Source of the DNA: a virus
Lineage: Duplodnaviria; Caudoviricetes
Length of the DNA stretch: 64,000 bases
Reading direction: 5' to 3' (one strand)
Virus record (IMG/VR): IMGVR_UViG_3300025437_000009
The notes beneath the pieces were generated by a model. It saw nothing but the letters and a program-made list of their open reading frames with translations. It searched no databases and was not told where the DNA came from. The translations under genes were made by a program, and so were the position numbers. This document shows positions 1 to 64,000 of the stretch, in pieces; positions within the stretch are counted from its first letter, which is position 1, and each line of letters starts with the position of its first letter.

Positions 1-1317
1 ACGGACAAAGGATTTACCCGGTTCGACCAGCACAAGATTAAAAATCCTAGGAATATTAATACCAACAGCGGCGACACCATAAGTAGCAATAATAATCTTA
101 TTAGTACTTGTCGCAATCTCATCGTATTCATCTTTTCTATCCCCAGCTTTGGTAGCACCACTCACAAATGCTACGTCAGGTTTGTCACCTTTAATTAGGC
201 TAAACAATGTGCTTAATTCTGTTTGTAACAATTTACCTGTTTCAATACGATCAACTAAGATAAGTGTATTACCCGATTCTTTAATTGAATCAATCATCTT
301 AGCCAGGTAAGCAACACGTTCAGCGTTGGTCACTAAGTATTTAAGTTCGCTTTGGTAATCACGGTATTCAACATGATCTACCATCTGTACTATATTTACA
401 TGGCAGTTAGCTAAGTGCCCTGCTTCTTGAAGTTCGCTAGCGGATAGTTTACCTACGACTGGTCCTAGACTGCATAATAAACTAACACGTTCATAATCTT
501 CTTTAGGTATCGTCCCTGTTAAACCCCAACGCAGAGGAACACGGGCAAATACTCCAGTGAGTAAAGTCTTTAGTGCATCAGCTTTGGCCATGTGTACCTC
601 ATCTACCATAACTAAAACAACGCCTTCAATGAATTCACCGATAGTTACTTCTGCTGTGCCGGCCTGTGTTGCTTTTAGTAGAATGTTTAGACTTTGCCAG
701 GTGCAGATAGTATGTGTTTTGCCCCATTCTTTACGATCGCCAAAGTAAACACCTACATCAAGACCTAGGTTCTTGTAGTCTGTTTCCGTTTGTGTAACTA
801 GGCTTTTGTTTGGTACAATAACAATACTACGACCATATGGCTCTACGCTTTTGCTTAGTGCCGCAGTCATAATAGTTTTGCCTGCACCTGTGGCAATTTC
901 CTGTATGCTCTGCGGATTACTTAGGAAGTTGTTGATAATTTCAACTTGATAGTCACGAAAATGTATGGGTTGACCTGCTTGTGGATGCCCCACAGGCCAT
1001 GTTTGATCAGCAAAAGTATCTTCTGAAAATTTACTAAACTCAAAGACCGTTGAGTAATCTCGTAGATCTTCTACGTCAATATCGTAGTTCTTACTTTCTA
1101 AGTACTCAATGATTTCAGGTAGTAAGTTAATGTAACTTGAACCGCCTAATTGAAAGAAAGCCACTTTGCCGTCCCAACGTCCTAGACGAACTGAGGGTTG
1201 ATAACGTGCTCCTGGGATTTCATACTTGAACTTCTTTACCAGCGCCGTGCGATCAGCAAGATCTAGTCCTTCAATCTTTACATTTACTTCGTCTCGAATT
1301 ATTAATTTAGCTTGCAA
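1..1317 (-). CDS. uvsW: UvsW-like SF2 DNA helicase (3' end runs off the window)
   Basis: Not in the ORF track. Read manually from a TTG start at 1317 (AAGGA upstream): MQAKLIIRDEVNVKIEGLD...RLGRWDGK, Walker A EIATGAGKT, DExH VMVDEVH. Confidence 0.8.
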   Translation of the reverse strand, partial: MQAKLIIRDEVNVKIEGLDLADRTALVKKFKYEIPGARYQPSVRLGRWDGKVAFFQLGGSSYINLLPEIIEYLESKNYDIDVEDLRDYSTVFEFSKFSEDTFADQTWPVGHPQAGQPIHFRDYQVEIINNFLSNPQSIQEIATGAGKTIMTAALSKSVEPYGRSIVIVPNKSLVTQTETDYKNLGLDVGVYFGDRKEWGKTHTICTWQSLNILLKATQAGTAEVTIGEFIEGVVLVMVDEVHMAKADALKTLLTGVFARVPLRWGLTGTIPKEDYERVSLLCSLGPVVGKLSASELQEAGHLANCHVNIVQMVDHVEYRDYQSELKYLVTNAERVAYLAKMIDSIKESGNTLILVDRIETGKLLQTELSTLFSLIKGDKPDVAFVSGATKAGDRKDEYDEIATSTNKIIIATYGVAAVGINIPRIFNLVLVEPGKSFVR

Positions 1318-2489
1318 ACTTCGGGTCCTTTGGAATGTTTATTATACACATCCTTGGTAAAGTATACAATCTTTTCGGCTGTTTGAATCCACATTTGGCG
1401 ATCACCGCCGTACATCATACCAGCTGAACTGATCATCAATGGAATACGTCCGACGGGTGTGCGAGGAATTTTGGTAGTATAAATTACTTTGACATCAAAA
1501 TCAAAATCCGCTAATTGATTGTTAGTGACTCTCAGCACTTGATCAGGAAAATGTTTATTAAATTCGGTAAGTAAGCGATCGCTTAGATCAGGCTCATATA
1601 CAAATATAGGAAATCTATTTGTAGCGGTAGCATAGTCAGCAATACTTTTAACTAAATTACTGTTGAATGATTGATCGACTTTAAGTTCACGATTGGCACA
1701 TAGGCTCCAAAAACGTGTACCATAGGCTTCAATTACCACTTCTTTTATTAAATTGTCTACAGTATATCCTAGGATAGGTGCATTGTCTACTAGTGTAAGC
1801 AAATTGTCTGTAACAAGTCCGCCCAATCGATCATTGACATAGTCAACTAATGCATCATGAGCATTGGTAATGGTCAACGCATCAGCAGTGGCCTGTAGTT
1901 CAATCCCGTACTGTTTCTTTTCCTCGGCTAACAATAGGTCCATGGCCGTTTTTAATGTTGAATCTATTTCAAATTTATGTTGTTGGGCAAAAGTATAAAC
2001 CCAATTTACGTTTGGTTCAGTTAGATCAGCTACCCAGTATTTTTTACCATGCTCCCAATGTATACTGCCTTTACTTTGCTTGCCTTCAGTTCTAATTGAT
2101 TCTATTATTTCGTTATCAAATGGAAACTTAATACAGATAAGATCATCCTCTATCCATGCCCGAGCTGTACGGTCAATGGTCCTTAAAGGAATTCTAAATT
2201 CAGGATTGGTTTTAACGGGTGTAATGTCTACACCAAGTTTAAACAGTTGCCTTTCATATTTGGTAACCAGAGCTACTGCCAAAGACGCTTGTTTATCAGT
2301 AAACCCTAGACCACTGTGACATTGTCCAGCAAAACTTTCTATAACCTTAACATCATATCTAGCCAGGCTAACATTCGGTTCAGCAACAAGAAATATATTT
2401 TGTTTGTTTATGCCAGCAGGTGTACGATATCCAGCAATAATTTCAATGTAATCTTCAACGTGAGAATAAGAATAAAGAGTATTAGGCAT
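1302..2489 (-). CDS. hypothetical protein (~395 aa)
   Basis: Long ORF. Start moved to ATG 2489, 6 nt after the -10 box. No recognisable motif. Confidence 0.75.
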   Translation of the reverse strand: MPNTLYSYSHVEDYIEIIAGYRTPAGINKQNIFLVAEPNVSLARYDVKVIESFAGQCHSGLGFTDKQASLAVALVTKYERQLFKLGVDITPVKTNPEFRIPLRTIDRTARAWIEDDLICIKFPFDNEIIESIRTEGKQSKGSIHWEHGKKYWVADLTEPNVNWVYTFAQQHKFEIDSTLKTAMDLLLAEEKKQYGIELQATADALTITNAHDALVDYVNDRLGGLVTDNLLTLVDNAPILGYTVDNLIKEVVIEAYGTRFWSLCANRELKVDQSFNSNLVKSIADYATATNRFPIFVYEPDLSDRLLTEFNKHFPDQVLRVTNNQLADFDFDVKVIYTTKIPRTPVGRIPLMISSAGMMYGGDRQMWIQTAEKIVYFTKDVYNKHSKGPEVCKLN

Positions 2490-2495
2490 ACAGTT

Positions 2496-2524
2496 ATTAT
2501 ACACTAGTTATAGTTTAAAGTCAA
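2496..2524 (-). promoter_or_regulatory. sigma70-type promoter TTGACT-17-TATAAT
   Basis: Near-consensus hexamers with exact 17-nt spacing. Confidence 0.8.
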
Positions 2525-2552
2525 AAAAATCCCCGAGTATTTCTACCCGGGG
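2523..2552 (-). terminator. intrinsic terminator
   Basis: CCCCGGG-tagaaata-CTCGGGG followed by ATTTTTTT. Confidence 0.8.
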
Positions 2553-2606
2553 CAAACCGGTCTTTAAACCGGCTGTAATTCAGGAGCTAGAGTGAATTAC
2601 AGTACA
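2523..2606 (-). ncRNA. candidate late small RNA (two hairpins plus terminator)
   Basis: CTAAATA at 2611-2617, 10-bp hairpin CTGTAATTCA/TGAATTACAG, CCGGT/ACCGG hairpin, then the terminator. Confidence 0.4.
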
Positions 2607-2644
2607 CTAGTATTTAGGCCAGTTTGCTCTGACCTAAAAATTTC

Positions 2645-3691
2645 TTAAGCCGTTTTCATACAAGTAACTTGAGCCATAGCCTTCCATTTAAGTGGGAAAC
2701 TCTTACGCAAATCTGCTACCTTAATTGCCATACGCAACGACATTTCACGGAACTTGTTTTTATTCTCTTCCAAAAACTCAATGATTTCGTCTTGTACTGC
2801 TTGCTCAAAATCATACTCAGCAAACAACTCACCATCTTTGGCAATTTGTTTAATACGGAGTACTTTATCACGCATAGTATCAAGTGTCAAGTCCAAGTAG
2901 TGGCAACGACTCTGTAGTGCATCCAGGTGATCACGCAACTTCTGTGATTTCATTTGATCAAACTTAAGGTTAGTAATAAAGATTACAGAGCCATTGAAGT
3001 TGAAGCTATCTGGAACGCCTTCACGACGCAACATATTACTGTCTGACAACCAACTAATCTTACGCTTCTTACCAGAGTCCAGAGCACCCTTCAGCAGGTT
3101 AAGTGCAACGTCATCAACAAGAATTGAGTCACAGTCGTCAAATACTAATACGCAATTTGAATCTGAATACTTGTAAAGTGTAGTATACAAACCTAATGCA
3201 GTAGCAGAACCTTTAACAACTTCAGCACGTAAACGCTTACCAGAAACCATGTCGAACAAACAGGCCTTCTCAACAATACGTTCCACACCAAAGGACTTAC
3301 CAACTCCTGGGGGACCTGATACAATCATTGCACGGATGTCGCCGTTAGTAGCGGCAGTAGTCATCTCGTCCAAAATTTCAAAACGCTGACGAATACGTTC
3401 AATCACTTCTTCATCAGATTCTTGTGCTAGTTCTAATGCCTGAGTTTCAGCGACAGGTTGATTACCTGCATCAACAAACTCTTGCTCTGATACGAACTCA
3501 TAGTCACTCATTGAGTCAACCTTAACACGAATGTCTTCTGGGAACCCAGGAAAACGTCCGCCATTTTTAACAGTGACATAAGCACCTTTGGCAGTGGTTT
3601 TAAACTGCTCAACTAATTGAAAAATCTCACCGCTGACTTCTTTGTTGCGATAAGCACCACTTTTGATACGAATAAAAGATACGTTTGACAT
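2645..3691 (-). CDS. AAA+ family ATPase
   Basis: Walker A GPPGVGKS, Walker B VLVFDD. RBS AGGAG. Confidence 0.8.
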   Translation of the reverse strand: MSNVSFIRIKSGAYRNKEVSGEIFQLVEQFKTTAKGAYVTVKNGGRFPGFPEDIRVKVDSMSDYEFVSEQEFVDAGNQPVAETQALELAQESDEEVIERIRQRFEILDEMTTAATNGDIRAMIVSGPPGVGKSFGVERIVEKACLFDMVSGKRLRAEVVKGSATALGLYTTLYKYSDSNCVLVFDDCDSILVDDVALNLLKGALDSGKKRKISWLSDSNMLRREGVPDSFNFNGSVIFITNLKFDQMKSQKLRDHLDALQSRCHYLDLTLDTMRDKVLRIKQIAKDGELFAEYDFEQAVQDEIIEFLEENKNKFREMSLRMAIKVADLRKSFPLKWKAMAQVTCMKTA

Positions 3692-3721
3692 ACTAGCTCC
3701 TTCTTTATTAATAATACAACT

Positions 3722-3750
3722 ATTATACTATTTTGGCAATTATGGGTCAA
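3722..3750 (-). promoter_or_regulatory. sigma70-type promoter with AATTGCCAAAAT spacer motif
   Basis: TTGACC-cataattgccaaaatag-TATAAT (17 nt). Confidence 0.8.
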
Positions 3751-4043
3751 GCACCATAGTATACTGCATCTGCATCAGCAAGCTCTTCGGCTTGTTCCAA
3801 TACATCAAAATCTGCCTCCTCTACTACCCAACCGTTGGCACGAAGTTCATCACGGCCTACACGGGTTTCCTTCAAGCGATCCATTTGATTGTGGATAGCA
3901 TTGATTGAAGCTTCTAAATATTCACGGTCACGCCATTGTTCGGGAGTAGCATAACGTGGTCGGAAACCAAAAAAGTCTTTATGGAAATCGCTCAAATAAC
4001 TCTGCAATTCTTCAACTGTTAAATCTGCTAAATGGTTTTGCAT
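3747..4043 (-). CDS. hypothetical protein
   Basis: 98 aa ORF with AAGGAG RBS and its own promoter. Confidence 0.75.
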   Translation of the reverse strand: MQNHLADLTVEELQSYLSDFHKDFFGFRPRYATPEQWRDREYLEASINAIHNQMDRLKETRVGRDELRANGWVVEEADFDVLEQAEELADADAVYYGA

Positions 4044-4072
4044 TGCCGCTCCTTGTTAATTACTATACCCAT

Positions 4073-4101
4073 AGTATAGCATTTTGGCAATTTGGGCACA
4101 A
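4073..4101 (-). promoter_or_regulatory. sigma70-type promoter with spacer motif
   Basis: TTGTGC-ccaaattgccaaaatgc-TATACT (17 nt). Confidence 0.7.
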
Positions 4102-4109
4102 CCAAAATT

Positions 4110-4316
4110 TTAGCTATTTAAAGTATTAAACGGACTATAATCTTCGGTGTTGTCTTTATGCAACACAATATTAACTCGATTATCTACAGATAATGCTGGA
4201 ACATTATCCGCTTCATTATATTCATAATCGATATTATTAACCCAATCCGTAAACTCTCGTTCTTCTGGAAAAGCATCATTATATTCATTATCGATAATCA
4301 TATTCTTGAGTTTCAT
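4110..4316 (-). CDS. small acidic hypothetical protein
   Basis: 68 aa ORF with AAGGA RBS. Confidence 0.6.
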   Translation of the reverse strand: MKLKNMIIDNEYNDAFPEEREFTDWVNNIDYEYNEADNVPALSVDNRVNIVLHKDNTEDYSPFNTLNS

Positions 4317-4325
4317 TATAATCCT

Positions 4326-4790
4326 TTAGTTAAGTGAATCAAAATACTTGCTTTCTAATACCATTTGACGCTGTTTGATATTATCGATCAAATATAAACT
4401 TTCGTACATTTGTTGAGTATCTACTCCGTGTTCTTGATAACCCTGCATTAACATTTCTAAATACCCATCATTTGGAAATTCATCAATATTTTTGCCGGCC
4501 ATATAATAGGTCATACATTTAACTGATTGACCATTATGGAAAACATTAACCATTTTCTTTAAATAATATGTAGGATAACCTTCTAGGGCATCTAAGGCCA
4601 ATTCACAGTCAGGAGTAATTTCCCACAGGACTCCTTGAGTGGCAAATTCAGGATTTTCGATTATGTCTGCGTGACGAGCAAAACGAAATTCATGATTATA
4701 TAAAACCGCTTTGCCTAAACTTTTGGCCTGCGGGCATCGGATGGCCATTTGGCCTAAATTGGTATTCATACCATATGCAAAATATTTCAT
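4326..4790 (-). CDS. gamma-glutamylcyclotransferase (AIG2-like) family protein
   Basis: N-terminal YFAYGMN and LDALEGYP motifs. Start moved to MKYFAYG. Confidence 0.8.
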   Translation of the reverse strand: MKYFAYGMNTNLGQMAIRCPQAKSLGKAVLYNHEFRFARHADIIENPEFATQGVLWEITPDCELALDALEGYPTYYLKKMVNVFHNGQSVKCMTYYMAGKNIDEFPNDGYLEMLMQGYQEHGVDTQQMYESLYLIDNIKQRQMVLESKYFDSLN

Positions 4791-4796
4791 ACTAAG

Positions 4797-4825
4797 AGTA
4801 TAGCATATTGGCAATTTATGGTCAA
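4797..4825 (-). promoter_or_regulatory. sigma70-type promoter with spacer motif
   Basis: TTGACC-ataaattgccaatatgc-TATACT (17 nt). Confidence 0.8.
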
Positions 4826-4850
4826 CAAAAAACCCGCCTCAGCGGGTTCG
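4826..4850 (-). terminator. intrinsic terminator
   Basis: AACCCGC-tgag-GCGGGTT followed by a T run. Confidence 0.8.
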
Positions 4851-4868
4851 ATGTTAGTATATGCTAAC

Positions 4869-5171
4869 TTATTCAGCGGGTGGAGTTGTTACTACTGCTA
4901 ATGCGGCTTTAACTGCGACTACTTGTTCATCGGTCAAAGATAAAACTGCAGAACCTTCAGCAAACTTAGTCAATACATCTTGACCTTCAACATGGCTAAT
5001 GTCAAACAGTACAGGTTGAATTGTTAAATTATGCTTAGTAAGAAGTTCTTGGGCGTCAGTGTTTAAATCGGTAAAACGGGCCTCAACTGCCAAATCTTTA
5101 CTTTTTAATGATGCTAAAACTTCATCAACGTGTGTACCTTGTGAACTAAGTGCGAATAAATGAACTGTCAT
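4869..5171 (-). CDS. hypothetical protein (late gene)
   Basis: 100 aa. Upstream TATAAATA and GGAG RBS. Confidence 0.7.
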   Translation of the reverse strand: MTVHLFALSSQGTHVDEVLASLKSKDLAVEARFTDLNTDAQELLTKHNLTIQPVLFDISHVEGQDVLTKFAEGSAVLSLTDEQVVAVKAALAVVTTPPAE

Positions 5172-5212
5172 TTTAAATCTCCGTTATACTGTATTTATAG
5201 TTATTTCAGCAG

Positions 5213-5253
5213 AAACCCGCCAAAGTGTGCATTGTTAAGAGGCATGGCGGGTA
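5213..5253 (-). terminator. probable terminator after groEL
   Basis: ACCCGCCA...TGGCGGGTTT hairpin with a short T tract. Confidence 0.5.
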
Positions 5254-5273
5254 TGTTACTTAATGCTTGATTT

Positions 5274-7198
<1,925 letters not shown>

Positions 7199-7236
7199 GA
7201 TTCTCCTTTAAAATGAATAAATTTAATTAGTTTTTT

Positions 7237-7266
7237 ATTGTACTACATAGAATGCGGCATTGTCAA
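7237..7266 (-). promoter_or_regulatory. sigma70-type promoter for groES-groEL
   Basis: TTGACA-18-TACAAT. Confidence 0.6.
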
Positions 7267-7291
7267 CAACTACCGCAAAAATATTTATCAC

Positions 7292-8059
7292 TTAGAAATA
7301 AGTAATATTGGTTCTGGGAAAGAAACATTCTCTGTACTGCATGGGTTTCATTTTGTGTAGTTCAACTACCGAAGTTTTGCCCAAGCCCATAGCTATACTA
7401 AGAGCCATACTTTGGTTGCCCAAAAACAAATCAGCGCCTTCAATTAATTCGGCTAGTTCTAAGAAATCTTTAACCGGACGATATTGTATTTTACAGTCAA
7501 ATTTAGCAACAAAAGCTTCATGCTCTGCAGGCGTCCCAACAAATAGTCCATTATTAGCCAAATCTGCGTCATGACACATTTTGAACCAACTAGCATCTGT
7601 GTCAACATCAGGAGTACGATAACGTGGAGTAGAGTTTACAACGATAGCGGCTTCTTTAATAGGGTCTACTTCTAACCAAGGTGTATCATAATCGTTGACT
7701 GTAAATGGTACATTAAAAGTACGGAAATAACTTTCTACAATATTTCCCTCAAATGTACGATACAGTACTGCACGATATTGATCCAAATTGATATCGGGCT
7801 TGTTGTCCCCGTCATGCCAAGCTGTAACCTCTGTGATATATGGTTGACGTTCAATTAGGGGTGCTAACATTCTGTAGTCTTGTTCTGTGTATCGACCTTT
7901 GTGTGCTGGGTCAATATCTTCAGCACGATACCCATAGGTAGGCAGGATAAGTTCAAGGTTACGAATACCAATTTGAAACTCACCGCCGCCCATGCGTTTA
8001 ACCAGGGCCAGGCTATAGATTGTGTCACCGGCTGTGCCTGAATGCAAGTATGTTGTCAT
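7292..8059 (-). CDS. GT9/heptosyltransferase-like GT-B protein
   Basis: HSGTAGD N-terminal motif; LFLGNQSMALSIAMGLG. Confidence 0.6.
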   Translation of the reverse strand: MTTYLHSGTAGDTIYSLALVKRMGGGEFQIGIRNLELILPTYGYRAEDIDPAHKGRYTEQDYRMLAPLIERQPYITEVTAWHDGDNKPDINLDQYRAVLYRTFEGNIVESYFRTFNVPFTVNDYDTPWLEVDPIKEAAIVVNSTPRYRTPDVDTDASWFKMCHDADLANNGLFVGTPAEHEAFVAKFDCKIQYRPVKDFLELAELIEGADLFLGNQSMALSIAMGLGKTSVVELHKMKPMQYRECFFPRTNITYF

Positions 8060-8781
8060 TTATTATTTTTTATTAAAAAGATTCCGTAACCATTATGCCA
8101 AGGACTAGGGAACATAGGATTCTCACCTGTTTCAACTTCAATTTTGTAAAGTATTTCTAAGTTACTGTCATCAAATGCACGATAAGTACCTGCTTTTTCG
8201 CGACTGTTATATTTGACACCCTTGTACTCAACTTCAAAAATATTGTTGTCATTCCAGTCATCAACTATAACTAAACTGATGTCAGCAAGGTGTGGAGCCA
8301 CACGAACAATACCTTGATATTGGCTTTCTTCTTCATGCCAACCATCGTACATATAAACATCGTATGGTCCATATAGTGCAGGATCAAAACTTTCAAAACT
8401 TTGATTCAATAACTGTACGTCGGCGGTTTCTGTTTTTACTACTTCGATGTTACGACGAGCATCTTGTTCAGGAGTTGTACTGTAGTGTGGATAGCTTTCA
8501 GTGTAGTTGTCTACTCCAATGGCTGTGATATTATCAATGCCGCCAATAGCTGAACAAAGAGTTGATCCTTGAAATACTCCTACCTCAAGATATCGGGCAT
8601 CGGTCAGTGTTCTAATATAGTTATTGATAAATCTACGATAAACAATACCACTCATTCCAGTAATCTGTAGTGCATAGTCCGGAATTCCGCTGACTTCTTC
8701 TTGTGCCAGTCGCAAGCACTCTTTGATAATTCCAATCTGTGGGTGATCAGTATATACTTGATCAGTAATAGTAATAGGCAT
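8056..8781 (-). CDS. class I SAM-dependent methyltransferase
   Basis: YLEVGVFQGST, YMYDGWH, VIVDDW. Confidence 0.8.
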   Translation of the reverse strand: MPITITDQVYTDHPQIGIIKECLRLAQEEVSGIPDYALQITGMSGIVYRRFINNYIRTLTDARYLEVGVFQGSTLCSAIGGIDNITAIGVDNYTESYPHYSTTPEQDARRNIEVVKTETADVQLLNQSFESFDPALYGPYDVYMYDGWHEEESQYQGIVRVAPHLADISLVIVDDWNDNNIFEVEYKGVKYNSREKAGTYRAFDDSNLEILYKIEVETGENPMFPSPWHNGYGIFLIKNNK

Positions 8782-8792
8782 AATTTTCTTTC

Positions 8793-9686
8793 TTAATTAA
8801 GTTGTTCTAATATTGCGTTGGCTATACGTTGTGTATCAAACAGTTTGTTACAGCGGAAATCTCCATGTTGGCATACGATTCCACGCACTGGTCGATCTTG
8901 TTTGACGTTGCAACCCACACAGTCAATATCGGCTTGTATAGCAGTCCAGTGCCATGTTGGATCCAAATGTCTAATAGGCATTATATACTCTGGAGGATTA
9001 TGTGTCAACATTCCAATTACGTGTGTATTGCTGGCTCCAGCAATTTGAAATGGTCCCGAATCGATGCCCACAAAACAACGGGCACCATCCAATAATACTT
9101 TTAATTGTTGTGGCGTGTACTGTGCGTTTTTATTCACAATCAAGGGATGATCCAGGCTCAAATCAGTGGGTCCGCCTACTGTAACAATTTTGAAATCTGT
9201 GCGTACTTCAAACGCTTGAGCAAAGATATTGCACCATACGTCAATATCAATATTCTTCAGGGCCCAATGCCACTGACGCATATGAACAGCAATGTAGGGA
9301 CTACCAATTTCCTTGATGTCTGCACTAACTAATTCCAGATCACTGTCAGTTGGATGTAGGTCGGGGTGGCGATCCATGACACTGGTATTATCACCAAACA
9401 CTCGATAAAACATACTGTCAATAAAATGATTTTCTGGATTTAATTCGTAAGCGTCATCTAAGTTATAAACGACATCATAGTCTGCGGGATTACATTCGCC
9501 CCAGTTACGTAGATCTACAATGTAAGGATTGTTTTTATAGACTAATGGAAATTCTGTTTCAACGGTAATTGCACAACGGCCATTGTGATGTTTGTACAGT
9601 TCTCGGACTACACCGGTTGACATTACTACATCGCCCAATGCAGCACGTCGTTTAACTAAGATAGTGGTAGGAGTTTCAATCTTCAT
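8793..9686 (-). CDS. glycosyltransferase family 9
   Basis: RRAALGDVV and FVGIDSGPFQIA motifs. Confidence 0.85.
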   Translation of the reverse strand: MKIETPTTILVKRRAALGDVVMSTGVVRELYKHHNGRCAITVETEFPLVYKNNPYIVDLRNWGECNPADYDVVYNLDDAYELNPENHFIDSMFYRVFGDNTSVMDRHPDLHPTDSDLELVSADIKEIGSPYIAVHMRQWHWALKNIDIDVWCNIFAQAFEVRTDFKIVTVGGPTDLSLDHPLIVNKNAQYTPQQLKVLLDGARCFVGIDSGPFQIAGASNTHVIGMLTHNPPEYIMPIRHLDPTWHWTAIQADIDCVGCNVKQDRPVRGIVCQHGDFRCNKLFDTQRIANAILEQLN

Positions 9687-10911
9687 TGGTTTCTGTCACA
9701 ATAGTTGGAAAATAACGCAGGAATATATCTTGTGCGTTGTTGCGTTTTGCTAGAATCTTCTTTTTAATTTCTGTGTAGAAATTCCATGCCAGCGGAACAA
9801 ATACAACACGTTCTTTGGGATCAGTTATACTATCTAACCATTCGATACTGACCACAGGAATACTAGTGCCCGGGCAATATAGTCCTTGCTTTAAAGGATT
9901 GTCATCAATTACGCAGTCCAGGTGTATGTTACTGGCATTGATCAGTGTCATACCTTTAGCGGCAGCACCGTAACCAACAATAGTATATCCCCAACCACGA
10001 TACTCATCAATTTGATCTTTGAGTTGATCAATTAACTCCTGTACACCTGTAGCCCACTTTGTATAAGTCTCAGGTGTCTGTAGTCCTAGTGCTGATTCTA
10101 CAGCTAGGATATTTTGAATACGTTCTTGATTAGCAGGTTGTTTGGCTAATATAAAGATATAGCTGGTTCCATGAATAGGAGTTTTAATTACATCAATTAA
10201 ATATAGACCAGCACGTTCAGCCAGTCGGCGCATTGATTCTGCATTGTAGTAGCTGATATGCTCGTGATAGATGGTATCAAACTCACCGTTAGGAACCATG
10301 TCAGCTTGACTGGTAGAAATAAAAATCTTACCTTCGTTGTTTAAGTGCTCGCGGCAAAGTTTTAAGTATGCCAGTGGATCTGGAATATGTGCAAATGAAT
10401 TTTGTGTAGTAATAACTGTAAACTTGGTATGTATGTTATCAGAGGTTTCTTTATCCCAAAATCTACACCATATGCGATGATTCGCACTAGACTTTTCGTA
10501 TAAGTTTTCTGCTGGATCTACACCAAATGTCTTATAACCTAACTTCTTAAATGCATCTAATTGGCTACCATCATTACAGCCAATGTCCAATACTGTACCC
10601 ACCATTGGTTTAGCGAACTGTTCAGTTACAAAGCGAGCATACCAGTCCATGTATTCTACATAGGTATTTGATGTACCTGACACATACAGATAGTGTGTGT
10701 AAATCAATTCAGGATTAACTGCGTGTGTAAGTTGTAGGTGATTACAGTCTTCACAACGATTAATAGCTAGGGGGAACCACTGATCTGTATCACGTACTCC
10801 GCCATGCTCTTGAAAGCTGTTGGCCAAGGGTTGATCTTGGAGATCCAGGGTCAAGGTTAAGTCTTGGCCGCCGCAGGCCAAACACTCATCGATTTGTGTG
10901 TAATCTTCCAT
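9676..10911 (-). CDS. NDP-sugar C-methyltransferase
   Basis: Zn motifs CLACG and CEDC, VLDIGCNDG, FDTIYHEH, GYGAAAKG. Confidence 0.88.
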   Translation of the reverse strand: MEDYTQIDECLACGGQDLTLTLDLQDQPLANSFQEHGGVRDTDQWFPLAINRCEDCNHLQLTHAVNPELIYTHYLYVSGTSNTYVEYMDWYARFVTEQFAKPMVGTVLDIGCNDGSQLDAFKKLGYKTFGVDPAENLYEKSSANHRIWCRFWDKETSDNIHTKFTVITTQNSFAHIPDPLAYLKLCREHLNNEGKIFISTSQADMVPNGEFDTIYHEHISYYNAESMRRLAERAGLYLIDVIKTPIHGTSYIFILAKQPANQERIQNILAVESALGLQTPETYTKWATGVQELIDQLKDQIDEYRGWGYTIVGYGAAAKGMTLINASNIHLDCVIDDNPLKQGLYCPGTSIPVVSIEWLDSITDPKERVVFVPLAWNFYTEIKKKILAKRNNAQDIFLRYFPTIVTETNED

Positions 10912-11636
10912 TAATTTTTAATAGCAGTTCCGTTGGGAGCGATTGCCCCTTCAACACCAAGATTTTGAATTTCATGTACATGGTCGGGATTTAAGAACTT
11001 AGCAAGTACGTGTTCAATATCCACATATCCACCTGCAGCTAAACGTTCGGCAAAGAACAGGAAGCTATCTTCATATACACCAATAACTTCGTCTAAGAGT
11101 GCAATAGGCCAAGACCATAAGCGAGCCATGTACTGGAATGGTACTTGTGTTACTTCTGGAGGGAATTGACTTTGATGTTTTGGTCCAATAATAATTTTAT
11201 CTAAATTATCTGTTTGATCGTATGTAGCAGGATCAAACAAATCATTTAATATATAACGTCCAGACATTTTATGAATACGATTAATTCCAACAAAGGCATT
11301 TTCTTGTTTGAGAATACGCAACACACGACCAAAACACATGATTTCTGTGCCGTTCTTTACTACGTCCCAATTATCATTGTCGTACATGTCAATAACGTCT
11401 TGATCTTGGCTACAGTCAATGAACACGTCGCAGTTTTGTCTTATTACTGCTTCTTGATGTGGCTTAATCGAATCCCCACAGCATTCCATTACTATAATTC
11501 TAGCATCAGGGATTTTACGCTTAATGCTATTGATAGTTTCAATAGTTTGATCTAACCGTTGCTTAGGTGCAAACACACCAAACTTACTGTTAATAGCTGA
11601 AGTTACGATAAAACAATGTTTTACTTGCTGAGCCAT
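10911..11636 (-). CDS. hypothetical protein, possibly glycosyltransferase-like
   Basis: ORF inside the glycan island with FIVTSAI and KMSGRY motifs. Start moved to MAQQVK. Confidence 0.6.
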   Translation of the reverse strand: MAQQVKHCFIVTSAINSKFGVFAPKQRLDQTIETINSIKRKIPDARIIVMECCGDSIKPHQEAVIRQNCDVFIDCSQDQDVIDMYDNDNWDVVKNGTEIMCFGRVLRILKQENAFVGINRIHKMSGRYILNDLFDPATYDQTDNLDKIIIGPKHQSQFPPEVTQVPFQYMARLWSWPIALLDEVIGVYEDSFLFFAERLAAGGYVDIEHVLAKFLNPDHVHEIQNLGVEGAIAPNGTAIKN

Positions 11637-12655
11637 CTGTTGTTCTCCAATGTCCATAATGTCATTTCTTTAATGCGTTCGCTTAGTTTAATCTTAGGTT
11701 CCCACCCCAATGACTTTAACAATCCGCCATCTAAGGCATAGCGTAAGTCATGTCCAGGACGTGATCCGTGGAAGTCAACCATTTCGTAATTAAGTTCTTT
11801 ACCTTGTGCTTCAGCAATCATCTTAGCTAAACTCAAATTATCAATTTCTTCTGTACCTACCAAGTTAAACTTAGGACAGTGAGCCCAACCGTAGTCACCT
11901 GTGTGTTTGTAGTCTTTTAAGTTAAGAATAAACATTAGGCCTTCGGCTACGTCTTTAGCATGGATATACATACGTGTGCCAGCTTCTGTGCAGTCTGCGT
12001 TGGCATGGATATAAATCTTTTCACCATCTCTAGCACGTTGAATACACATGGGAATAAATTTCTCTGGATGCTGACGCTCACCAAACACGTTCATAGTATG
12101 TGTAACAACAATTGGCATTTTGTAAGTATTTTCATAAGCTACGCAAAACTCTTCTGCTGCCGCTTTTGATGCTGAGTATGGATTTGTTGAATTGTAACGA
12201 TCGTATTCTTTGTAGCTAACTCCTGGAGGAGCAACACCAAAGATCTCGTCTGTTGAGAAATACACAAAGCGTTCTAAGTTAGGCAAGTTCTTACGTGCAT
12301 AGTCTAACATATTAACTGTGCCAACTACGTTATCCTGCACAAACTCAAACGGATATTGAATTGAACGATCTACGTGTGATCCTGCGGCCAAATGTAGAAC
12401 AATATCAACAGGACCAATGTCCTTGACAATCATTTCATTCAGTTCTGCTTTTAAATCATGGAATACAATACGCAAACGTTCAGCTACCATTTTAGGATCG
12501 TGATCCTGTAGCATATCGTGTAAGCGATTCAAGTTACCACTAATATCTAATCGGTCCAGACATACAATATTGTAGTCGGTTTCTTTGAGCATCTTATCGA
12601 TTACATGGTGTGCGATGAAACCAGCACCGCCTGTTATCAGTACATTTTTTGACAT
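11621..12655 (-). CDS. rmlB: dTDP-glucose 4,6-dehydratase (RmlB-like)
   Basis: GGAGFIA, HLAAGSHVDRSI, STDEIFG, YSASK, RPGHDLRYA. Confidence 0.88.
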   Translation of the reverse strand: MSKNVLITGGAGFIAHHVIDKMLKETDYNIVCLDRLDISGNLNRLHDMLQDHDPKMVAERLRIVFHDLKAELNEMIVKDIGPVDIVLHLAAGSHVDRSIQYPFEFVQDNVVGTVNMLDYARKNLPNLERFVYFSTDEIFGVAPPGVSYKEYDRYNSTNPYSASKAAAEEFCVAYENTYKMPIVVTHTMNVFGERQHPEKFIPMCIQRARDGEKIYIHANADCTEAGTRMYIHAKDVAEGLMFILNLKDYKHTGDYGWAHCPKFNLVGTEEIDNLSLAKMIAEAQGKELNYEMVDFHGSRPGHDLRYALDGGLLKSLGWEPKIKLSERIKEMTLWTLENNRWLSK

Positions 12656-12731
12656 TTATTATTCACCTAAGTTATTTGATAGCAGTATTTACCTGCGTAT
12701 TTTGTTGTTAATTATAAAACAATATCAACTA

Positions 12732-13187
12732 TTAGTCAATGATTGATTTAATTTTTTCTACATAGTCGCTACATATTCCGTAGCAGGAAGCCGATTTAAT
12801 ATTGGCAAATTCTGGATCCGACCATTCTGGCATCAACATAATGCTACGTTTGGATAAAGGTTTATCGGGATAAGTCCAAATGTATTGATGACTAGTCAGA
12901 GTCTGTGTGTCAGACTCGTGCCAAAAGTAGTTTAAAGGTGTGTTGGTTAGATAGTATAGTGCCGCTAGATTTTTGGCATGTATCCATAGACCGTCGCTAG
13001 AAATAAATTCGTATTCTACATTATAAGTAGGAGCATCATGCCCTAAAAAGAATCCGCCATCCGATTTATACCAAAGATCAATTTCGCAGTCATATCCCTT
13101 GGATAATGCTAATTTAATTTGCTCAGGGCGATTTTCTAAATTACTATCAGGACCATTAAACAATCCGCGATGTGCTATCAATTTCAT
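12732..13187 (-). CDS. glycerophosphodiester phosphodiesterase-like protein
   Basis: MKLIAHRGL...EN...EIDLW...LGHD. Confidence 0.7.
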   Translation of the reverse strand: MKLIAHRGLFNGPDSNLENRPEQIKLALSKGYDCEIDLWYKSDGGFFLGHDAPTYNVEYEFISSDGLWIHAKNLAALYYLTNTPLNYFWHESDTQTLTSHQYIWTYPDKPLSKRSIMLMPEWSDPEFANIKSASCYGICSDYVEKIKSIID

Positions 13188-13867
13188 TGGTGATCCATTC
13201 TCCAACGACCCCGGTATTCACCTTTATTCCATTGTGGCTCTACTATAAATGGCAAGCACTCATAGTCTATGCCCGTAACTTTAAAATACTTTTCCAGGCT
13301 TTCTTCTGGATGTATAAACTCAAATGTATCTGCTAAGTGATCTAGGTAATCCCAGTAACCCACAAAACGTTCATACATTTCTGGACTACCAAATAAAAAA
13401 TTATCAGCAAAGTTTTGAGCATTGATCATTTTAGTTTTAACTTTTTCAGCATAGTCACGTAGGTCAACTTCACCACGTGGTACCATGTCTGTACGCATAC
13501 GGAACACCATATCGTACTGTTCACCTGTTTCAGCCACATACTCTTTAAATAAGCGATGACTTTCCACAATTCCCCACCACATGGTAAGAAAGTTAGGTGC
13601 CCAGTGTGCTATCTGTAGAGGCCTACGTGGAGGATGTGCATACTGTGGTCCATCCTCTAGGACCTGCACTACTTTAAATTGACAAGTGTCTGGAATACCC
13701 TCACTACGCAAATAGTTTACAAACTGATCAGCATTTAGGCCAAATTCACTACGCCATGTGCGTATAAAAAAGTCCGCTTGGTCAAATCCTTTGAGAGCGT
13801 CAACCAGTCTAAATAGTCCACGATGTTCGAATCTTGGACCACCGCTTAAACAAAATGCTATCTTCAT
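13184..13867 (-). CDS. hypothetical protein, glycosyltransferase-like
   Basis: MKIAFCLSGGPR, YDMVFRMRTD. Confidence 0.6.
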   Translation of the reverse strand: MKIAFCLSGGPRFEHRGLFRLVDALKGFDQADFFIRTWRSEFGLNADQFVNYLRSEGIPDTCQFKVVQVLEDGPQYAHPPRRPLQIAHWAPNFLTMWWGIVESHRLFKEYVAETGEQYDMVFRMRTDMVPRGEVDLRDYAEKVKTKMINAQNFADNFLFGSPEMYERFVGYWDYLDHLADTFEFIHPEESLEKYFKVTGIDYECLPFIVEPQWNKGEYRGRWRMDHQ

Positions 13868-14424
13868 AAATTCTTTCCCCAACCTAGACCGTTTCTCATA
13901 AAATTATTACCAAACATTTCATTTACTGCACGCACAACTCCTTCAGATCCACGAGTGTGACCATAATCGTCCCCAGCAATAGTACCGCCAGGTTTAACTT
14001 TAGGTAACCATGCTTTAATGTCAGCTAGTACACCTTCATACAAATGATCGCCATCAATGAATACAAAATCCAAACTAGCATCAGGGTATGTTGCGGCCGC
14101 ACTAACACTATCCATACGTACAGCACGATAATATCCCTCTACAGGTTTCATATTAGTAATGAATTCATCATATAGTGTATCATTAACTACACTGGTATCA
14201 GTTTGATGCAATTCTTCGTTTGGGGTACCACGCCAAGTATCAACACAATCAAATTTAATGTCTTTACCACTGTTGATAATCTCAACTGCCATGAATGCGG
14301 CGCTTTGTCCCCGCCAGGATCCTATTTCAACAAAGTGGCTTCCTGTAGGGAAGTATTCAACCATACCCTTGTAGATATCAAAAAAACTGCACCAGCCTTG
14401 TATATTTTGATAAAAATGATTCAC
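13864..14424 (-). CDS. class I SAM-dependent methyltransferase
   Basis: FVEIGSWRGQS, FVFIDGDH, VKPGGTIAGDDY. Confidence 0.85.
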   Translation of the reverse strand: MNHFYQNIQGWCSFFDIYKGMVEYFPTGSHFVEIGSWRGQSAAFMAVEIINSGKDIKFDCVDTWRGTPNEELHQTDTSVVNDTLYDEFITNMKPVEGYYRAVRMDSVSAAATYPDASLDFVFIDGDHLYEGVLADIKAWLPKVKPGGTIAGDDYGHTRGSEGVVRAVNEMFGNNFMRNGLGWGKNL

Positions 14425-15617
14425 TATTTAATCAAACCCCATTTAGCAATAGCTTGATCGTACTCAGGACCGTATGTCTTATCTATTGCTTGACGCATAG
14501 CTGTGGCTCCCGCTACTGTACCGCCTGGATGTCCGTGTACTGCTCCGCCTGCGTTGGCTAGATAATCTTGGCCAGCAATTTCTGTAACTTTTTCTACCAG
14601 GCCGGGATGGAATCCACAGCTTAGAGCAGGAACAGTATTACCTGCACGTAGAATATCTAGACATTCTTTAATCTCTTCTGGGTCATCATTGCTATATCCG
14701 CCAACCATGCCTGTTTGTATAGTGTCGGCGCCCATCAGAGTAGCTAGCTGACACATAACTGGCCAACTGATACTAAAGCGATGATTAACATCTGTGGTAA
14801 CTTTGGCACCAGAACTTTGATAGTGCAAGTACAATGGCAAATCTAATTTGCGAATACTGTTATAACTACCATAGCCAGAGAATACATTGATATGCACACC
14901 TGTTCCGCCTAACTCATGCACACGCTTAACACGATCGACTAACACATGCGGGTCGCAGTTAATAGTATGGCAAAATACGATCTTACGTGATTGTTTTGCT
15001 AGATAGTTAGCAATAATATCTACACGACGATCCAATGGCGCACACGCAGGATTAACCATGATTTCATCTTCTTTGATAAAATCGACCCCACCGTCAACCA
15101 TCTGTTTGACCATCTCTAATAATACTTCAGGAGTAATACCAATCTTAGGTTTTACAATACTACCAAACAAAGGTTTTCCGTATTGGCCGGTTAATGCTCT
15201 AAATCCTGTGATACCAAACTTGGGTCCTAAGAAATGCTGTGTAACTGTTTCAGGAAGTTCTAATTTAATTAATCGGCAACTGTTAAAACAATCGATATCA
15301 ACGTGTCCGCCCATGAGCTGGCATAACATATGAGCGACCCCGTCTGTTGCCCAGTCTGTGTTAGCCACAGGGAAAGCAATTTCTACGTTGCCCCATACAC
15401 GATTTTCAAGGTCTTTTTTATCACCTAGGATGATACAACTGTGATTTTCAAATAGGTCATCTGTTTCCCACTCATTGCGTACACTGGGATTTCCTACGCT
15501 TTGCCCGATAGCTAAATTCCATGCGGCGTCATCTAAGCTAGTCTTACTAGTAATTTTATATGTTGCTATGTAATACTTAGATAAATCTATTTCACTGCGG
15601 TCACGGTAAAACTTCAT
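14424..15617 (-). CDS. RuBisCO-like protein (form IV, RLP)
   Basis: GSIVKPKIG, DFIKEDE, LSCGFHPG, AGGAVHGHPGG..AGATAMRQA. Start moved to ATG 15617 (GGAG RBS). Confidence 0.9.
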   Translation of the reverse strand: MKFYRDRSEIDLSKYYIATYKITSKTSLDDAAWNLAIGQSVGNPSVRNEWETDDLFENHSCIILGDKKDLENRVWGNVEIAFPVANTDWATDGVAHMLCQLMGGHVDIDCFNSCRLIKLELPETVTQHFLGPKFGITGFRALTGQYGKPLFGSIVKPKIGITPEVLLEMVKQMVDGGVDFIKEDEIMVNPACAPLDRRVDIIANYLAKQSRKIVFCHTINCDPHVLVDRVKRVHELGGTGVHINVFSGYGSYNSIRKLDLPLYLHYQSSGAKVTTDVNHRFSISWPVMCQLATLMGADTIQTGMVGGYSNDDPEEIKECLDILRAGNTVPALSCGFHPGLVEKVTEIAGQDYLANAGGAVHGHPGGTVAGATAMRQAIDKTYGPEYDQAIAKWGLIK

Positions 15618-15927
15618 ACTTGTCTCCAATAATACTTGGTCGTTTAACGACACAAACTCTACAATCCTCTAAGAACTCTGGGTCAGCAACGTCACCAGGT
15701 TCAAACCAAAATATATCGCCGGCTTCTACAATCTCCCCAGCAATACGCATACGTCCGTCTAATAATACATTGTATTCTGTAGCGTGTTTATGATAGTGTG
15801 CAGGCCACGCTTCGCCTTTACGATGTGTAAGTATGCCTACTTCAAATAAGGGAGTACGCATAACAGAGGGTTCAAAGTCGCCAATGAACCAACCACGTGT
15901 CATATCAGAAAGTTTTGCTGTTTTCAT
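15601..15927 (-). CDS. cupin-domain protein
   Basis: HYHKHATEYNVLLDG...GDIFWFEPG. Confidence 0.7.
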   Translation of the reverse strand: MKTAKLSDMTRGWFIGDFEPSVMRTPLFEVGILTHRKGEAWPAHYHKHATEYNVLLDGRMRIAGEIVEAGDIFWFEPGDVADPEFLEDCRVCVVKRPSIIGDKYEVLP

Positions 15928-16627
15928 ATCTTAAAAATTCATCTAAGTCATCAGGCACGCCTACGGGATGATGGAACTGATTGGGTATATGATAAATGCC
16001 CACAGTCCGTCCCTGTGCTATCATATGATTATAACTTGGTCCTATGTAAAACTCCCCATTAGGTGCTCGATCGTTTGCTGCAATCATTGCTTCTGCGGCC
16101 TCTACAAAGTAGCGACCTTTCTTCCAGTAATGAATGCCATTTAATGATATATTACTTATCACTTGCTTTTCGCGGATCTCCCGCACAAGGCCTTCTTTGT
16201 TTACACGAGCATAACTGTTTTTATCTGTATCTGCATGATAGGTAACTACAGCACCATCATAGTGACGGACATAATCTAAAAATCTATCGCTAGTCCATTC
16301 CATGATTTGATCACAGTTAGCAATAATTAGTTCTTCATCTGTGTTAATATCGTCTTTGAATAACAAGGCTGTGCTTGCAGGACCTTCTGTTACATAGTCA
16401 ATGGCCAAATAACGGCTGTTGGGCTTGAATGATTCAATCATAGCCAAGACGCCTTCAGTATGCTCGTCTTTGCGAACAATAAAGTGCCACTGTCCATCTA
16501 TATCCAAACTTTCTACAGCACGCTGGATCATTGGTCGACCGTTGATGTCAATAAGTGGTTTGGGAATTAAAATGCGTTTTTCAGCAAATCGGCTACCGCG
16601 ACCCGCCATTGGGATAATTATATTCAT
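15905..16627 (-). CDS. nucleotidyltransferase (NTP_transferase family)
   Basis: IIIPMAGRGSRF...PKPLIDING, IIANCDQ. Confidence 0.85.
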   Translation of the reverse strand: MNIIIPMAGRGSRFAEKRILIPKPLIDINGRPMIQRAVESLDIDGQWHFIVRKDEHTEGVLAMIESFKPNSRYLAIDYVTEGPASTALLFKDDINTDEELIIANCDQIMEWTSDRFLDYVRHYDGAVVTYHADTDKNSYARVNKEGLVREIREKQVISNISLNGIHYWKKGRYFVEAAEAMIAANDRAPNGEFYIGPSYNHMIAQGRTVGIYHIPNQFHHPVGVPDDLDEFLRYENSKTF

Positions 16628-17490
16628 TTATAAGGAAAAGGTGGTAATAAATTGTAAATGTTTTCTTCAGGATTGTCAAGTATATTCTTTTGATATCGGT
16701 CTAGATTAGCTAATAATGTACGTGGGAAGTAGTCGTTGATTTCTACAATTTTATATTCATTGCCAGAGTTACGATTCCACTCTTTGCGTTCTTGAATACT
16801 TTTATCAACGTCGATGTGGGCTAAAAATTCCGGAGTATTACTTTCAGTGTGTGCAAAACTCTGGGCCTTGTTCTTTAACCATTCGTTATCGCCCATATAA
16901 CCAAAATGCCAGCCTGCATGCTCTAGTACTTCACAGCCGTCATTTTTAAATTGATATGGAGCCGACATAAACTGAAATCTCAATTGACGAAATGGATCGG
17001 GCTGTATAGTGTCAAATAAACTCCGACGTCCGGCCATTCCCCAAACTTGATATGGGTCTGGTGCTGTACGCACATAATTAAATTTAAAATTGTGCAGAGT
17101 CATACGTAGAGCAAACAGAGCTTGATTGCTGTCGCGCATATATTCCACTGCTTCTTGACGTACAATCTCATCTAGGTCGCAGACCATAATCAGGTCATCG
17201 GGTGCAGCATCCGCTATACCGCGAGCAATTTGGTTACGTTGAAATATGTCATTAACCCAAGCATCTGGATCCCTTGGCATGTCGGTGACTTTGACGTGAA
17301 TAATCTTATCAGCCCATTGTGCATAGCGAGCTTTATTTTCTTCGTAATAAAAAGGTTTTGGTTGACTAGTATATGTAGTGTCCGCTTCTACGAGCACAAA
17401 GTGGTCGACAAAGTCCGATAATTCTGTTAATCTTAGTTCAAGTAGGTCAAGTTCGTTGTAGAATGTAAAACAGTCGTAGATTTTGTTCAT
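16624..17490 (-). CDS. glycosyltransferase family 17-like
   Basis: DCFTFYNELDLLELRL, VCDLDEI, AGWHFGY. Confidence 0.8.
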   Translation of the reverse strand: MNKIYDCFTFYNELDLLELRLTELSDFVDHFVLVEADTTYTSQPKPFYYEENKARYAQWADKIIHVKVTDMPRDPDAWVNDIFQRNQIARGIADAAPDDLIMVCDLDEIVRQEAVEYMRDSNQALFALRMTLHNFKFNYVRTAPDPYQVWGMAGRRSLFDTIQPDPFRQLRFQFMSAPYQFKNDGCEVLEHAGWHFGYMGDNEWLKNKAQSFAHTESNTPEFLAHIDVDKSIQERKEWNRNSGNEYKIVEINDYFPRTLLANLDRYQKNILDNPEENIYNLLPPFPYK

Positions 17491-17540
17491 AGCTGTATTT
17501 AAGCATATAAATACCTTACTGTCAAATTTTTAAAAAATCA

Positions 17541-18467
17541 ATGAAAAAAATTCTAATAACTGGTGGTGCTGGCTTTTTGGGTAGCCACCTAAGTAGTTCA
17601 CTATTAACTCAGGGCAATCAAGTATACTGTTTAGATAACTTTTGTACTGGTCGCCGAAGCAACATAACTTCCTTACTAGACAATCCAAATTTTGAATTGA
17701 TCAGGCACGACGTTACCGAACCATTTGATTTTGATGTAGATGAAATTTATAACTTAGCCTGTCCTGCCAGTCCGCCACAGTATCAGTTCGATCCAGTTAA
17801 GACTATACGTACTAATATGTTAGGTGCCATCAACGTTTTAGATCTAGCACGTCGTACTGGAGCTCGGGTACTACAGGCCAGCACATCAGAAATATATGGC
17901 GACCCAGAAGTTCATCCGCAACCAGAATCATATTGGGGTCGAGTAAACCCAATTGGTATTCGTAGTTGCTATGACGAAGGCAAACGTGCCGCAGAAACAT
18001 TATTCTTTGACTACTGGCGTCAATATCATACTCGTATCAAAGTAGTACGCATATTCAATACCTATGGACCCAATATGGATCCATCAGACGGGCGGGTAGT
18101 CAGTAACTTTATTAATCAGGCTATACGCAATGAACCAATTACCATTTATGGTGATGGTAGCCAAACTCGTAGTTTTTGCTTTGTATCTGACTTAATTGAT
18201 GTTATAATCAAAGTCATGGCTAGTCCAGACACATTTACGGGTCCAGTTAATATTGGCAATCCTAGAGAATTTACTATGTCAGAGTTGGCTCAACTAGTAA
18301 TTAAAATTACTGGATCTACTAGTGAAATAGTTTACCGAGATTTGCCCAGTGATGACCCTAAACAGCGGCAACCAGATATTACCTTAGCCAAAACTTTGGG
18401 CTGGGCTCCAACTGTAAGTTTAGAGCAGGGCCTAGAAAAAACAATAGAATATTTTAAAGGAATTTAA
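17541..18467 (+). CDS. UDP-glucuronate decarboxylase (UDP-xylose synthase) family
   Basis: [58 protein letters not shown] at 17507-17514. Confidence 0.9.
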
Positions 18468-18468
18468 C

Positions 18469-19134
18469 ATGTACGCAGTTGCTAGCATGAGTACCGAAAA
18501 CATCAAAGAGTTTGCTGATATTACAGATGCATCAAAAAAAGAATACTGTGACAAGCATGGCTACCTATTTTTTCCTTGCAAAGAAGATACATTTACCTTA
18601 GTTACAGAACCATACACTCCATACATGAATTTTAATAAAATGTATGTGTGTTTAGATATTTTTCGAGATCATCCAGAAATTGAATGGCTCCTGTTCAGCG
18701 AATGCGATGCAATGATCACTAACAGTGATATTAAAATAGAAGACCGTATCGACAACGATTATCATTTTATTATTTCTAGCGATAGATTAAACATCAACGC
18801 TGGTAACTTCTTAATACGTAACAGCGAACAGGGTCGTGCTTATTTTGAAATGATCCTTAGTCACAAAGATGAACCCGAATACCGAGATCATCGCTGGACC
18901 GAACAATGGGTTATTATCAATACTATTGAAGAAAATTTGGATATTGTTAAAATTGTTCCACAGTGGCATATGAACAGTTATCAAACCGAACTGTACGACT
19001 ATTGCGATACCAGCAAGGACTTGTTTGGTAATCGTGGTACATGGGAAGATGGTGATTGGATTATACATTGGCCAGGTTTATACGATCACACTCGTATTCC
19101 TGCTGCTCGTAAAATGGCTGAACGTAGAGTATGA
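18469..19134 (+). CDS. glycosyltransferase, GT34-like
   Basis: WLLFSECDAMITN, NAGNFLIRNS, EQ, GDWIIHWPG. Confidence 0.7.
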   Translation: MYAVASMSTENIKEFADITDASKKEYCDKHGYLFFPCKEDTFTLVTEPYTPYMNFNKMYVCLDIFRDHPEIEWLLFSECDAMITNSDIKIEDRIDNDYHFIISSDRLNINAGNFLIRNSEQGRAYFEMILSHKDEPEYRDHRWTEQWVIINTIEENLDIVKIVPQWHMNSYQTELYDYCDTSKDLFGNRGTWEDGDWIIHWPGLYDHTRIPAARKMAERRV

Positions 19135-19934
19135 AACCTAGTATTTTAATCACCGGCGGTTATGGTTTTATGGGTTCGCACCTACGCGAATACTATAAGG
19201 AAAACTATACTGTGTATGCTCCTCGTCACAGTGAACTAGAACTAACAGATTTAGCCGCAGTAACTAAGTTCTTTGACGACTATAAGATTGATGTTGTTAT
19301 ACATACTGCACTAGCAGGACGTGACAATATCTATGGGGTGAACAATGTACAAGAACAGCAAAATATTGCTATGTTTATGAACATATGGCGCAACCGTCAT
19401 AAGTTTACTAAATTCATTAATGCAGGAACAGGCAACGAATTTGATACCACAACCAATATTGATCGAGCACCCGAAGAAATGCTGTTTGATCGAATGCCAG
19501 TAGCTAGTTATGCGTTTGCTAAAAATATTGTAGCCCGTACTTGTAAGACTACAGAAAACTTTTACAACTTAAGATTTTTTGGAGTGTTTCATCATAGTGA
19601 AAAACCTGTTAGGTTCTTTCGCAGAGCTTACAATGCTGTAAACCCAATACATATCTTCCACGATCACTATTTTGATTATGTGAACTTAGAAGATGTACCC
19701 GTTATCATTGATACAGTTATCAATAATAAAATGCCCTACGATGATATTAATGTAGCTTATGACTCTAAGTATAAGCAAAGTGAATTGGCCCGGAACTTCT
19801 TGGCCTTGCATGGGAAAGATACAGAAGTAATCGTAGATGCCCAGGGTGAAAACAATTTCACCGGGGACACTACACGACTACAAAGTTTGAATTTAAAACT
19901 AAAGGGATTAGAAGAAGGTTGGAAACTTTACTGA
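19131..19934 (+). CDS. NAD-dependent epimerase/reductase (SDR extended)
   Basis: ILITGGYGFMG, YAFAK (YxxxK). Confidence 0.8.
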   Translation: MKPSILITGGYGFMGSHLREYYKENYTVYAPRHSELELTDLAAVTKFFDDYKIDVVIHTALAGRDNIYGVNNVQEQQNIAMFMNIWRNRHKFTKFINAGTGNEFDTTTNIDRAPEEMLFDRMPVASYAFAKNIVARTCKTTENFYNLRFFGVFHHSEKPVRFFRRAYNAVNPIHIFHDHYFDYVNLEDVPVIIDTVINNKMPYDDINVAYDSKYKQSELARNFLALHGKDTEVIVDAQGENNFTGDTTRLQSLNLKLKGLEEGWKLY

Positions 19935-20099
19935 TTACTCAGCGGTTTCTTCTTTGCTTACTCGCTCACCGAGATATTGTTTAACAACACGAACTAGTTT
20001 ACGTTCAGTATCGTAGACATATTCTTTAGCTTCCATTTCAGTATTAACTACCAAAATAAAACCATTTGCCGCACGACGGATTTCTAATGATTCAAACAT
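19935..20099 (-). CDS. small hypothetical protein (54 aa)
   Basis: Read manually: MFESLEIRRAANGFILVV..., GGAG RBS, promoter upstream. Confidence 0.7.
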   Translation of the reverse strand: MFESLEIRRAANGFILVVNTEMEAKEYVYDTERKLVRVVKQYLGERVSKEETAE

Positions 20100-20122
20100 T
20101 TACGACTCCAATTAGGGGTTTA

Positions 20123-20151
20123 ACTAGTAGCTAGTATACACTAATCACAGA
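20123..20151 (-). promoter_or_regulatory. sigma70-type promoter
   Basis: TTGACT-17-TATACT. Confidence 0.75.
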
Positions 20152-20157
20152 TTAAAG

Positions 20158-20592
20158 TCAATCAAGTTTGATGACTTCGACTCCGGATCGGGTAAGGAAA
20201 TCCACTCCCTCACTGCTCCGATAGCTATTTCGATAGATAACACTACCAATGCCAGACTGGTATACCAATTTGGCGCAATCAAGGCAAGGACTATGGGTAA
20301 TAAACATAGTGGCACCGAGACCCGAATCACTGCTTTTCGCCAGCTTTGCAATGGCGTTAGTTTCTGCGTGGAGCACTTCTGGTTTTGTTTTGAGTTCATG
20401 ATGTCCGTCTTCTCTCAGTTCTACTATTTCTTCACAATCGTTTTCCCAACCTGCAGGCATACCATTGTATCCAATTGAGATAATGCGATCATCTTTGACA
20501 ATGATAGCACCCACATGCAGTCTACGTGCATGACTAAGTTCCGCAAATATTTCTGCGGTTTTCATGTATGCTTGAACTAGCTTTGGCTTCAC
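20158..20592 (-). CDS. dCMP deaminase
   Basis: SIGYNG, HAETNAI, SPCLDC. Confidence 0.92.
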   Translation of the reverse strand: MKPKLVQAYMKTAEIFAELSHARRLHVGAIIVKDDRIISIGYNGMPAGWENDCEEIVELREDGHHELKTKPEVLHAETNAIAKLAKSSDSGLGATMFITHSPCLDCAKLVYQSGIGSVIYRNSYRSSEGVDFLTRSGVEVIKLD

Positions 20593-20765
20593 CGACCACG
20601 TCCTGCTGATTTTTTTGCTGGTTTGTTTGTGCTGACTTGACCACCGTGTTTGGCGGCTTGCACTTGTGCCGTAGTTTTAGTAGGCACTTTGGGATTGGCC
20701 GCTACTGCTTTTGCAGCATTGGCCATATTGATAAATGGGTTTGGGGATTTTTTTTGTTCAGTCAT
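20589..20765 (-). CDS. small basic hypothetical protein (58 aa)
   Basis: Read manually: MTEQKKSPNPFINMA...SAGRGR. Coupled to both neighbours by overlapping stop/start codons. Confidence 0.65.
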   Translation of the reverse strand: MTEQKKSPNPFINMANAAKAVAANPKVPTKTTAQVQAAKHGGQVSTNKPAKKSAGRGR

Positions 20766-21307
20766 TATTCGCTTAATATATTTCCAAAATCGTATTGTAT
20801 TCTAAGTCCGAGGTATTCTTGTATGCCACTACCATTGGTATTTTTCCAGGTATTGAGTAAACCGCAGGCACTCCATTTAGCAGTTTCATCACCAATCTTA
20901 CGGCAGGCTTCGCCGTACCAAAAATCTTTCATTTGGCTAAATGCTACACCTCTATCATTTACGTTATAATAATGGTTGGCTAAAGTCCACCCTACGTGAG
21001 TTGCCCAAAGATCGTTGTGCCAGAATTTCCAATCTAATACTGCGGCTTCAGACCAAAGTTCGGGAGTAGTATATTTTCCATTTATCCAGGTGTTTTGATC
21101 TCGGTAACTATTTCTATAAACTCGAGCACCAACAGAAACGTTGTCGATAAATTCATAGTTTAATGCAAGACCTGGATTAAAGTCATTTGCTTTATAATTG
21201 TTTTCTAGGTGCACACCCGCAACACCAATTTCTGCCCAAACATCACCTTGCTCTGCATAAGCTATCGGCGATGCAAGTAAAGCCAATACCAAAATAATTT
21301 TTTTCAC
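20765..21307 (-). CDS. secreted/outer-membrane beta-barrel-like protein
   Basis: Signal peptide (M)KKIILVLALLASPIAYA. Alternating aromatic strands FNPGLALNYEF and LGLRIQYDF. Confidence 0.55.
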   Translation of the reverse strand: MKKIILVLALLASPIAYAEQGDVWAEIGVAGVHLENNYKANDFNPGLALNYEFIDNVSVGARVYRNSYRDQNTWINGKYTTPELWSEAAVLDWKFWHNDLWATHVGWTLANHYYNVNDRGVAFSQMKDFWYGEACRKIGDETAKWSACGLLNTWKNTNGSGIQEYLGLRIQYDFGNILSE

Positions 21308-21337
21308 GGTTTTACCCAAAAAGTTGTTAGAGTAGTT

Positions 21338-21366
21338 ATTGTATAATATCGACAGTTATTTGTCAA
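21338..21366 (-). promoter_or_regulatory. sigma70-type promoter
   Basis: TTGACA-17-TACAAT. Confidence 0.75.
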
Positions 21367-21374
21367 GAAATTTG

Positions 21375-21450
21375 TGGTGCCCTCTGTCGGATTCGAACTG
21401 ACCACCTACTGATTACAAATCAGTTGCTCTACCTAATGAGCTAAGAGGGC
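21375..21450 (-). tRNA. tRNA-Thr(UGU)
   Basis: Cloverleaf, anticodon loop TTTGTAA, encoded CCA. Confidence 0.95.
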
Positions 21451-21470
21451 ATAATACTATATTTAATACT

Positions 21471-21721
21471 AATAAGTTTGAGCAGACTAAAATCTGCTTT
21501 TCGACAGTGGACCACAATGCTAACGGGTTGCGATCCCGCAATAATAGCTCGCCTTCCCAGGCTCTTTCATGGTATCTAGCAACGCTTTCACAGTTTTAAA
21601 ATTTCTTATACCCTCGGAAGTATCCGATATTGCCTTGCCAGGCCACGGGGCTGGTACTACGACTGTTACTCACACTCCCACATGTATCAGATGGTCGCCA
21701 CACCGTCTGCTCAAACTTATT
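21471..21721 (-). ncRNA. candidate ~250-nt structured RNA
   Basis: 17-bp perfect terminal inverted repeat with internal hairpins and no credible ORF. Strand is inferred from the neighbours and one GNRA loop. Confidence 0.5.
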
Positions 21722-21726
21722 AATTC

Positions 21727-21813
21727 TGGCGGAGAGTATAGGAGTCGAACCTATCCACCCATTGCTGGATGACGCCTTAGCAGGGCGTTGCCTTACCGCT
21801 CGGCCAACTCTCC
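21727..21813 (-). tRNA. tRNA-Ser(GCU)
   Basis: Long variable arm, loop CTGCTAA, G73-CCA. Confidence 0.93.
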
Positions 21814-21821
21814 CAAAACTT

Positions 21822-22019
21822 TTATTCAGCGGCTTCTGCTGTTTCTACTACAGGTGCTACATAACCTAAATCACGAATTCTACGTTCAATTTTGGCTTTG
21901 ACCTTTTTCTTACTGGTTGTAGCCAGTAACTCAGTTAATTGTTTACCACTTAAACTAACAATCTTTACTCGGCCATCTTTTGTATAACCAGGTTTTTTAC
22001 GTTGTAAATTTTTTGACAT
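21822..22019 (-). CDS. small basic hypothetical protein
   Basis: 65 aa ORF with AGGA RBS. Confidence 0.65.
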   Translation of the reverse strand: MSKNLQRKKPGYTKDGRVKIVSLSGKQLTELLATTSKKKVKAKIERRIRDLGYVAPVVETAEAAE

Positions 22020-22027
22020 TCCTGTTC

Positions 22028-23107
22028 CTAATTTAAAAAATATCTCGTTAATATGTCTTGCGTAACACTAAAACTTTCATTGATTATAACATCTTTGTCT
22101 ATGTCTTGCAAGATATCTATCAAATGTTTGTAAGCTGAATTAGCCACTTTTTGAAACTGCTGTCGATTGTGTTCGCTGGGCTTTGGTTTACCACAGGTCT
22201 TTAAACTCTCCACTAGTCGATCTGCACGTTCTAGAGGATACTCTATAAGATCGTAAGACTCATCTATCACTTGACCAAATGTTTCAAATCCTAAACCTTG
22301 TAGTTTACGTAGACTATGCTGACCGCCGTATACCACAAATGGGTGTCCTAACATCAAACTCTTATAAGTCTTTTCTGTAGGGAACCATTCATTCTGTGTT
22401 GTTTCGCTTACAATGCTTATCTCAGTATTGTAGTAGTGACTGGGATAGTAAGCATAGAAACGGAAATCTGGGTGTACAAAGGGATCTGGCCAATCATCAT
22501 CAGGACCAAATCCATCTGCACTTTTACCTGACCTATGACTCCATATGCTAGAGTCTAGTAATCCAGCCGCTTTAAATAAATCAAAAAAACGTTCTCTATT
22601 GTTACGGAACTCTCCGTTGAAGAATAGAAACTTATGTGTTTTTGTTACTGTATCAATACGTTTACACGTATATTCTAAACGAGCACGATTAAACTCGTTG
22701 TTGATGATCCACGCAAAGAACTCCGGCATGTTATAGTTCTTTACGTAACCATCTATATCCCAATCGCCGCACTTGATTAAATGACCGTTAATGTTCTTTG
22801 CCTGTAATGCTTCAGCAGTAGGACAAAAACTTGCCGATAGTGTTGCGTAGCTTTCGCTAGGGTAATAAAATATAATATCATTGTTTCGTCCCGCGGCTTT
22901 CTCAAGGATACTGGAGGCAATAGCATTTCCAGGATCACCACAGGGGGTTTCCATAAGGAAACAGTCTGTAATAATGGTTCCACCATCAGGTACTGCATCT
23001 ACGTTGCATTCAACGTAGTCCACCCCGTACAGGTCTAGCGTAGCACGTAATAGATCAGCTTGCTTTTCTGCTGGACGTTTAAGTGGGTGTAAGATTAAGT
23101 ATAACAT
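22028..23107 (-). CDS. hypothetical protein of the ET..F.TEKT..PF...G family (paralog 1)
   Basis: SIVSET...FPTEKTYKSL..GHPFVVYG..GFETF..IDESYD. Start moved to ATG 23107 because the longer ORF begins inside a tRNA. Confidence 0.7.
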   Translation of the reverse strand: MLYLILHPLKRPAEKQADLLRATLDLYGVDYVECNVDAVPDGGTIITDCFLMETPCGDPGNAIASSILEKAAGRNNDIIFYYPSESYATLSASFCPTAEALQAKNINGHLIKCGDWDIDGYVKNYNMPEFFAWIINNEFNRARLEYTCKRIDTVTKTHKFLFFNGEFRNNRERFFDLFKAAGLLDSSIWSHRSGKSADGFGPDDDWPDPFVHPDFRFYAYYPSHYYNTEISIVSETTQNEWFPTEKTYKSLMLGHPFVVYGGQHSLRKLQGLGFETFGQVIDESYDLIEYPLERADRLVESLKTCGKPKPSEHNRQQFQKVANSAYKHLIDILQDIDKDVIINESFSVTQDILTRYFLN

Positions 23108-23110
23108 GTT

Positions 23111-23184
23111 TGGTTGCGGGTTCTGGAATCGCACCAGAGACTAGGGCTTATGAGACCCTCGAGATACTCCTTCTCCAACCCGCG
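23111..23184 (-). tRNA. tRNA-Met(CAU), initiator-like
   Basis: C1:A72 mismatch, GGG/CCC run in the anticodon stem, CCA. Confidence 0.85.
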
Positions 23185-23192
23185 ATAGTTTT

Positions 23193-23411
23193 TTATTTTA
23201 CTTTTGCTAGATAATCTGTCATGTTCAGATTACCCGACTGTGCTTCTAATAATGCATCTACTGCGGTTACAAATCCATTGTTTTCTTTAGCACGTACTTT
23301 AAGTTCTCTTGTACGTTGTGCCGCGGCAATAACCAAATCAAAACGACCTTGCCCAGTTTTTTCAACGCACTTTTCAACATCTACCTGTGATGCACGAGTT
23401 TCTTTTTTCAT
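23193..23411 (-). CDS. rpoZ: RNA polymerase omega subunit
   Basis: GRFDLVIAAAQRTREL matches the omega signature (xRFxLVxxAAxRAxxL). 72 aa. Confidence 0.75.
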   Translation of the reverse strand: MKKETRASQVDVEKCVEKTGQGRFDLVIAAAQRTRELKVRAKENNGFVTAVDALLEAQSGNLNMTDYLAKVK

Positions 23412-23434
23412 TGTAGCCTTATGGTTAAGTTATT

Positions 23435-23520
23435 TGGTGCGACTGGCCAGAATCGAACTGGCACTCCATTATAGAATCAGATTTTAAGTCTGACGTGTCT
23501 ACCGATTTCACCACAGTCGC
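23435..23520 (-). tRNA. tRNA-Leu(UAA)
   Basis: Type II cloverleaf, loop CTTAAAA, CCA. Confidence 0.95.
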
Positions 23521-23545
23521 AGTAGTATACTATTATAGAGGTTTT

Positions 23546-24052
23546 TTAAGACTTTGTCAAATATTTTAAGATTCTATCTGGACCTAATGCAAAGTATTGC
23601 CGTTTTGGTTTGCAATAGTTCTTAAATGAAAAATTTTTATCTAACGGATTACTATATACCTTTACAATTTCATTGTTTTCAAATAGTGCAACGTATTGCC
23701 AGAGTCGAGTTAACTCGTCAAGATCTCGATCAGTTCCAACGTAATTTTTTATTCGTAGTGTAAATTGACTGTCACTATCAACTATTGGGATTAGGTCCGG
23801 TCCGTGGATATCAACATATGGAATTAGGAACGCAGTATTGCTTACCGCACAAACATGATCTACTCCCGAGTCTTTTAACTCCGAGTGTGCTGATTGATAT
23901 CTTTTAATTTGATCCCAAGAATTGATGTTTGCTGGCAGTGGCAAACTAAAAACCACTGTGCGACAGCCCGTAAAAAGATCTGCATAATCATTACAATTAT
24001 GCAGTCCTTTAAGTTTTTTAGTATTTAGATTTTCTTGAAAATCAACAGCCAT
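23546..24052 (-). CDS. degenerate peroxiredoxin (Prx5/redoxin)-like protein
   Basis: DLFTGCRTVVFSLP and GVDHVCAVSN resemble Prx5, but PxxxTxxC is missing. Confidence 0.5.
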   Translation of the reverse strand: MAVDFQENLNTKKLKGLHNCNDYADLFTGCRTVVFSLPLPANINSWDQIKRYQSAHSELKDSGVDHVCAVSNTAFLIPYVDIHGPDLIPIVDSDSQFTLRIKNYVGTDRDLDELTRLWQYVALFENNEIVKVYSNPLDKNFSFKNYCKPKRQYFALGPDRILKYLTKS

Positions 24053-24056
24053 TGAA

Positions 24057-25046
24057 TTACGATTTAATAATACCGTCCAATAGTCCTGCTTGGAAGAACG
24101 TTTGATACTTATCGTATAATGGCTTAGTTAGTTCTTTATACTGTGCTGTTTCTTCTTCAGTTAATTCACGGTATGTAACACCGATATCATCGTGATTATC
24201 TTTAGCAGCAAATTCTTCAGAATCATTAACTGACCATTGACGTTCAAGTTTGCTTGCGTATAAACTTGCTTCTGTAAATGCCTGTTGATCAACGGCGTCC
24301 AAAGACTCCCAGAAACTCTTGCTAATAATAATACTTGTTAAGAACAAATTATGTTTTGTATTAATAAGATGTTTTTTGTTTGTGCCTTGGAACTGTGCTA
24401 GATAACGTGGAATTGTTGTTTCTAATAAGTTGGCATTAAACCCTTCTTCAGCCACTTTCTTGGCCCAATCTCTAATAGAGAATGATTCAGGTTTACTACC
24501 CAATGCTTGTACAGTATCTACTGTTACTGGATTAGTACCAATAGCATAAACTAATCCTTTCATGTCCTCTAAACTATTAATAGGAGTTTCAGAAGCCACA
24601 CAGCGGAAACCACCAGAGTAAGTAAATGCCATGCCCTTAGCCGGACTATTTTCTTCTACTGAATCTAACAGGCCTTTACCAATTGGTCCTTCAAACACAC
24701 GAGTTGCATGATCATGATCACGGAATAAGAATGGCATCTCAAGTACCCAAAAATCTGGATTACACCACATAGCTAATTCATTGATATGAACTTGACTAAT
24801 TTCAATGTTTCCTTGTTCCATTTCAACGATTGGGCCGTTGTCTCGGTAAAAGTTACCCATATTGCCTTTGTACTGTTCATGCTCTTTTGCCACTTGGTCA
24901 AAGTAATGTGTTGGGGTAAAAATTTCAATTTCGTATTTTCCATCAGTTAATTCAGCAATTTTAGCACTAAACGCTTCGGCTGTACGCAGGAATAGTTTCA
25001 CAGGCTCGTGTGCGATTAACCAACGGATTTTTCTTGTTTGACTCAT
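24057..25046 (-). CDS. dctP: TRAP-type solute-binding protein (DctP-like)
   Basis: ELTDGKYEIEIF, LEMPFLFRDHDHA, YSGGFR, INSLEDMKGL. Start ATG 25046 with GGAG RBS. Confidence 0.7.
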   Translation of the reverse strand: MSQTRKIRWLIAHEPVKLFLRTAEAFSAKIAELTDGKYEIEIFTPTHYFDQVAKEHEQYKGNMGNFYRDNGPIVEMEQGNIEISQVHINELAMWCNPDFWVLEMPFLFRDHDHATRVFEGPIGKGLLDSVEENSPAKGMAFTYSGGFRCVASETPINSLEDMKGLVYAIGTNPVTVDTVQALGSKPESFSIRDWAKKVAEEGFNANLLETTIPRYLAQFQGTNKKHLINTKHNLFLTSIIISKSFWESLDAVDQQAFTEASLYASKLERQWSVNDSEEFAAKDNHDDIGVTYRELTEEETAQYKELTKPLYDKYQTFFQAGLLDGIIKS

Positions 25047-25156
25047 TTGGGGATTCTCCACTTTCGTAGTAAGATTATATAGTATTATTTATGTCAATAA
25101 ACAACTTTCAATCAAAACTCAACAATAAATAGTTGTATCTTAGTAGTAATCAATCA

Positions 25157-26440
25157 ATGTCAAATAAAATAGAACATACTTCCGCTGGCGGAATCCGCTT
25201 TGAACCAAATAAAAAATTAGGTTATTACATTGTTAATAATGAAATTTATTACAATAAAAATCAGGCCATGCTAGCTGGATCTAAATATCCAATTGATGTT
25301 GGCGGGTTAAACAATGATCCGGTACGTTGGATGTTCAATGAAGATACTTTTTTAAAGTTTCCCTGGCACATAGAACCTCAAGTTCCCCTCAACGAACTAT
25401 ACCGTATTCGTGCTCAACAGCTTAGAGACCAGTACGATTACATACGCTTAGAACTCAGTGGTGGAGCTGATAGCACGACCGTAGCCTATGCATTTTTATT
25501 AAATGGTATACACTTAGACGAAGTTGTGTTTCGTTATCCTAAGTCCGGTTCTAAGAATTTTTCAGGTGATCCGTGGGATACCGAAAGTCGAAATCATCTA
25601 AGCGAATGGGAATTTGCGGCCCGACCCTTGTTAGAATGGATTGCCACTAATTATCCTAAAGTTAAAATAACTGTACACGATTTTGTTGACGAGATTGTTA
25701 AAGAACAGGCCAACGACGAAAACTGGATTTATAAAACACGGCATTACATACATCCTGGTCATGTACACAAACACACTATAGATAAAACCTTAGCAGATAC
25801 TGGTAAACGTATTGGTGTAGTCTACGGTATTGATAAGCCTAAGATCTGTGTCAAAGATGGTAAGTTTTTTATATACTTTGTAGATACACAGGCCAGTAAC
25901 AATCATCCCGAAGTGGGTGATTATACTAATATTACCAACGAATTTTTCTACTGGTCTCCTGATGCTTGCGAACTGTTGGCCAAACAGGCACATGTGATTA
26001 AGACCTGGTTTAGTATGCCAGCACATCATAATATGAGTCATGTTTTGCAATGGCCCAATCAAGATTACAGCACGCGGACCTTTCGAGAACAAATACTTAA
26101 ACCTATCATTTATCCTGATTACGATTTTAGTACATTCCAAACTGCTAAAAGTACTACATCACTCTACGCAGAAATGGATAGTTGGTTTTTTACTAATTTT
26201 CGAGATACCGATTTATATGCAACCTGGACAGCAGGCATAGATTATTTAGAAAAAAATCTCAATGAAAGATATTTTAAGTCTTTTCAAAATACAATTATGG
26301 ATATTAAACAGTACCAATCGCCATTTTATTACATTGGTGATAGTACTATTAAAAATTCTAAACCGTTTCAGCCCACAAAACAACAGATACAGCAATCTCG
26401 GCACATACATTATATACGTGGTCGTTTAGAAATATATTAA
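25157..26440 (+). CDS. PP-loop (adenine nucleotide alpha-hydrolase-like) protein, paralog A
   Basis: LRAQQLRDQYDYIRLELSGGADS. ATAAATA upstream at 25125-25131. Confidence 0.65.
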   Translation: MSNKIEHTSAGGIRFEPNKKLGYYIVNNEIYYNKNQAMLAGSKYPIDVGGLNNDPVRWMFNEDTFLKFPWHIEPQVPLNELYRIRAQQLRDQYDYIRLELSGGADSTTVAYAFLLNGIHLDEVVFRYPKSGSKNFSGDPWDTESRNHLSEWEFAARPLLEWIATNYPKVKITVHDFVDEIVKEQANDENWIYKTRHYIHPGHVHKHTIDKTLADTGKRIGVVYGIDKPKICVKDGKFFIYFVDTQASNNHPEVGDYTNITNEFFYWSPDACELLAKQAHVIKTWFSMPAHHNMSHVLQWPNQDYSTRTFREQILKPIIYPDYDFSTFQTAKSTTSLYAEMDSWFFTNFRDTDLYATWTAGIDYLEKNLNERYFKSFQNTIMDIKQYQSPFYYIGDSTIKNSKPFQPTKQQIQQSRHIHYIRGRLEIY

Positions 26441-26442
26441 TT

Positions 26443-26532
26443 TGGCGGAAGCGGTGAGATTCGAACTCACGGACCTTTTACAGTCGACAGTTTTCAAGAC
26501 TGTTGCAATCAACCGGGCTCTGCCACGCTTCC
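26443..26532 (-). tRNA. tRNA-Ser(UGA)
   Basis: Long variable arm, loop CTTGAAA, G73-CCA. Confidence 0.95.
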
Positions 26533-26538
26533 ATTGTT

Positions 26539-26620
26539 TGGTACCCCAGACGGGACTCGAACCCGCACAGTACTGTCTCTTGAACAGTTGCGTCTACCTA
26601 GTATTTTGCGCCACTGGGGT
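26539..26620 (-). tRNA. atypical Leu-like tRNA (anticodon ambiguous, AAG or CAA)
   Basis: Perfect acceptor and T arms, Leu-type GGTAGACGC, loop TCAAGAG, short variable loop. Confidence 0.6.
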
Positions 26621-26622
26621 GT

Positions 26623-26698
26623 TGGTGGTAATAGTTAGATTCGAACTAACGACCTGCGCCGTATGAAGGCGATGCACTACCGCTGTGCTATATTACCA
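26623..26698 (-). tRNA. tRNA-Met/Ile2(CAU)
   Basis: Loop TTCATAC, U1-A72, CCA. Confidence 0.88.
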
Positions 26699-26711
26699 TA
26701 TTGAAACACAC

Positions 26712-26903
26712 TTAATAAATGTACTTTAATATGGTAGGACCGGTCAGACTTGAACTGACAACCTCGAAGTTAAAAGCCTCTTGCTCTGCCTTTGAGCTAC
26801 GATCCCTCTGTTTCGTTAGCTTACGTAGAGCTTTATTGCTCTTGCGGTGCGAGCCCGCCTTCCGTTTACTAGCTAGTACAGCATAAATGTTTCTTTGTTT
26901 CAT
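26712..26903 (-). CDS. Lys/Arg-rich small ORF reading through tRNA-Lys
   Basis: AGGAG RBS, MKQRNIYAVLASKRKAGSHRKSNKALRK... Confidence 0.45.
   Translation of the reverse strand: MKQRNIYAVLASKRKAGSHRKSNKALRKLTKQRDRSSKAEQEAFNFEVVSSSLTGPTILKYIY
26732..26806 (-). tRNA. tRNA-Lys(UUU)
   Basis: Loop CTTTTAA, CCA. Confidence 0.93.
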
Positions 26904-26923
26904 TTTACTTCTCCTTTTTAAAT

Positions 26924-26998
26924 TGGTCCGGCGTAGAGGAATCGAACCTCTATTGAGAGATTAGAAGTCTCCAGTATTATCCATTATACTAACGCCAG
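26924..26998 (-). tRNA. tRNA-Arg(UCU)
   Basis: Loop CTTCTAA, CCA. Confidence 0.93.
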
Positions 26999-26999
26999 G

Positions 27000-27075
27000 T
27001 GGGGTAACTGATGGGATTCGAACCCACGACAACTGGAATCACAATCCAGGATTCTACCGCTGAACTACAGTTACC
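27000..27075 (-). tRNA. tRNA-His(GUG)
   Basis: G-1:C73 pair, loop TTGTGAT. Confidence 0.95.
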
Positions 27076-27081
27076 ATTGTT

Positions 27082-27157
27082 TGGTGCCTCCTCCTGGTTT
27101 CGCGCCAGGCTATCCAGCTCTTCAGACTGGCGCTTTCACTAGATTAGCTTAAGAGGC
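27082..27157 (-). tRNA. tRNA-Phe(GAA), atypical D/T loops
   Basis: Loop CTGAAGA, T loop CGCGAAA, CCA. Confidence 0.8.
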
Positions 27158-27159
27158 AT

Positions 27160-27233
27160 TGGTAGAGGTACAAGGACTCGAACCTTGAATGACGGAATCA
27201 AAATCCGTAGTGTTGCCATTACACCATACCTCA
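27160..27233 (-). tRNA. tRNA-Gln(UUG)
   Basis: Loop TTTTGAT, U1 mismatch, CCA. Confidence 0.92.
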
Positions 27234-27244
27234 ATTGTAGAATT

Positions 27245-27652
27245 TTAATTCCTCTGCCATTTAATTCTATTCCAGATTCTTTCATGTACTATGTTTAAGC
27301 TAGTATTTACAACCAGCTGTATCGTAGCAAAACTTCCCGATGTAGTTAAGTTACCAGTAAAATAATAAGTAATTCCTGTGGCAGTGGCAAACATAATTAT
27401 TCGCCATACTATAGTTTTAACTATTGTTCTTGCGTGACTTTCGTGTAAGTCACTAATACCCCAGTTGACTCTAAGCCATGCTCTTTCATGTAGGGCATAT
27501 AAAATAGTATTAATAATCAATTGACTCAATGCTATCGAACCAGATATAACAAAATTTTTAGTCAGCAAGTATGCAGTTATAACACCGACAAGTGTTGTAT
27601 AAGTGCGCCAAGTTATTGTTTTGACTAACGTACGGGTTGGGTATTCAATCAT
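27245..27652 (-). CDS. DUF2061-like membrane protein (tandem duplicated domain)
   Basis: RTLVKTITWR...HERAW repeated as RTIVKTIVWR...HERIW. Confidence 0.7.
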   Translation of the reverse strand: MIEYPTRTLVKTITWRTYTTLVGVITAYLLTKNFVISGSIALSQLIINTILYALHERAWLRVNWGISDLHESHARTIVKTIVWRIIMFATATGITYYFTGNLTTSGSFATIQLVVNTSLNIVHERIWNRIKWQRN

Positions 27653-27676
27653 ACTGATTCTTTCTTTAAGTTATTA

Positions 27677-27753
27677 TGGTCGGAGTGGCAAGATTTGAAC
27701 TCGCGACATCTGCGTCCCAAACGCAGCGGTCTACCGGGCTGACCTACACTCCG
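27677..27753 (-). tRNA. tRNA-Pro(UGG)
   Basis: Loop TTTGGGA, C1-G72, CCA. Confidence 0.95.
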
Positions 27754-27758
27754 ATGTA

Positions 27759-27832
27759 TGGTGGAGGATGAGAGAATCGAACTCTCAATCTCGGCTTGCA
27801 AAGCCGATGTTATCCCATTTAACTAATCCCCC
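27759..27832 (-). tRNA. tRNA-Ala(UGC)
   Basis: Loop TTTGCAA, G3:U70, CCA. Confidence 0.95.
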
Positions 27833-27836
27833 AATT

Positions 27837-27912
27837 TGGTACAAGGTAAAGGGATCGAACCTTTGACCTACGGCTTGTAAGGCCGCCGCTCTACCAGCTG
27901 AGCTAACCTTGC
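27837..27912 (-). tRNA. tRNA-Val(UAC)
   Basis: Loop CTTACAA, CCA. Confidence 0.95.
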
Positions 27913-27922
27913 ATAATTCATT

Positions 27923-27999
27923 TGGCCGGCCCTGACGGATTCGAACCGCCAACCGCTAGTTTCGAAGACTAGAACTCTAATCCATTGAGCTAAGGGCCG
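27923..27999 (-). tRNA. tRNA-Arg(UCG)
   Basis: Loop CTTCGAA, CCA. Confidence 0.93.
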
Positions 28000-28002
28000 A
28001 TT

Positions 28003-28080
28003 TGGAGCAACGGGTAGGATTTGAACCTACGGCTTTCAGGATTTGCAGTCCCGTGCATTGGGCCACTCTGCCACCGTTGC
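28003..28080 (-). tRNA. tRNA-Cys(GCA)
   Basis: Loop CTGCAAA, U73-CCA. Confidence 0.93.
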
Positions 28081-28086
28081 ATTGTT

Positions 28087-28163
28087 TGGTGCCTCGACCA
28101 AGACTCGAACTTGGGACCCCCGCGTTATCAACACGGTGCTCTAACCAACTGAGCTATCGAGGC
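28087..28163 (-). tRNA. tRNA-Ile(GAU)
   Basis: Loop TTGATAA, CCA. Confidence 0.95.
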
Positions 28164-28167
28164 TGAT

Positions 28168-28329
28168 TGGTGCCGGTTGATTGGCTCAAGCCGGCAAAGC
28201 CTGTTACATTGCAGGACCGTTGCCGTTCCTGAATCCCACTACACCACCTTCGGCCTGTCTGACGCTGTTCTATCCTGCCAGAAGAAGTCTCCAAAGTGGT
28301 TGAGTTTGGATGACGCTGTTAGATGGTGA
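28168..28329 (-). ncRNA. candidate ~160-nt RNA ending in a hairpin plus CCA
   Basis: 3' end TGCCGG-C-TTGA-gccaa-TCAA-CCGGCA-CCA. Two copies of AACAGCGTCA. Confidence 0.35.
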
Positions 28330-28704
28330 TTATTTTGAACTGAGTTGCTCGATGCGAGCGATTGATTCGGGTGTTGCTTCTTCATCGAGTCCTTCTTGCC
28401 GCTGGGTATCAAATGCTATTTTCCAGGTTTTAGGATCAGGATTGGTAGCACTCATGTTTCCTTGATGATTACGATTGTATTCAGCCATTGCTTGTTCGGC
28501 ATTCATATCAGTCAACACTCTTGCGTAGAACCAGGCCTGATGCCAAGTAAACGGATCAATCCATTTGTTTTCACTTTTTGCTTGTGCTAACGCTGGTTCT
28601 AACCGAGGGTCGTGCGGCAATGTTCTGTCTTTCTTAAAGCGGTCAAAGATACCCTCGTGGATCTTGCCATCTACTAAGTCAATGTATTCTCTAAGTGTTT
28701 TCAT
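28330..28704 (-). CDS. hypothetical late protein
   Basis: Start moved to MKTLREYIDLV, 5 nt after CTAAATA. Confidence 0.7.
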   Translation of the reverse strand: MKTLREYIDLVDGKIHEGIFDRFKKDRTLPHDPRLEPALAQAKSENKWIDPFTWHQAWFYARVLTDMNAEQAMAEYNRNHQGNMSATNPDPKTWKIAFDTQRQEGLDEEATPESIARIEQLSSK

Positions 28705-28714
28705 AATAATATTT

Positions 28715-28743
28715 AGTTTAACATAAGATATTCTATTTGTCAA
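28715..28743 (-). promoter_or_regulatory. sigma70-type promoter
   Basis: TTGACA-17-TAAACT. Confidence 0.6.
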
Positions 28744-28845
28744 GTCCTAAAAAGTGCGTGTGTCCGTGGATAGATGATAAATAAAAGTGTAGTTCGCGGT
28801 GGTGGAACACCCAACTACTCTAACGCAACAAAGGAGCGATCAGCA

Positions 28846-29595
28846 ATGATATTTACTACTATTCCGTTTACCTACCTAATAAGATGGTCTAAACACGACA
28901 TTAACTATTATGGTGTCCGTTATGCCCGCGGCTGTAAACCCGAAGACTTATGGACTCGATACTTTACTTCTTCCGACCGTATCCAAGAATGCCGCGAACT
29001 TTACGGCGAGCCCGATATTATCGAAGTCCGTAAAACATTTAAGCATCACGATATTGCCCGTGCCTGGGAACATAGGGTTCTAACACGAATCAACGCTGTC
29101 CAAAAACCTAACTGGTTAAACGAACACGCTGGCGGCAAAAAAGGATTCCGCATCAAATACGGAGCCGAACATCAAAACTATGGTAAGCGTTGGACATTTA
29201 CCGAAGAGCAACGCCAACACCAAGTAGATACTCATAAAAATCTACGCTGGTGGAACAACGGCACGGAACAAGCATTTAGCGAAGTTCCTCCCGGCCCAGA
29301 TTACAAACGAGGACGACTGCCATTTAATAACCGCGGAGCCAAAATAGGAGCCAAGGTCAATAGTCAAAAATACTGGATTACCGACGGCACTAACGAAGAG
29401 ATGATCTTTAAGACCGACCTTATCCCTGCTGGATATGCTCCAGGAAGAATAGAGTCAGTATTAAAAGGTAAAACAAATCACGCTCGCGGAACGCACTGGT
29501 GGACCGACGGAACTACAACTAAAATGTCCGAAGATTGCCCTGGCCCAGAATGGCGTCGCGGCCGAACTACATGGCCGGCCCATTCCCATTCCTAA
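28846..29595 (+). mobile_element. free-standing GIY-YIG-like homing endonuclease with repeated WxxDG/WxxNG modules
   Basis: YTY-like FTYLIRW..INYYGVR...YFTSS domain, then WWNNG, WITDG, WWTDG repeats. AAGGAG RBS. Confidence 0.65.
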
Positions 29596-30154
29596 ACCCA
29601 ATCGTTCCTCCCTCATCTTTAATCCTCTTTAATACATCTTCGAAGAGGATCGGAGCGAAGTCTGGTGTCTGCTCTACGCATACGCAATGATAGCGAACAT
29701 CGATTACATCTGTGCGTCCGCTTGTTGCTAATGGTCGCATAACACGATTAGCATGGAGGTGGCCATGGACATTCGTGCCAAATCTTCCAAGACTTTCTGG
29801 ATGGACTGGAATGTGCGACAGGATAAGTCCATTCATGACATGATATCCTCGTAAACTTCTAAAGTAAGGCGTATAGTCCTCATCTTTAAAGATATCGTGA
29901 TTACCGCGGATAAGAACTTTGTCACCGTTAAGTCTATTCAAGATAGGTAGTGCCCTGCGATTGATAACCACATCACCTAGGTGATAAACTTTATCATTTG
30001 GTCGAACTCGTTCGTTCCATGCTCGAACCATGGCTTCATCCATCTCTGCGGCATCATCCCAGGGACGAAGCGGTGTAACACCATCGTTGCGAGTGAAGCG
30101 ACATACACCTGCGTGTCCAAAATGCGTGTCTGATACTAAAAATACTGCTGGCAT
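29567..30154 (-). CDS. calcineurin-like metallophosphoesterase
   Basis: SDTHFGH, HLGD, GNHD, HGHLH. Confidence 0.9.
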   Translation of the reverse strand: MPAVFLVSDTHFGHAGVCRFTRNDGVTPLRPWDDAAEMDEAMVRAWNERVRPNDKVYHLGDVVINRRALPILNRLNGDKVLIRGNHDIFKDEDYTPYFRSLRGYHVMNGLILSHIPVHPESLGRFGTNVHGHLHANRVMRPLATSGRTDVIDVRYHCVCVEQTPDFAPILFEDVLKRIKDEGGTIGFRNGNGPAM

Positions 30155-30168
30155 ACTCGCCTCCTTTC

Positions 30169-30627
30169 TTATTTAAAATTACGCCAATCGTCAATGTTGG
30201 GCTTTTCATTTTCATCATAAGTCCAACCCAACGCCTTCATCATACGGTGCTTTACTAAAAGATTAGGGCTACGAAAACGTTCTGTATCATCAAAGCCCAT
30301 CATAACTCCAACTTCACAAACTGCACCGCTACGACAAATACCTGCAAAACAATGTACAACTACGTTCATACGATTGTCTAACGCATGTTGTAATAGAGCC
30401 ACAAGTCGTGCCGCATCTTCATGACTACACTTCATTGCTTCATCTAAAACTTCGTCCTTTTCTTCTACATCTAAAAATTCAAAGTTATGTATTTCTTTGA
30501 ATTTGTGTACAGGAGTAGGACGCCAACTTGCTGGATCAACAATACTGATCAGCATACTATTCTCGCCAGCATCATGATGAAACTTTGTTGAAACATCACT
30601 AGCCGCTACATTTTCAATCCACGGCAT
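30169..30627 (-). CDS. tyrosine/dual-specificity phosphatase-like protein
   Basis: VHCFAGICRS (CX5R). Start moved to MPWIENV (GGAGG RBS); the longer ORF overlaps tRNA-Asn. Confidence 0.8.
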   Translation of the reverse strand: MPWIENVAASDVSTKFHHDAGENSMLISIVDPASWRPTPVHKFKEIHNFEFLDVEEKDEVLDEAMKCSHEDAARLVALLQHALDNRMNVVVHCFAGICRSGAVCEVGVMMGFDDTERFRSPNLLVKHRMMKALGWTYDENEKPNIDDWRNFK

Positions 30628-30647
30628 AATGCCTCCTTTTTTTGTTT

Positions 30648-30723
30648 TGGCTCCCCGAGCTGGGCTCGAACCAGCGACACCGTGATTAACAGTCACGTGC
30701 TCTACCAACTGAGCTATCAGGGA
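30648..30723 (-). tRNA. tRNA-Asn(GUU)
   Basis: Loop CTGTTAA, G73-CCA. Confidence 0.95.
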
Positions 30724-30730
30724 ATTGTAT

Positions 30731-30806
30731 TGGCGCTCTGTACGAGATTCGAACTCGTGTACCCGCCGTGAAAGGGCGGTGTCCTAGGCCTCTAGACGAA
30801 CAGAGC
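30731..30806 (-). tRNA. tRNA-Glu(UUC)
   Basis: Loop CTTTCAC, CCA. Confidence 0.95.
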
Positions 30807-30810
30807 AAAT

Positions 30811-30885
30811 TGGCGGTCCCAACCGGAATCGAACCGGTCTCTCCTCAGTGACAGTGAGGAATACTAACCGATATACTATAGGACC
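30811..30885 (-). tRNA. tRNA-Asp(GUC)
   Basis: Loop CTGTCAC, G73-CCA. Confidence 0.95.
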
Positions 30886-31310
30886 AATTTACTACCTTTA
30901 GGCATACGACCAGTGCGTATAGCATTACCCAACTTTGCCGCGGCCTTTAATCTTTTTCTACCTTCCTCACTAACATTTTTTACACCCCAAGTATCTGTTT
31001 GGGAATGACAGTTAGGACAAAGATATCTTAAATTCTCAACTACATTGTTAGTATTGTTGCCATCAATGTGATCAATCTGCAAACTTAAAGGTTTTCCTTT
31101 ATGAGTTCCGTTATTATCACATTCAACACACTTATATTCTGTATTTTTCTTAAAATACGTATAAGCATTTGCTCTTGTATATACACCACTCTCTATTTTT
31201 TCATTTAGAGAATGTTTTTTTTGGCAAGCAATACTACAATATTTTCCAGATTTTTGTGATGGCATCCATCTAAAATCATTTTTACAGCATAAACAGGTTG
31301 CAATAGGCAT
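30876..31310 (-). mobile_element. free-standing HNH homing endonuclease
   Basis: LQIDHIDGNNTNN...NLRYLCPNCH, with Cys pairs at the N-terminus. Confidence 0.85.
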
Positions 31311-31511
31311 AGGTTAGTTCTCCTTATATCTATTTATCATTCTAACCTGTTATTTATAATTTATGGGAACCTGTTGCCTAGGGCGTTTTTAGTGCCTAGG
31401 TCCGCGGTTGCCTTCCGGACTTGATTCCCACTTACTTCTCAGCAGATCGAGAATGCTCGACGCGGCTAGTGCTTACACACTATTCAATACAGTCGCCACT
31501 GTAACCGAGTT

Positions 31512-31608
31512 TGGTGGACGCTCTTGGAGTTGAACCAAGACGGCTTGACTAAGTAGTCAATTATGAAGCCTTAACAGGTCTTACCGTAAGCCAATTTTAA
31601 CAACGCCC
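31512..31608 (-). ncRNA. 97-nt tRNA-like RNA with Ala identity and no canonical anticodon arm
   Basis: Acceptor GGGCGTT/AGCGTCC (G3:U70), A73-CCA, T arm CTTGG-TTCAACT-CCAAG. Confidence 0.6.
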
Positions 31609-32026
31609 GTAAACAAAATGGTAATAACTTACCATACAACTAAACACTCGGAGGTATCGGAGAGCAAATACATTGACCTCTCAGCAACTCAACGGAATTT
31701 TAATTTGCTCTTACCGTTTGTTGTTGGAATGTTTATGTGTATGGTGTCTTATCGTCTTTTTCATGCCCGCTATCGTCAATAGCACACGCATTTCATATAT
31801 TGTCAGACTCAAGCGATTCTGTTTGGGGTACATGTTGACTAGACATAACCTCCCTCCCGATCTACTCTCAAACCATATTGAAACACACTACCTACGCACC
31901 ATACGGCGTAGCCCACCCGTGGAACCTTTGATCAACTCCGGCCTAAGTATGCTTCAATATAGTAACCCCTCCCGGGGTGCTAATATTCTACTTAAATTGT
32001 TAATGAACTTTAACTACTAAAACAAT

Positions 32027-32055
32027 AGTATAGCATTTTGGCAATTAAAGGACAA
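32027..32055 (-). promoter_or_regulatory. sigma70-type promoter with spacer motif
   Basis: TTGTCC-tttaattgccaaaatgc-TATACT (17 nt). Confidence 0.7.
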
Positions 32056-32067
32056 CCATAATAAACA

Positions 32068-32141
32068 TGGAGCGGGATAAGGGAATCGAACCCTCGTTCT
32101 CAGCTTGGAAGGCTGGAGTAATACCATTATACGAATCCCGC
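32068..32141 (-). tRNA. tRNA-Gly(UCC)
   Basis: Loop CTTCCAA, U73-CCA. Confidence 0.95.
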
Positions 32142-32147
32142 ATTGTT

Positions 32148-32221
32148 TGGCGACCCTCCAGGGAATCGAACCCCGATCTGCGGTTTTGGAGACCGATGTA
32201 ATGCCATTATACCAGAGAGTC
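32148..32221 (-). tRNA. tRNA-Trp(CCA)
   Basis: Loop CTCCAAA, G73-CCA. Confidence 0.93.
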
Positions 32222-32226
32222 ATACG

Positions 32227-32302
32227 TGGAGCGGGAAAGGAGGTTCGAACTCCCGACCTATACCTTGGCAAGGTATCGCTCTACCAGCTGAGCTATTCCC
32301 GC
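32227..32302 (-). tRNA. tRNA-Gly(GCC)
   Basis: Loop TTGCCAA, U73-CCA. Confidence 0.95.
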
Positions 32303-32311
32303 TTTGAAACT

Positions 32312-32395
32312 TGGTGGAGCATCCTGGGATCGAACCAGGCATGTCAAAGACGGCGGATTTACAGTCCACTGCATCACCGTTGATGCTTCTGCTCC
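32312..32395 (-). tRNA. tRNA-Tyr(GUA)
   Basis: Loop CTGTAAA, long variable arm, CCA. Confidence 0.92.
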
Positions 32396-32407
32396 TGTGT
32401 ATTGTAA

Positions 32408-32436
32408 AGTATACTAGTATATATGCCCCGTGTCAA
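32408..32436 (-). promoter_or_regulatory. sigma70-type promoter directly upstream of tRNA-Tyr
   Basis: TTGACA-17-TATACT. Confidence 0.8.
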
Positions 32437-32439
32437 GTG

Positions 32440-32690
32440 GGGTGGTAACCCGAATGGACGTTTACCCGCTCGTCATCTAGTATACTTTAGAATACCCTCT
32501 CTTTCGAAAGGATATGCTAGGGCTATACCCCAGCCTGTAATTTTTTACACCACACAAGGTGCTCCATCCCACAGTCCGCCCATTTAGCTGTTTATAGTGT
32601 AGCAAGGATCTCGTTCCCTATACCACTTTACTGCCGATCAAAGATAGTCTGGCCAAAAAACGTACCAGTCATCTTCATAACCTCAATCCA
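32440..32690 (-). ncRNA. candidate structured RNA
   Basis: 10-bp stem with GAAA tetraloop (ATATCCTTTC-GAAA-GAGAGGGTAT) plus several smaller hairpins. No ORF with an RBS. Confidence 0.45.
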
Positions 32691-32694
32691 CTTA

Positions 32695-32865
32695 TCAGCG
32701 TGAGGAGTATTTCGACCCCCTTGCAGACTCCTGTAACTTCGCGGCTTCTGCTAATGCTTTGACTTGAGCTTCTGCTCTTGCTACCTTTGCTTCCATTAGT
32801 GCAACTTTTTCTTCGTGTGAGAGGACAAAGTGTGATACGTTTCGTTTTTCGTTCTTATGTTCCAT
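32695..32865 (-). CDS. 56-aa helical hypothetical protein
   Basis: Read manually: MEHKNEKRNVSHFVLSHEEKVALMEAKVARAEAQVKALAEAAKLQESARGSKYSSR. AGGAG RBS right after the terminator U-tract. Confidence 0.6.
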   Translation of the reverse strand: MEHKNEKRNVSHFVLSHEEKVALMEAKVARAEAQVKALAEAAKLQESARGSKYSSR

Positions 32866-32875
32866 TTTCCTTCTC

Positions 32876-32916
32876 CTAAAAATAAAAAACCCCGGAGTGT
32901 TTAATTCCAGGGCTTT
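32876..32916 (-). terminator. intrinsic terminator (attenuator)
   Basis: AAAGCCCTGGA-attaaacac-TCCGGGGTTTT followed by TTATTTTT. Confidence 0.85.
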
Positions 32917-32959
32917 AATTAAAATATGGTGTAAAAATATATACTCTAATTAAAACCCT
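32909..32959 (-). promoter_or_regulatory. antiterminator hairpin
   Basis: AGGGTTTTAATTAGAGTAT / ATATTTTAATTAAAGCCCT: 19 contiguous pairs (3 G:U), 13-nt loop, sharing 8 nt with the terminator 5' arm. Confidence 0.75.
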
Positions 32960-33068
32960 CAACGTAATCGCGTTCGCTATTAATCATTGGGCATACTGCT
33001 GACCAATAGGCTAACCCGCCTAATGTTGGCTGTAATTTTGCGGAATGATTAAAAGTGTTCGTTCTCAT
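32946..33068 (-). CDS. candidate 40-aa leader peptide containing all 20 amino acids
   Basis: MRTNTFNHSAKLQPTLGGLAYWSAVCPMINSERDYVEGFN. ATG 9 nt after TATAAT. Confidence 0.65.
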   Translation of the reverse strand: MRTNTFNHSAKLQPTLGGLAYWSAVCPMINSERDYVEGFN

Positions 33069-33077
33069 AATTTAAGT

Positions 33078-33106
33078 ATTATAGTTTATTTATCTTTTTA
33101 TGTCAA
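33078..33106 (-). promoter_or_regulatory. consensus sigma70 promoter with an embedded late motif
   Basis: TTGACA-taaaaagATAAATAaac-TATAAT (17 nt). Confidence 0.88.
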
Positions 33107-34236
33107 CCAATATAGATATCTTTTTTGTTAAATTTGCCCAAACAGTAGAGTCTAGTGTTTAAAGGGCTTAGCCCTACCATTACCCCATGTTTGTAGTCTA
33201 ACAAGCTTCGATCAACCGACGTTAAACTTTGTTTAATATGCCAGCGCCAGCCGTCGAAGAATCTTCTATTGTAGCGTACAACCCAGAAGTCAACTTCTTG
33301 CATGATCGAACCCGAAAACTTATCTGTTTGAAAAGTGTGTATGTTATACTCCGGGTAACAAACTCGAATATATGTATCACGAGGAACGCTATGACCCCTA
33401 GTTATTTCTTGAGTTATCAAAGCCATTTCATCTGCGTTGGCTGTTGTTTCGTAGTAGTGCTTTAGTTCGTGTGCTTGGGCTATAGCAAGCTCGGGCATCT
33501 GTGGAGACCAAAAGAAAGCTTCGCTAATACGTTCTGGATCAGGATCTGCAGGTCCAATTCTATCAACAAAGTACGAATAAAAATTACCGTCTTTGATGTG
33601 GCACATAGTTTTTTCAAAACCATAGATGACGCCTACAGATTTTCCTTGCCTTACTGCTTCACACTCCCATTCACTTTTTCTACTGTATCTAAAAAAGGAT
33701 CCCATGCTTAGATAGTGTCCGCCCTTTTTTAACTTTTCTTCGTTAAAATCATGTTCGTATTCTTCAGAATAATCATCAATACAAATACGTGTATTGGGAA
33801 ATCTTTTGGCAACGTCTTCTAAGACCGGTAGTACTGCATAGTCGTACTCACTGCTGTGATTTATATTGCTAAAATCAGTTGGGTTAGCCGGAGTATATTT
33901 TTTCTGTGCTAAAGGCCAACGTGTGTATACTTCATCTACATGAATGCCATTTGATAAAAAACTATAAAGAGTAGTCCAGGAATCACTGCCGCCACTAAAG
34001 TTTATCACAATATAATCGTAGGTGTCTCGAAGTTGCTGTGCTCTTAATTTATATAATTCTTGCAAAGTTCCTGCGGGACGTTTAGTCCAATTACAGGTAG
34101 AAAATACTTCATCATAAAAATTAAAAACTACGGGATTACCAGTCTTAGATGCAAATTGAAGTGCTTCAAGTTTGTTGGTATAGACTGTGCCACCTACCTC
34201 GTAATGACCATAGTTATTATTGTTTTGGATTATCAT
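33103..34236 (-). CDS. PP-loop protein, paralog B
   Basis: LRAQQLRDTYDYIVINFSGGSDS. Start moved to MIIQNNN because the longer ORF begins inside tRNA-Leu. Confidence 0.65.
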   Translation of the reverse strand: MIIQNNNNYGHYEVGGTVYTNKLEALQFASKTGNPVVFNFYDEVFSTCNWTKRPAGTLQELYKLRAQQLRDTYDYIVINFSGGSDSWTTLYSFLSNGIHVDEVYTRWPLAQKKYTPANPTDFSNINHSSEYDYAVLPVLEDVAKRFPNTRICIDDYSEEYEHDFNEEKLKKGGHYLSMGSFFRYSRKSEWECEAVRQGKSVGVIYGFEKTMCHIKDGNFYSYFVDRIGPADPDPERISEAFFWSPQMPELAIAQAHELKHYYETTANADEMALITQEITRGHSVPRDTYIRVCYPEYNIHTFQTDKFSGSIMQEVDFWVVRYNRRFFDGWRWHIKQSLTSVDRSLLDYKHGVMVGLSPLNTRLYCLGKFNKKDIYIG

Positions 34237-34254
34237 GAGAAGAGTTTCTAAATT

Positions 34255-34339
34255 TGGTGCCCCAAGCGAGACTCGAACTCGCACACCTTACGATACTGGC
34301 TTCTAAGACCAGCGTGTCTACCAATTCCACCATCGGGGC
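34255..34339 (-). tRNA. tRNA-Leu(UAG)
   Basis: Type II cloverleaf, loop CTTAGAA, CCA. Confidence 0.95.
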
Positions 34340-34363
34340 AATACTTTACTTATACTACAAATT

Positions 34364-34451
34364 TGGTGGGCCGGGAGGGACTTGAACCCACAATGAGCTT
34401 TCGCTGGTCGATTATGAGTCGACTGCCTGCAACCAATACGGCGTCCGGCCC
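34364..34451 (-). tRNA. tRNA(CAU) with a long variable arm
   Basis: Loop CTCATAA, variable arm AGC-GAAA-GCT, 3-bp D stem, A73-CCA. Confidence 0.85.
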
Positions 34452-34488
34452 AACTAAGCAACTATTATATACTATTTGCGATTAAAGG

Positions 34489-35670
34489 TCAACGACGTTG
34501 ACGTACCGGCTCTTTTGTCGAAGATCTGCGTGCTCTTGGTGCAGTTGCGTTGGCTTTTGCAGGTTGATCACCAGTTTGATTTAGGCCTCCGCGAAGAAGA
34601 TTACCATTTTTATCAACTAGTACAACATCCTTGGTACCACGTGTACCAAGGGCACGTTTTAGTGTCAGTGCCTGTGGACGTAAGCCACGATATCCAATAG
34701 CTTTACCAGGACGGCTTGCACTATTACCAATGCGCCAAACCATTAAATGGCTTTCTGGAATATCAGCTTTGGTTTTGATAACTGTGTGGCATTCAACAGT
34801 AATATTCTTACCTTCTTGCTTAAAGTGGTGTGGTTTAAAATCTTGAATAACAATACCACCTTCAGGATTAATGTCTGTACCAAAGATAGCTCGCATAGAT
34901 TCTTCTTCAGTTGGTTCTACTACAATCTCTTTGTTGAGTCTGTAGTATTCACGTCCAAGATCATCTGTCAACTTGTCTAATTTTATAGCACCTTGAGATA
35001 ATAGATCGTCAATAATCTTTCTAGCTTTAGCTCCAAAGGAACCTTCAGCACTTTCCCAACTGGCGGCACTTAATTCTTTGATGCTGATTGGTAAATTTTT
35101 TGTTTTACTGCGTAGTACAACGTCAGCTTTTTTAATACCGCCGGTAGCATGTCTTCCAGGAGTTCCTCCAGTTGACTCGACTTCTACAGCATCATGAATA
35201 GTAATGCTTTTGCCGCGAGTATCAACAAAGGTTACATTTATTGAGCCGTATTTTTCAATCATACTGGCCATCATTGCGTCCAAGACAAATTCATTTTCTT
35301 TACCAGCAGATTTATCTGCTTGCTGACCCACGTCTTTGACAGAAATATTAACAGGACTGTTGTCAAAAATAATGACGCCAGCAGAGCTAATATTTGGAAT
35401 ATTTGCGATACGTGGGTTAGCTTTTGGTGCAACTTTTTTTAGGATCTGTAGAATATTTGCCAAGATACTTTGACGATACTTGTTTTTTAATTGACCATCG
35501 GGTATTTGAACTAGTGGCTGTAGTTTGTTACCATTTACTTTTACGTTATCGTAGCCGGCCTTTTTTAATAACTCAAGAACGCCTGTACGATCAATTAGGG
35601 GTTGGACAGATGGTTTTGCTGGTGCTTTGACAGCTTCGTCAAGGATATTAATTAATTCGCGCATTTTCAT
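34489..35670 (-). CDS. hypothetical protein, possible PD-(D/E)xK-like nuclease
   Basis: KADVVL...LPISIKE motif. Start moved to MKMRELINILDEA after CTAAATA. Confidence 0.5.
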   Translation of the reverse strand: MKMRELINILDEAVKAPAKPSVQPLIDRTGVLELLKKAGYDNVKVNGNKLQPLVQIPDGQLKNKYRQSILANILQILKKVAPKANPRIANIPNISSAGVIIFDNSPVNISVKDVGQQADKSAGKENEFVLDAMMASMIEKYGSINVTFVDTRGKSITIHDAVEVESTGGTPGRHATGGIKKADVVLRSKTKNLPISIKELSAASWESAEGSFGAKARKIIDDLLSQGAIKLDKLTDDLGREYYRLNKEIVVEPTEEESMRAIFGTDINPEGGIVIQDFKPHHFKQEGKNITVECHTVIKTKADIPESHLMVWRIGNSASRPGKAIGYRGLRPQALTLKRALGTRGTKDVVLVDKNGNLLRGGLNQTGDQPAKANATAPRARRSSTKEPVRQRR

Positions 35671-35680
35671 AATACAGTAT

Positions 35681-36439
35681 TTAGTCTGTAATTTGATAAA
35701 AGTCTTTGTCCAGCCAAGCAACTACTGTATCTTCTAAACGTGCATATCCATACTTAGTTACGCTACTAACAATACTATCATTGACTAAATTGCGGTCAAT
35801 TATGTCGTGCCAACTAGCGTGTTCGGGCAAGGGCTCATGTTCTGTAGCGTATACCGCTGCTTGTAGCCAAGGAGTCCCTGGTTCACGATAAAAATACGCA
35901 TCTCTACAGTCAAATCCGCTGATGGCCAACATATAGATAAGATTCAAAAGGTTATAACTGTAGTATTGGTGACTATGATTACTAATGATCATTTGACTGC
36001 GTCTATGGTCCCAATAAGTAGTCTGTGGTATAGTTAGCACTAACATACCGTTGACCGTCATAGTTGATTTCCATGTGGCCAGACATTTTAAAGGATTTCG
36101 AGCATATTGAAATGAATCATGTGCCCATAATAGATCAACTTGTCTAGGGATAACTCGTTCCTCAAAATTTCCCTCAATTGGGTGTACATTAGGTAGTGCT
36201 AGTATGCTTGGATCAATCTGTTGAATATTTTGATCAACTGCATAAACAATGTAATTGTGGAATTCCGGAGGATCATCTCTAGTTTGTAGTGTAGCCCACC
36301 ATTTAGCGTCAAATCCGGCACCGCAACCCATGTCTGCTACTACAGTTAAACTATCTAAATAATCATCATACTTGTAGATTAGATCTAAAGTTTTTCGACT
36401 GTGCTCGTGACTTTCGTCGGGATTTTTAAACAGGCCCAT
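35681..36439 (-). CDS. class I SAM-dependent methyltransferase
   Basis: VADMGCGAG, YAVDQ, DLLWAHDSFQY. Confidence 0.8.
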   Translation of the reverse strand: MGLFKNPDESHEHSRKTLDLIYKYDDYLDSLTVVADMGCGAGFDAKWWATLQTRDDPPEFHNYIVYAVDQNIQQIDPSILALPNVHPIEGNFEERVIPRQVDLLWAHDSFQYARNPLKCLATWKSTMTVNGMLVLTIPQTTYWDHRRSQMIISNHSHQYYSYNLLNLIYMLAISGFDCRDAYFYREPGTPWLQAAVYATEHEPLPEHASWHDIIDRNLVNDSIVSSVTKYGYARLEDTVVAWLDKDFYQITD

Positions 36440-36680
36440 TGGTCAATATTTCCATTACTAATTTTTCTTTTAATCGTTGTAGTCGAGGTGCTAGTTGATG
36501 GCAGGCTTCTGCTATTTCATTTTCATCACCCCAACCAAGTTGGGTAGATAAATGGTAAGCAAATTTGGCTACCGCATCTTTTTCTAATTGTATATTTACC
36601 GCATCGTGTTTGGGCTTTGCTCGACAGCAAAGATCAAATTCTGCTAGTAAATTGTTGGCATGTGTTTTCCAGTCGGTCAT
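36426..36680 (-). CDS. hypothetical protein
   Basis: 84 aa ORF overlapping both neighbours. Confidence 0.65.
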   Translation of the reverse strand: MTDWKTHANNLLAEFDLCCRAKPKHDAVNIQLEKDAVAKFAYHLSTQLGWGDENEIAEACHQLAPRLQRLKEKLVMEILTNGPV

Positions 36681-37606
36681 TTACAGTTTTTTTGATGAGT
36701 ATCTAATACATACTTAGCTGTTGCTTCACTGGTACAGTTTTTAACAAAATGATCAAATACACTAGCCTGCAATTCTTCATATACTGCTAGTCCAGCATCA
36801 GCGAACCAATCAACACCGTACTCAGCAATCAATCCATTGACCGCTAATAATTCTTCTTTGGGTAAGGTTGTGCAAATAAGTGGAGGGCATTGCTCAATAC
36901 CGTGAAAGATTGGTACAGAACCCGAAGCCATGATTTCGTAGTGACGTTGGCAATCCCACCCACCCTTCATTTGTGTTTCCCCAAAGTAACTGCGAGCATA
37001 GTCCTTAAAGTAGTCAACTTCGTTGTCAAACTTATAGTGTGCAACACCATTAGCATCTTTAAATACAGGTCGAGATCCTGATATAACAGTATCTTTCACA
37101 ATACCGGTACGATCAATAATTTTTTGTTTGGGGAAACTAAAACTGATGGGATGAATCTTAGGATCATCAAAATAAAGTTCACGTTTAAAATATGTGCCAG
37201 CATCAACTAAGTGTCGGTGATCACGGTAGTGTGTTAGGTCACCTTGATCTTTGCCGTCAATGATGATTATTTTATTTTTAGGGTAAGTTTCTAGGATCAA
37301 ATCTTCATAGATGCTTTTAAAGTCTGCACGAGTCAGTACAATTAAATCAAAATACTGACTACGTATTTTACCTTCAATATCTGTACGATCTACTGTGTCT
37401 CGTTCGATAGTGTTAGATAAGCTAAATCCTCTACCGTGTAGATTGATACGGTTTTCTCCATTGGGTCCTGATTCACTATCACCGTAGATATACCAAAGTT
37501 TTGGGGCATCAACAACCTCACAACCTAAATCAGTAAAACCATGCACTAATAAATCGCTTAGATGATCTGTTCCGTCTTCATTGCTTCGTGTACATAAAAT
37601 TTTCAT
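36677..37606 (-). CDS. glycosyltransferase-like (GT-B) protein
   Basis: IIIIDGKD, YFKRE, GGWDCQRHYEIMASGSVPIF. Start moved to MKILCT (ATGA overlap with uvsY). Confidence 0.65.
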   Translation of the reverse strand: MKILCTRSNEDGTDHLSDLLVHGFTDLGCEVVDAPKLWYIYGDSESGPNGENRINLHGRGFSLSNTIERDTVDRTDIEGKIRSQYFDLIVLTRADFKSIYEDLILETYPKNKIIIIDGKDQGDLTHYRDHRHLVDAGTYFKRELYFDDPKIHPISFSFPKQKIIDRTGIVKDTVISGSRPVFKDANGVAHYKFDNEVDYFKDYARSYFGETQMKGGWDCQRHYEIMASGSVPIFHGIEQCPPLICTTLPKEELLAVNGLIAEYGVDWFADAGLAVYEELQASVFDHFVKNCTSEATAKYVLDTHQKNCK

Positions 37607-38058
37607 GCTATTGTAATGTCTTCCATTCCTGCTGTGCGTAGTCGAACCACATGCCCCAACATAAAGTTCTTTGATTCGATTCCTTTCATGAGCCCCAACC
37701 ATTTATTACGAAGTAGTGCCACTTCATTAATGATTGTTTCCATGTCAATTACTTCATCTTCTGCTTCAGCATACTTTTCAGCATCACGACTTGTTAGCGC
37801 ACGATTGTATGCTTCTAGATATTTTTTATAATGCCGTTGACGTATCTTACGCAGTTGAATATTTAGAAATTCTAATACCGCTTCAATTTCTTGTAGCTGA
37901 TTAAATCTCTGCTCTGTTTCACCGGGCAAGTTACTGAGTTCACGTTCAACCTTACCGTGGATTTTAACATTGGCACGTGCAGAGATAAGTTCCTGCTCAT
38001 AGTAATCTATAAAAGCAGGAATTTCTCCTAGGTCTCTAACTATTTTATTATAGAACAC
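37603..38058 (-). CDS. uvsY: recombination mediator UvsY
   Basis: YYEQEL, YKKYLEAYNRALTSRDAEKY..E, RNKWLGLMKGIESKNF. Adjacent to uvsX. Confidence 0.8.
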   Translation of the reverse strand: MFYNKIVRDLGEIPAFIDYYEQELISARANVKIHGKVERELSNLPGETEQRFNQLQEIEAVLEFLNIQLRKIRQRHYKKYLEAYNRALTSRDAEKYAEAEDEVIDMETIINEVALLRNKWLGLMKGIESKNFMLGHVVRLRTAGMEDITIA

Positions 38059-38061
38059 AGT

Positions 38062-38292
38062 TTACCACTCTGAATCCTCGTCCTCGTCTTCAGCTTCGTC
38101 ATCTGCTGTGTACTCTTTAAGAGCACGTTTAAGGGTAGCATCAGTAGTGCCAAACTCTTTAAGTTCTTGGTCGCCTAACATATCAACCATAACACTCATT
38201 AGGTTATCTGCACACTCTTGACGATCCTTGCTAGGAACGTACTGTTTCATAATGGTATATAGTTCGCTTAGAACTTCTACATCGATTGTCAT
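38062..38292 (-). CDS. small acidic hypothetical protein
   Basis: 76 aa ORF between uvsX and uvsY. Confidence 0.7.
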   Translation of the reverse strand: MTIDVEVLSELYTIMKQYVPSKDRQECADNLMSVMVDMLGDQELKEFGTTDATLKRALKEYTADDEAEDEDEDSEW

Positions 38293-39362
38293 TCTGTAAC
38301 TTCCTCTTCTGGTTCTGCTACAGGTGTAGCAGTTCTATGTGGGTTCGCAGCAAAGTCAACCATAACTTTATCTAATGTGCCGTCTTCGTTGCGTTCCCAT
38401 GCCTTACGGAACTGTTTAATAATAGTACCATCAGCTAGAGTGTATTTAAGACTATTACCGTCTTTGGTTAATAAACCTTTGCCTTCCATTAGATCTACTA
38501 ATCCAGAGTAAGGATTCATCCCTTGTTCATACGGAATCTTAACCTGTACTGATTCAAATGGTTTAGCATAACGAGTCTTCATAATCTTACATGCAGCACG
38601 AATACCTTTAACTTCTGAAATCTTATTACCATCTTCGTCTTCTTTTAACTTTAACTTACGCATAGCAACTACAATAGAGCTAGCATAGATGAAGCCTTGG
38701 CCGCCTGAGATTTTATCATCTGGATCAAACATGTCTTGGCTAGCGTAGGTATGATTTGTACATACTAGTCCAATGTTTAGGTCGCCAAACATGTTTACAC
38801 AGTTACGAACTAGTGCTGTCAGTGCTTTGGGCTTACGACCCATATCACCTTTGAGGTCACCTGCTTCAAACTGATTAACGTCTGTTGGGGTCAACATCAT
38901 ACCTAGGGAGTCGAGTACAAATAAGACCTTAGGACGTTGATCTTCTGGTAGTGTTTTATATTCTTTAACAAAGTCATTGATCAATTTTGCTACATCATCA
39001 ATCATAGCTACGTTAAGTTTAAGCAACTTGTCTTCACTAGTATCTACACCTAGTGCGTGCAACCATGCTTCATCGAGTGCGTTTTCTGTATCAACTAGAA
39101 TAACATAAATGCCTTGCTCTTGTGCATTCTTAACAATATTACCCGAACAGATAAACGATTTACCTGCACCAGATTCGCCAGCAAACACAGTAACTTTACC
39201 CATCGGGATTCCTTTATGGAAGTCACCAGAGATAAGATAGTTTAGTGCATAGTTGTTAGTTGAGATCCATGTGTCAGGATCACGAAATCCTACAGAGATA
39301 CCGTCAATGCTTTTAGTAATGCTCTTGCGAAATTTTGATACGTCGAATGGTTTATTTGCCAT
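38289..39362 (-). CDS. uvsX: UvsX/RecA-like recombinase
   Basis: FAGESGAGKS, LVDTENA, FVLDSLG, NHTY, SGGQGFIYASS. Confidence 0.93.
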   Translation of the reverse strand: MANKPFDVSKFRKSITKSIDGISVGFRDPDTWISTNNYALNYLISGDFHKGIPMGKVTVFAGESGAGKSFICSGNIVKNAQEQGIYVILVDTENALDEAWLHALGVDTSEDKLLKLNVAMIDDVAKLINDFVKEYKTLPEDQRPKVLFVLDSLGMMLTPTDVNQFEAGDLKGDMGRKPKALTALVRNCVNMFGDLNIGLVCTNHTYASQDMFDPDDKISGGQGFIYASSIVVAMRKLKLKEDEDGNKISEVKGIRAACKIMKTRYAKPFESVQVKIPYEQGMNPYSGLVDLMEGKGLLTKDGNSLKYTLADGTIIKQFRKAWERNEDGTLDKVMVDFAANPHRTATPVAEPEEEVTE

Positions 39363-40524
39363 GATAGTTTTCCTTGATATTATATAACTCTTTAAAAATT
39401 TTACTGCTGTCTAAATTGCGTCGTTGGTCTAACTCGTTTAACTGTGTCATTGACCTTAGAAAATTCTTTTCAATTGGTTGTTTGATATAGTTTAACATAT
39501 TTTTATAGCTTTCTTCAAGCAAAAATCCTGGTTTTTTTGCAATACGATTATTCAATTTTTCTTCTAGTGAGTATAACACACTTTCTGGTAAATGTCTAAT
39601 GTTTAGGTAGTCTGGCATTGCTAATGCTCCAATAATAAAACTGTTGTTATGGAATCCTATACCAGTTAAATAGTCCACACAGTCAAAAATGGAATTAAAA
39701 TTTAGTATAAACCAAAGCATGTTGAATGATATTTTATGATTTAGTTTTCGAATTGTATTTAAATTATCCAGGAAGTCTGTCCATTTTCCGCCATATCTAA
39801 TGTATTCAAATTCATCTCCAGTGGTTTCTGCACTAATGGTCCAATGAACATTTTTAAACTCGCAAATTTTATCAAATACTCGAGTATCGACCTTGCTTAA
39901 ATTTGTGTTAATTCTTAGATTTACATTGGGGTTTACAGTTTTTAAAATATCCAATAGTTCTAAATTTTCTTTCATTAGCAAGGGCTCGCCACCAGCAAGA
40001 TACACGTGTTTTAGTGTGTTAGCTTGACTAGTAATATACCACTTGAGACTATCAATTTGTTCTTTAGTGGGTGTTGCTAAATGCATCTGTAGTTCATCGG
40101 CCCATCGACTGCTAAAATCTGGTCCACAATAGACACAGGCAAAATTACACAGATTGGTCCAACGTATATCAATTGCTTGTAGGCCTGGACGTCCTACACT
40201 AGAGTATATTGATGGGTCGTTTTCTTTGAGTTCACGTATGTAAAAAACGCGATCACTAATACCATCAAATCCGCGTCGATCTTTTTCTAAATCGTAACAG
40301 CCAGTACAGGATTTGACTGGCTGACGTTGCTGTATAGCAATCTGTCTATTTCTATTTTCTACTCCGCCCAATATTTCTTGTATGTTGTTGTTTTGTAGAT
40401 TACCGATTGGCATAGCATCATTGCTACGTATACAATTTTTTACTGATCCATCAAAGTTGTACATCATTCCAGTCCATGGCATGGGACAAAAATACGGATT
40501 AGTTAAAATATCTTTAGGTGTCAT
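39352..40524 (-). CDS. radical SAM protein with SPASM/twitch domain
   Basis: CPMPW...VKNC N-terminus, CNFACVYC, LAGGEPLL. Confidence 0.88.
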   Translation of the reverse strand: MTPKDILTNPYFCPMPWTGMMYNFDGSVKNCIRSNDAMPIGNLQNNNIQEILGGVENRNRQIAIQQRQPVKSCTGCYDLEKDRRGFDGISDRVFYIRELKENDPSIYSSVGRPGLQAIDIRWTNLCNFACVYCGPDFSSRWADELQMHLATPTKEQIDSLKWYITSQANTLKHVYLAGGEPLLMKENLELLDILKTVNPNVNLRINTNLSKVDTRVFDKICEFKNVHWTISAETTGDEFEYIRYGGKWTDFLDNLNTIRKLNHKISFNMLWFILNFNSIFDCVDYLTGIGFHNNSFIIGALAMPDYLNIRHLPESVLYSLEEKLNNRIAKKPGFLLEESYKNMLNYIKQPIEKNFLRSMTQLNELDQRRNLDSSKIFKELYNIKENYHGK

Positions 40525-41066
40525 TGGTGTTTTGGTCCAAGGGATATGTCTGGTATCACCAAATTGTTAGTTGCGGCCATGTTGAATATGTTAACCAGTG
40601 TATTGGCCCAGACTGTTACGTCAGCGGCCGGAGGTACCGTTTTATCCGGACTTGTTGCTATATTACCCGGACGTACTACAGTAAGTTTGACACCAATATA
40701 TTTTGCACGAATTTGTCGAACTGCTTCTTCGAGTGCTACTTTTTGTACACGATATTCGTCCATATCTAAACCAGGCAAGGGTGATGAGGGAGCCTGTGTC
40801 ATCATAGTACTGATAATCATGATATGTTTGTTTGTTCCAGACCATCGGCGAGCCATTTCAAACAGCAATTCTGTCTGAGCAAAGCCTGCTTGGGCATTGT
40901 TAACAAAACGATCGCAAGGTTCTATCAGTGATGCAATTTTTGGTATGCTACGAATGTTATAGCCATCTCGTTTACTCAAACCGACAATTTCGTGTCCAAG
41001 ATTTTCATATTCTCTAGCAAGTGCTTGACCAATACCGGCCGTATGTCCTGTTATAGCTATTTTCAT
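40521..41066 (-). CDS. short-chain dehydrogenase-like protein
   Basis: IAITGHTAGIG, FVNNA, YRVQK. Confidence 0.75.
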   Translation of the reverse strand: MKIAITGHTAGIGQALAREYENLGHEIVGLSKRDGYNIRSIPKIASLIEPCDRFVNNAQAGFAQTELLFEMARRWSGTNKHIMIISTMMTQAPSSPLPGLDMDEYRVQKVALEEAVRQIRAKYIGVKLTVVRPGNIATSPDKTVPPAADVTVWANTLVNIFNMAATNNLVIPDISLGPKHQ

Positions 41067-41536
41067 TTTAATAGATCCAGGGGTTCATTGTGAAAGGTAA
41101 AACTGGCAACGATACGTGGCAACGCAATGTCATTGACTTGCACAACACTATGGGGAATTTGAGAGTTTAGTACAATTGGTTTTTCCATACCAACCACTTC
41201 CCCAATCATTACATCATTTTCGTACCATCTATTTGCCCAGCCTGCGGTATTTATAACTGGTATGTTGACTTTTGCTATTACAGGCAATTCGTCAATGTGC
41301 AAGGGAAGGCTTTTATTGTCAATAACTACTGTTACAGCTGCGTGCCGAGGAATTAGTTTTAGTTGTTTAAACCATGTTAATAGTTCTGGTGCTTGTTCTA
41401 ATAATAAATTTTTATCAACAAAATGCCATCCAGGAATCAGTGTATCTAAAATATCAGTTTTTTCTTTTAGAAAATTGTGTATTTCCTGCGAAATTACACT
41501 TAAACTTTCACAATCTAATTCAATAAATGGTTTCAT
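41063..41536 (-). CDS. hypothetical protein, cupin/2OG-oxygenase-like
   Basis: LPLHID...PHSV...RIVASF. Confidence 0.5.
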   Translation of the reverse strand: MKPFIELDCESLSVISQEIHNFLKEKTDILDTLIPGWHFVDKNLLLEQAPELLTWFKQLKLIPRHAAVTVVIDNKSLPLHIDELPVIAKVNIPVINTAGWANRWYENDVMIGEVVGMEKPIVLNSQIPHSVVQVNDIALPRIVASFTFHNEPLDLLK

Positions 41537-42411
41537 ATGCTTCTTAATTGTTTTTGTTGTTGTATATATGCATCAACAGCGACGGTGTCTTTATTATTGA
41601 TATTCAATACCGCCGGTTCACTGAGATATGCAAAGCTGTGCTCAATTCCATGTTCTTGAGCAAATGCCTGTATGTTAGATAAGTCGTTGACATTAAGTAT
41701 GCTGACTGTGGTCCATAAGTTTAACTTAACTGGCATAATTTTATATTGCATTAAATTTTTATAAAAGGTATCCCAAGTAATAGGCCAACGCATAAACTCA
41801 TGTACTGGGCCAATACCATCGCAACTTACGGTGACTGTAACTTCAATCCCTCGTTCAGCTATATTGACTAATTCTTCCAATACCACGTTACAATTAGTAT
41901 TAAGTCTAAGTGTTTTAAGGTTGGGCGGTAAATTGGCCAACAACTGTTTGTAGTTTTTACTGTAGCTGGGTTCGCCACCATTGATATCTAAATGTAGTAT
42001 TCGTTCTTGGGGCAAGTCCCAAAAACGATTGGTATTGTTTACAATAGGAAACGTCCGACTGTGTAGTGCACCAATTCTCGTGCTACATTCAGGACTACAT
42101 GTCATACAAGCAGCATTACATACATTATCTAATACCCCGCCCACCTGAAGATAATTCCCTGTCTCAGCTCGATCCAATTTCAATGCGTATGTTCTTATAC
42201 TGTCTCGCGAGTCTGCTTCGGCTTCTTCACAACGACGGCATTCGCTTGGCCAAAGGTCTTGAGCAAATTGTTCTTTAATTTTACGCAACCACACACTGGA
42301 ATCCATTTGCTCCAGAGTATCAAACTGTGCTGGATTGACCATGTGGCCACAGCGACTTACAGTTCCATTTGAATTAAATCGAACAAAGTGATCTAGTCTA
42401 GGACAGCGCAT
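41533..42411 (-). CDS. radical SAM protein with SPASM/twitch domain
   Basis: MRCPR...VSRC, CNAACMTC, INGGEP. Confidence 0.85.
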   Translation of the reverse strand: MRCPRLDHFVRFNSNGTVSRCGHMVNPAQFDTLEQMDSSVWLRKIKEQFAQDLWPSECRRCEEAEADSRDSIRTYALKLDRAETGNYLQVGGVLDNVCNAACMTCSPECSTRIGALHSRTFPIVNNTNRFWDLPQERILHLDINGGEPSYSKNYKQLLANLPPNLKTLRLNTNCNVVLEELVNIAERGIEVTVTVSCDGIGPVHEFMRWPITWDTFYKNLMQYKIMPVKLNLWTTVSILNVNDLSNIQAFAQEHGIEHSFAYLSEPAVLNINNKDTVAVDAYIQQQKQLRSI

Positions 42412-43007
42412 AGTTCTTGACTCCTTTCAATCACTTCTTTATACAGTTCGGGATAGGTATTTTTGATATATGCTAATATCATTTTAAATGTTACAGTCTG
42501 ACCCATGAACTCGTAGTATAAGACTTTATCTAACCGTAGATAAAAATGCAATTTACTGTTGTCTTTAAAATAGTCCACAAGTGTTTGGTCACGTGTCAAA
42601 CTATTCCAAATTTCACCTAGGTCATTATCAAGTTCTGTCATTGGTTTGAATGTCATCCATATATTACTATTAAAGCGTTGTAGATTTACCAACCAGTGGA
42701 ATTGTAATGCAAAATGTCTGTTTAAAAATAAGTATTCGTCAATCATCGACAATGCTGTTGCACGATCAAGATGTGGGTTATATCGTAAGTACGTTTGTAC
42801 TCCACTAACATAACGTTCAAATGGTTCACGAACAAATACTTCTACAGTTTTTAAATGTTTAATGACTTCTGAGCCCGTTACAGAACGAGATTTTTCAAAC
42901 AAGCCACTGCTACCATTTTTATAGATAGGATAGACAAAACGTCCCGGTTCGAGTTCAACTACCAGAATTTCATCAGGGAAAAGGATCGGATCTAGATAAG
43001 ATAGCAT
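42393..43007 (-). CDS. sulfotransferase-like protein
   Basis: PIYKNGSS (5'-PSB-like) and VREPFERYVSG (3'-PB-like). Confidence 0.55.
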   Translation of the reverse strand: MLSYLDPILFPDEILVVELEPGRFVYPIYKNGSSGLFEKSRSVTGSEVIKHLKTVEVFVREPFERYVSGVQTYLRYNPHLDRATALSMIDEYLFLNRHFALQFHWLVNLQRFNSNIWMTFKPMTELDNDLGEIWNSLTRDQTLVDYFKDNSKLHFYLRLDKVLYYEFMGQTVTFKMILAYIKNTYPELYKEVIERSQELCAVLD

Positions 43008-43015
43008 AAACAGGT

Positions 43016-43044
43016 AGTGGGGGATCGTCTTCCCCCACTATTTT
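43016..43044. terminator. GC-rich hairpin after the SSB gene
   Basis: TAGTGGGGGA-tcgtct-TCCCCCACTA. Confidence 0.5.
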
Positions 43045-43062
43045 AGACACAAGCTATTTTAA

Positions 43063-44055
43063 TTACTGCTTTTGACGATTGCGAATCATTGCCAAAATGT
43101 CTTGAGCATTTTGTTTAACTGGTTCAGCTGTCACTGGAGCAGTTGGTGCTGGTACTTCGTCTGGTTCGTCATCTGCAACAAATGGACTAGCTGTTGCTGG
43201 AGCACTTGCTACTGGGGCTGGTGCATCAGCGGCATCTGCTTTAGGGGCAGCATTGGGAGTGTCCAAACCATATGGTTTGTAGTAGGCACCCCATTTGTCA
43301 GCATCGTATGGTTGACCATCAACACTAGCTTCAAACATTTCTTTGATTACTTTAAGATCTGTTTCGCTAGGTTTCTTTGGAAGGAAATCGCTTAAATTAA
43401 ACAGGCCATGCTCATCAATTGCAGCTTGTTCTTCTGCTGTTAGTGCAGATTCTTTACGAGCCCACTTTGATGTTGAATAGTCAGCGTAACCACCCTTGCT
43501 TGTTTTAATGATTTGGAAATCCAAGCCACGTTGGAAATCTGTTGGTAATTCTTCCATTTCTGGATCCATTAGTGCCGCTTTGATAATATTAAAAATCTGT
43601 GGGCTAATAGTAAAGCGACGGATTGGATTTGCTGGAGCCTTGTCGTCACTTAATGCATTTTCACGCACAAAGCCTTGGAATACATATGACTTCTTCTTCC
43701 AATACTTACGACCCATTTCCTCTAGACTTGGATCCTTAAACCATGGACGAACTTCTGCTAATACTGGGCACGCTTCGCCATACATTTCCATACATGGAAC
43801 TTGTACTACTACTGGTTTTGAATCTGATTGTCCTTTAACTCCAGCAAATGGCAATTTGATCATTGCACGCTCAGCCCAAAAGAATGAGTTCTTAGTGTTT
43901 GCGTCTGGGAGGAATCTTACTCTTGCTGTGGAACCTTCTGCGATGTTCCAGTGTGGATAGATAGCGTTGTCGCCACCTGATTGTTTGTTGTTACCGCCTT
44001 TGTTGCCTTCTGATGCTTGTAACTTTGCACGAATTTCTGCTAATGTTGTTGCCAT
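43063..44055 (-). CDS. single-stranded DNA-binding protein (gp32-like)
   Basis: VRFLPD, VPCMEMYGEACPV, YWKKKSY, GYADYSTS, acidic tail. Confidence 0.88.
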   Translation of the reverse strand: MATTLAEIRAKLQASEGNKGGNNKQSGGDNAIYPHWNIAEGSTARVRFLPDANTKNSFFWAERAMIKLPFAGVKGQSDSKPVVVQVPCMEMYGEACPVLAEVRPWFKDPSLEEMGRKYWKKKSYVFQGFVRENALSDDKAPANPIRRFTISPQIFNIIKAALMDPEMEELPTDFQRGLDFQIIKTSKGGYADYSTSKWARKESALTAEEQAAIDEHGLFNLSDFLPKKPSETDLKVIKEMFEASVDGQPYDADKWGAYYKPYGLDTPNAAPKADAADAPAPVASAPATASPFVADDEPDEVPAPTAPVTAEPVKQNAQDILAMIRNRQKQ

Positions 44056-44120
44056 GATTAATTTCCTTTATAAGATGGTCTTAATGTACTACTTGCCTAG
44101 ATATACTCTAGCACCCTGCT

Positions 44121-44150
44121 AGTGTATAACAAATGTATTTAGCTTGTCAA
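44121..44150 (-). promoter_or_regulatory. composite sigma70 plus late promoter
   Basis: TTGACA-18-TACACT with CTAAATA inside the spacer. Confidence 0.55.
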
Positions 44151-44186
44151 ATATTTTTTAAATTATTTTGCCCAATAAATATCTGT

Positions 44187-44969
44187 ATGAATATCCCGTA
44201 CAACATTGAAATTTATGACAATTTATTGTCCGTTGAAGACCATAACAAAATTTGGGAGTATGTAAAAACCCTTCAATTCTTTGGAACATGGGAACGGGAA
44301 GAACAGGTAAATTTTAATTTTACACTCGATAGTCCAAAAAATCCCAATGATTGGATGGTTTATCAATCCTTTGGTAGGAGAACCAAATTATCAAGAGCTC
44401 CCCTTGCCACTGACGAACTTAGTTTAAAATCTAATCATCTGCCCATATACTTGTTATGGAAAAAATTAAATAGTCAACTCAATAATCAATTTGAAATAAC
44501 TGGAACTCCTGAGGGTATGCGGTCTGAAATTGACTTACCTCCGGTCTCTGACCCTGGGTTGAAATTAGGTTGGCGTGTTTATGTAAATGCCAATTATAAT
44601 TCACATACCGGTCATGGCAACGAAGGGTATGCACATCGAGACACACCGTTAGAATCGAATAATGACAAAACAGTTACTATGGTATATGTAGCAAACACTG
44701 AGTGGTATCCGTCATGGGCTGGAGAATTAAAATTTTATCCTGAAGACCCCGAGGGAGTAACTAAAGATCATCAACAATTTAACACTGGCACATATCAACA
44801 ACAACGAAATTACAAGTTAGGATGGTTAGATCAAGGACAAATAGTAAGTCCAGTACCAGGAAGATTGGTTATTTACGACGGACGGTGCTTACACTCAACT
44901 ACACCAGCTGCCAGTGATCTCAATACCCCAAGCATCAAAATTGTCTTTAGAGCACAAAAAATTATTTAG
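44187..44969 (+). CDS. 2OG-Fe(II) oxygenase
   Basis: AHRD, WAGELKF, GRCLHST, KIVFR. Start moved to ATG 44187, 5 nt after ATAAATA. Confidence 0.8.
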   Translation: MNIPYNIEIYDNLLSVEDHNKIWEYVKTLQFFGTWEREEQVNFNFTLDSPKNPNDWMVYQSFGRRTKLSRAPLATDELSLKSNHLPIYLLWKKLNSQLNNQFEITGTPEGMRSEIDLPPVSDPGLKLGWRVYVNANYNSHTGHGNEGYAHRDTPLESNNDKTVTMVYVANTEWYPSWAGELKFYPEDPEGVTKDHQQFNTGTYQQQRNYKLGWLDQGQIVSPVPGRLVIYDGRCLHSTTPAASDLNTPSIKIVFRAQKII

Positions 44970-45918
44970 AGTATTGCTGATAGATCTCAACATTCTGGCC
45001 AGCTAATCGATACAGCTCTTGTAGCTTCTCTGCTTTACTTGGATTGGTATACAAGGTTTGTAGACTAGCTGTCAAGTGTTTAATACGATCATATGGATTT
45101 GATTCTCGATCGTAGGTTTCATCTAGTACAGAATCAAATGTTCGAAATCCCATATCACGTAAACGAGCCAGACTCCCCTGACCGCTGACTAAGACAAAAG
45201 GCTTACCTGTAGCTAGACAATTGGCAGTTTTTTCGGTAAACCAAAAGTTATCCATACTATCCGTTTCACTTACAACTTCAATTTGATAACGGTTCCAGAC
45301 ATTTCCGTAGCTACGGCAAGCATCATACCAATTGATCATACCCATATGATGTGTACTGACTAAGTCGCGATCAAATTGTTTAGTTGCTATCCAAGCCAGC
45401 TCTTGTTGGTATTCGACGCCAAAATGTCGTAGTTGATCATTGATAAATTTTACATCAGGTTGAAATGTAATATATGTATCATTGGCAAATGTTTGATCTA
45501 GTTCATACGCTAAACGAAATCGACTTAGGTTATAGCGACCCAACAAGCAACCAACAAAACGTGCATTGGTTAAATCTCGATTGAACTCCCGGGGCAAATA
45601 CTGTGCAACACTGATAAAGATACCAAGTTTTAATTGTGTTAGATTAAAGTTTTTTATGTCAGCGGAGTGTGATTCAAATGTTACGTTACTGTATGGAATA
45701 TTAAGTGTATCACACGCATACGTCATAAACGATTCGAACCCGCTAAAGCCTGTGTTCTCTCCATCTAGCAAACGGATTGTAATCTGCTGACCAGAATATT
45801 GTTTTGCCAGGATGTCCAGCAGGATATCTTTACGTGTGACGCTGTAGTCTTTGTGTATAAAGAACTGTCCTAGTATAACTATTTCATTTGGGGTAACTGT
45901 GACTGCTTGCTCTATCAT
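44962..45918 (-). CDS. ET..F.TEKT family protein (paralog 2)
   Basis: EVVSET...WFTEKTANCL..GKPFVLVSG..LARLRDMGFRTF..LDETYD. Confidence 0.7.
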   Translation of the reverse strand: MIEQAVTVTPNEIVILGQFFIHKDYSVTRKDILLDILAKQYSGQQITIRLLDGENTGFSGFESFMTYACDTLNIPYSNVTFESHSADIKNFNLTQLKLGIFISVAQYLPREFNRDLTNARFVGCLLGRYNLSRFRLAYELDQTFANDTYITFQPDVKFINDQLRHFGVEYQQELAWIATKQFDRDLVSTHHMGMINWYDACRSYGNVWNRYQIEVVSETDSMDNFWFTEKTANCLATGKPFVLVSGQGSLARLRDMGFRTFDSVLDETYDRESNPYDRIKHLTASLQTLYTNPSKAEKLQELYRLAGQNVEIYQQYSK

Positions 45919-46658
45919 AATTGAGTTATTAAATAATTGGCCCATAGTCTGTGACCTTGTTCTGTAGGGTGACGGCTGTCTTCTTTGTTACAAAACTCAC
46001 ACGAATCTAATATGTCAATACGAGATAGGGCTCGATCTATTACTTCTATAGAATCTGGATATGTTCGATTGTAGTTTAACTGTTTGATGTGATCACTAAT
46101 AACAATGTACGTATCAGTCTGTAATTGTTGTTTAGTTAATACTTCTAACCAAGACTGTTCTATAACGCCGTGTTCGGGTATGCTATCTGTAAAATTGTGT
46201 GCTATTTTAAATGTTATTTTTGGATAGCGTAGTTGTATTTCTTTAACCATTGCATAGGTTTTAAGTACTATATTTTCCAATGCTGGTTGCAATAGATCTC
46301 CCTGTGCCCAGTTTATTTCTTCGTGACGGCCAGATTCTGTTAGGGTAATAATACAAGTAACGTTGGCATACTTGTATCTATGACTCAGCAGTTGTCCTAG
46401 CCAATTTAACATACAAAAATTACTGGCACCAGGCAAGGCCAAGTTCATCCAGTCTGCACCTATCTGCTCTGTGAGTAAGTTACCGTATACATGATCGAGT
46501 CTATATTCTGTATCGTCTATGCCATTGCGTACTTTAGTCTTACCTAAACTATCACCGTAGGTCCACGAATCTCCTACTGTAATTATTAACTGATCACTAT
46601 CACGTGATTTGTAATAGTAAGGATTGTTGATCATTGACCAAGCAGGTACGTTAAACAT
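45915..46658 (-). CDS. SGNH/GDSL hydrolase-like protein
   Basis: VGDSWTYG, NLALPGASN, DSRHPTEQGH. Confidence 0.7.
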   Translation of the reverse strand: MFNVPAWSMINNPYYYKSRDSDQLIITVGDSWTYGDSLGKTKVRNGIDDTEYRLDHVYGNLLTEQIGADWMNLALPGASNFCMLNWLGQLLSHRYKYANVTCIITLTESGRHEEINWAQGDLLQPALENIVLKTYAMVKEIQLRYPKITFKIAHNFTDSIPEHGVIEQSWLEVLTKQQLQTDTYIVISDHIKQLNYNRTYPDSIEVIDRALSRIDILDSCEFCNKEDSRHPTEQGHRLWANYLITQL

Positions 46659-47667
46659 ATTGTGTTAGATCCAAATTATTCAAACGATTCCATTGCTCAT
46701 AAGCATACTGGCGGAAACGACGTTTGTTATTTTGACAGCGGCCAAAGTACTTTTGATATTCGCTATAGGGATTACTTATTTTGTTAATGGCATCAATAGC
46801 CACCTGTGCATACTGAGCCTGCTTAGTTGGATCACCTGCCGTTTCATTTACTATACTATAGTCAAATATATCTTCAAAGATATCAAACCCAGAATCTTTT
46901 AAGTATTGTCGTAGTGGTGCTTGGCCGTAGACAAAGAAAGGACGCATACCTATAATAGGTTTAAATGTTTTTTCACTGGTAAAGAAATTGTTGGGGTTGG
47001 CATTGCTAAATTCTGTTTCTGTTACCAGACATAAAAAACTTTTACTCCAAATTTCTTTAGACCCTATACTAAAAATGTCATTAAGGATTGTTTTACTTAC
47101 AAAACGTTCATCCACTCCCAGGTTACCGTATTCATCCCGAATGCCCTGCTCATCTGCAAATTCTTCGTCTAAGGTAATGGGATTTCCTGGTAAGCCGAGG
47201 CTAATATAACCCTGCTCTCGATATGGTAGTAATTGATTTACTAAACTGACACGATGTGGGTGAGGTTTACGATTTAGACAAATAAATTTACGTGCATCTG
47301 TTTGCAGTTGCAGATCTTGTTCTTCATAGTTTTGGAAATATAAGTCGCATACCATTGCCCAAAAGTCAATGCGATATTGTGCAGAATTACCTAGTATAAT
47401 GTAAGGAACACCGCTGGTTTCTATTGCTTCAAATATTTTGGGTACAGCAGGATCTACAAAATTGTGACAAATGATAAAATCCGGACGGGAGTCTCGAATA
47501 TGTTGTGCTATATCATTTTCATGTAGCCAAGTGGGATTGATAAACATAACACGATCAACTGATAACTGTTCTCGTGCTTTATTTTCTAATATACTGCGTA
47601 TTAGTTGTTCGACTCGACCAGCTTTCCAAGCATAAGGAAAGCCGTTAGTTGATTTTATAATTTCCAT
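46651..47667 (-). CDS. ET..F.TEKT family protein (paralog 3)
   Basis: FICLNRKPHPHR, LVTET...FTSEKTFKPIIGMRPFFVYG..GFDIF. Confidence 0.7.
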   Translation of the reverse strand: MEIIKSTNGFPYAWKAGRVEQLIRSILENKAREQLSVDRVMFINPTWLHENDIAQHIRDSRPDFIICHNFVDPAVPKIFEAIETSGVPYIILGNSAQYRIDFWAMVCDLYFQNYEEQDLQLQTDARKFICLNRKPHPHRVSLVNQLLPYREQGYISLGLPGNPITLDEEFADEQGIRDEYGNLGVDERFVSKTILNDIFSIGSKEIWSKSFLCLVTETEFSNANPNNFFTSEKTFKPIIGMRPFFVYGQAPLRQYLKDSGFDIFEDIFDYSIVNETAGDPTKQAQYAQVAIDAINKISNPYSEYQKYFGRCQNNKRRFRQYAYEQWNRLNNLDLTQYV

Positions 47668-47690
47668 TTGATAATAACTTAGCTAGTAAG

Positions 47691-49184
47691 TTATTTACGA
47701 ATTCCTGCAAGGCTCCGAATAAAATCTAGTGGATCTTCAGTATCTTCATAGGCCATGTTCCAACCAGTTGCACCAGCGCCACTCTTGTCTACTGCACGAT
47801 CGTCACCGTATTCTTTACCATGTGGCTCAACCGGACTTGTTGGAGTTGCAAAGTTGGTTTGGCTATTACGTAGAGTTGGTTCTTGTTTTTGCTGTACTTG
47901 GCTGTAGATATCTGGACGATGTTGACCTAACCATTCTTTGATTAAACCCGCAACATCAGCATCAGGACCGTGTTGAATAAACAAATCATTCATTAAATCA
48001 TCAAGGTCGTTTTTAATGTCTGGTCCAATAATTGGTACTAGTTTGTCTAATAGTGCAGAACCATCAATACCATCAATGCCTACTGGTTTTGGTTTACTTA
48101 ACATTTCTACGCAAGCATCAATTTGGTCTTGTTCAGAGTGTGCTGAAGTCCAAACATTTTCTGTAATTTCGTCAGCCCATTCTTCTAATTCTGTGGATAC
48201 GTTATTTTTTTGTTTAACATACGCTCTATAAACAATTGGCAATGCATCATTGAATCGTTCGTCATAGATTTTCTTAACAAAGCGTTCTTTGAGAGCATCA
48301 ACATCAACAACTTCTTCAACAGAAGCTTCTGGCGTCCATGATTCAAAATAACTACGATAGCCGCGGGCACCACGCATTTGACGTAGTTTGCGTTTGACTT
48401 GATCATAGTGATGAACTGCTGCACGAGTCATGTCAGCAGTTTCTTGATCTTCAAATTGACGATGTTTTGTACTACGAACAAAATGACGCATAGCTGACAT
48501 TTCGTTTACTAAATTGGTAATGTGTTCAGCACATTTATCATACATTGTTCCGCCATGACTAATGTGTTGTGCTAGGGCACGTGCTCCATCTAAATTTTTA
48601 AATGGTACTAATAATCTTTCGCCGCGACTAGTTTCAATAAAAATATCTCTAATGCGACGAGCACGATCGCCGTGCTTTTCGTCGCTGACTAAACCATCAT
48701 GTTTAATAACTAATTTACATTCACCCATGTCGGCATAACTATTACGGCTTGTACCATATAATTTGCTTTCAGTGACCTTAACGTCATTCATGGTAGAAAC
48801 GTCGTCGGATTTAGATTGTTGTTTAACGTCTTGTAGATTTAAATTAGATTTGTTGATATCGCGAGTATCAAATGTTAATAAATTGCGTTTTGCAAATTTG
48901 CGTAGACTGCGTAAAAAATCATACCAGTCGTGGCGTTGTTCACGATCCATTTCACCACTAATGTTCTGTCCAAAATATACTTTTAAACTTGTTTCGTCAA
49001 TCAAGCTGATTGTTACTTTACCAAATTTAGCACCTGTTTCGTCTGTATATGTAAAGTTAAAAAAACGTGCCTTAGATGGGTCTGTACAAGCCTTAGCGTT
49101 TTCATCGCCCAGCGTGACATTGTCAAAACGCGAGCGTACTTTGTCAAAAAGTGCTGTAGATACTGATTCGATTTCTTTTGCCAT
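47691..49184 (-). CDS. hypothetical protein (497 aa, late gene)
   Basis: Long ORF downstream of the terminase, with ATAAATA 5 nt before ATG. Confidence 0.75.
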   Translation of the reverse strand: MAKEIESVSTALFDKVRSRFDNVTLGDENAKACTDPSKARFFNFTYTDETGAKFGKVTISLIDETSLKVYFGQNISGEMDREQRHDWYDFLRSLRKFAKRNLLTFDTRDINKSNLNLQDVKQQSKSDDVSTMNDVKVTESKLYGTSRNSYADMGECKLVIKHDGLVSDEKHGDRARRIRDIFIETSRGERLLVPFKNLDGARALAQHISHGGTMYDKCAEHITNLVNEMSAMRHFVRSTKHRQFEDQETADMTRAAVHHYDQVKRKLRQMRGARGYRSYFESWTPEASVEEVVDVDALKERFVKKIYDERFNDALPIVYRAYVKQKNNVSTELEEWADEITENVWTSAHSEQDQIDACVEMLSKPKPVGIDGIDGSALLDKLVPIIGPDIKNDLDDLMNDLFIQHGPDADVAGLIKEWLGQHRPDIYSQVQQKQEPTLRNSQTNFATPTSPVEPHGKEYGDDRAVDKSGAGATGWNMAYEDTEDPLDFIRSLAGIRK

Positions 49185-49196
49185 ATAACTATTTAT

Positions 49197-50762
49197 CTAG
49201 AACATTATAAAGGGCATGGGTTCTATAAAGTTGTCTAACGCATCCTTAAGCTCAGAATCTAACGTAGCATCAAAACTCTGTAGCATCTGTATCATACGTA
49301 CTGCTAGTAATGTGCTCATAACTAAATCATCATGCTCGCCAATTTTTGCTGCATAGCTACCGCCTGATGCTACAAAGTTTTTTAGTTCGCTGATTAATGC
49401 TTTACTTGCTATAAACAAACGTTTGGTTTCAACTAAACTTTTAAATTTAGCACAGGCACTTAATTTAGATTTATTAGTGGTATTAAATCCTTTACGGAAT
49501 CGTGTACCGCCGCCGCCCATGCGTTTAGGTTCGCTTAGAAATATGCCAGGAATATTTTCTTCACCTATTTCACTAATACAAACTAGTGCAGCTTCACCTA
49601 AGGTATTATTTTCTACTGAATAATACACATGAGTTTGTCCAGCAACGTCTGCTAAGTATCCGCAAATTTCTTTCATAATAACAACCTGACGTTGTACGAT
49701 TGTTTTATTATGGCTCCACTCGGCCACTTGTTTGAGTCCAGGCAATTCAAATACCTGTATGGCCGCGGGGTCTGATCCGGTACCAAGACTTGGATCTAGT
49801 GCAACTACATAAGTCTTGTCACGCTCGGGACGTTTATACCAACGTATCTGACCTTGTTTCTCTATAGGATCAAGACCAGCCATCTCACTTAGCATGACGG
49901 GATTAATCAATGTTTCATCAAAGATGATGAATTCACATTCCATCTCACGACGGAAACGTTCTTCGCCTAACTGTGCTCGCATCTGCGCGGCCCACTTTTC
50001 ATCACGTTCTGGATGTTCTTCCCAACGACTGCGGAACGCTTTAAATCCGTTAACACCTAATTCTGTTTCATTGCCAAACTCATCAAAACATTTATTAGCC
50101 TGACGCCAAATTTGTGCAAACTGATCTTCGTCTGAGTTTGGTGTTGATGTAATAATACACTTACCACCAGTTGCTAGTGTAGGTGTAATGGAAGTCCAGA
50201 ATTCACTCGCAATAGTTGGGCGAACGAACGCAAACTCGTCACAGTATAGTAGTGATATGGACATACCACGACCTGTATTTTCTGTTGTTGTTTGACTTAC
50301 TATGCGGCTACCATTTTCAAAGTCCAAGCTACCTTTATTGTAACTTGTTACCCCGGCTCGGATAAAGTCTGGACAGTTCTCATAAGCGTGACGAACACGT
50401 TGCATAATCTCCTGTGCGCCCAAATACTTGTGAGCAGCTACAAGGATGGTACTGTCTGGAACAAACATTGCATACCACAGCAAGTATCCTGCGGCGCTGG
50501 TCGATTTGCCCGTTTGTCTAGGCATTAGGCTAATACTGAATCTATAATTATGATATGTATCTATCAAACGTTCTTGATAGTCGAATGGGTGGTATTGTAT
50601 AGCACCCTTTGTTGGATGTTGGATAAAGAAGTAATTATCCATAAAGTACTGCGGGCCAGACACAGGATCAGCACACTGAGCAAGCTCCTGTATTTGATGC
50701 TCAGTATAAGACATTTTCTTATACGGTGCTTTGATAATTGCAGTTTCTAATTCTTTAGCCAT
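49197..50762 (-). CDS. terminase large subunit (gp17-like)
   Basis: PRQTGKS, LLYCDEFAF, ITSTPN, VALDPSLG, HDDLVM. Start moved to MAKELET. Confidence 0.95.
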   Translation of the reverse strand: MAKELETAIIKAPYKKMSYTEHQIQELAQCADPVSGPQYFMDNYFFIQHPTKGAIQYHPFDYQERLIDTYHNYRFSISLMPRQTGKSTSAAGYLLWYAMFVPDSTILVAAHKYLGAQEIMQRVRHAYENCPDFIRAGVTSYNKGSLDFENGSRIVSQTTTENTGRGMSISLLYCDEFAFVRPTIASEFWTSITPTLATGGKCIITSTPNSDEDQFAQIWRQANKCFDEFGNETELGVNGFKAFRSRWEEHPERDEKWAAQMRAQLGEERFRREMECEFIIFDETLINPVMLSEMAGLDPIEKQGQIRWYKRPERDKTYVVALDPSLGTGSDPAAIQVFELPGLKQVAEWSHNKTIVQRQVVIMKEICGYLADVAGQTHVYYSVENNTLGEAALVCISEIGEENIPGIFLSEPKRMGGGGTRFRKGFNTTNKSKLSACAKFKSLVETKRLFIASKALISELKNFVASGGSYAAKIGEHDDLVMSTLLAVRMIQMLQSFDATLDSELKDALDNFIEPMPFIMF

Positions 50763-50793
50763 TGTGTAATAATCTTTTATATAAGTATATTTA

Positions 50794-51324
50794 ATGTCAG
50801 ACACATTACTGTTAAATTCTAATTACGAGCCAATTTCAGTATTACCCCTAAGCGTAATCGGTTGGCAACATGCTATCAAACTCATGTATTTGGGACGTGT
50901 ACACGTCATCGAAACCTATCCAGATTGGATTGTACACTCTGAACGACTAGCAATAAATGTTCCCAGTGTAGCAGTAACTCGAGATTATTTTCACTACAAA
51001 AAAGCTGTCAAGTTTAGTCGTTATAACTTGTACATGCGTGACCTATTCAAATGTCAATATTGCGATGATGTATTTGACTATGACGAATTAACTATCGATC
51101 ACGTTATTCCACGTATGGCTGGCGGTAAAACTAATTGGGAAAATTGTGTAACTGCTTGTAAGGCATGTAATCATGCCAAAGGTAGCCATACAAACATTAA
51201 ACCAAGAATCAAACCCTACAGGCCAGACTACTATAGTTTAGTCAATCAATGGAAAAAAATGGATTTTACTGTTAAACAAGCATCATGGAATCAATACTTG
51301 GGATTAGACAAGCGAATTGCTTAG
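50794..51324 (+). CDS. HNH endonuclease
   Basis: CQYC, TIDHVIPR..GG..WENCVTACKACN. Confidence 0.88.
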   Translation: MSDTLLLNSNYEPISVLPLSVIGWQHAIKLMYLGRVHVIETYPDWIVHSERLAINVPSVAVTRDYFHYKKAVKFSRYNLYMRDLFKCQYCDDVFDYDELTIDHVIPRMAGGKTNWENCVTACKACNHAKGSHTNIKPRIKPYRPDYYSLVNQWKKMDFTVKQASWNQYLGLDKRIA

Positions 51325-51746
51325 TCAAGTGCTTTAGGTTGGTTTTCTGGTAATTTACCAGGATGACGTTCGAAGTATTGTTTAATTTTTTCTTCTAGTG
51401 TACCTGCGTTAGCACCAAGTCCACGCACAGGCTCAAAGTTAATTAAAAACCATAGATCGTCGCCAGGTTTAGCATTATACTTTTCTAATAACTCGTTTCT
51501 GTATTTTGCAGTATAAGATATGTTACTGCCGACTGGGCTTGTAATTCCACCTTCACTGGCAGTAGGCACTTGGTTTTGTCCGCTGTAGATTCCGCCTAGG
51601 CCGTTAGGTCCAGGACCTTCGCCCTCAACAACAAGGCCGGCTAGTTTTTTAATTTGATATAAGTCTTGGGAATCCATAACAGCATCGGCATCACCAGTCT
51701 CACCTTGGTGTACAAAGTTTTGACTAGTGATTCGATATTGTTTCAT
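51321..51746 (-). CDS. hypothetical protein
   Basis: 141 aa ORF in the morphogenesis region. Confidence 0.7.
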   Translation of the reverse strand: MKQYRITSQNFVHQGETGDADAVMDSQDLYQIKKLAGLVVEGEGPGPNGLGGIYSGQNQVPTASEGGITSPVGSNISYTAKYRNELLEKYNAKPGDDLWFLINFEPVRGLGANAGTLEEKIKQYFERHPGKLPENQPKALD

Positions 51747-53944
51747 TAGTTAGATTTTTTAATACTTTCGTACTCAGCGGCTAACTTAGCTTCCAACTTA
51801 AGAGTAGTTTCCATAGTCTTAACTGGTTTAGCAGGACGATTAGGTTGTTGCTTCATCTTGTTGTCACCGGCGCCGTCATAGTTATTCTTCTCGCCCGAAT
51901 CAGCTTCACCTGGATTTAGTGTACTAGCTTTCATGCTCATGTATTCTTCTTTAGTACCGTTTACAGGATCTTGATCACTAGTATTATCATCAACTTCTGG
52001 ATCGCCATAAGTTTTTTCATCTTTGGCTAATGCTTCTTCAATTTTACCAGTATCTAATCCAGCTACACGTAGCATAGCAAGCAGTTCTTGTGCTTCTTTG
52101 ACTGAATCTTTTTTAGTATCTTTTTCGTCGTCACATTCACAAGGATCGCAATCGCACTTAGAGCAATGATCTTCTTTGGCTTCTTTAACTTGATACTCTT
52201 TGCCATCAACTTCAAAACTGTCTTTGTGTTGTGCGCGAGCTTTGGCTAATTCGCCTGAAAATTCATTACCTTCATTTGGTTCTTCATCTAGTGTACTTGT
52301 GTCTGTGTACTCTTTACCATCTAAATCAAACTTTTCACCTTTTGGTGTATCTTTTAATTTACCAGTAAATGCATTGCCCTCATCAGCCATACTCAGACCA
52401 GCTAGTTTAGCTAGTTCATTTAGTTCAGCTTCCATTGCATCTTCTTCGTAGTAGTTACGACCACGACCTTTTAATAAAGCAGTTTTACCAGGAATCTGGC
52501 TAGCAGGTAGGCTTGAACCAACTGGATGTGGGTTTGCTGGATTGCCACCTTTTACATGCTCCCAAGGACTTTTGCTTGGCTGTTGTGCTGTAGCTTGTTG
52601 ACCTGGGAATGGTAATACATTTTCTTCCATTTGACGCTTAGAATGTGCATATACTTCCATCATGTCGCGTAAACGATCGGAGCATACACCAGTTTCTTTG
52701 AACTGTTGCATGTCTGTGCTCATGCACTCTAACATTTCTTCTAGAGTCATGTGTTGTTCTTCCATCATACGTTTGAAGTTTACACTTTCGGCTACCATCT
52801 TGCCCATGCTGTACTTCTTACCGGAGTCAGAATCTGTTTTCTTTGAATCATGTTTAACACGACCAAATGGATCATGTGATTTGCTTAGGCCGCCTTGGTG
52901 GCGATCGCTATCAGATTTTTCTTTCTTTGGACGACCAACGTTACCTTTGTTTTTAGGATCACGTCGTGGGTTTTTAGTTACAGCCTTACGAGGACGACCT
53001 TTTTTAGGTTTGTTATCTTCTTCGTCATCTTTTTCAATATCGTCACTTGGATATCCAGGGAAGTCTGTTTTAGTATGCTTGATACCGTGTTTGGTTTTTG
53101 AAACTTCACCTTCGTTGGTATGATCGCAAGAGCATTCGCTTTCAAACATACCGCACTCGTTGCAAGAACTTTCTTCAAAGTCAACAATGTTGCCGTGCTC
53201 GTCAGGTCCAAATGAGTTAACTGGGCCTAAACTGTCTGGCAAGTTGCAACCAAGGATTTCACATACGTCTTGATAGTTCATTTGGCAATCGCCGCCAATT
53301 GACTCAATGTCTTCTGCTTCTAAGTCATGAACACTACGAATGCCGTTCATTTCCATATAATCTCTAGCGCATTGTTTAACTGCCTTTACTGGATCATATT
53401 TTTCACTAACGTGTTGTGGCAAACCTTTGTGCTTTGTAGCAGCAAAGTCGTGTGTATCTTTAGGCTTCATTGTCTTAGCAACTTTTTTCAATTCAGGACT
53501 TGCACCCTTGATCTTTTCACCCTTTTGCATAGCATGTGCCATGCCCATAAACTTTTGTTGAGCTTGGCTAACTGCTTTCTCACCAACAACACCCATACCG
53601 CCCATGCCACCATCTAATGTCTCGCCCATTTTCTTACCGGCGGCAGCGGCTTTTTGGAATGCCTTCTTGCCATATTTTTCACGACCAATTGCGGCAGCAA
53701 CTGCACCCGCATCTTTGACATCACCCTTGGCGGCAATAGACTTTTCTAATTTCTTAAAGCCCATATACTTTTCAGCAAGAACTTGTTCTGTAGTTTTTAC
53801 ACCAGTAAGAATACTACCCTTAGCTGGAATCTCAGCATATTCCTTTAGTGTAGGTGCTTCTGACTTTGGAGCTTCTTTAGGAGTTAGTGCTTCTAATTTT
53901 CCTAAGATGCTGTAAATGTTGTCGTGTGGATGATTCTTGCTCAT
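51746..53944 (-). CDS. large charged low-complexity protein, possible head scaffold/internal protein
   Basis: 732 aa, E/K/D-rich with internal repeats, located near the terminase. Confidence 0.55.
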   Translation of the reverse strand: MSKNHPHDNIYSILGKLEALTPKEAPKSEAPTLKEYAEIPAKGSILTGVKTTEQVLAEKYMGFKKLEKSIAAKGDVKDAGAVAAAIGREKYGKKAFQKAAAAGKKMGETLDGGMGGMGVVGEKAVSQAQQKFMGMAHAMQKGEKIKGASPELKKVAKTMKPKDTHDFAATKHKGLPQHVSEKYDPVKAVKQCARDYMEMNGIRSVHDLEAEDIESIGGDCQMNYQDVCEILGCNLPDSLGPVNSFGPDEHGNIVDFEESSCNECGMFESECSCDHTNEGEVSKTKHGIKHTKTDFPGYPSDDIEKDDEEDNKPKKGRPRKAVTKNPRRDPKNKGNVGRPKKEKSDSDRHQGGLSKSHDPFGRVKHDSKKTDSDSGKKYSMGKMVAESVNFKRMMEEQHMTLEEMLECMSTDMQQFKETGVCSDRLRDMMEVYAHSKRQMEENVLPFPGQQATAQQPSKSPWEHVKGGNPANPHPVGSSLPASQIPGKTALLKGRGRNYYEEDAMEAELNELAKLAGLSMADEGNAFTGKLKDTPKGEKFDLDGKEYTDTSTLDEEPNEGNEFSGELAKARAQHKDSFEVDGKEYQVKEAKEDHCSKCDCDPCECDDEKDTKKDSVKEAQELLAMLRVAGLDTGKIEEALAKDEKTYGDPEVDDNTSDQDPVNGTKEEYMSMKASTLNPGEADSGEKNNYDGAGDNKMKQQPNRPAKPVKTMETTLKLEAKLAAEYESIKKSN

Positions 53945-53946
53945 AA

Positions 53947-54555
53947 TTAACCTTTGGTTGGATCTGGGATTTTGTTTTGCTTACTGCCCACAGGATCTAC
54001 ATTACCCTGTGCTATTTCGTTTGTTGTTTTGCCATACGAGCTTTGTTTATCTCCGCCGACAGTAGTGTCGGTGCCGGCAATCTCAAATTGACGTGATTCT
54101 AATTCTTTTAACAAGCTACCAATGCGAACTTGTCCTACTAGGCTCTGACCTTCTTTTGAACCGCCTAGATCTTCTTGATCTAGTAGTGCGCCCTTGGCAG
54201 CATCTGCGTTTGGTGCTTCGGCTTCATCTGTGAATTCAGCTTCATGTAAATTACGTACACAAATCCAGTCTGGATTTAGTTGAGCACGTTCTTTTAATGT
54301 TTGACGAATTTGAACTGTGTTAGTTGGGTAAGCAACTTTAATGTCAAATGTCCAGCACTCGCAAGGACCCCAGTTTGGAAACTCACGGTGCTCTTGTATT
54401 GGTAAACTCTTAACTGCACTAACGCTTTCTAATTGCCAAGTGTCAAGAGCACTTTTAATTTGTTCCATTACTGTTTTTGGATCAATGGTAGCCATTTTAA
54501 TGCGAAATTCGCAAGGCTTACTTAATTCAAATATGTAACTTTGGAATGGTTTCAT
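53947..54555 (-). CDS. hypothetical protein
   Basis: 202 aa with CTAAATA and AGGA RBS upstream. Confidence 0.72.
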   Translation of the reverse strand: MKPFQSYIFELSKPCEFRIKMATIDPKTVMEQIKSALDTWQLESVSAVKSLPIQEHREFPNWGPCECWTFDIKVAYPTNTVQIRQTLKERAQLNPDWICVRNLHEAEFTDEAEAPNADAAKGALLDQEDLGGSKEGQSLVGQVRIGSLLKELESRQFEIAGTDTTVGGDKQSSYGKTTNEIAQGNVDPVGSKQNKIPDPTKG

Positions 54556-54595
54556 TTTTAATTCCTATTATGTTATATTTAGCCTTTTTGGCAAT

Positions 54596-55087
54596 TTATT
54601 TTTTATTCAGAATCTGCTTGAGTAATTCGTTACGATCAAGCACGATTCCCTCACCCTCAACTGCTTCTTCAGCAGGGGATTTTTTATCTTTGGCTATTTG
54701 ATGATCCAACTTGGCTTTTTGCAGTTGCAGATTAATCATACGCAACTTTTTGTCTAGTTTAGCAGTTTTAGCAGTAATAGCATGCCCTAGTAATGTGCCT
54801 GCTGTCTGCAGAATAACACCCGAAAAACGTGGTTCCACATTCATACCTAGATCAATTAAATCTTCAGCTTTATCTTTGGCTAAATTTGCTAGTTCGTCAA
54901 GCTCTGAATCCGCTGTGTCTAAATCCCTAACAGTGGGTAGTGCTATATCAATTTTATCAATAGCAAGATTTACTTCGTTAATTAAATCTTTATTTTCATC
55001 AACAAAGTTTTTAGCTTCTTCAGCGGTGGGTGTGTCTAAATCTGTGGTTGGAGGTAAGTTAAATAACTCTTCTAATTTTTTTGTCAT
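54596..55087 (-). CDS. hypothetical helical protein, possible terminase small subunit
   Basis: 163 aa coiled-coil-like. The function is a guess from size and position. Confidence 0.4.
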   Translation of the reverse strand: MTKKLEELFNLPPTTDLDTPTAEEAKNFVDENKDLINEVNLAIDKIDIALPTVRDLDTADSELDELANLAKDKAEDLIDLGMNVEPRFSGVILQTAGTLLGHAITAKTAKLDKKLRMINLQLQKAKLDHQIAKDKKSPAEEAVEGEGIVLDRNELLKQILNKK

Positions 55088-55095
55088 ACCAATAT

Positions 55096-55533
55096 TTATT
55101 TGGCTTTACCTTGATGGAAAATATCATTTTCGGTAATGACTCGAAAAGTTAAATTATGAGCTCGACACCATTGGCGTGCGGCTTCCCATTTGGCCATATT
55201 GAGTATGGCTGCTGCTTGTGCTCGGGGACTTTTACCAGCTTCTTGTAAACTGGTTTCTTTAAGAGGTTTTACTTCAATCACTTCTGCATGCTGACGTTGA
55301 TTAGCATCAACATAGGTAATTAAAAAGTCGGGGACGTATATTGTATTTTTGCCAGTTAAAGGATTACGATAGTTAATGTGTACTGCTTCACTGGCCCATT
55401 GTAGTATGTTAGGATTATTATCGCACATGGTCATGAACGTATGTTCCCAACCAGATCTATATGTAGGAGATTTGTTGCCCACATACTTTTGTGGATTCTT
55501 TAATTGATATTTGCCTTGTGCGTATTTAGACAT
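55096..55533 (-). CDS. head completion nuclease (gp4/TnsA-like)
   Basis: YRSGWE..FM..CD.NP.I..WASE...Y..P..GK..IYVPDF. Confidence 0.85.
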   Translation of the reverse strand: MSKYAQGKYQLKNPQKYVGNKSPTYRSGWEHTFMTMCDNNPNILQWASEAVHINYRNPLTGKNTIYVPDFLITYVDANQRQHAEVIEVKPLKETSLQEAGKSPRAQAAAILNMAKWEAARQWCRAHNLTFRVITENDIFHQGKAK

Positions 55534-55940
55534 TACGGAAGAATTGTGCGTGTGATCAGCGGACTAGTAGTAGTTGATGTTTTAATACCAAGTTGACTAG
55601 TTGGCACTCGATTATAATTTAAAAATGCTGCCAGGTATGTGTTGAGTTGCCCGGGTGTTAATTGTTTAAATTCCGTCAACAAGGACATAGGATCAAGATT
55701 CTGTGCCAGGGCCGTATAAATTATAGTTCCAGCCAACTGTTTTCCTGCAGACGCACTACCTGTGTACTGTTCAAAAAATGCAACTATAGCATCGTTAGCA
55801 ACACCAATATCAAAATTGCCCGCAAAGAAATTATTGAAGTACTGTTGAGCATTACTAGTCCCACCGGGTGTTGTGGCATTTACACCTAGGGATAAATTAG
55901 GTGCCTGTAAATTGGTTGCGGCGGTAATTTGATTAGTCAT
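55533..55940 (-). CDS. hypothetical protein
   Basis: 135 aa ORF in the structural operon. Confidence 0.7.
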   Translation of the reverse strand: MTNQITAATNLQAPNLSLGVNATTPGGTSNAQQYFNNFFAGNFDIGVANDAIVAFFEQYTGSASAGKQLAGTIIYTALAQNLDPMSLLTEFKQLTPGQLNTYLAAFLNYNRVPTSQLGIKTSTTTSPLITRTILP

Positions 55941-55943
55941 TGG

Positions 55944-57404
55944 TTAGTCTGCTGTTGATATATCGGACACTGAACCAAAATCTGGAGACTGTATAATAGG
56001 ACCTCCTATTACTTCACCGTTTGTAACGCCGCTGAAGAGTCCAGTACCACTTGATCCAAATGTCAATGATGTCTGTAGTCCAGTTACCTGTCCTGATAAG
56101 TAGTTTTGTAAATCGCCAAACGCATTGCTAATACCAGTGGATACTGGAGACAATGCACCAGAGATACCTGTTGCAATTTGTTGTCCAGCTTGACTTGCCA
56201 AACTGTTAATGCCTTGAGTGACCGCACCTGTGGCAAATTTAATTGCCATGTTCTCAACAGTAGTAAGAGCCGCACTTGGATTAGCAATCGCTGCTGCCGC
56301 TAGTGTAACAATACTTGTACCAGTTGACCCCAGGCCAGTAGCCACACCTTTGAGTACTCCACCAGCTAATGTGTTAGCGGCTGTACCTGCTAGGCTGTTT
56401 GCTGCTGCTTGTAATTGTTGACCAACAATATTACTATTGCTGATTCCTGATGTTAAGCTACCAAGACTTGGTAGGGCAAATCCACCATTGTTACTACCAG
56501 CAGCACTTGATAAGCCTGTTATCACTCCACTCAGAGTACCAAAGGCAAATGCCGCACTTAACGCACCTGTGTTGGGAGTTGGTACTACTGCACCACCTGA
56601 GGTTGATAAATTAAAATTAGCTAAGTCAGTAATATTGTTAGATGCTGTTTTGTAGTTTGGTGTATTGCCCGAGGGATATTGATTGGGTGTTGGTGTAGTG
56701 TCATAGTGCAAATCGATATATCCACCTACAGTATTTTCTGTAGTATACCCAGTTTGATATTTTACTGTTTCAAAAGTAATTGACATTTGATGTTCAAGTA
56801 GAGCTTGATTTTCACCATTAACATGTTCGCCATGTTTAAATGCTGTAATAAGAGGATTAATTAGCTCATACTCATCAAATCTTCCTTGATACAAACTGTA
56901 GATTCTAATAGCCTGAATGTATTGATAATCTTGATATGCGTTGGCACTATTGTAACTTTGAACTGGGCGTGGACTATATCCCCACTCAAAACTTGGACGT
57001 TCTTGATATTTGTTAATTATGTTATATGTTGCATCGGCATAGTCACTGTCACGGTAAAAGAAACTGTAGTAGTCGTACCAAAATTCTCTTACATTATCGG
57101 CTTGGTCATCATGGAATACAATGTTAATTGGATCATACTGTATTCTATTCTGTACAATATTTTTACGATTGTAGGCATTGTGTACTTTAGTATCAATAGT
57201 AAACTTAGGTAAGCCCACACTCTTGACAATCATACCCATTTCTTGTGCTGATGTATTACTGACGTTGCTGATTAATGGATTGAAATCAAATTCAACATAA
57301 AATAGGAATCCGTACTTAGGGCTTAGACGATAGTTAGCATCAACAAAAATTCTACTTGCATGCTGGTAACTACGTAAGACCGTTTGACTAGTATTAACTG
57401 CCAT
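55944..57404 (-). CDS. tail-tube-like/baseplate tube initiator protein
   Basis: KSVGLPKFTI...YDPINIVFHDD gp19/gp54-like domain with an A/G/S/T-rich tail. Confidence 0.6.
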   Translation of the reverse strand: MAVNTSQTVLRSYQHASRIFVDANYRLSPKYGFLFYVEFDFNPLISNVSNTSAQEMGMIVKSVGLPKFTIDTKVHNAYNRKNIVQNRIQYDPINIVFHDDQADNVREFWYDYYSFFYRDSDYADATYNIINKYQERPSFEWGYSPRPVQSYNSANAYQDYQYIQAIRIYSLYQGRFDEYELINPLITAFKHGEHVNGENQALLEHQMSITFETVKYQTGYTTENTVGGYIDLHYDTTPTPNQYPSGNTPNYKTASNNITDLANFNLSTSGGAVVPTPNTGALSAAFAFGTLSGVITGLSSAAGSNNGGFALPSLGSLTSGISNSNIVGQQLQAAANSLAGTAANTLAGGVLKGVATGLGSTGTSIVTLAAAAIANPSAALTTVENMAIKFATGAVTQGINSLASQAGQQIATGISGALSPVSTGISNAFGDLQNYLSGQVTGLQTSLTFGSSGTGLFSGVTNGEVIGGPIIQSPDFGSVSDISTAD

Positions 57405-57435
57405 AATTATTCCTTGTTACTAGTATTTATCTAAT

Positions 57436-57463
57436 AAAAAACCCGGAGTTTTAAGTCCGGGTT
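57436..57463 (-). terminator. intrinsic terminator after the tail tube gene
   Basis: AACCCGGAC-ttaaa-ACTCCGGGTT followed by TTTT. Confidence 0.8.
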
Positions 57464-57491
57464 AAGTTGCATCATCTAGTTACAAACTTAA

Positions 57492-58109
57492 TTAGCCTGT
57501 CGCTGTTGTTCCTAGTATTGTTGGTGTTACGGTAGTACCAACGCCGCCGCCAACTGTTTGAATTGCGTTGTCAAATTTGATATTAATTGCAATTTGAACT
57601 TGATCGTTGCTACTGTAGGCCATATCGCCCCAGTCAACTGAACTTAAGAAGCAACCGTCTAATTCCCATGCTTCAAGAACGTTAACAGTTGTAGCACCGT
57701 TACCGCCATCAAGCATTTCAAATAACAATTGGAATTTGTAGTCAATACCGCTTGGGGCACTTGCTTGTTCTAAGAAGTCATACTGTTTCTGAACCTGTTG
57801 ACCGATTAGAGTAGTAACTGCACCAGTAGCATCATCACGTAGATTGATTGTTGTTTCTTGCCATTCTGGCTTACCTTGCAAGTAGATTTTTGAGTTATAA
57901 ACGTCAAGTGTAATTGGGTTAAAGTTTACGTTTGGACGTTTGATATCTACTACTTGTTTGGTTAGTTCTGTTGTTGCGTTGTTTACACCAAAGTTAATAA
58001 ATGTAGCGCGAAAGCGATACTTTAGTTTTGGCATTAGCAAGCCCTGAGTGGTTGCACTCTGACTGCTATTCAACGGTACTGTAAAATTACTTAAACTTGC
58101 TACTGGCAT
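57492..58109 (-). CDS. tail tube protein (gp19-like)
   Basis: KYRFR, YLQGKPEW, LRDD, WELDGCF. Follows the sheath gene. Confidence 0.85.
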   Translation of the reverse strand: MPVASLSNFTVPLNSSQSATTQGLLMPKLKYRFRATFINFGVNNATTELTKQVVDIKRPNVNFNPITLDVYNSKIYLQGKPEWQETTINLRDDATGAVTTLIGQQVQKQYDFLEQASAPSGIDYKFQLLFEMLDGGNGATTVNVLEAWELDGCFLSSVDWGDMAYSSNDQVQIAINIKFDNAIQTVGGGVGTTVTPTILGTTATG

Positions 58110-58137
58110 TTTATTCTCCTATACTCTTATTTATTCA

Positions 58138-61100
58138 TTAACTGGACTGAGTGTTTAACGACTTAATTGTGCCAGGATTATAAATTGCGATTGGAATGTA
58201 GATGAATTCAACATCTTTCATTGGTTCAATAGCAACGTCAACATACAACTGATTATTAGCAATAGTAGCTGGTGTATTGTTGCTAGTATCGCAAATTACT
58301 AAAAAGTCATATAAACCACGGTGTGCTAACACGTTATTAAGAGCATTTTCGATCGATGTTGCAATTGACTTACGTGTAATTGCATCATTAGGTTCAAACA
58401 AGTAACCGTTACTAACGCTAGTAAAGATTGAACGTAAATAGTTCTCTAAACGAACAACGTTAACACGATTCTGTGCTGTTGTATCTAAGCTACGAGTCAA
58501 CTGACCAAATACTACTAGGCCGGCACCGGGTAACTGTGTAATTGGGTTAATTGACAAGTTAAATAGTGCATCACGTAGACCTTGGCTTATGCTGTTGTGT
58601 ACAAACGCACCTGTTGACGCATTGAGATATCCAATGTCACTTAGATTACTTACTAAGCCGCGGTTAACACCAGCAGGTGCAAACCATGGATAACTAACTT
58701 GATCGTTGTACAAGTATGTACGCAATACTGCATGGCTAGCTGGAACAACAATTTGGTTTCCAGATAGATCGTTAGTTAAGCCAGCTGGATAATACAAGGC
58801 CAAGTATGGACTTGAGCTTGCATCGCTTGGTAATCCAGTACCTGTGGTATTGTTTACCCAGTTAGTAATATCAACTGTGTTTGGTCCTAATGTCATTGGT
58901 GTATCACCAATAATAAACGCAGTATCACCGCGGTTGTCATTTAGAGTTAACATGTTAGGAATCAACTCTGGATAGTTAGGAGCACAAATTAAATTAAATT
59001 TGTATGTTGGGCTTAACACATCTAAGTTACTGTCAACAGCTGATTGCATCGCTGCAACAACTAAAGCACGTTGAGCTGCACTACCAGCATACATAACACC
59101 ATTTTCATTTAATCCACTGTCAGACACCCATGCATCTGTAATGGTAGGTGTTGAAGTTGGTAAGTTTTCTGGATTGTTACTTGGGTTTGCTGGTGGGAAA
59201 CTTGTGTTATTGAAATAGTTTTGTACATATTTCTTAACATTGTAACCACTACGACGTGTGTTAAACAACAGAGTACCGCGTGGGTATAAGCGCCAATCTG
59301 GAGCATCTAAATCAATATAGTTGCTGGTCAGTAGTGCTGAGATTGGTGGGAAAACTCCACTGATAGGATCTGTTGTGCCGCTGGTATCCCAACGTGCATC
59401 AGCAAATACAATACCGTTTGATGTTGTGTGATCTGTAGTATTGATTGATACCCAAGTTGTACCGTTGTAACGATATAGACTTGGATAGTTAACTAGATCA
59501 CCGGAGTCTAACCACAAGTCGCCAGCTACTAGTGCAGAACCAGTACTTTGACTTGTTGGAGGTGTTGTTGGAGTAACAATAACACCATTTGGATCTGTAT
59601 TAGCTAGATCGTAACCACGTTGATCTGAAGTTACATTGCGATAACCTTTCCAGCCGCTGTTATTGATCATAATATCAATGTCTGCTGGATTGCTATAGTA
59701 CCAAATTGTACCGGTAGCTGGTTTAACGTATGGTGCTGAGGATTGATAATAAATGTTCTTTGTAATATTTTTAAAATTACTGATAGTAACTTGATTAGTT
59801 ACTGAATTGTAAATCCAACCAGATCCCGAACTGCCAGAAAAGCCTGCAGATGCTAGTGGTGTACCAGATACAATATCAATATTAATTTGTCCACCTAAGG
59901 TGTGACCAATTGAAATAGTTCCATTGTCGTTTAGCTGTGCAGTAACATACGGAACGTTAGCTGCTAAAATAGCACTGACAAAACCAGCAGGTGATACAGC
60001 GGATACTGTAACTGTAGCAGATGCAAGAGTTGAAGTTCCTGGCTGTGATGCATTTATAGTAAAACTACCGCTAATACTCGATGATGGTGTTCCACCTGTA
60101 GCATTAGTTGGTTGATTTGATGCTACTACGTCAAAACGCAACATGTTATAGGTTGTGTCAGCTTGATAGTAAGATGTTACCAATTGACCAACAGTGAGTC
60201 CGGAGCCGCCGCCAGTTGGATCAAATGCGTATATTGCTGAACTAAACGTTGGAAATGGTGGGGCACTTTCTGCTACCCATTGACCTGACGCAGAATTATA
60301 TTGGAAAAATGCTGGATTTAATCCGTTACCAGTAATACTGGTTTTCCACCACACTGATCCAGTTGGGCGTGGTTGTGTGTCTGTTGTCATCCAACTTGGT
60401 TGTGCAGTATAAGGACCATAGAAAAACGATAGTGAATTGGTATATCCAGTTGGATATCCGCATAGTGCTAACGGTGTATTTGTTCCATCAAGGAATAATG
60501 CATTACCGTGTCCATCAGCGGCACTTGTAAGGAAAATCTGTAGATAACCGTTAGGTGCTGCAGCAAATACTCCTGGGATAGCAGCAGTATTAATAGAAGC
60601 AGCAAGTGCCGCTACGGTTGTTGTTGATCCAGTTGTAACTGTATTACCGTTGATACTAAATGTGCTGTTAGCAGGGATAGTAGGATTTAGTACTGTGCCA
60701 GTTCTTGCTGGACTTGAAGTCTGCCAGTCTGGACTACCAACTTCTACCCATTGATTATTTAAACCGCCAGTTGTTACACCACCTGAAGTACTAACAGAAT
60801 TAATACCTGCTTTGTAAAATAATCGTAATGCTGAAGGGGTAGTGCCATCTGGATTAACGCAAACGATTGCGTATTGACCAATTTGTCCAACAGAGTTAAG
60901 TGGGGTTGGAACATTGTTGGTTGTATTAACTGTTACATACTGTACTTGTGCTGGGTCAGTAATATTCAATGGAGCAAGATTTGTAAATGCACCTGTGGCT
61001 TCGTTCCACTGATAGATACCCCATTGTGTATTAGAAACGTCTAACCAATATGTGCCATTTGCAGGAGGATCGATTGGACGTACACTTGTACCAACTAGTT

Positions 61101-61449
61101 GGTTTAGGTCGATATCAGCACGGATAGCAAACAACTGATTGCTCAGTCCTAAAGCACTATAAGCTGCCATCAAACCGTATTCATTGATTTCACTACCATT
61201 AACTGGTGTTCCTGCAGAGCTCAATTGGAACGTTGGTGTGCCCAATTGGGTAATCAAATCACGTTGGCTTGTGAATGATAATAGTTTGCCAGCATTTGCT
61301 GGTAGTGTTCCAGTAGCAGGTGAACCTGAAGGATTAGTTTTGTTCGACGCTGTTGCTAACACTACTAATGGTACAGAACCTACGTTACTGTTTACATATT
61401 GGCTTTGATCATTAATTGTGATCGATACGCCTGGAGATACTAGTGCCAT
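58138..61449 (-). CDS. contractile tail sheath protein (gp18-like)
   Basis: MALVSPGVSITIND, WFAPAG.NRG, INPI, RVNVVRL, FEPND, VAIEPMKDVEFIYIPI. Confidence 0.93.
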   Translation of the reverse strand: MALVSPGVSITINDQSQYVNSNVGSVPLVVLATASNKTNPSGSPATGTLPANAGKLLSFTSQRDLITQLGTPTFQLSSAGTPVNGSEINEYGLMAAYSALGLSNQLFAIRADIDLNQLVGTSVRPIDPPANGTYWLDVSNTQWGIYQWNEATGAFTNLAPLNITDPAQVQYVTVNTTNNVPTPLNSVGQIGQYAIVCVNPDGTTPSALRLFYKAGINSVSTSGGVTTGGLNNQWVEVGSPDWQTSSPARTGTVLNPTIPANSTFSINGNTVTTGSTTTVAALAASINTAAIPGVFAAAPNGYLQIFLTSAADGHGNALFLDGTNTPLALCGYPTGYTNSLSFFYGPYTAQPSWMTTDTQPRPTGSVWWKTSITGNGLNPAFFQYNSASGQWVAESAPPFPTFSSAIYAFDPTGGGSGLTVGQLVTSYYQADTTYNMLRFDVVASNQPTNATGGTPSSSISGSFTINASQPGTSTLASATVTVSAVSPAGFVSAILAANVPYVTAQLNDNGTISIGHTLGGQINIDIVSGTPLASAGFSGSSGSGWIYNSVTNQVTISNFKNITKNIYYQSSAPYVKPATGTIWYYSNPADIDIMINNSGWKGYRNVTSDQRGYDLANTDPNGVIVTPTTPPTSQSTGSALVAGDLWLDSGDLVNYPSLYRYNGTTWVSINTTDHTTSNGIVFADARWDTSGTTDPISGVFPPISALLTSNYIDLDAPDWRLYPRGTLLFNTRRSGYNVKKYVQNYFNNTSFPPANPSNNPENLPTSTPTITDAWVSDSGLNENGVMYAGSAAQRALVVAAMQSAVDSNLDVLSPTYKFNLICAPNYPELIPNMLTLNDNRGDTAFIIGDTPMTLGPNTVDITNWVNNTTGTGLPSDASSSPYLALYYPAGLTNDLSGNQIVVPASHAVLRTYLYNDQVSYPWFAPAGVNRGLVSNLSDIGYLNASTGAFVHNSISQGLRDALFNLSINPITQLPGAGLVVFGQLTRSLDTTAQNRVNVVRLENYLRSIFTSVSNGYLFEPNDAITRKSIATSIENALNNVLAHRGLYDFLVICDTSNNTPATIANNQLYVDVAIEPMKDVEFIYIPIAIYNPGTIKSLNTQSS

Positions 61450-61564
61450 GGTTTATATCCTTTATATTACATGTTATAGTTATTTATAAGAAAGGTATAA
61501 AATATGGTAGGTTACAGGAGCCTTTGCAAAGGTTTAATTGATTTTTGCATCATAAATACAGCAT

Positions 61565-61915
61565 ATGATACGACCAATATGTCCTGTATGCTCTGAAAAC
61601 TACGTTGCTATTAATTATAAACGTGGCGGTATGTTACACTATAGAACAAAGTGTGCTGCCTGCATTAGAAAAGGAAAAAAATTAAAGCCGCAGGCTCCTG
61701 CATGGGCTAAGTCGGGATACAAAAAAGCCGAGCGTTGTGAAGTATGTAACTTTAAAGCAAAAATTCCCACCAAACAATTATTTGTATATCATGTGGACGG
61801 GAATCTTAAAAACAACAATTGGCACAATTTAAAAACAATCTGTGCTAATTGTAGAATTGAACTTGCTGTAAGTCGAGTTAGTTGGAAACCGGCTCCTATT
61901 GTACCAGACTTTTAA
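61565..61915 (+). CDS. zinc-binding HNH-like protein
   Basis: CPVC, CAAC, CEVC, HVDGNLKNN...TICANC. Confidence 0.75.
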   Translation: MIRPICPVCSENYVAINYKRGGMLHYRTKCAACIRKGKKLKPQAPAWAKSGYKKAERCEVCNFKAKIPTKQLFVYHVDGNLKNNNWHNLKTICANCRIELAVSRVSWKPAPIVPDF

Positions 61916-62519
61916 TATTAGCGTAGAGTTCTTCGATAGTACCGTTGTTGTCAATTTCATAATCAAATTTTGTACCTACCCACGCAGTTTCGCTGATATG
62001 CACTCCAAGCTCTCTAAGAATTTCGCTAGATGCATTGGGCTGTGGCGGATTGTTATTTGCGGCCAGTGCTACACCATACCAGCTAGGTAATTCGCCGCGT
62101 CGAACCCAAACAATTTTACCGCCAGCATTACGAATACTTTGTATTTCGTTAGGGAAACGGACATCACTGATGACAGTATTATCACTACGACGACTTAGTC
62201 GTGCTTCCAGGGCCGCGATCCAAATGTCGTCGTGGAAGGCTTTACGGCAAACTTCAGTGCCCCAGTACTGTAGTACCCAGCGGGGAGTTAAATTGGGCAT
62301 GTTAAGTCTATTGGCCCACCATGGATCCACTTGTTCACGCCAAGCACGTGCTTCAGGAGTACGACCTTCTAAGAGTTCACGATCCCAACCAAATACTGCG
62401 GCCACAGCATCTTTAAGTGTACCAGCAAAACTATCGCGTCTGTAGCCGTGAAAACCAACTAAGTAGTCGGCAATAGTATCTTTACCTGAACCAATAAATC
62501 CGCATACACCAATGATCAT
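61896..62519 (-). CDS. deoxynucleoside monophosphate kinase (gp1-like)
   Basis: IGVCGFIGSGKDT, FAGTLKDAV, RWVLQYWGTEV, ISDVRFPNE, HISE. Confidence 0.9.
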   Translation of the reverse strand: MIIGVCGFIGSGKDTIADYLVGFHGYRRDSFAGTLKDAVAAVFGWDRELLEGRTPEARAWREQVDPWWANRLNMPNLTPRWVLQYWGTEVCRKAFHDDIWIAALEARLSRRSDNTVISDVRFPNEIQSIRNAGGKIVWVRRGELPSWYGVALAANNNPPQPNASSEILRELGVHISETAWVGTKFDYEIDNNGTIEELYANIKSLVQ

Positions 62520-62550
62520 AAAAAAGCCCTTTGTAATAAGGGCTATTTTT
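62520..62550. terminator. bidirectional-looking intrinsic terminator
   Basis: AAAAAGCCCT-ttgtaata-AGGGCTATTTTT. Confidence 0.7.
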
Positions 62551-62573
62551 ACATAATTTAAGTAGTTTGTCAA

Positions 62574-63527
62574 CTATCCCATTAACCAAGTCAGTGGTTG
62601 CGATCCGTCAACATACTGTTTTAGATCGTCCTCTAATTTTTCCATTTCAGCTTGTGCTTCAGCTTTTAGTTGGGCTCCATTCAGACTAGTACCACCCTGT
62701 GGTCCCGCAATTTGGCTAAACTTTTCGCGTGCTTCACCTAGGATACGTTTGCAAAAACTGTAGGCATAATCTTGAATCCAGGGAAATGCATAGGTATCGT
62801 TAAGGATTATAGAATCTGGCTTTTGATTAAACATCCAAAGTATAACAGTTTCTTGCTGTGTTAAATCGGGGTTAGCACCTTGCCATGGCATCTTACGAAC
62901 TAGTGTTAGTTTTTTTGTTACTGGGTTAAATGTAAAGTTCATAAAGCCACCAAACATTTTCATAGCTAGTTTTTGATAGTCAACAAACAATTCATAGTTT
63001 GTTAGGCCACCAACACGTCCAGCTACCAACATATACGTGTTTAAGTATCCTGATGAAAATGGCTCAAATTGACTAGCACTAGTACCTGTAGTTGAACCAA
63101 TACCACGACGGAAAATTTGTCGAACGCTCATTACTTCTTTGGGTAGTATATACTCCTGGGTTTCAGGAAGTAATACCATGCTTGCATAGCTTTCTTCTGT
63201 GGAGTTTTGAGCACGTTGACGATATTTGATCAGAGCCTGTGTAACTCCCATTTCGTAGTGTTCTTTATCTAGTTCAACGTCCACAATGCCGTCAGCTAAT
63301 CGTAAACGAATATAGTCGGTGATAGCAGCACGTAGACTATCGTTGGTATTACCAAATGTCCAGTTTGGGTCTTGGACACCGGGGAAGCCTACTCGAGAGT
63401 CGCCAGTAAATTCGATATGGCCAGCACCAGAACCAGTGTTGGCATTAAAAAGGCTTTCTGTGCCTATGTTAAGATTTGCGTCAAACCCAGGATCTTCAAT
63501 GATCGGGCCTGTATAAGGTGTTACCAT
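62574..63527 (-). CDS. neck protein (gp13-like)
   Basis: DYIRLRLADGIVDVELD, LGEAREKF..IAGPQGG..LNG..LKAEA. Located near the sheath gene. Confidence 0.78.
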   Translation of the reverse strand: MVTPYTGPIIEDPGFDANLNIGTESLFNANTGSGAGHIEFTGDSRVGFPGVQDPNWTFGNTNDSLRAAITDYIRLRLADGIVDVELDKEHYEMGVTQALIKYRQRAQNSTEESYASMVLLPETQEYILPKEVMSVRQIFRRGIGSTTGTSASQFEPFSSGYLNTYMLVAGRVGGLTNYELFVDYQKLAMKMFGGFMNFTFNPVTKKLTLVRKMPWQGANPDLTQQETVILWMFNQKPDSIILNDTYAFPWIQDYAYSFCKRILGEAREKFSQIAGPQGGTSLNGAQLKAEAQAEMEKLEDDLKQYVDGSQPLTWLMG

Positions 63528-63575
63528 ATATTACTCCGTTATCAAGTATTTATTACTCTGTAACGGAGTTTGGGT

Positions 63576-64000
63576 TTATTGTACCTTTAGTAGAATCACA
63601 TCAGCACTAATACGACCATTGAGTTTTGTTTCAGTTGCTTTGATATTTTCTATAAACTTACGCAGTTCTATCTTAGTAGCACGAGCAAACTCTTTGAGCT
63701 TTTCCTCTGGTTTACGCAAGGTTTTTGTTACACTTTTATGTTCATCGAAGCCGATAATGCCAGTTCCTTTGACGTTTAAGGGTCCTTTTAGACTGTCAGC
63801 TACATACTTGCCTAACTTACGTGTTTTAGTGTTATAGACCCATAGTTCTTGTGCACCAATAATATCTGCAGGATTAACGCTAACCAAGCGTAAAACTTTA
63901 TCTTCTTTGGCATATTTGAGTTTAGCTACTACTTTTTCTTTGCTTACGGATTTTGGGGCACGAATCTTTTTAGTAGCTTTCTTGACGCCACGATATTGAA
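63576..64000 (-). CDS. hypothetical protein (5' end outside the window)
   Basis: The frame stays open from the window edge: ...LWVYNTKTRKLGKYVA...KTLRKPEE. Confidence 0.7.
   Translation of the reverse strand, partial: QYRGVKKATKKIRAPKSVSKEKVVAKLKYAKEDKVLRLVSVNPADIIGAQELWVYNTKTRKLGKYVADSLKGPLNVKGTGIIGFDEHKSVTKTLRKPEEKLKEFARATKIELRKFIENIKATETKLNGRISADVILLKVQ

Follow-up and report, generated by a model that had tools for sequence, protein, structure and literature searches.

The DNA analyzed here (the window, 64,000 nucleotides) derives from a giant phage from lake water and carries on its minus strand a leader element that we read, with slightly better than even confidence and in the absence of RNA data or any experiment, as a putative ribosome-dependent (leader-peptide) transcription attenuator heading a phage "translation-support" unit. 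This unit comprises a small protein gene, a conserved noncoding RNA, and tRNA genes, the last of which are probably made more when decoding by ribosomes slows. In the proposed mechanism, host RNA polymerase would initiate at a consensus promoter, which would place the 5' end of the transcript no more than a few bases from the AUG that opens a 40-codon ORF. When free of ribosomes, the last codons of this ORF would form an antiterminator by pairing with the 5' side of the terminator stem and allow read-through; an undelayed ribosome at these last codons and the UAG would cover the 5' strand of the antiterminator, the terminator would fold, and transcription would end about 60 nt past the stop codon. 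A ribosome delayed within roughly the first 32 codons, or absent altogether, would permit read-through, and because nearly every amino acid is represented in the leaders of this family, a scarcity of almost any tRNA, or its destruction, would lead to more transcription of the phage's own tRNA genes. Coupling between ribosome and polymerase, as well as the direction and size of the response, are inferred. An earlier note on this DNA had proposed such an attenuator as a reporter of decoding capacity; the reading is supported by comparison alone and by no experiment, since the openness of the ORF, the covariation of the antiterminator, the predicted fold switch, the linkage to tRNA genes, and the amino acid diversity are all as it requires, and all of its testable comparative predictions are met.

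The leader reading frame, its promoter, and its relatives

A search for relatives of the element, a comparison proposed in the earlier note, retrieved 62 further metagenomic or viral contigs. The resulting family consists of 40 distinct leaders in 12 peptide clusters, between which the peptide is almost wholly different and the architecture is kept; both the sequence elements and their conservation are demonstrated. The family is widespread in lake viromes (>60 contigs), where it includes genomes over 200-360 kb, and the exact terminator motif is present in 43 IMG/VR contigs. None of 185,579 bacterial species genomes contains the terminator motif. DNA and protein searches of GenBank phages with the element, the 40-aa peptide, a flanking 393-aa protein, and the noncoding stretch returned nothing significant, and an IMG/VR search with the 393-aa protein alone identified no relative.

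The promoter (33078-33106, minus strand) comprises TTGACA at 33106-33101, a 17-nt spacer, and TATAAT at 33083-33078. The perfect TTGACA-17-TATAAT arrangement with a late motif reported earlier is indeed present, matches the sigma-70 consensus at 12/12 positions, and is the sole 12/12 match within 26000-36000; the spacer contains GATAAATA (33094-33087, minus strand), a T4-type late-promoter-like motif. More than 30 distinct relatives keep the two hexamers 17 nt apart, with a TAAATA motif between them. As a separate observation, exact TATAAATA is found 20-41 nt upstream of four further genes in the window, the tail sheath gene among them. Transcription is predicted to start at ~33072-33071, and the ATG at 33068 lies 9 nt past the -10 box, consistent with the previous description of a near-leaderless start without a Shine-Dalgarno sequence. 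The ATG falls 6-11 nt past the -10 box in 10/12 clusters, with a distance of 6-7 nt in five clusters and of 9-11 nt here and in others (no transcription-start data are available); members L054 and L055/L060 have long 5' UTRs with purine-rich sites instead. At the 9-nt distance found here, the mRNA of this window would carry a 2-4-nt leader, and a leader of this length is poor for leaderless initiation in E. coli. The missing Shine-Dalgarno sequence and this short leader count against the attenuator reading.

The leader ORF (32946-33068, minus strand) is near-leaderless and encodes 40 codons followed by TAG (32948-32946). Its composition is as the earlier note had it, with 32 different codons and all 20 amino acids, the full set being reached at codon 34; no amino acid occurs in more than 4 copies in the 40 residues, and there is no codon run or enrichment for any one amino acid. 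Across the 40 relatives, in-frame stops number 0 in 1618 codons as compared to 0.099 per codon in the other two frames, the probability of all 12 clusters being open by chance is about 1e-22, and indels among diverged leaders keep the reading frame. The open frame is thus demonstrated in 40/40 variants; translation itself has not been observed and is inferred. Two other coding interpretations were rejected. A 93-aa ORF called in L001 across the hairpin and terminator is an artifact, since a 1-nt indel in the loop breaks its frame in the window. A lasso-peptide/RiPP precursor beside a PP-loop enzyme was discarded as well: the two are not neighbors in L005, and members of the PP-loop family occur elsewhere among tRNA genes.

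The value of pN/pS between close leader pairs is 0.1-0.3, and the main cluster conserves a series of peptide motifs (His8, Gln-Pro, Leu-Gly, Ala-Tyr-Trp, and Asn-Ser-Asp/Glu-Arg). This conservation within clusters indicates that peptide or RNA constraints act beyond those on "any sequence with all amino acids," and, together with a pN/pS below 1, is what might be expected of an ordinary small gene followed by a leaky terminator, where the peptide is itself functional, the ratio of short to long transcripts is fixed, and the hairpin acts as a tuner that does not sense translation. We regard this alternative as unlikely but not negligible. The peptide changes nearly fully between clusters on a constant architecture, the 56-aa protein encoded next to the element is 63% identical to that of L005, in which the leader peptide largely differs, and searches of the leader peptides against Pfam and PHROGs identified no family.

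Competing hairpins at the end of the reading frame

The attenuator reading requires that the RNA choose between two structures. The first, an antiterminator hairpin (32909-32959, minus strand), consists of a 5' arm (32959-32941), a loop (32940-32928), and a 3' arm (32927-32909), with a predicted stability of -21.2 kcal/mol (z -5.75). It forms 19 contiguous pairs, 3 of them G-U, and the last codons and TAG do lie in the 5' arm, as first noticed. The hairpin is unique within the window, and a repeated element is ruled out, as the hairpin arm is found only here in the window. In an alignment of 26 sequences, 88% of the cells pair and double changes are found in 10/19 pairs, a level reached in 0/500 shuffles, and control positions obtained by sliding the helix give at most 55% pairing; the basal helix GGG-xxx/xxx-CCC is seen as TTT/AAA, TCT/AGA, TTC/GAA, TCC/GGA, and TTG/CAA. 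This covariation, which is demonstrated, argues against the ordinary-small-gene explanation. The 5' strand of the antiterminator is embedded in the last codons of the ORF in 40/40 members, 6-29 nt before the stop; in nine members this distance is 20-29 nt, which puts the strand beyond the reach of a ribosome halted at the stop.

A helix of 19 contiguous pairs approaches the size of a minimal RNase III substrate, and the hairpin might therefore be a cleavage site at which the leader is released from the tRNA precursor. We find this scarcely credible, since a conserved double-stranded stem of ~20 bp is not maintained: in L005, L019, and L023, the helix has interruptions or retains only 6-8 pairs around long loops, and it is shortened or interrupted in others, and the overlap with the terminator is kept.

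The second structure is an intrinsic terminator (32878-32916, minus strand; -14.8 kcal/mol), which is conserved in all relatives. It is composed of a 5' arm (32916-32906), a 9-nt loop (32905-32897; AUUAAACAC), a 3' arm (32896-32886), and a U6-A-U5 tail, with the stop codon 56-65 nt upstream of the end of the U-tract across the family. The earlier observation that the 3' arm of the hairpin overlaps the 5' arm of the terminator is borne out: both contain AAAGCCCT (32916-32909), and since this segment is common to the two, the terminator and the antiterminator are mutually exclusive, a feature that is demonstrated here. The terminator loop, A(C/U)UAAA(C/A)AC, is kept in 13/13 relatives found through proteins. 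An invariant loop on stems and peptides that change, at 9 nt long for a terminator loop, and followed nearly always by a gene for a small coiled-coil protein, might suggest that a trans-acting phage or host protein, e.g., the small protein encoded just downstream, binds the loop and sets termination, with translation of the ORF secondary. This explanation strikes us as quite unlikely, as there is no evidence of binding, the loop is kept in members that lack a homologue of the 56-aa protein, and neither the open frame nor the stop codon position nor the amino acid diversity is accounted for. Loop binding could, however, coexist with ribosome sensing.

To model the effect of the ribosome, a footprint at the stop codon was masked in the predicted fold. 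The naked RNA of this window folds as a hairpin within the ORF (H1; see below) plus the antiterminator hairpin, which is favored over the terminator; the predicted probability of the terminator rises from 0.26 in the naked leader to 0.95 once the footprint is placed at the stop codon. Over the family, the mean probability increases from 0.48 to 0.87 with a ribosome at the stop, where it exceeds 0.5 in 36/40 members. In 18/40 members, the equilibrium favors the terminator in the absence of any ribosome, and a switch in these members would depend on the order of co-transcriptional folding. This ribosome-independent prediction of a terminator in 18 leaders is compatible with a small gene and its leaky terminator, as is L045, in which the same terminator follows an unrelated signal-peptide-like ORF.

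H1 (32975-33057, minus strand) is formed by a basal helix (33052-33044/32988-32980) and an apical hairpin (33022-33018/33011-33007), the latter of which is present in an RNAalifold consensus. A hairpin around codons ~5-31 is predicted in nearly all clusters, with basal-helix sequences that differ. In the attenuator reading, H1 is a candidate RNA polymerase pause or synchronizing hairpin, although this function is only inferred. The same conservation of H1 with changing basal-helix sequences might also reflect a dual-function small RNA, in which the terminated transcript of ~190 nt is a stable, structured, trans-acting RNA and the ORF is secondary; the whole transcript is unusually structured (z -4.3) and has its own strong promoter and terminator, and rnTrpL of Sinorhizobium provides a precedent for a trans-acting leader RNA (PMC6614838). 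We judge this origin of the structure to be very unlikely, since the lack of in-frame stops and the frame-preserving indels point to selection on the reading frame and no target can be proposed. Such a role is not exclusive of attenuation.

Amino acid diversity and the downstream tRNA genes

The earlier note had suggested checking how often all 20 amino acids occur by chance in so short a stretch; for 40-aa windows drawn from this phage's proteins, the probability is 0.6-1.0%. Of the 155 ORFs in the window that are 35-45 aa long, the leader alone has all 20. One such case is roughly what multiple testing would be expected to yield, and significance of the full set therefore rests on the family. 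Among leaders of ≥38 aa, 18/27 contain all 20 amino acids as compared to 1-4% expected. The number of types ranges from 15 to 20 per leader, with short leaders (32-36 aa) incomplete, and "all 20" is not universal in the family. All 12 clusters exceed three different null models with z positive in every case, and the excess, which is demonstrated, is found both against protein windows (t 7.6) and against composition-preserving and structure-preserving shuffles (t 6.7-7.4). Nucleotide composition and the hairpin are ruled out as its cause by composition-, codon-position-, and structure-preserving shuffles. The leader clusters are homologous and not fully independent; conditioning on the conserved peptide columns raises the probability of a complete set to 4-12% per lineage. 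When leaders were grouped by single linkage at 35% identity, nearly all fell together, and no usable test resulted.

The excess is located in the part of the ORF upstream of the antiterminator. The idea that a stall at any codon frees the antiterminator could hold for 19 amino acid types and would fail for Asp, which occurs solely at codon 34, outside the stall-sensitive part. Amino acids missing from a leader tend to be those without a nearby tRNA gene: missing amino acids that have a tRNA gene in the same locus number 7 as compared to 15.4 +/- 3.0 expected (P 0.0035), with 7/9 negative at the level of clusters (t -2.1). Only partial loci were compared, and "no tRNA gene nearby" is therefore not equivalent to "none in the genome." A peptide that acts in trans, as in the small-gene explanation, gives no reason for an excess of amino acid types or for the link to tRNA genes. 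The same features are unexplained by nascent-peptide arrest, in which a conserved Trp and a downstream motif would stall the ribosome in the presence of a specific small molecule as in TnaC. One Trp is found in 38/40 leaders, and in the main cluster it precedes a conserved Asp/Glu-Arg by 10-15 residues; since Trp lies anywhere between 12 and 27 residues from the stop and other clusters lack the motif, we consider a sensor of this type highly improbable.

Immediately downstream of the terminator is the first cargo (32695-32877, minus strand), comprising AGGAG (32877-32873) and the gene for a 56-aa coiled-coil-like protein (32865-32695) with no Pfam or PHROG match. Homologues (50-100% identity) directly follow the terminator in 22/41 distinct ORF variants; in other clusters, this position is taken by a different small protein (~60 aa). 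The second cargo (32437-32694, minus strand) is a conserved noncoding stretch of ~260 nt with no Rfam family. A similar noncoding sequence is found by blastn downstream of the terminator in 24/40 relatives; the match starts within ~65 nt of the terminator in L054 and L062, and the motif can be recognized by eye directly past the terminator in L058 and L059. The main tRNA block then starts (32068-32436, minus strand) with a promoter-like site (32436-32408) and genes for tRNA-Tyr (32395-32315), tRNA-Gly (32302-32227), tRNA-Trp (32221-32148), and tRNA-Gly (32141-32068), all on the minus strand, and the array runs on to 21375. The tRNA genes of the window cover all 20 amino acids, including Phe (27085-27157) and Tyr. 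The element had been placed at the head of the array; it does head the main block, but not the whole array, because it is preceded by tRNA genes for Met and Leu (34451-34255) and by a PP-loop gene. In accord with an earlier caveat, the array is additionally fed from promoter-like sites at 32436, 32055, and 28743; as tRNA-Tyr and the blocks after it are served by separate promoters, control by the element may be a boost. In L028, L032, L035, L039, and L059, no promoter-like site is found ahead of the first tRNA gene. Linkage to tRNA genes is demonstrated for the family: same-strand tRNA genes are found 0.1-1.9 kb downstream in 32/40 leaders, among them almost all loci for which sufficient sequence was available.

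The usual view of phage tRNA genes is that they are constitutive codon-usage helpers. A more recent view is that they replace host tRNAs destroyed by defense nucleases (PMC11555353, PMC13056530, PMC12673091). We tentatively propose, at rather less than even confidence, that the leaders are phage "decoding-capacity sensors" with an amino acid repertoire matched to the carried tRNA repertoire (all 20 in this phage), such that the array would be induced whenever any host tRNA is limiting, e.g., upon cleavage by an anticodon nuclease, as an inducible counter-defense. A single codon per amino acid is a weaker sensor than the codon runs of trp and his leaders. A search of the literature found no publication on trp-operon-style leader control of tRNA genes. 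If the attenuator reading is correct, giant phages regulate their tRNA supply via ribosome feedback, and leader-peptide attenuation is not limited to sensing one amino acid or to biosynthetic operons but also serves general decoding capacity and tRNA genes. Being small and driven by a sigma-70 promoter, the element is directly testable with reporters in a laboratory strain; it could serve as a compact sensor of translation stress.

Comparison with known systems

T-box riboswitches bind one uncharged tRNA directly and have no ORF. As proposed for the phage element, they make a choice between terminator and antiterminator that reports on the tRNA pool and controls translation-related genes; a search of 32300-33120 for a T-box specifier loop and T-box sequence gave no Rfam T-box match. 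In mycobacteria, leaderless polycysteine short ORFs act as attenuators of Cys-related operons (bioRxiv 10.1101/834739) and resemble the arrangement inferred for the phage leader, in which a leaderless short ORF is the first cistron and its translation controls downstream genes. These ORFs are bacterial and enriched in Cys. The phage start is inferred from promoter spacing only. The translation-stress-sensing leader ORF toiL of E. coli, which acts via Rho and translation of the downstream gene (PMC12121999), and the antibiotic-responsive leader peptides that precede resistance genes (PMC5418344) also report general elongation trouble and not a single metabolite; these leaders respond to drug-bound ribosomes at particular peptide contexts, and their cargo is a toxin-antitoxin system or resistance.

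The enterobacterial attenuators trpL, hisL, pheL, thrL, leuL, and the multivalent ilvL, like the phage element, consist of a short leader ORF and an intrinsic terminator with an alternative upstream pairing. In both, the end of the ORF overlaps the antiterminator segment, a hairpin forms within the ORF, and the stop codon lies ~60-70 nt before the point of termination; a stalled ribosome leads to read-through and a ribosome at the stop to termination, as proposed for the phage. A search of 32300-33120 against Rfam returned nothing above E 0.1 except a tRNA gene, with the Thr and His leader models far below threshold (E 2-6). Unlike the enterobacterial leaders, the phage leader has no codon run for a single amino acid and shows maximal amino acid variety, is phage-encoded, has a predicted leaderless or near-leaderless start without a Shine-Dalgarno sequence, and precedes tRNA genes, a small protein, and an RNA in place of a biosynthetic or aminoacyl-tRNA synthetase operon. 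Finally, the phage element has no 1:2 pairing to compete with the antiterminator, H1 (33057-32975) being separate from it, and an untranslated leader is therefore predicted to read through and not to super-attenuate.

Architecture of the element in the window

On the basis of sequence alone, an earlier note had proposed that an all-amino-acid leader-peptide attenuator on the minus strand of the window gates the phage tRNA array. The parts it described are all present: a perfect TTGACA (33106–33101)–17 nt–TATAAT (33083–33078) promoter, the sole 12/12 match in 26000–36000; an ATG at 33068, after nine bases past the −10 box; a 40-codon ORF ending in TAG (32948–32946), which uses 32 different codons and all 20 amino acids, the set being complete at codon 34; an antiterminator hairpin (arms 32959–32941 and 32927–32909; 19 contiguous pairs, three of them G-U; −21.2 kcal/mol, z −5.75), with the end of the ORF and its stop codon in the 5′ arm; and a terminator (stem 32916–32906 with 32896–32886, 9-nt loop, U6-A-U5 tail; −14.8 kcal/mol). 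Segment 32916–32909 is common to the hairpin and the terminator, so that formation of one excludes the other, and predicted folds of the naked leader RNA favor the hairpin. The chance of finding all 20 amino acids is 0.6–1% per ORF; since the window has 155 ORFs of this size, about one is expected, and as a lone case this leader is unexceptional.

Directly after the terminator come AGGAG and a 56-aa ORF (32865–32695), a noncoding stretch of ~260 nt (32437–32694), a second promoter-like site (32436–32408), and tRNA-Tyr, Gly, Trp, and Gly, in this order and all on the minus strand. The element therefore heads the main tRNA block and not, as suggested, the whole array, since it is preceded by tRNA-Met, tRNA-Leu, and a PP-loop gene. 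The caveat that internal promoters feed the array also stands: promoter-like sites precede tRNA-Tyr and later blocks, and control of the tRNA genes in the window may for this reason be partial. The tRNA genes of the window cover all 20 amino acids, counting tRNA-Tyr(GTA) (32315–32395) and tRNA-Phe(GAA) (27085–27157), which, like an odd tRNA with a CAAGA anticodon loop (26542–26620), were identified by Rfam and missed by ARAGORN; a 97-nt tRNA-like gene (31512–31608) is assigned to Asn by ARAGORN (all on the minus strand).

The genome is that of a myovirus (tail sheath, tail tube, terminase, and GroEL genes) and occurs in freshwater metagenomes only. The flanking 393-aa PP-loop (SGGSDS) protein (33103–34236, minus strand) has 103 metagenomic relatives (P0001–P0103) and no match in Pfam or PHROG. 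Its gene has tRNA genes around it in the window, contigs L001–L003, and L005, though none nearby in L004; the product may be a tRNA-modifying enzyme. The gene likely starts at ATG 34236 rather than at the listed GTG 34284, which overlaps tRNA-Leu. The promoter spacer contains GATAAATA in the window and exact TATAAATA in many relatives. Exact TATAAATA also occurs at 5192–5199, 17506–17513, 31351–31358, and 61481–61488, 20 to 41 nt upstream of four gene starts including that of the tail sheath, a placement expected of T4-type late promoters; over the whole window, the motif is no more frequent than chance predicts. These copies suggest a putative late promoter nested within the early one, and we speculate that late in infection a longer 5′ UTR, and hence a different efficiency of leader translation, would result.

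A family of leaders ahead of tRNA genes

Nothing similar to the element is found among GenBank phages, and the terminator motif is absent from 185,579 bacterial and archaeal species (one genome each). We gathered relatives by three routes, using the flanking 393-aa protein, the small protein, and the terminator motif. The closest relative of the flanking protein (92% identical) is encoded on L001 and L002, whose element shows 10 differences from that of the window, none of them in a stem: five synonymous and two nonsynonymous ones in the ORF, one in the 5′ UTR, and two in hairpin loops. L005, a 364-kb contig with a flanking protein of 49% identity, has the same architecture at another position: the promoter is the same, the ATG again follows the −10 box by 9 nt, and a 30-codon ORF encodes a different peptide; its TAG falls within the 5′ arm of a terminator-overlapping hairpin, and a 57-aa homologue of the small protein comes next. 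With the small-protein and terminator-motif searches added, the total reaches 62 further contigs and 41 distinct ORFs, 40 of which form a family of 12 clusters below 45% identity. The search for related leaders ahead of tRNA genes, which the earlier note had proposed as a check, supports the idea, by comparison only, with stem overlap kept and an excess of amino acid diversity.

The 41st ORF is unrelated and signal-peptide-like and stands before the same terminator (L045:5575–5880; also L046 and L061); it has 38 aa of only 14 types, an AGGGTT/AACCCT terminator overlap, and a new promoter and tRNA genes after the terminator. Divergence between the window and L001/L002 is mosaic over 32903–33110 (PP-loop gene 88.8% identical, leader ORF 94.3%), with 100% identity downstream of 32903, which suggests a recombination boundary within the element. 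In L002, a 199-aa gene is inserted between tRNA-Tyr and tRNA-Gly.

Same-strand tRNA genes lie 0.1 to 1.9 kb downstream in nearly every member with enough sequence. In L028, L032, L035, and L039 the terminator is followed by a small protein gene and then tRNA genes, and in L059 tRNA-Tyr begins 111 nt past the U tract, after a short version of the conserved noncoding motif; no promoter-like site intervenes in these five contigs, so that the tRNA genes are reachable by read-through only. The noncoding stretch of the window (32437–32694, minus strand) has motifs resembling GGGAACGAG...ACACTATAAAC...AAATGGGCGGA and recurs downstream of terminators in L005:7029–7516, L054, L058, and L059, in some relatives directly 3′ of the terminator and abutting a tRNA; it matches no Rfam family. 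The coiled-coil-like 56-aa protein (32695–32865, minus strand) has an invariant C-terminal LQESARGSKY and is found behind the terminator across many contigs at 50 to 100% identity; other clusters encode at this place a different ~60-aa protein starting MTDFTKLND or MSIDYKKLND, and the small protein has no Pfam or PHROG family. A GOLLD RNA lies ~0.5 kb upstream of one leader (L052:1587–2052), and two-piece (permuted) tmRNA genes lie near others (L023:5008–5330, L027:5651–6042, L034:9645–9905); these regions look like translation-support gene islands.

Reading frame, switch, and amino acid repertoire

Frame 0 of the 40 leaders contains no stop in 1618 codons, and frames +1 and +2 contain 155 and 157 (0.099 per codon); an open frame in all 12 clusters has a chance probability of ~1e-22. 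Leader indels are multiples of three, and pN/pS is 0.1 to 0.3 in close pairs and 0.4 to 0.9 in distant ones. Ten clusters place the ATG 6 to 11 nt past the −10 box, frequently with two ATGs, at 7 and 10 nt; in L054 and L055/L060 the 5′ UTR is longer, 25 to about 60 nt, and purine-rich sites precede the ATG. The absence of in-frame stops, the triplet indels, pN/pS, and ATG placement together argue strongly for translation of the frame, although no translation has been observed. The leaders end in TAG (24) or TAA (16) and never in TGA, with which the neighboring 56-aa gene ends. Two rival explanations, a plain small gene before a leaky terminator and a TnaC-like arrest peptide, each explain part of the data.

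The overlap of the two RNA structures is conserved and shows covariation. Across 26 sequences, 88% of cells in the 19-pair hairpin pair; shuffles give 80%, and slid controls no more than 55%. Ten pairs change on both sides (46 such cells versus 16 expected; reached in 0 of 500 shuffles); a 12-sequence alignment points in the same direction. The basal helix joins GGG plus three bases, in the last ORF codons, to three bases plus CCC, in the terminator 5′ arm, with variants TTT/AAA, TCT/AGA, TTC/GAA, TCC/GGA, and TTG/CAA. A predicted partner of the terminator 5′ arm lies 6 to 29 nt upstream of the stop codon in all 40 members, and 56 to 65 nt separate the stop codon from the end of the U tract, a distance similar to that in the trp leader. 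An RNase III site would also account for part of the data.

Equilibrium folding leaves the terminator mostly unformed in 22 of the 40 naked leaders, and placing a footprint over the stop codon gives a formed terminator in 36 of 40. The other 18 naked leaders, chiefly short ones, favor the terminator without a ribosome, and here a working switch would require that transcription of the antiterminator come first. In nine members the antiterminator 5′ strand is too far upstream to be covered by a terminating ribosome and could be covered only by a translating one. A long hairpin around codons about 5–31 (33057–32975, minus strand, in the window) is predicted in nearly every cluster, with differing basal-helix sequences; its location immediately upstream of the antiterminator would fit an inferred role in pausing the polymerase until the ribosome has caught up. 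The 9-nt terminator loop (32897–32905, minus strand), A(C/U)UAAA(C/A)AC, is invariant in all relatives despite differing stems and leader peptides. A factor binding this loop, or a trans-acting small RNA, explains part of the data; we found neither a partner sequence nor a binding factor for it.

Leaders of at least 38 aa contain all 20 amino acid types in 18 of 27 cases and at least 19 in 22 of 27 (expected, 0.3–4%). Relative to windows of this phage's proteins, the diversity z is positive in 12 of 12 clusters (mean 1.27, t 7.6); the excess persists against mononucleotide, codon-position-preserving, and structure-keeping shuffles (t 6.7–7.4) and resides in the ORF portion that precedes the antiterminator (t 6.7); types confined to the leader tail are mostly Asp or Glu at the boundary. 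In the main cluster, 14 conserved columns supply 13 types; conservatively fixing these columns, the all-20 chance is 4–12% per lineage. Rare residues, such as Cys, Lys, and Phe, differ in position between subgroups. Twenty types are reached in four of eight long-leader clusters, and short leaders (32–36 aa) have 15 to 19. In only seven cases does an amino acid absent from a leader have a tRNA gene within the retrieved sequence of that locus, versus 15.4 ± 3.0 when loci are permuted (P = 0.0035), and the association by cluster is negative in seven of nine (t −2.1). That missing amino acids tend to lack a tRNA gene is only suggestive, because the fetched loci are partial and the clusters related. 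The results together favor a leader repertoire that follows the tRNA repertoire, apparently extending to all 20 amino acids when the array is complete.

Attenuation model and known systems

A ribosome-dependent attenuator is the best-supported model. With no ribosome, or one stalled within about the first 32 codons, the antiterminator would form and transcription would read through; a ribosome at the last codons or UAG would let the terminator form. Several of the rival explanations are compatible with attenuation and could coexist with it. None of them explains jointly why the frame is open, why the overlap covaries, why amino acid types are in excess, and why tRNA genes are linked to the element.

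In agreement with the earlier remark that no phage precedent was known, full-text searches yielded no account of leader peptides controlling phage tRNA genes, nor of a leader with a full amino acid set. Among published systems, those that come closest are the leaderless polycysteine attenuators of mycobacteria (10.1101/834739), uORFs reporting general translation stress (PMC12121999), and attenuator-derived RNAs (PMC6614838). Unlike trp-type attenuators, the phage element lacks a competing 1:2 pairing, so that superattenuation is not predicted; its leader has no codon run and a predicted leaderless or near-leaderless start, and its cargo consists of tRNA genes. The class of mechanism is textbook; what is new lies in the proposed sensor logic, the cargo, and the phage setting.
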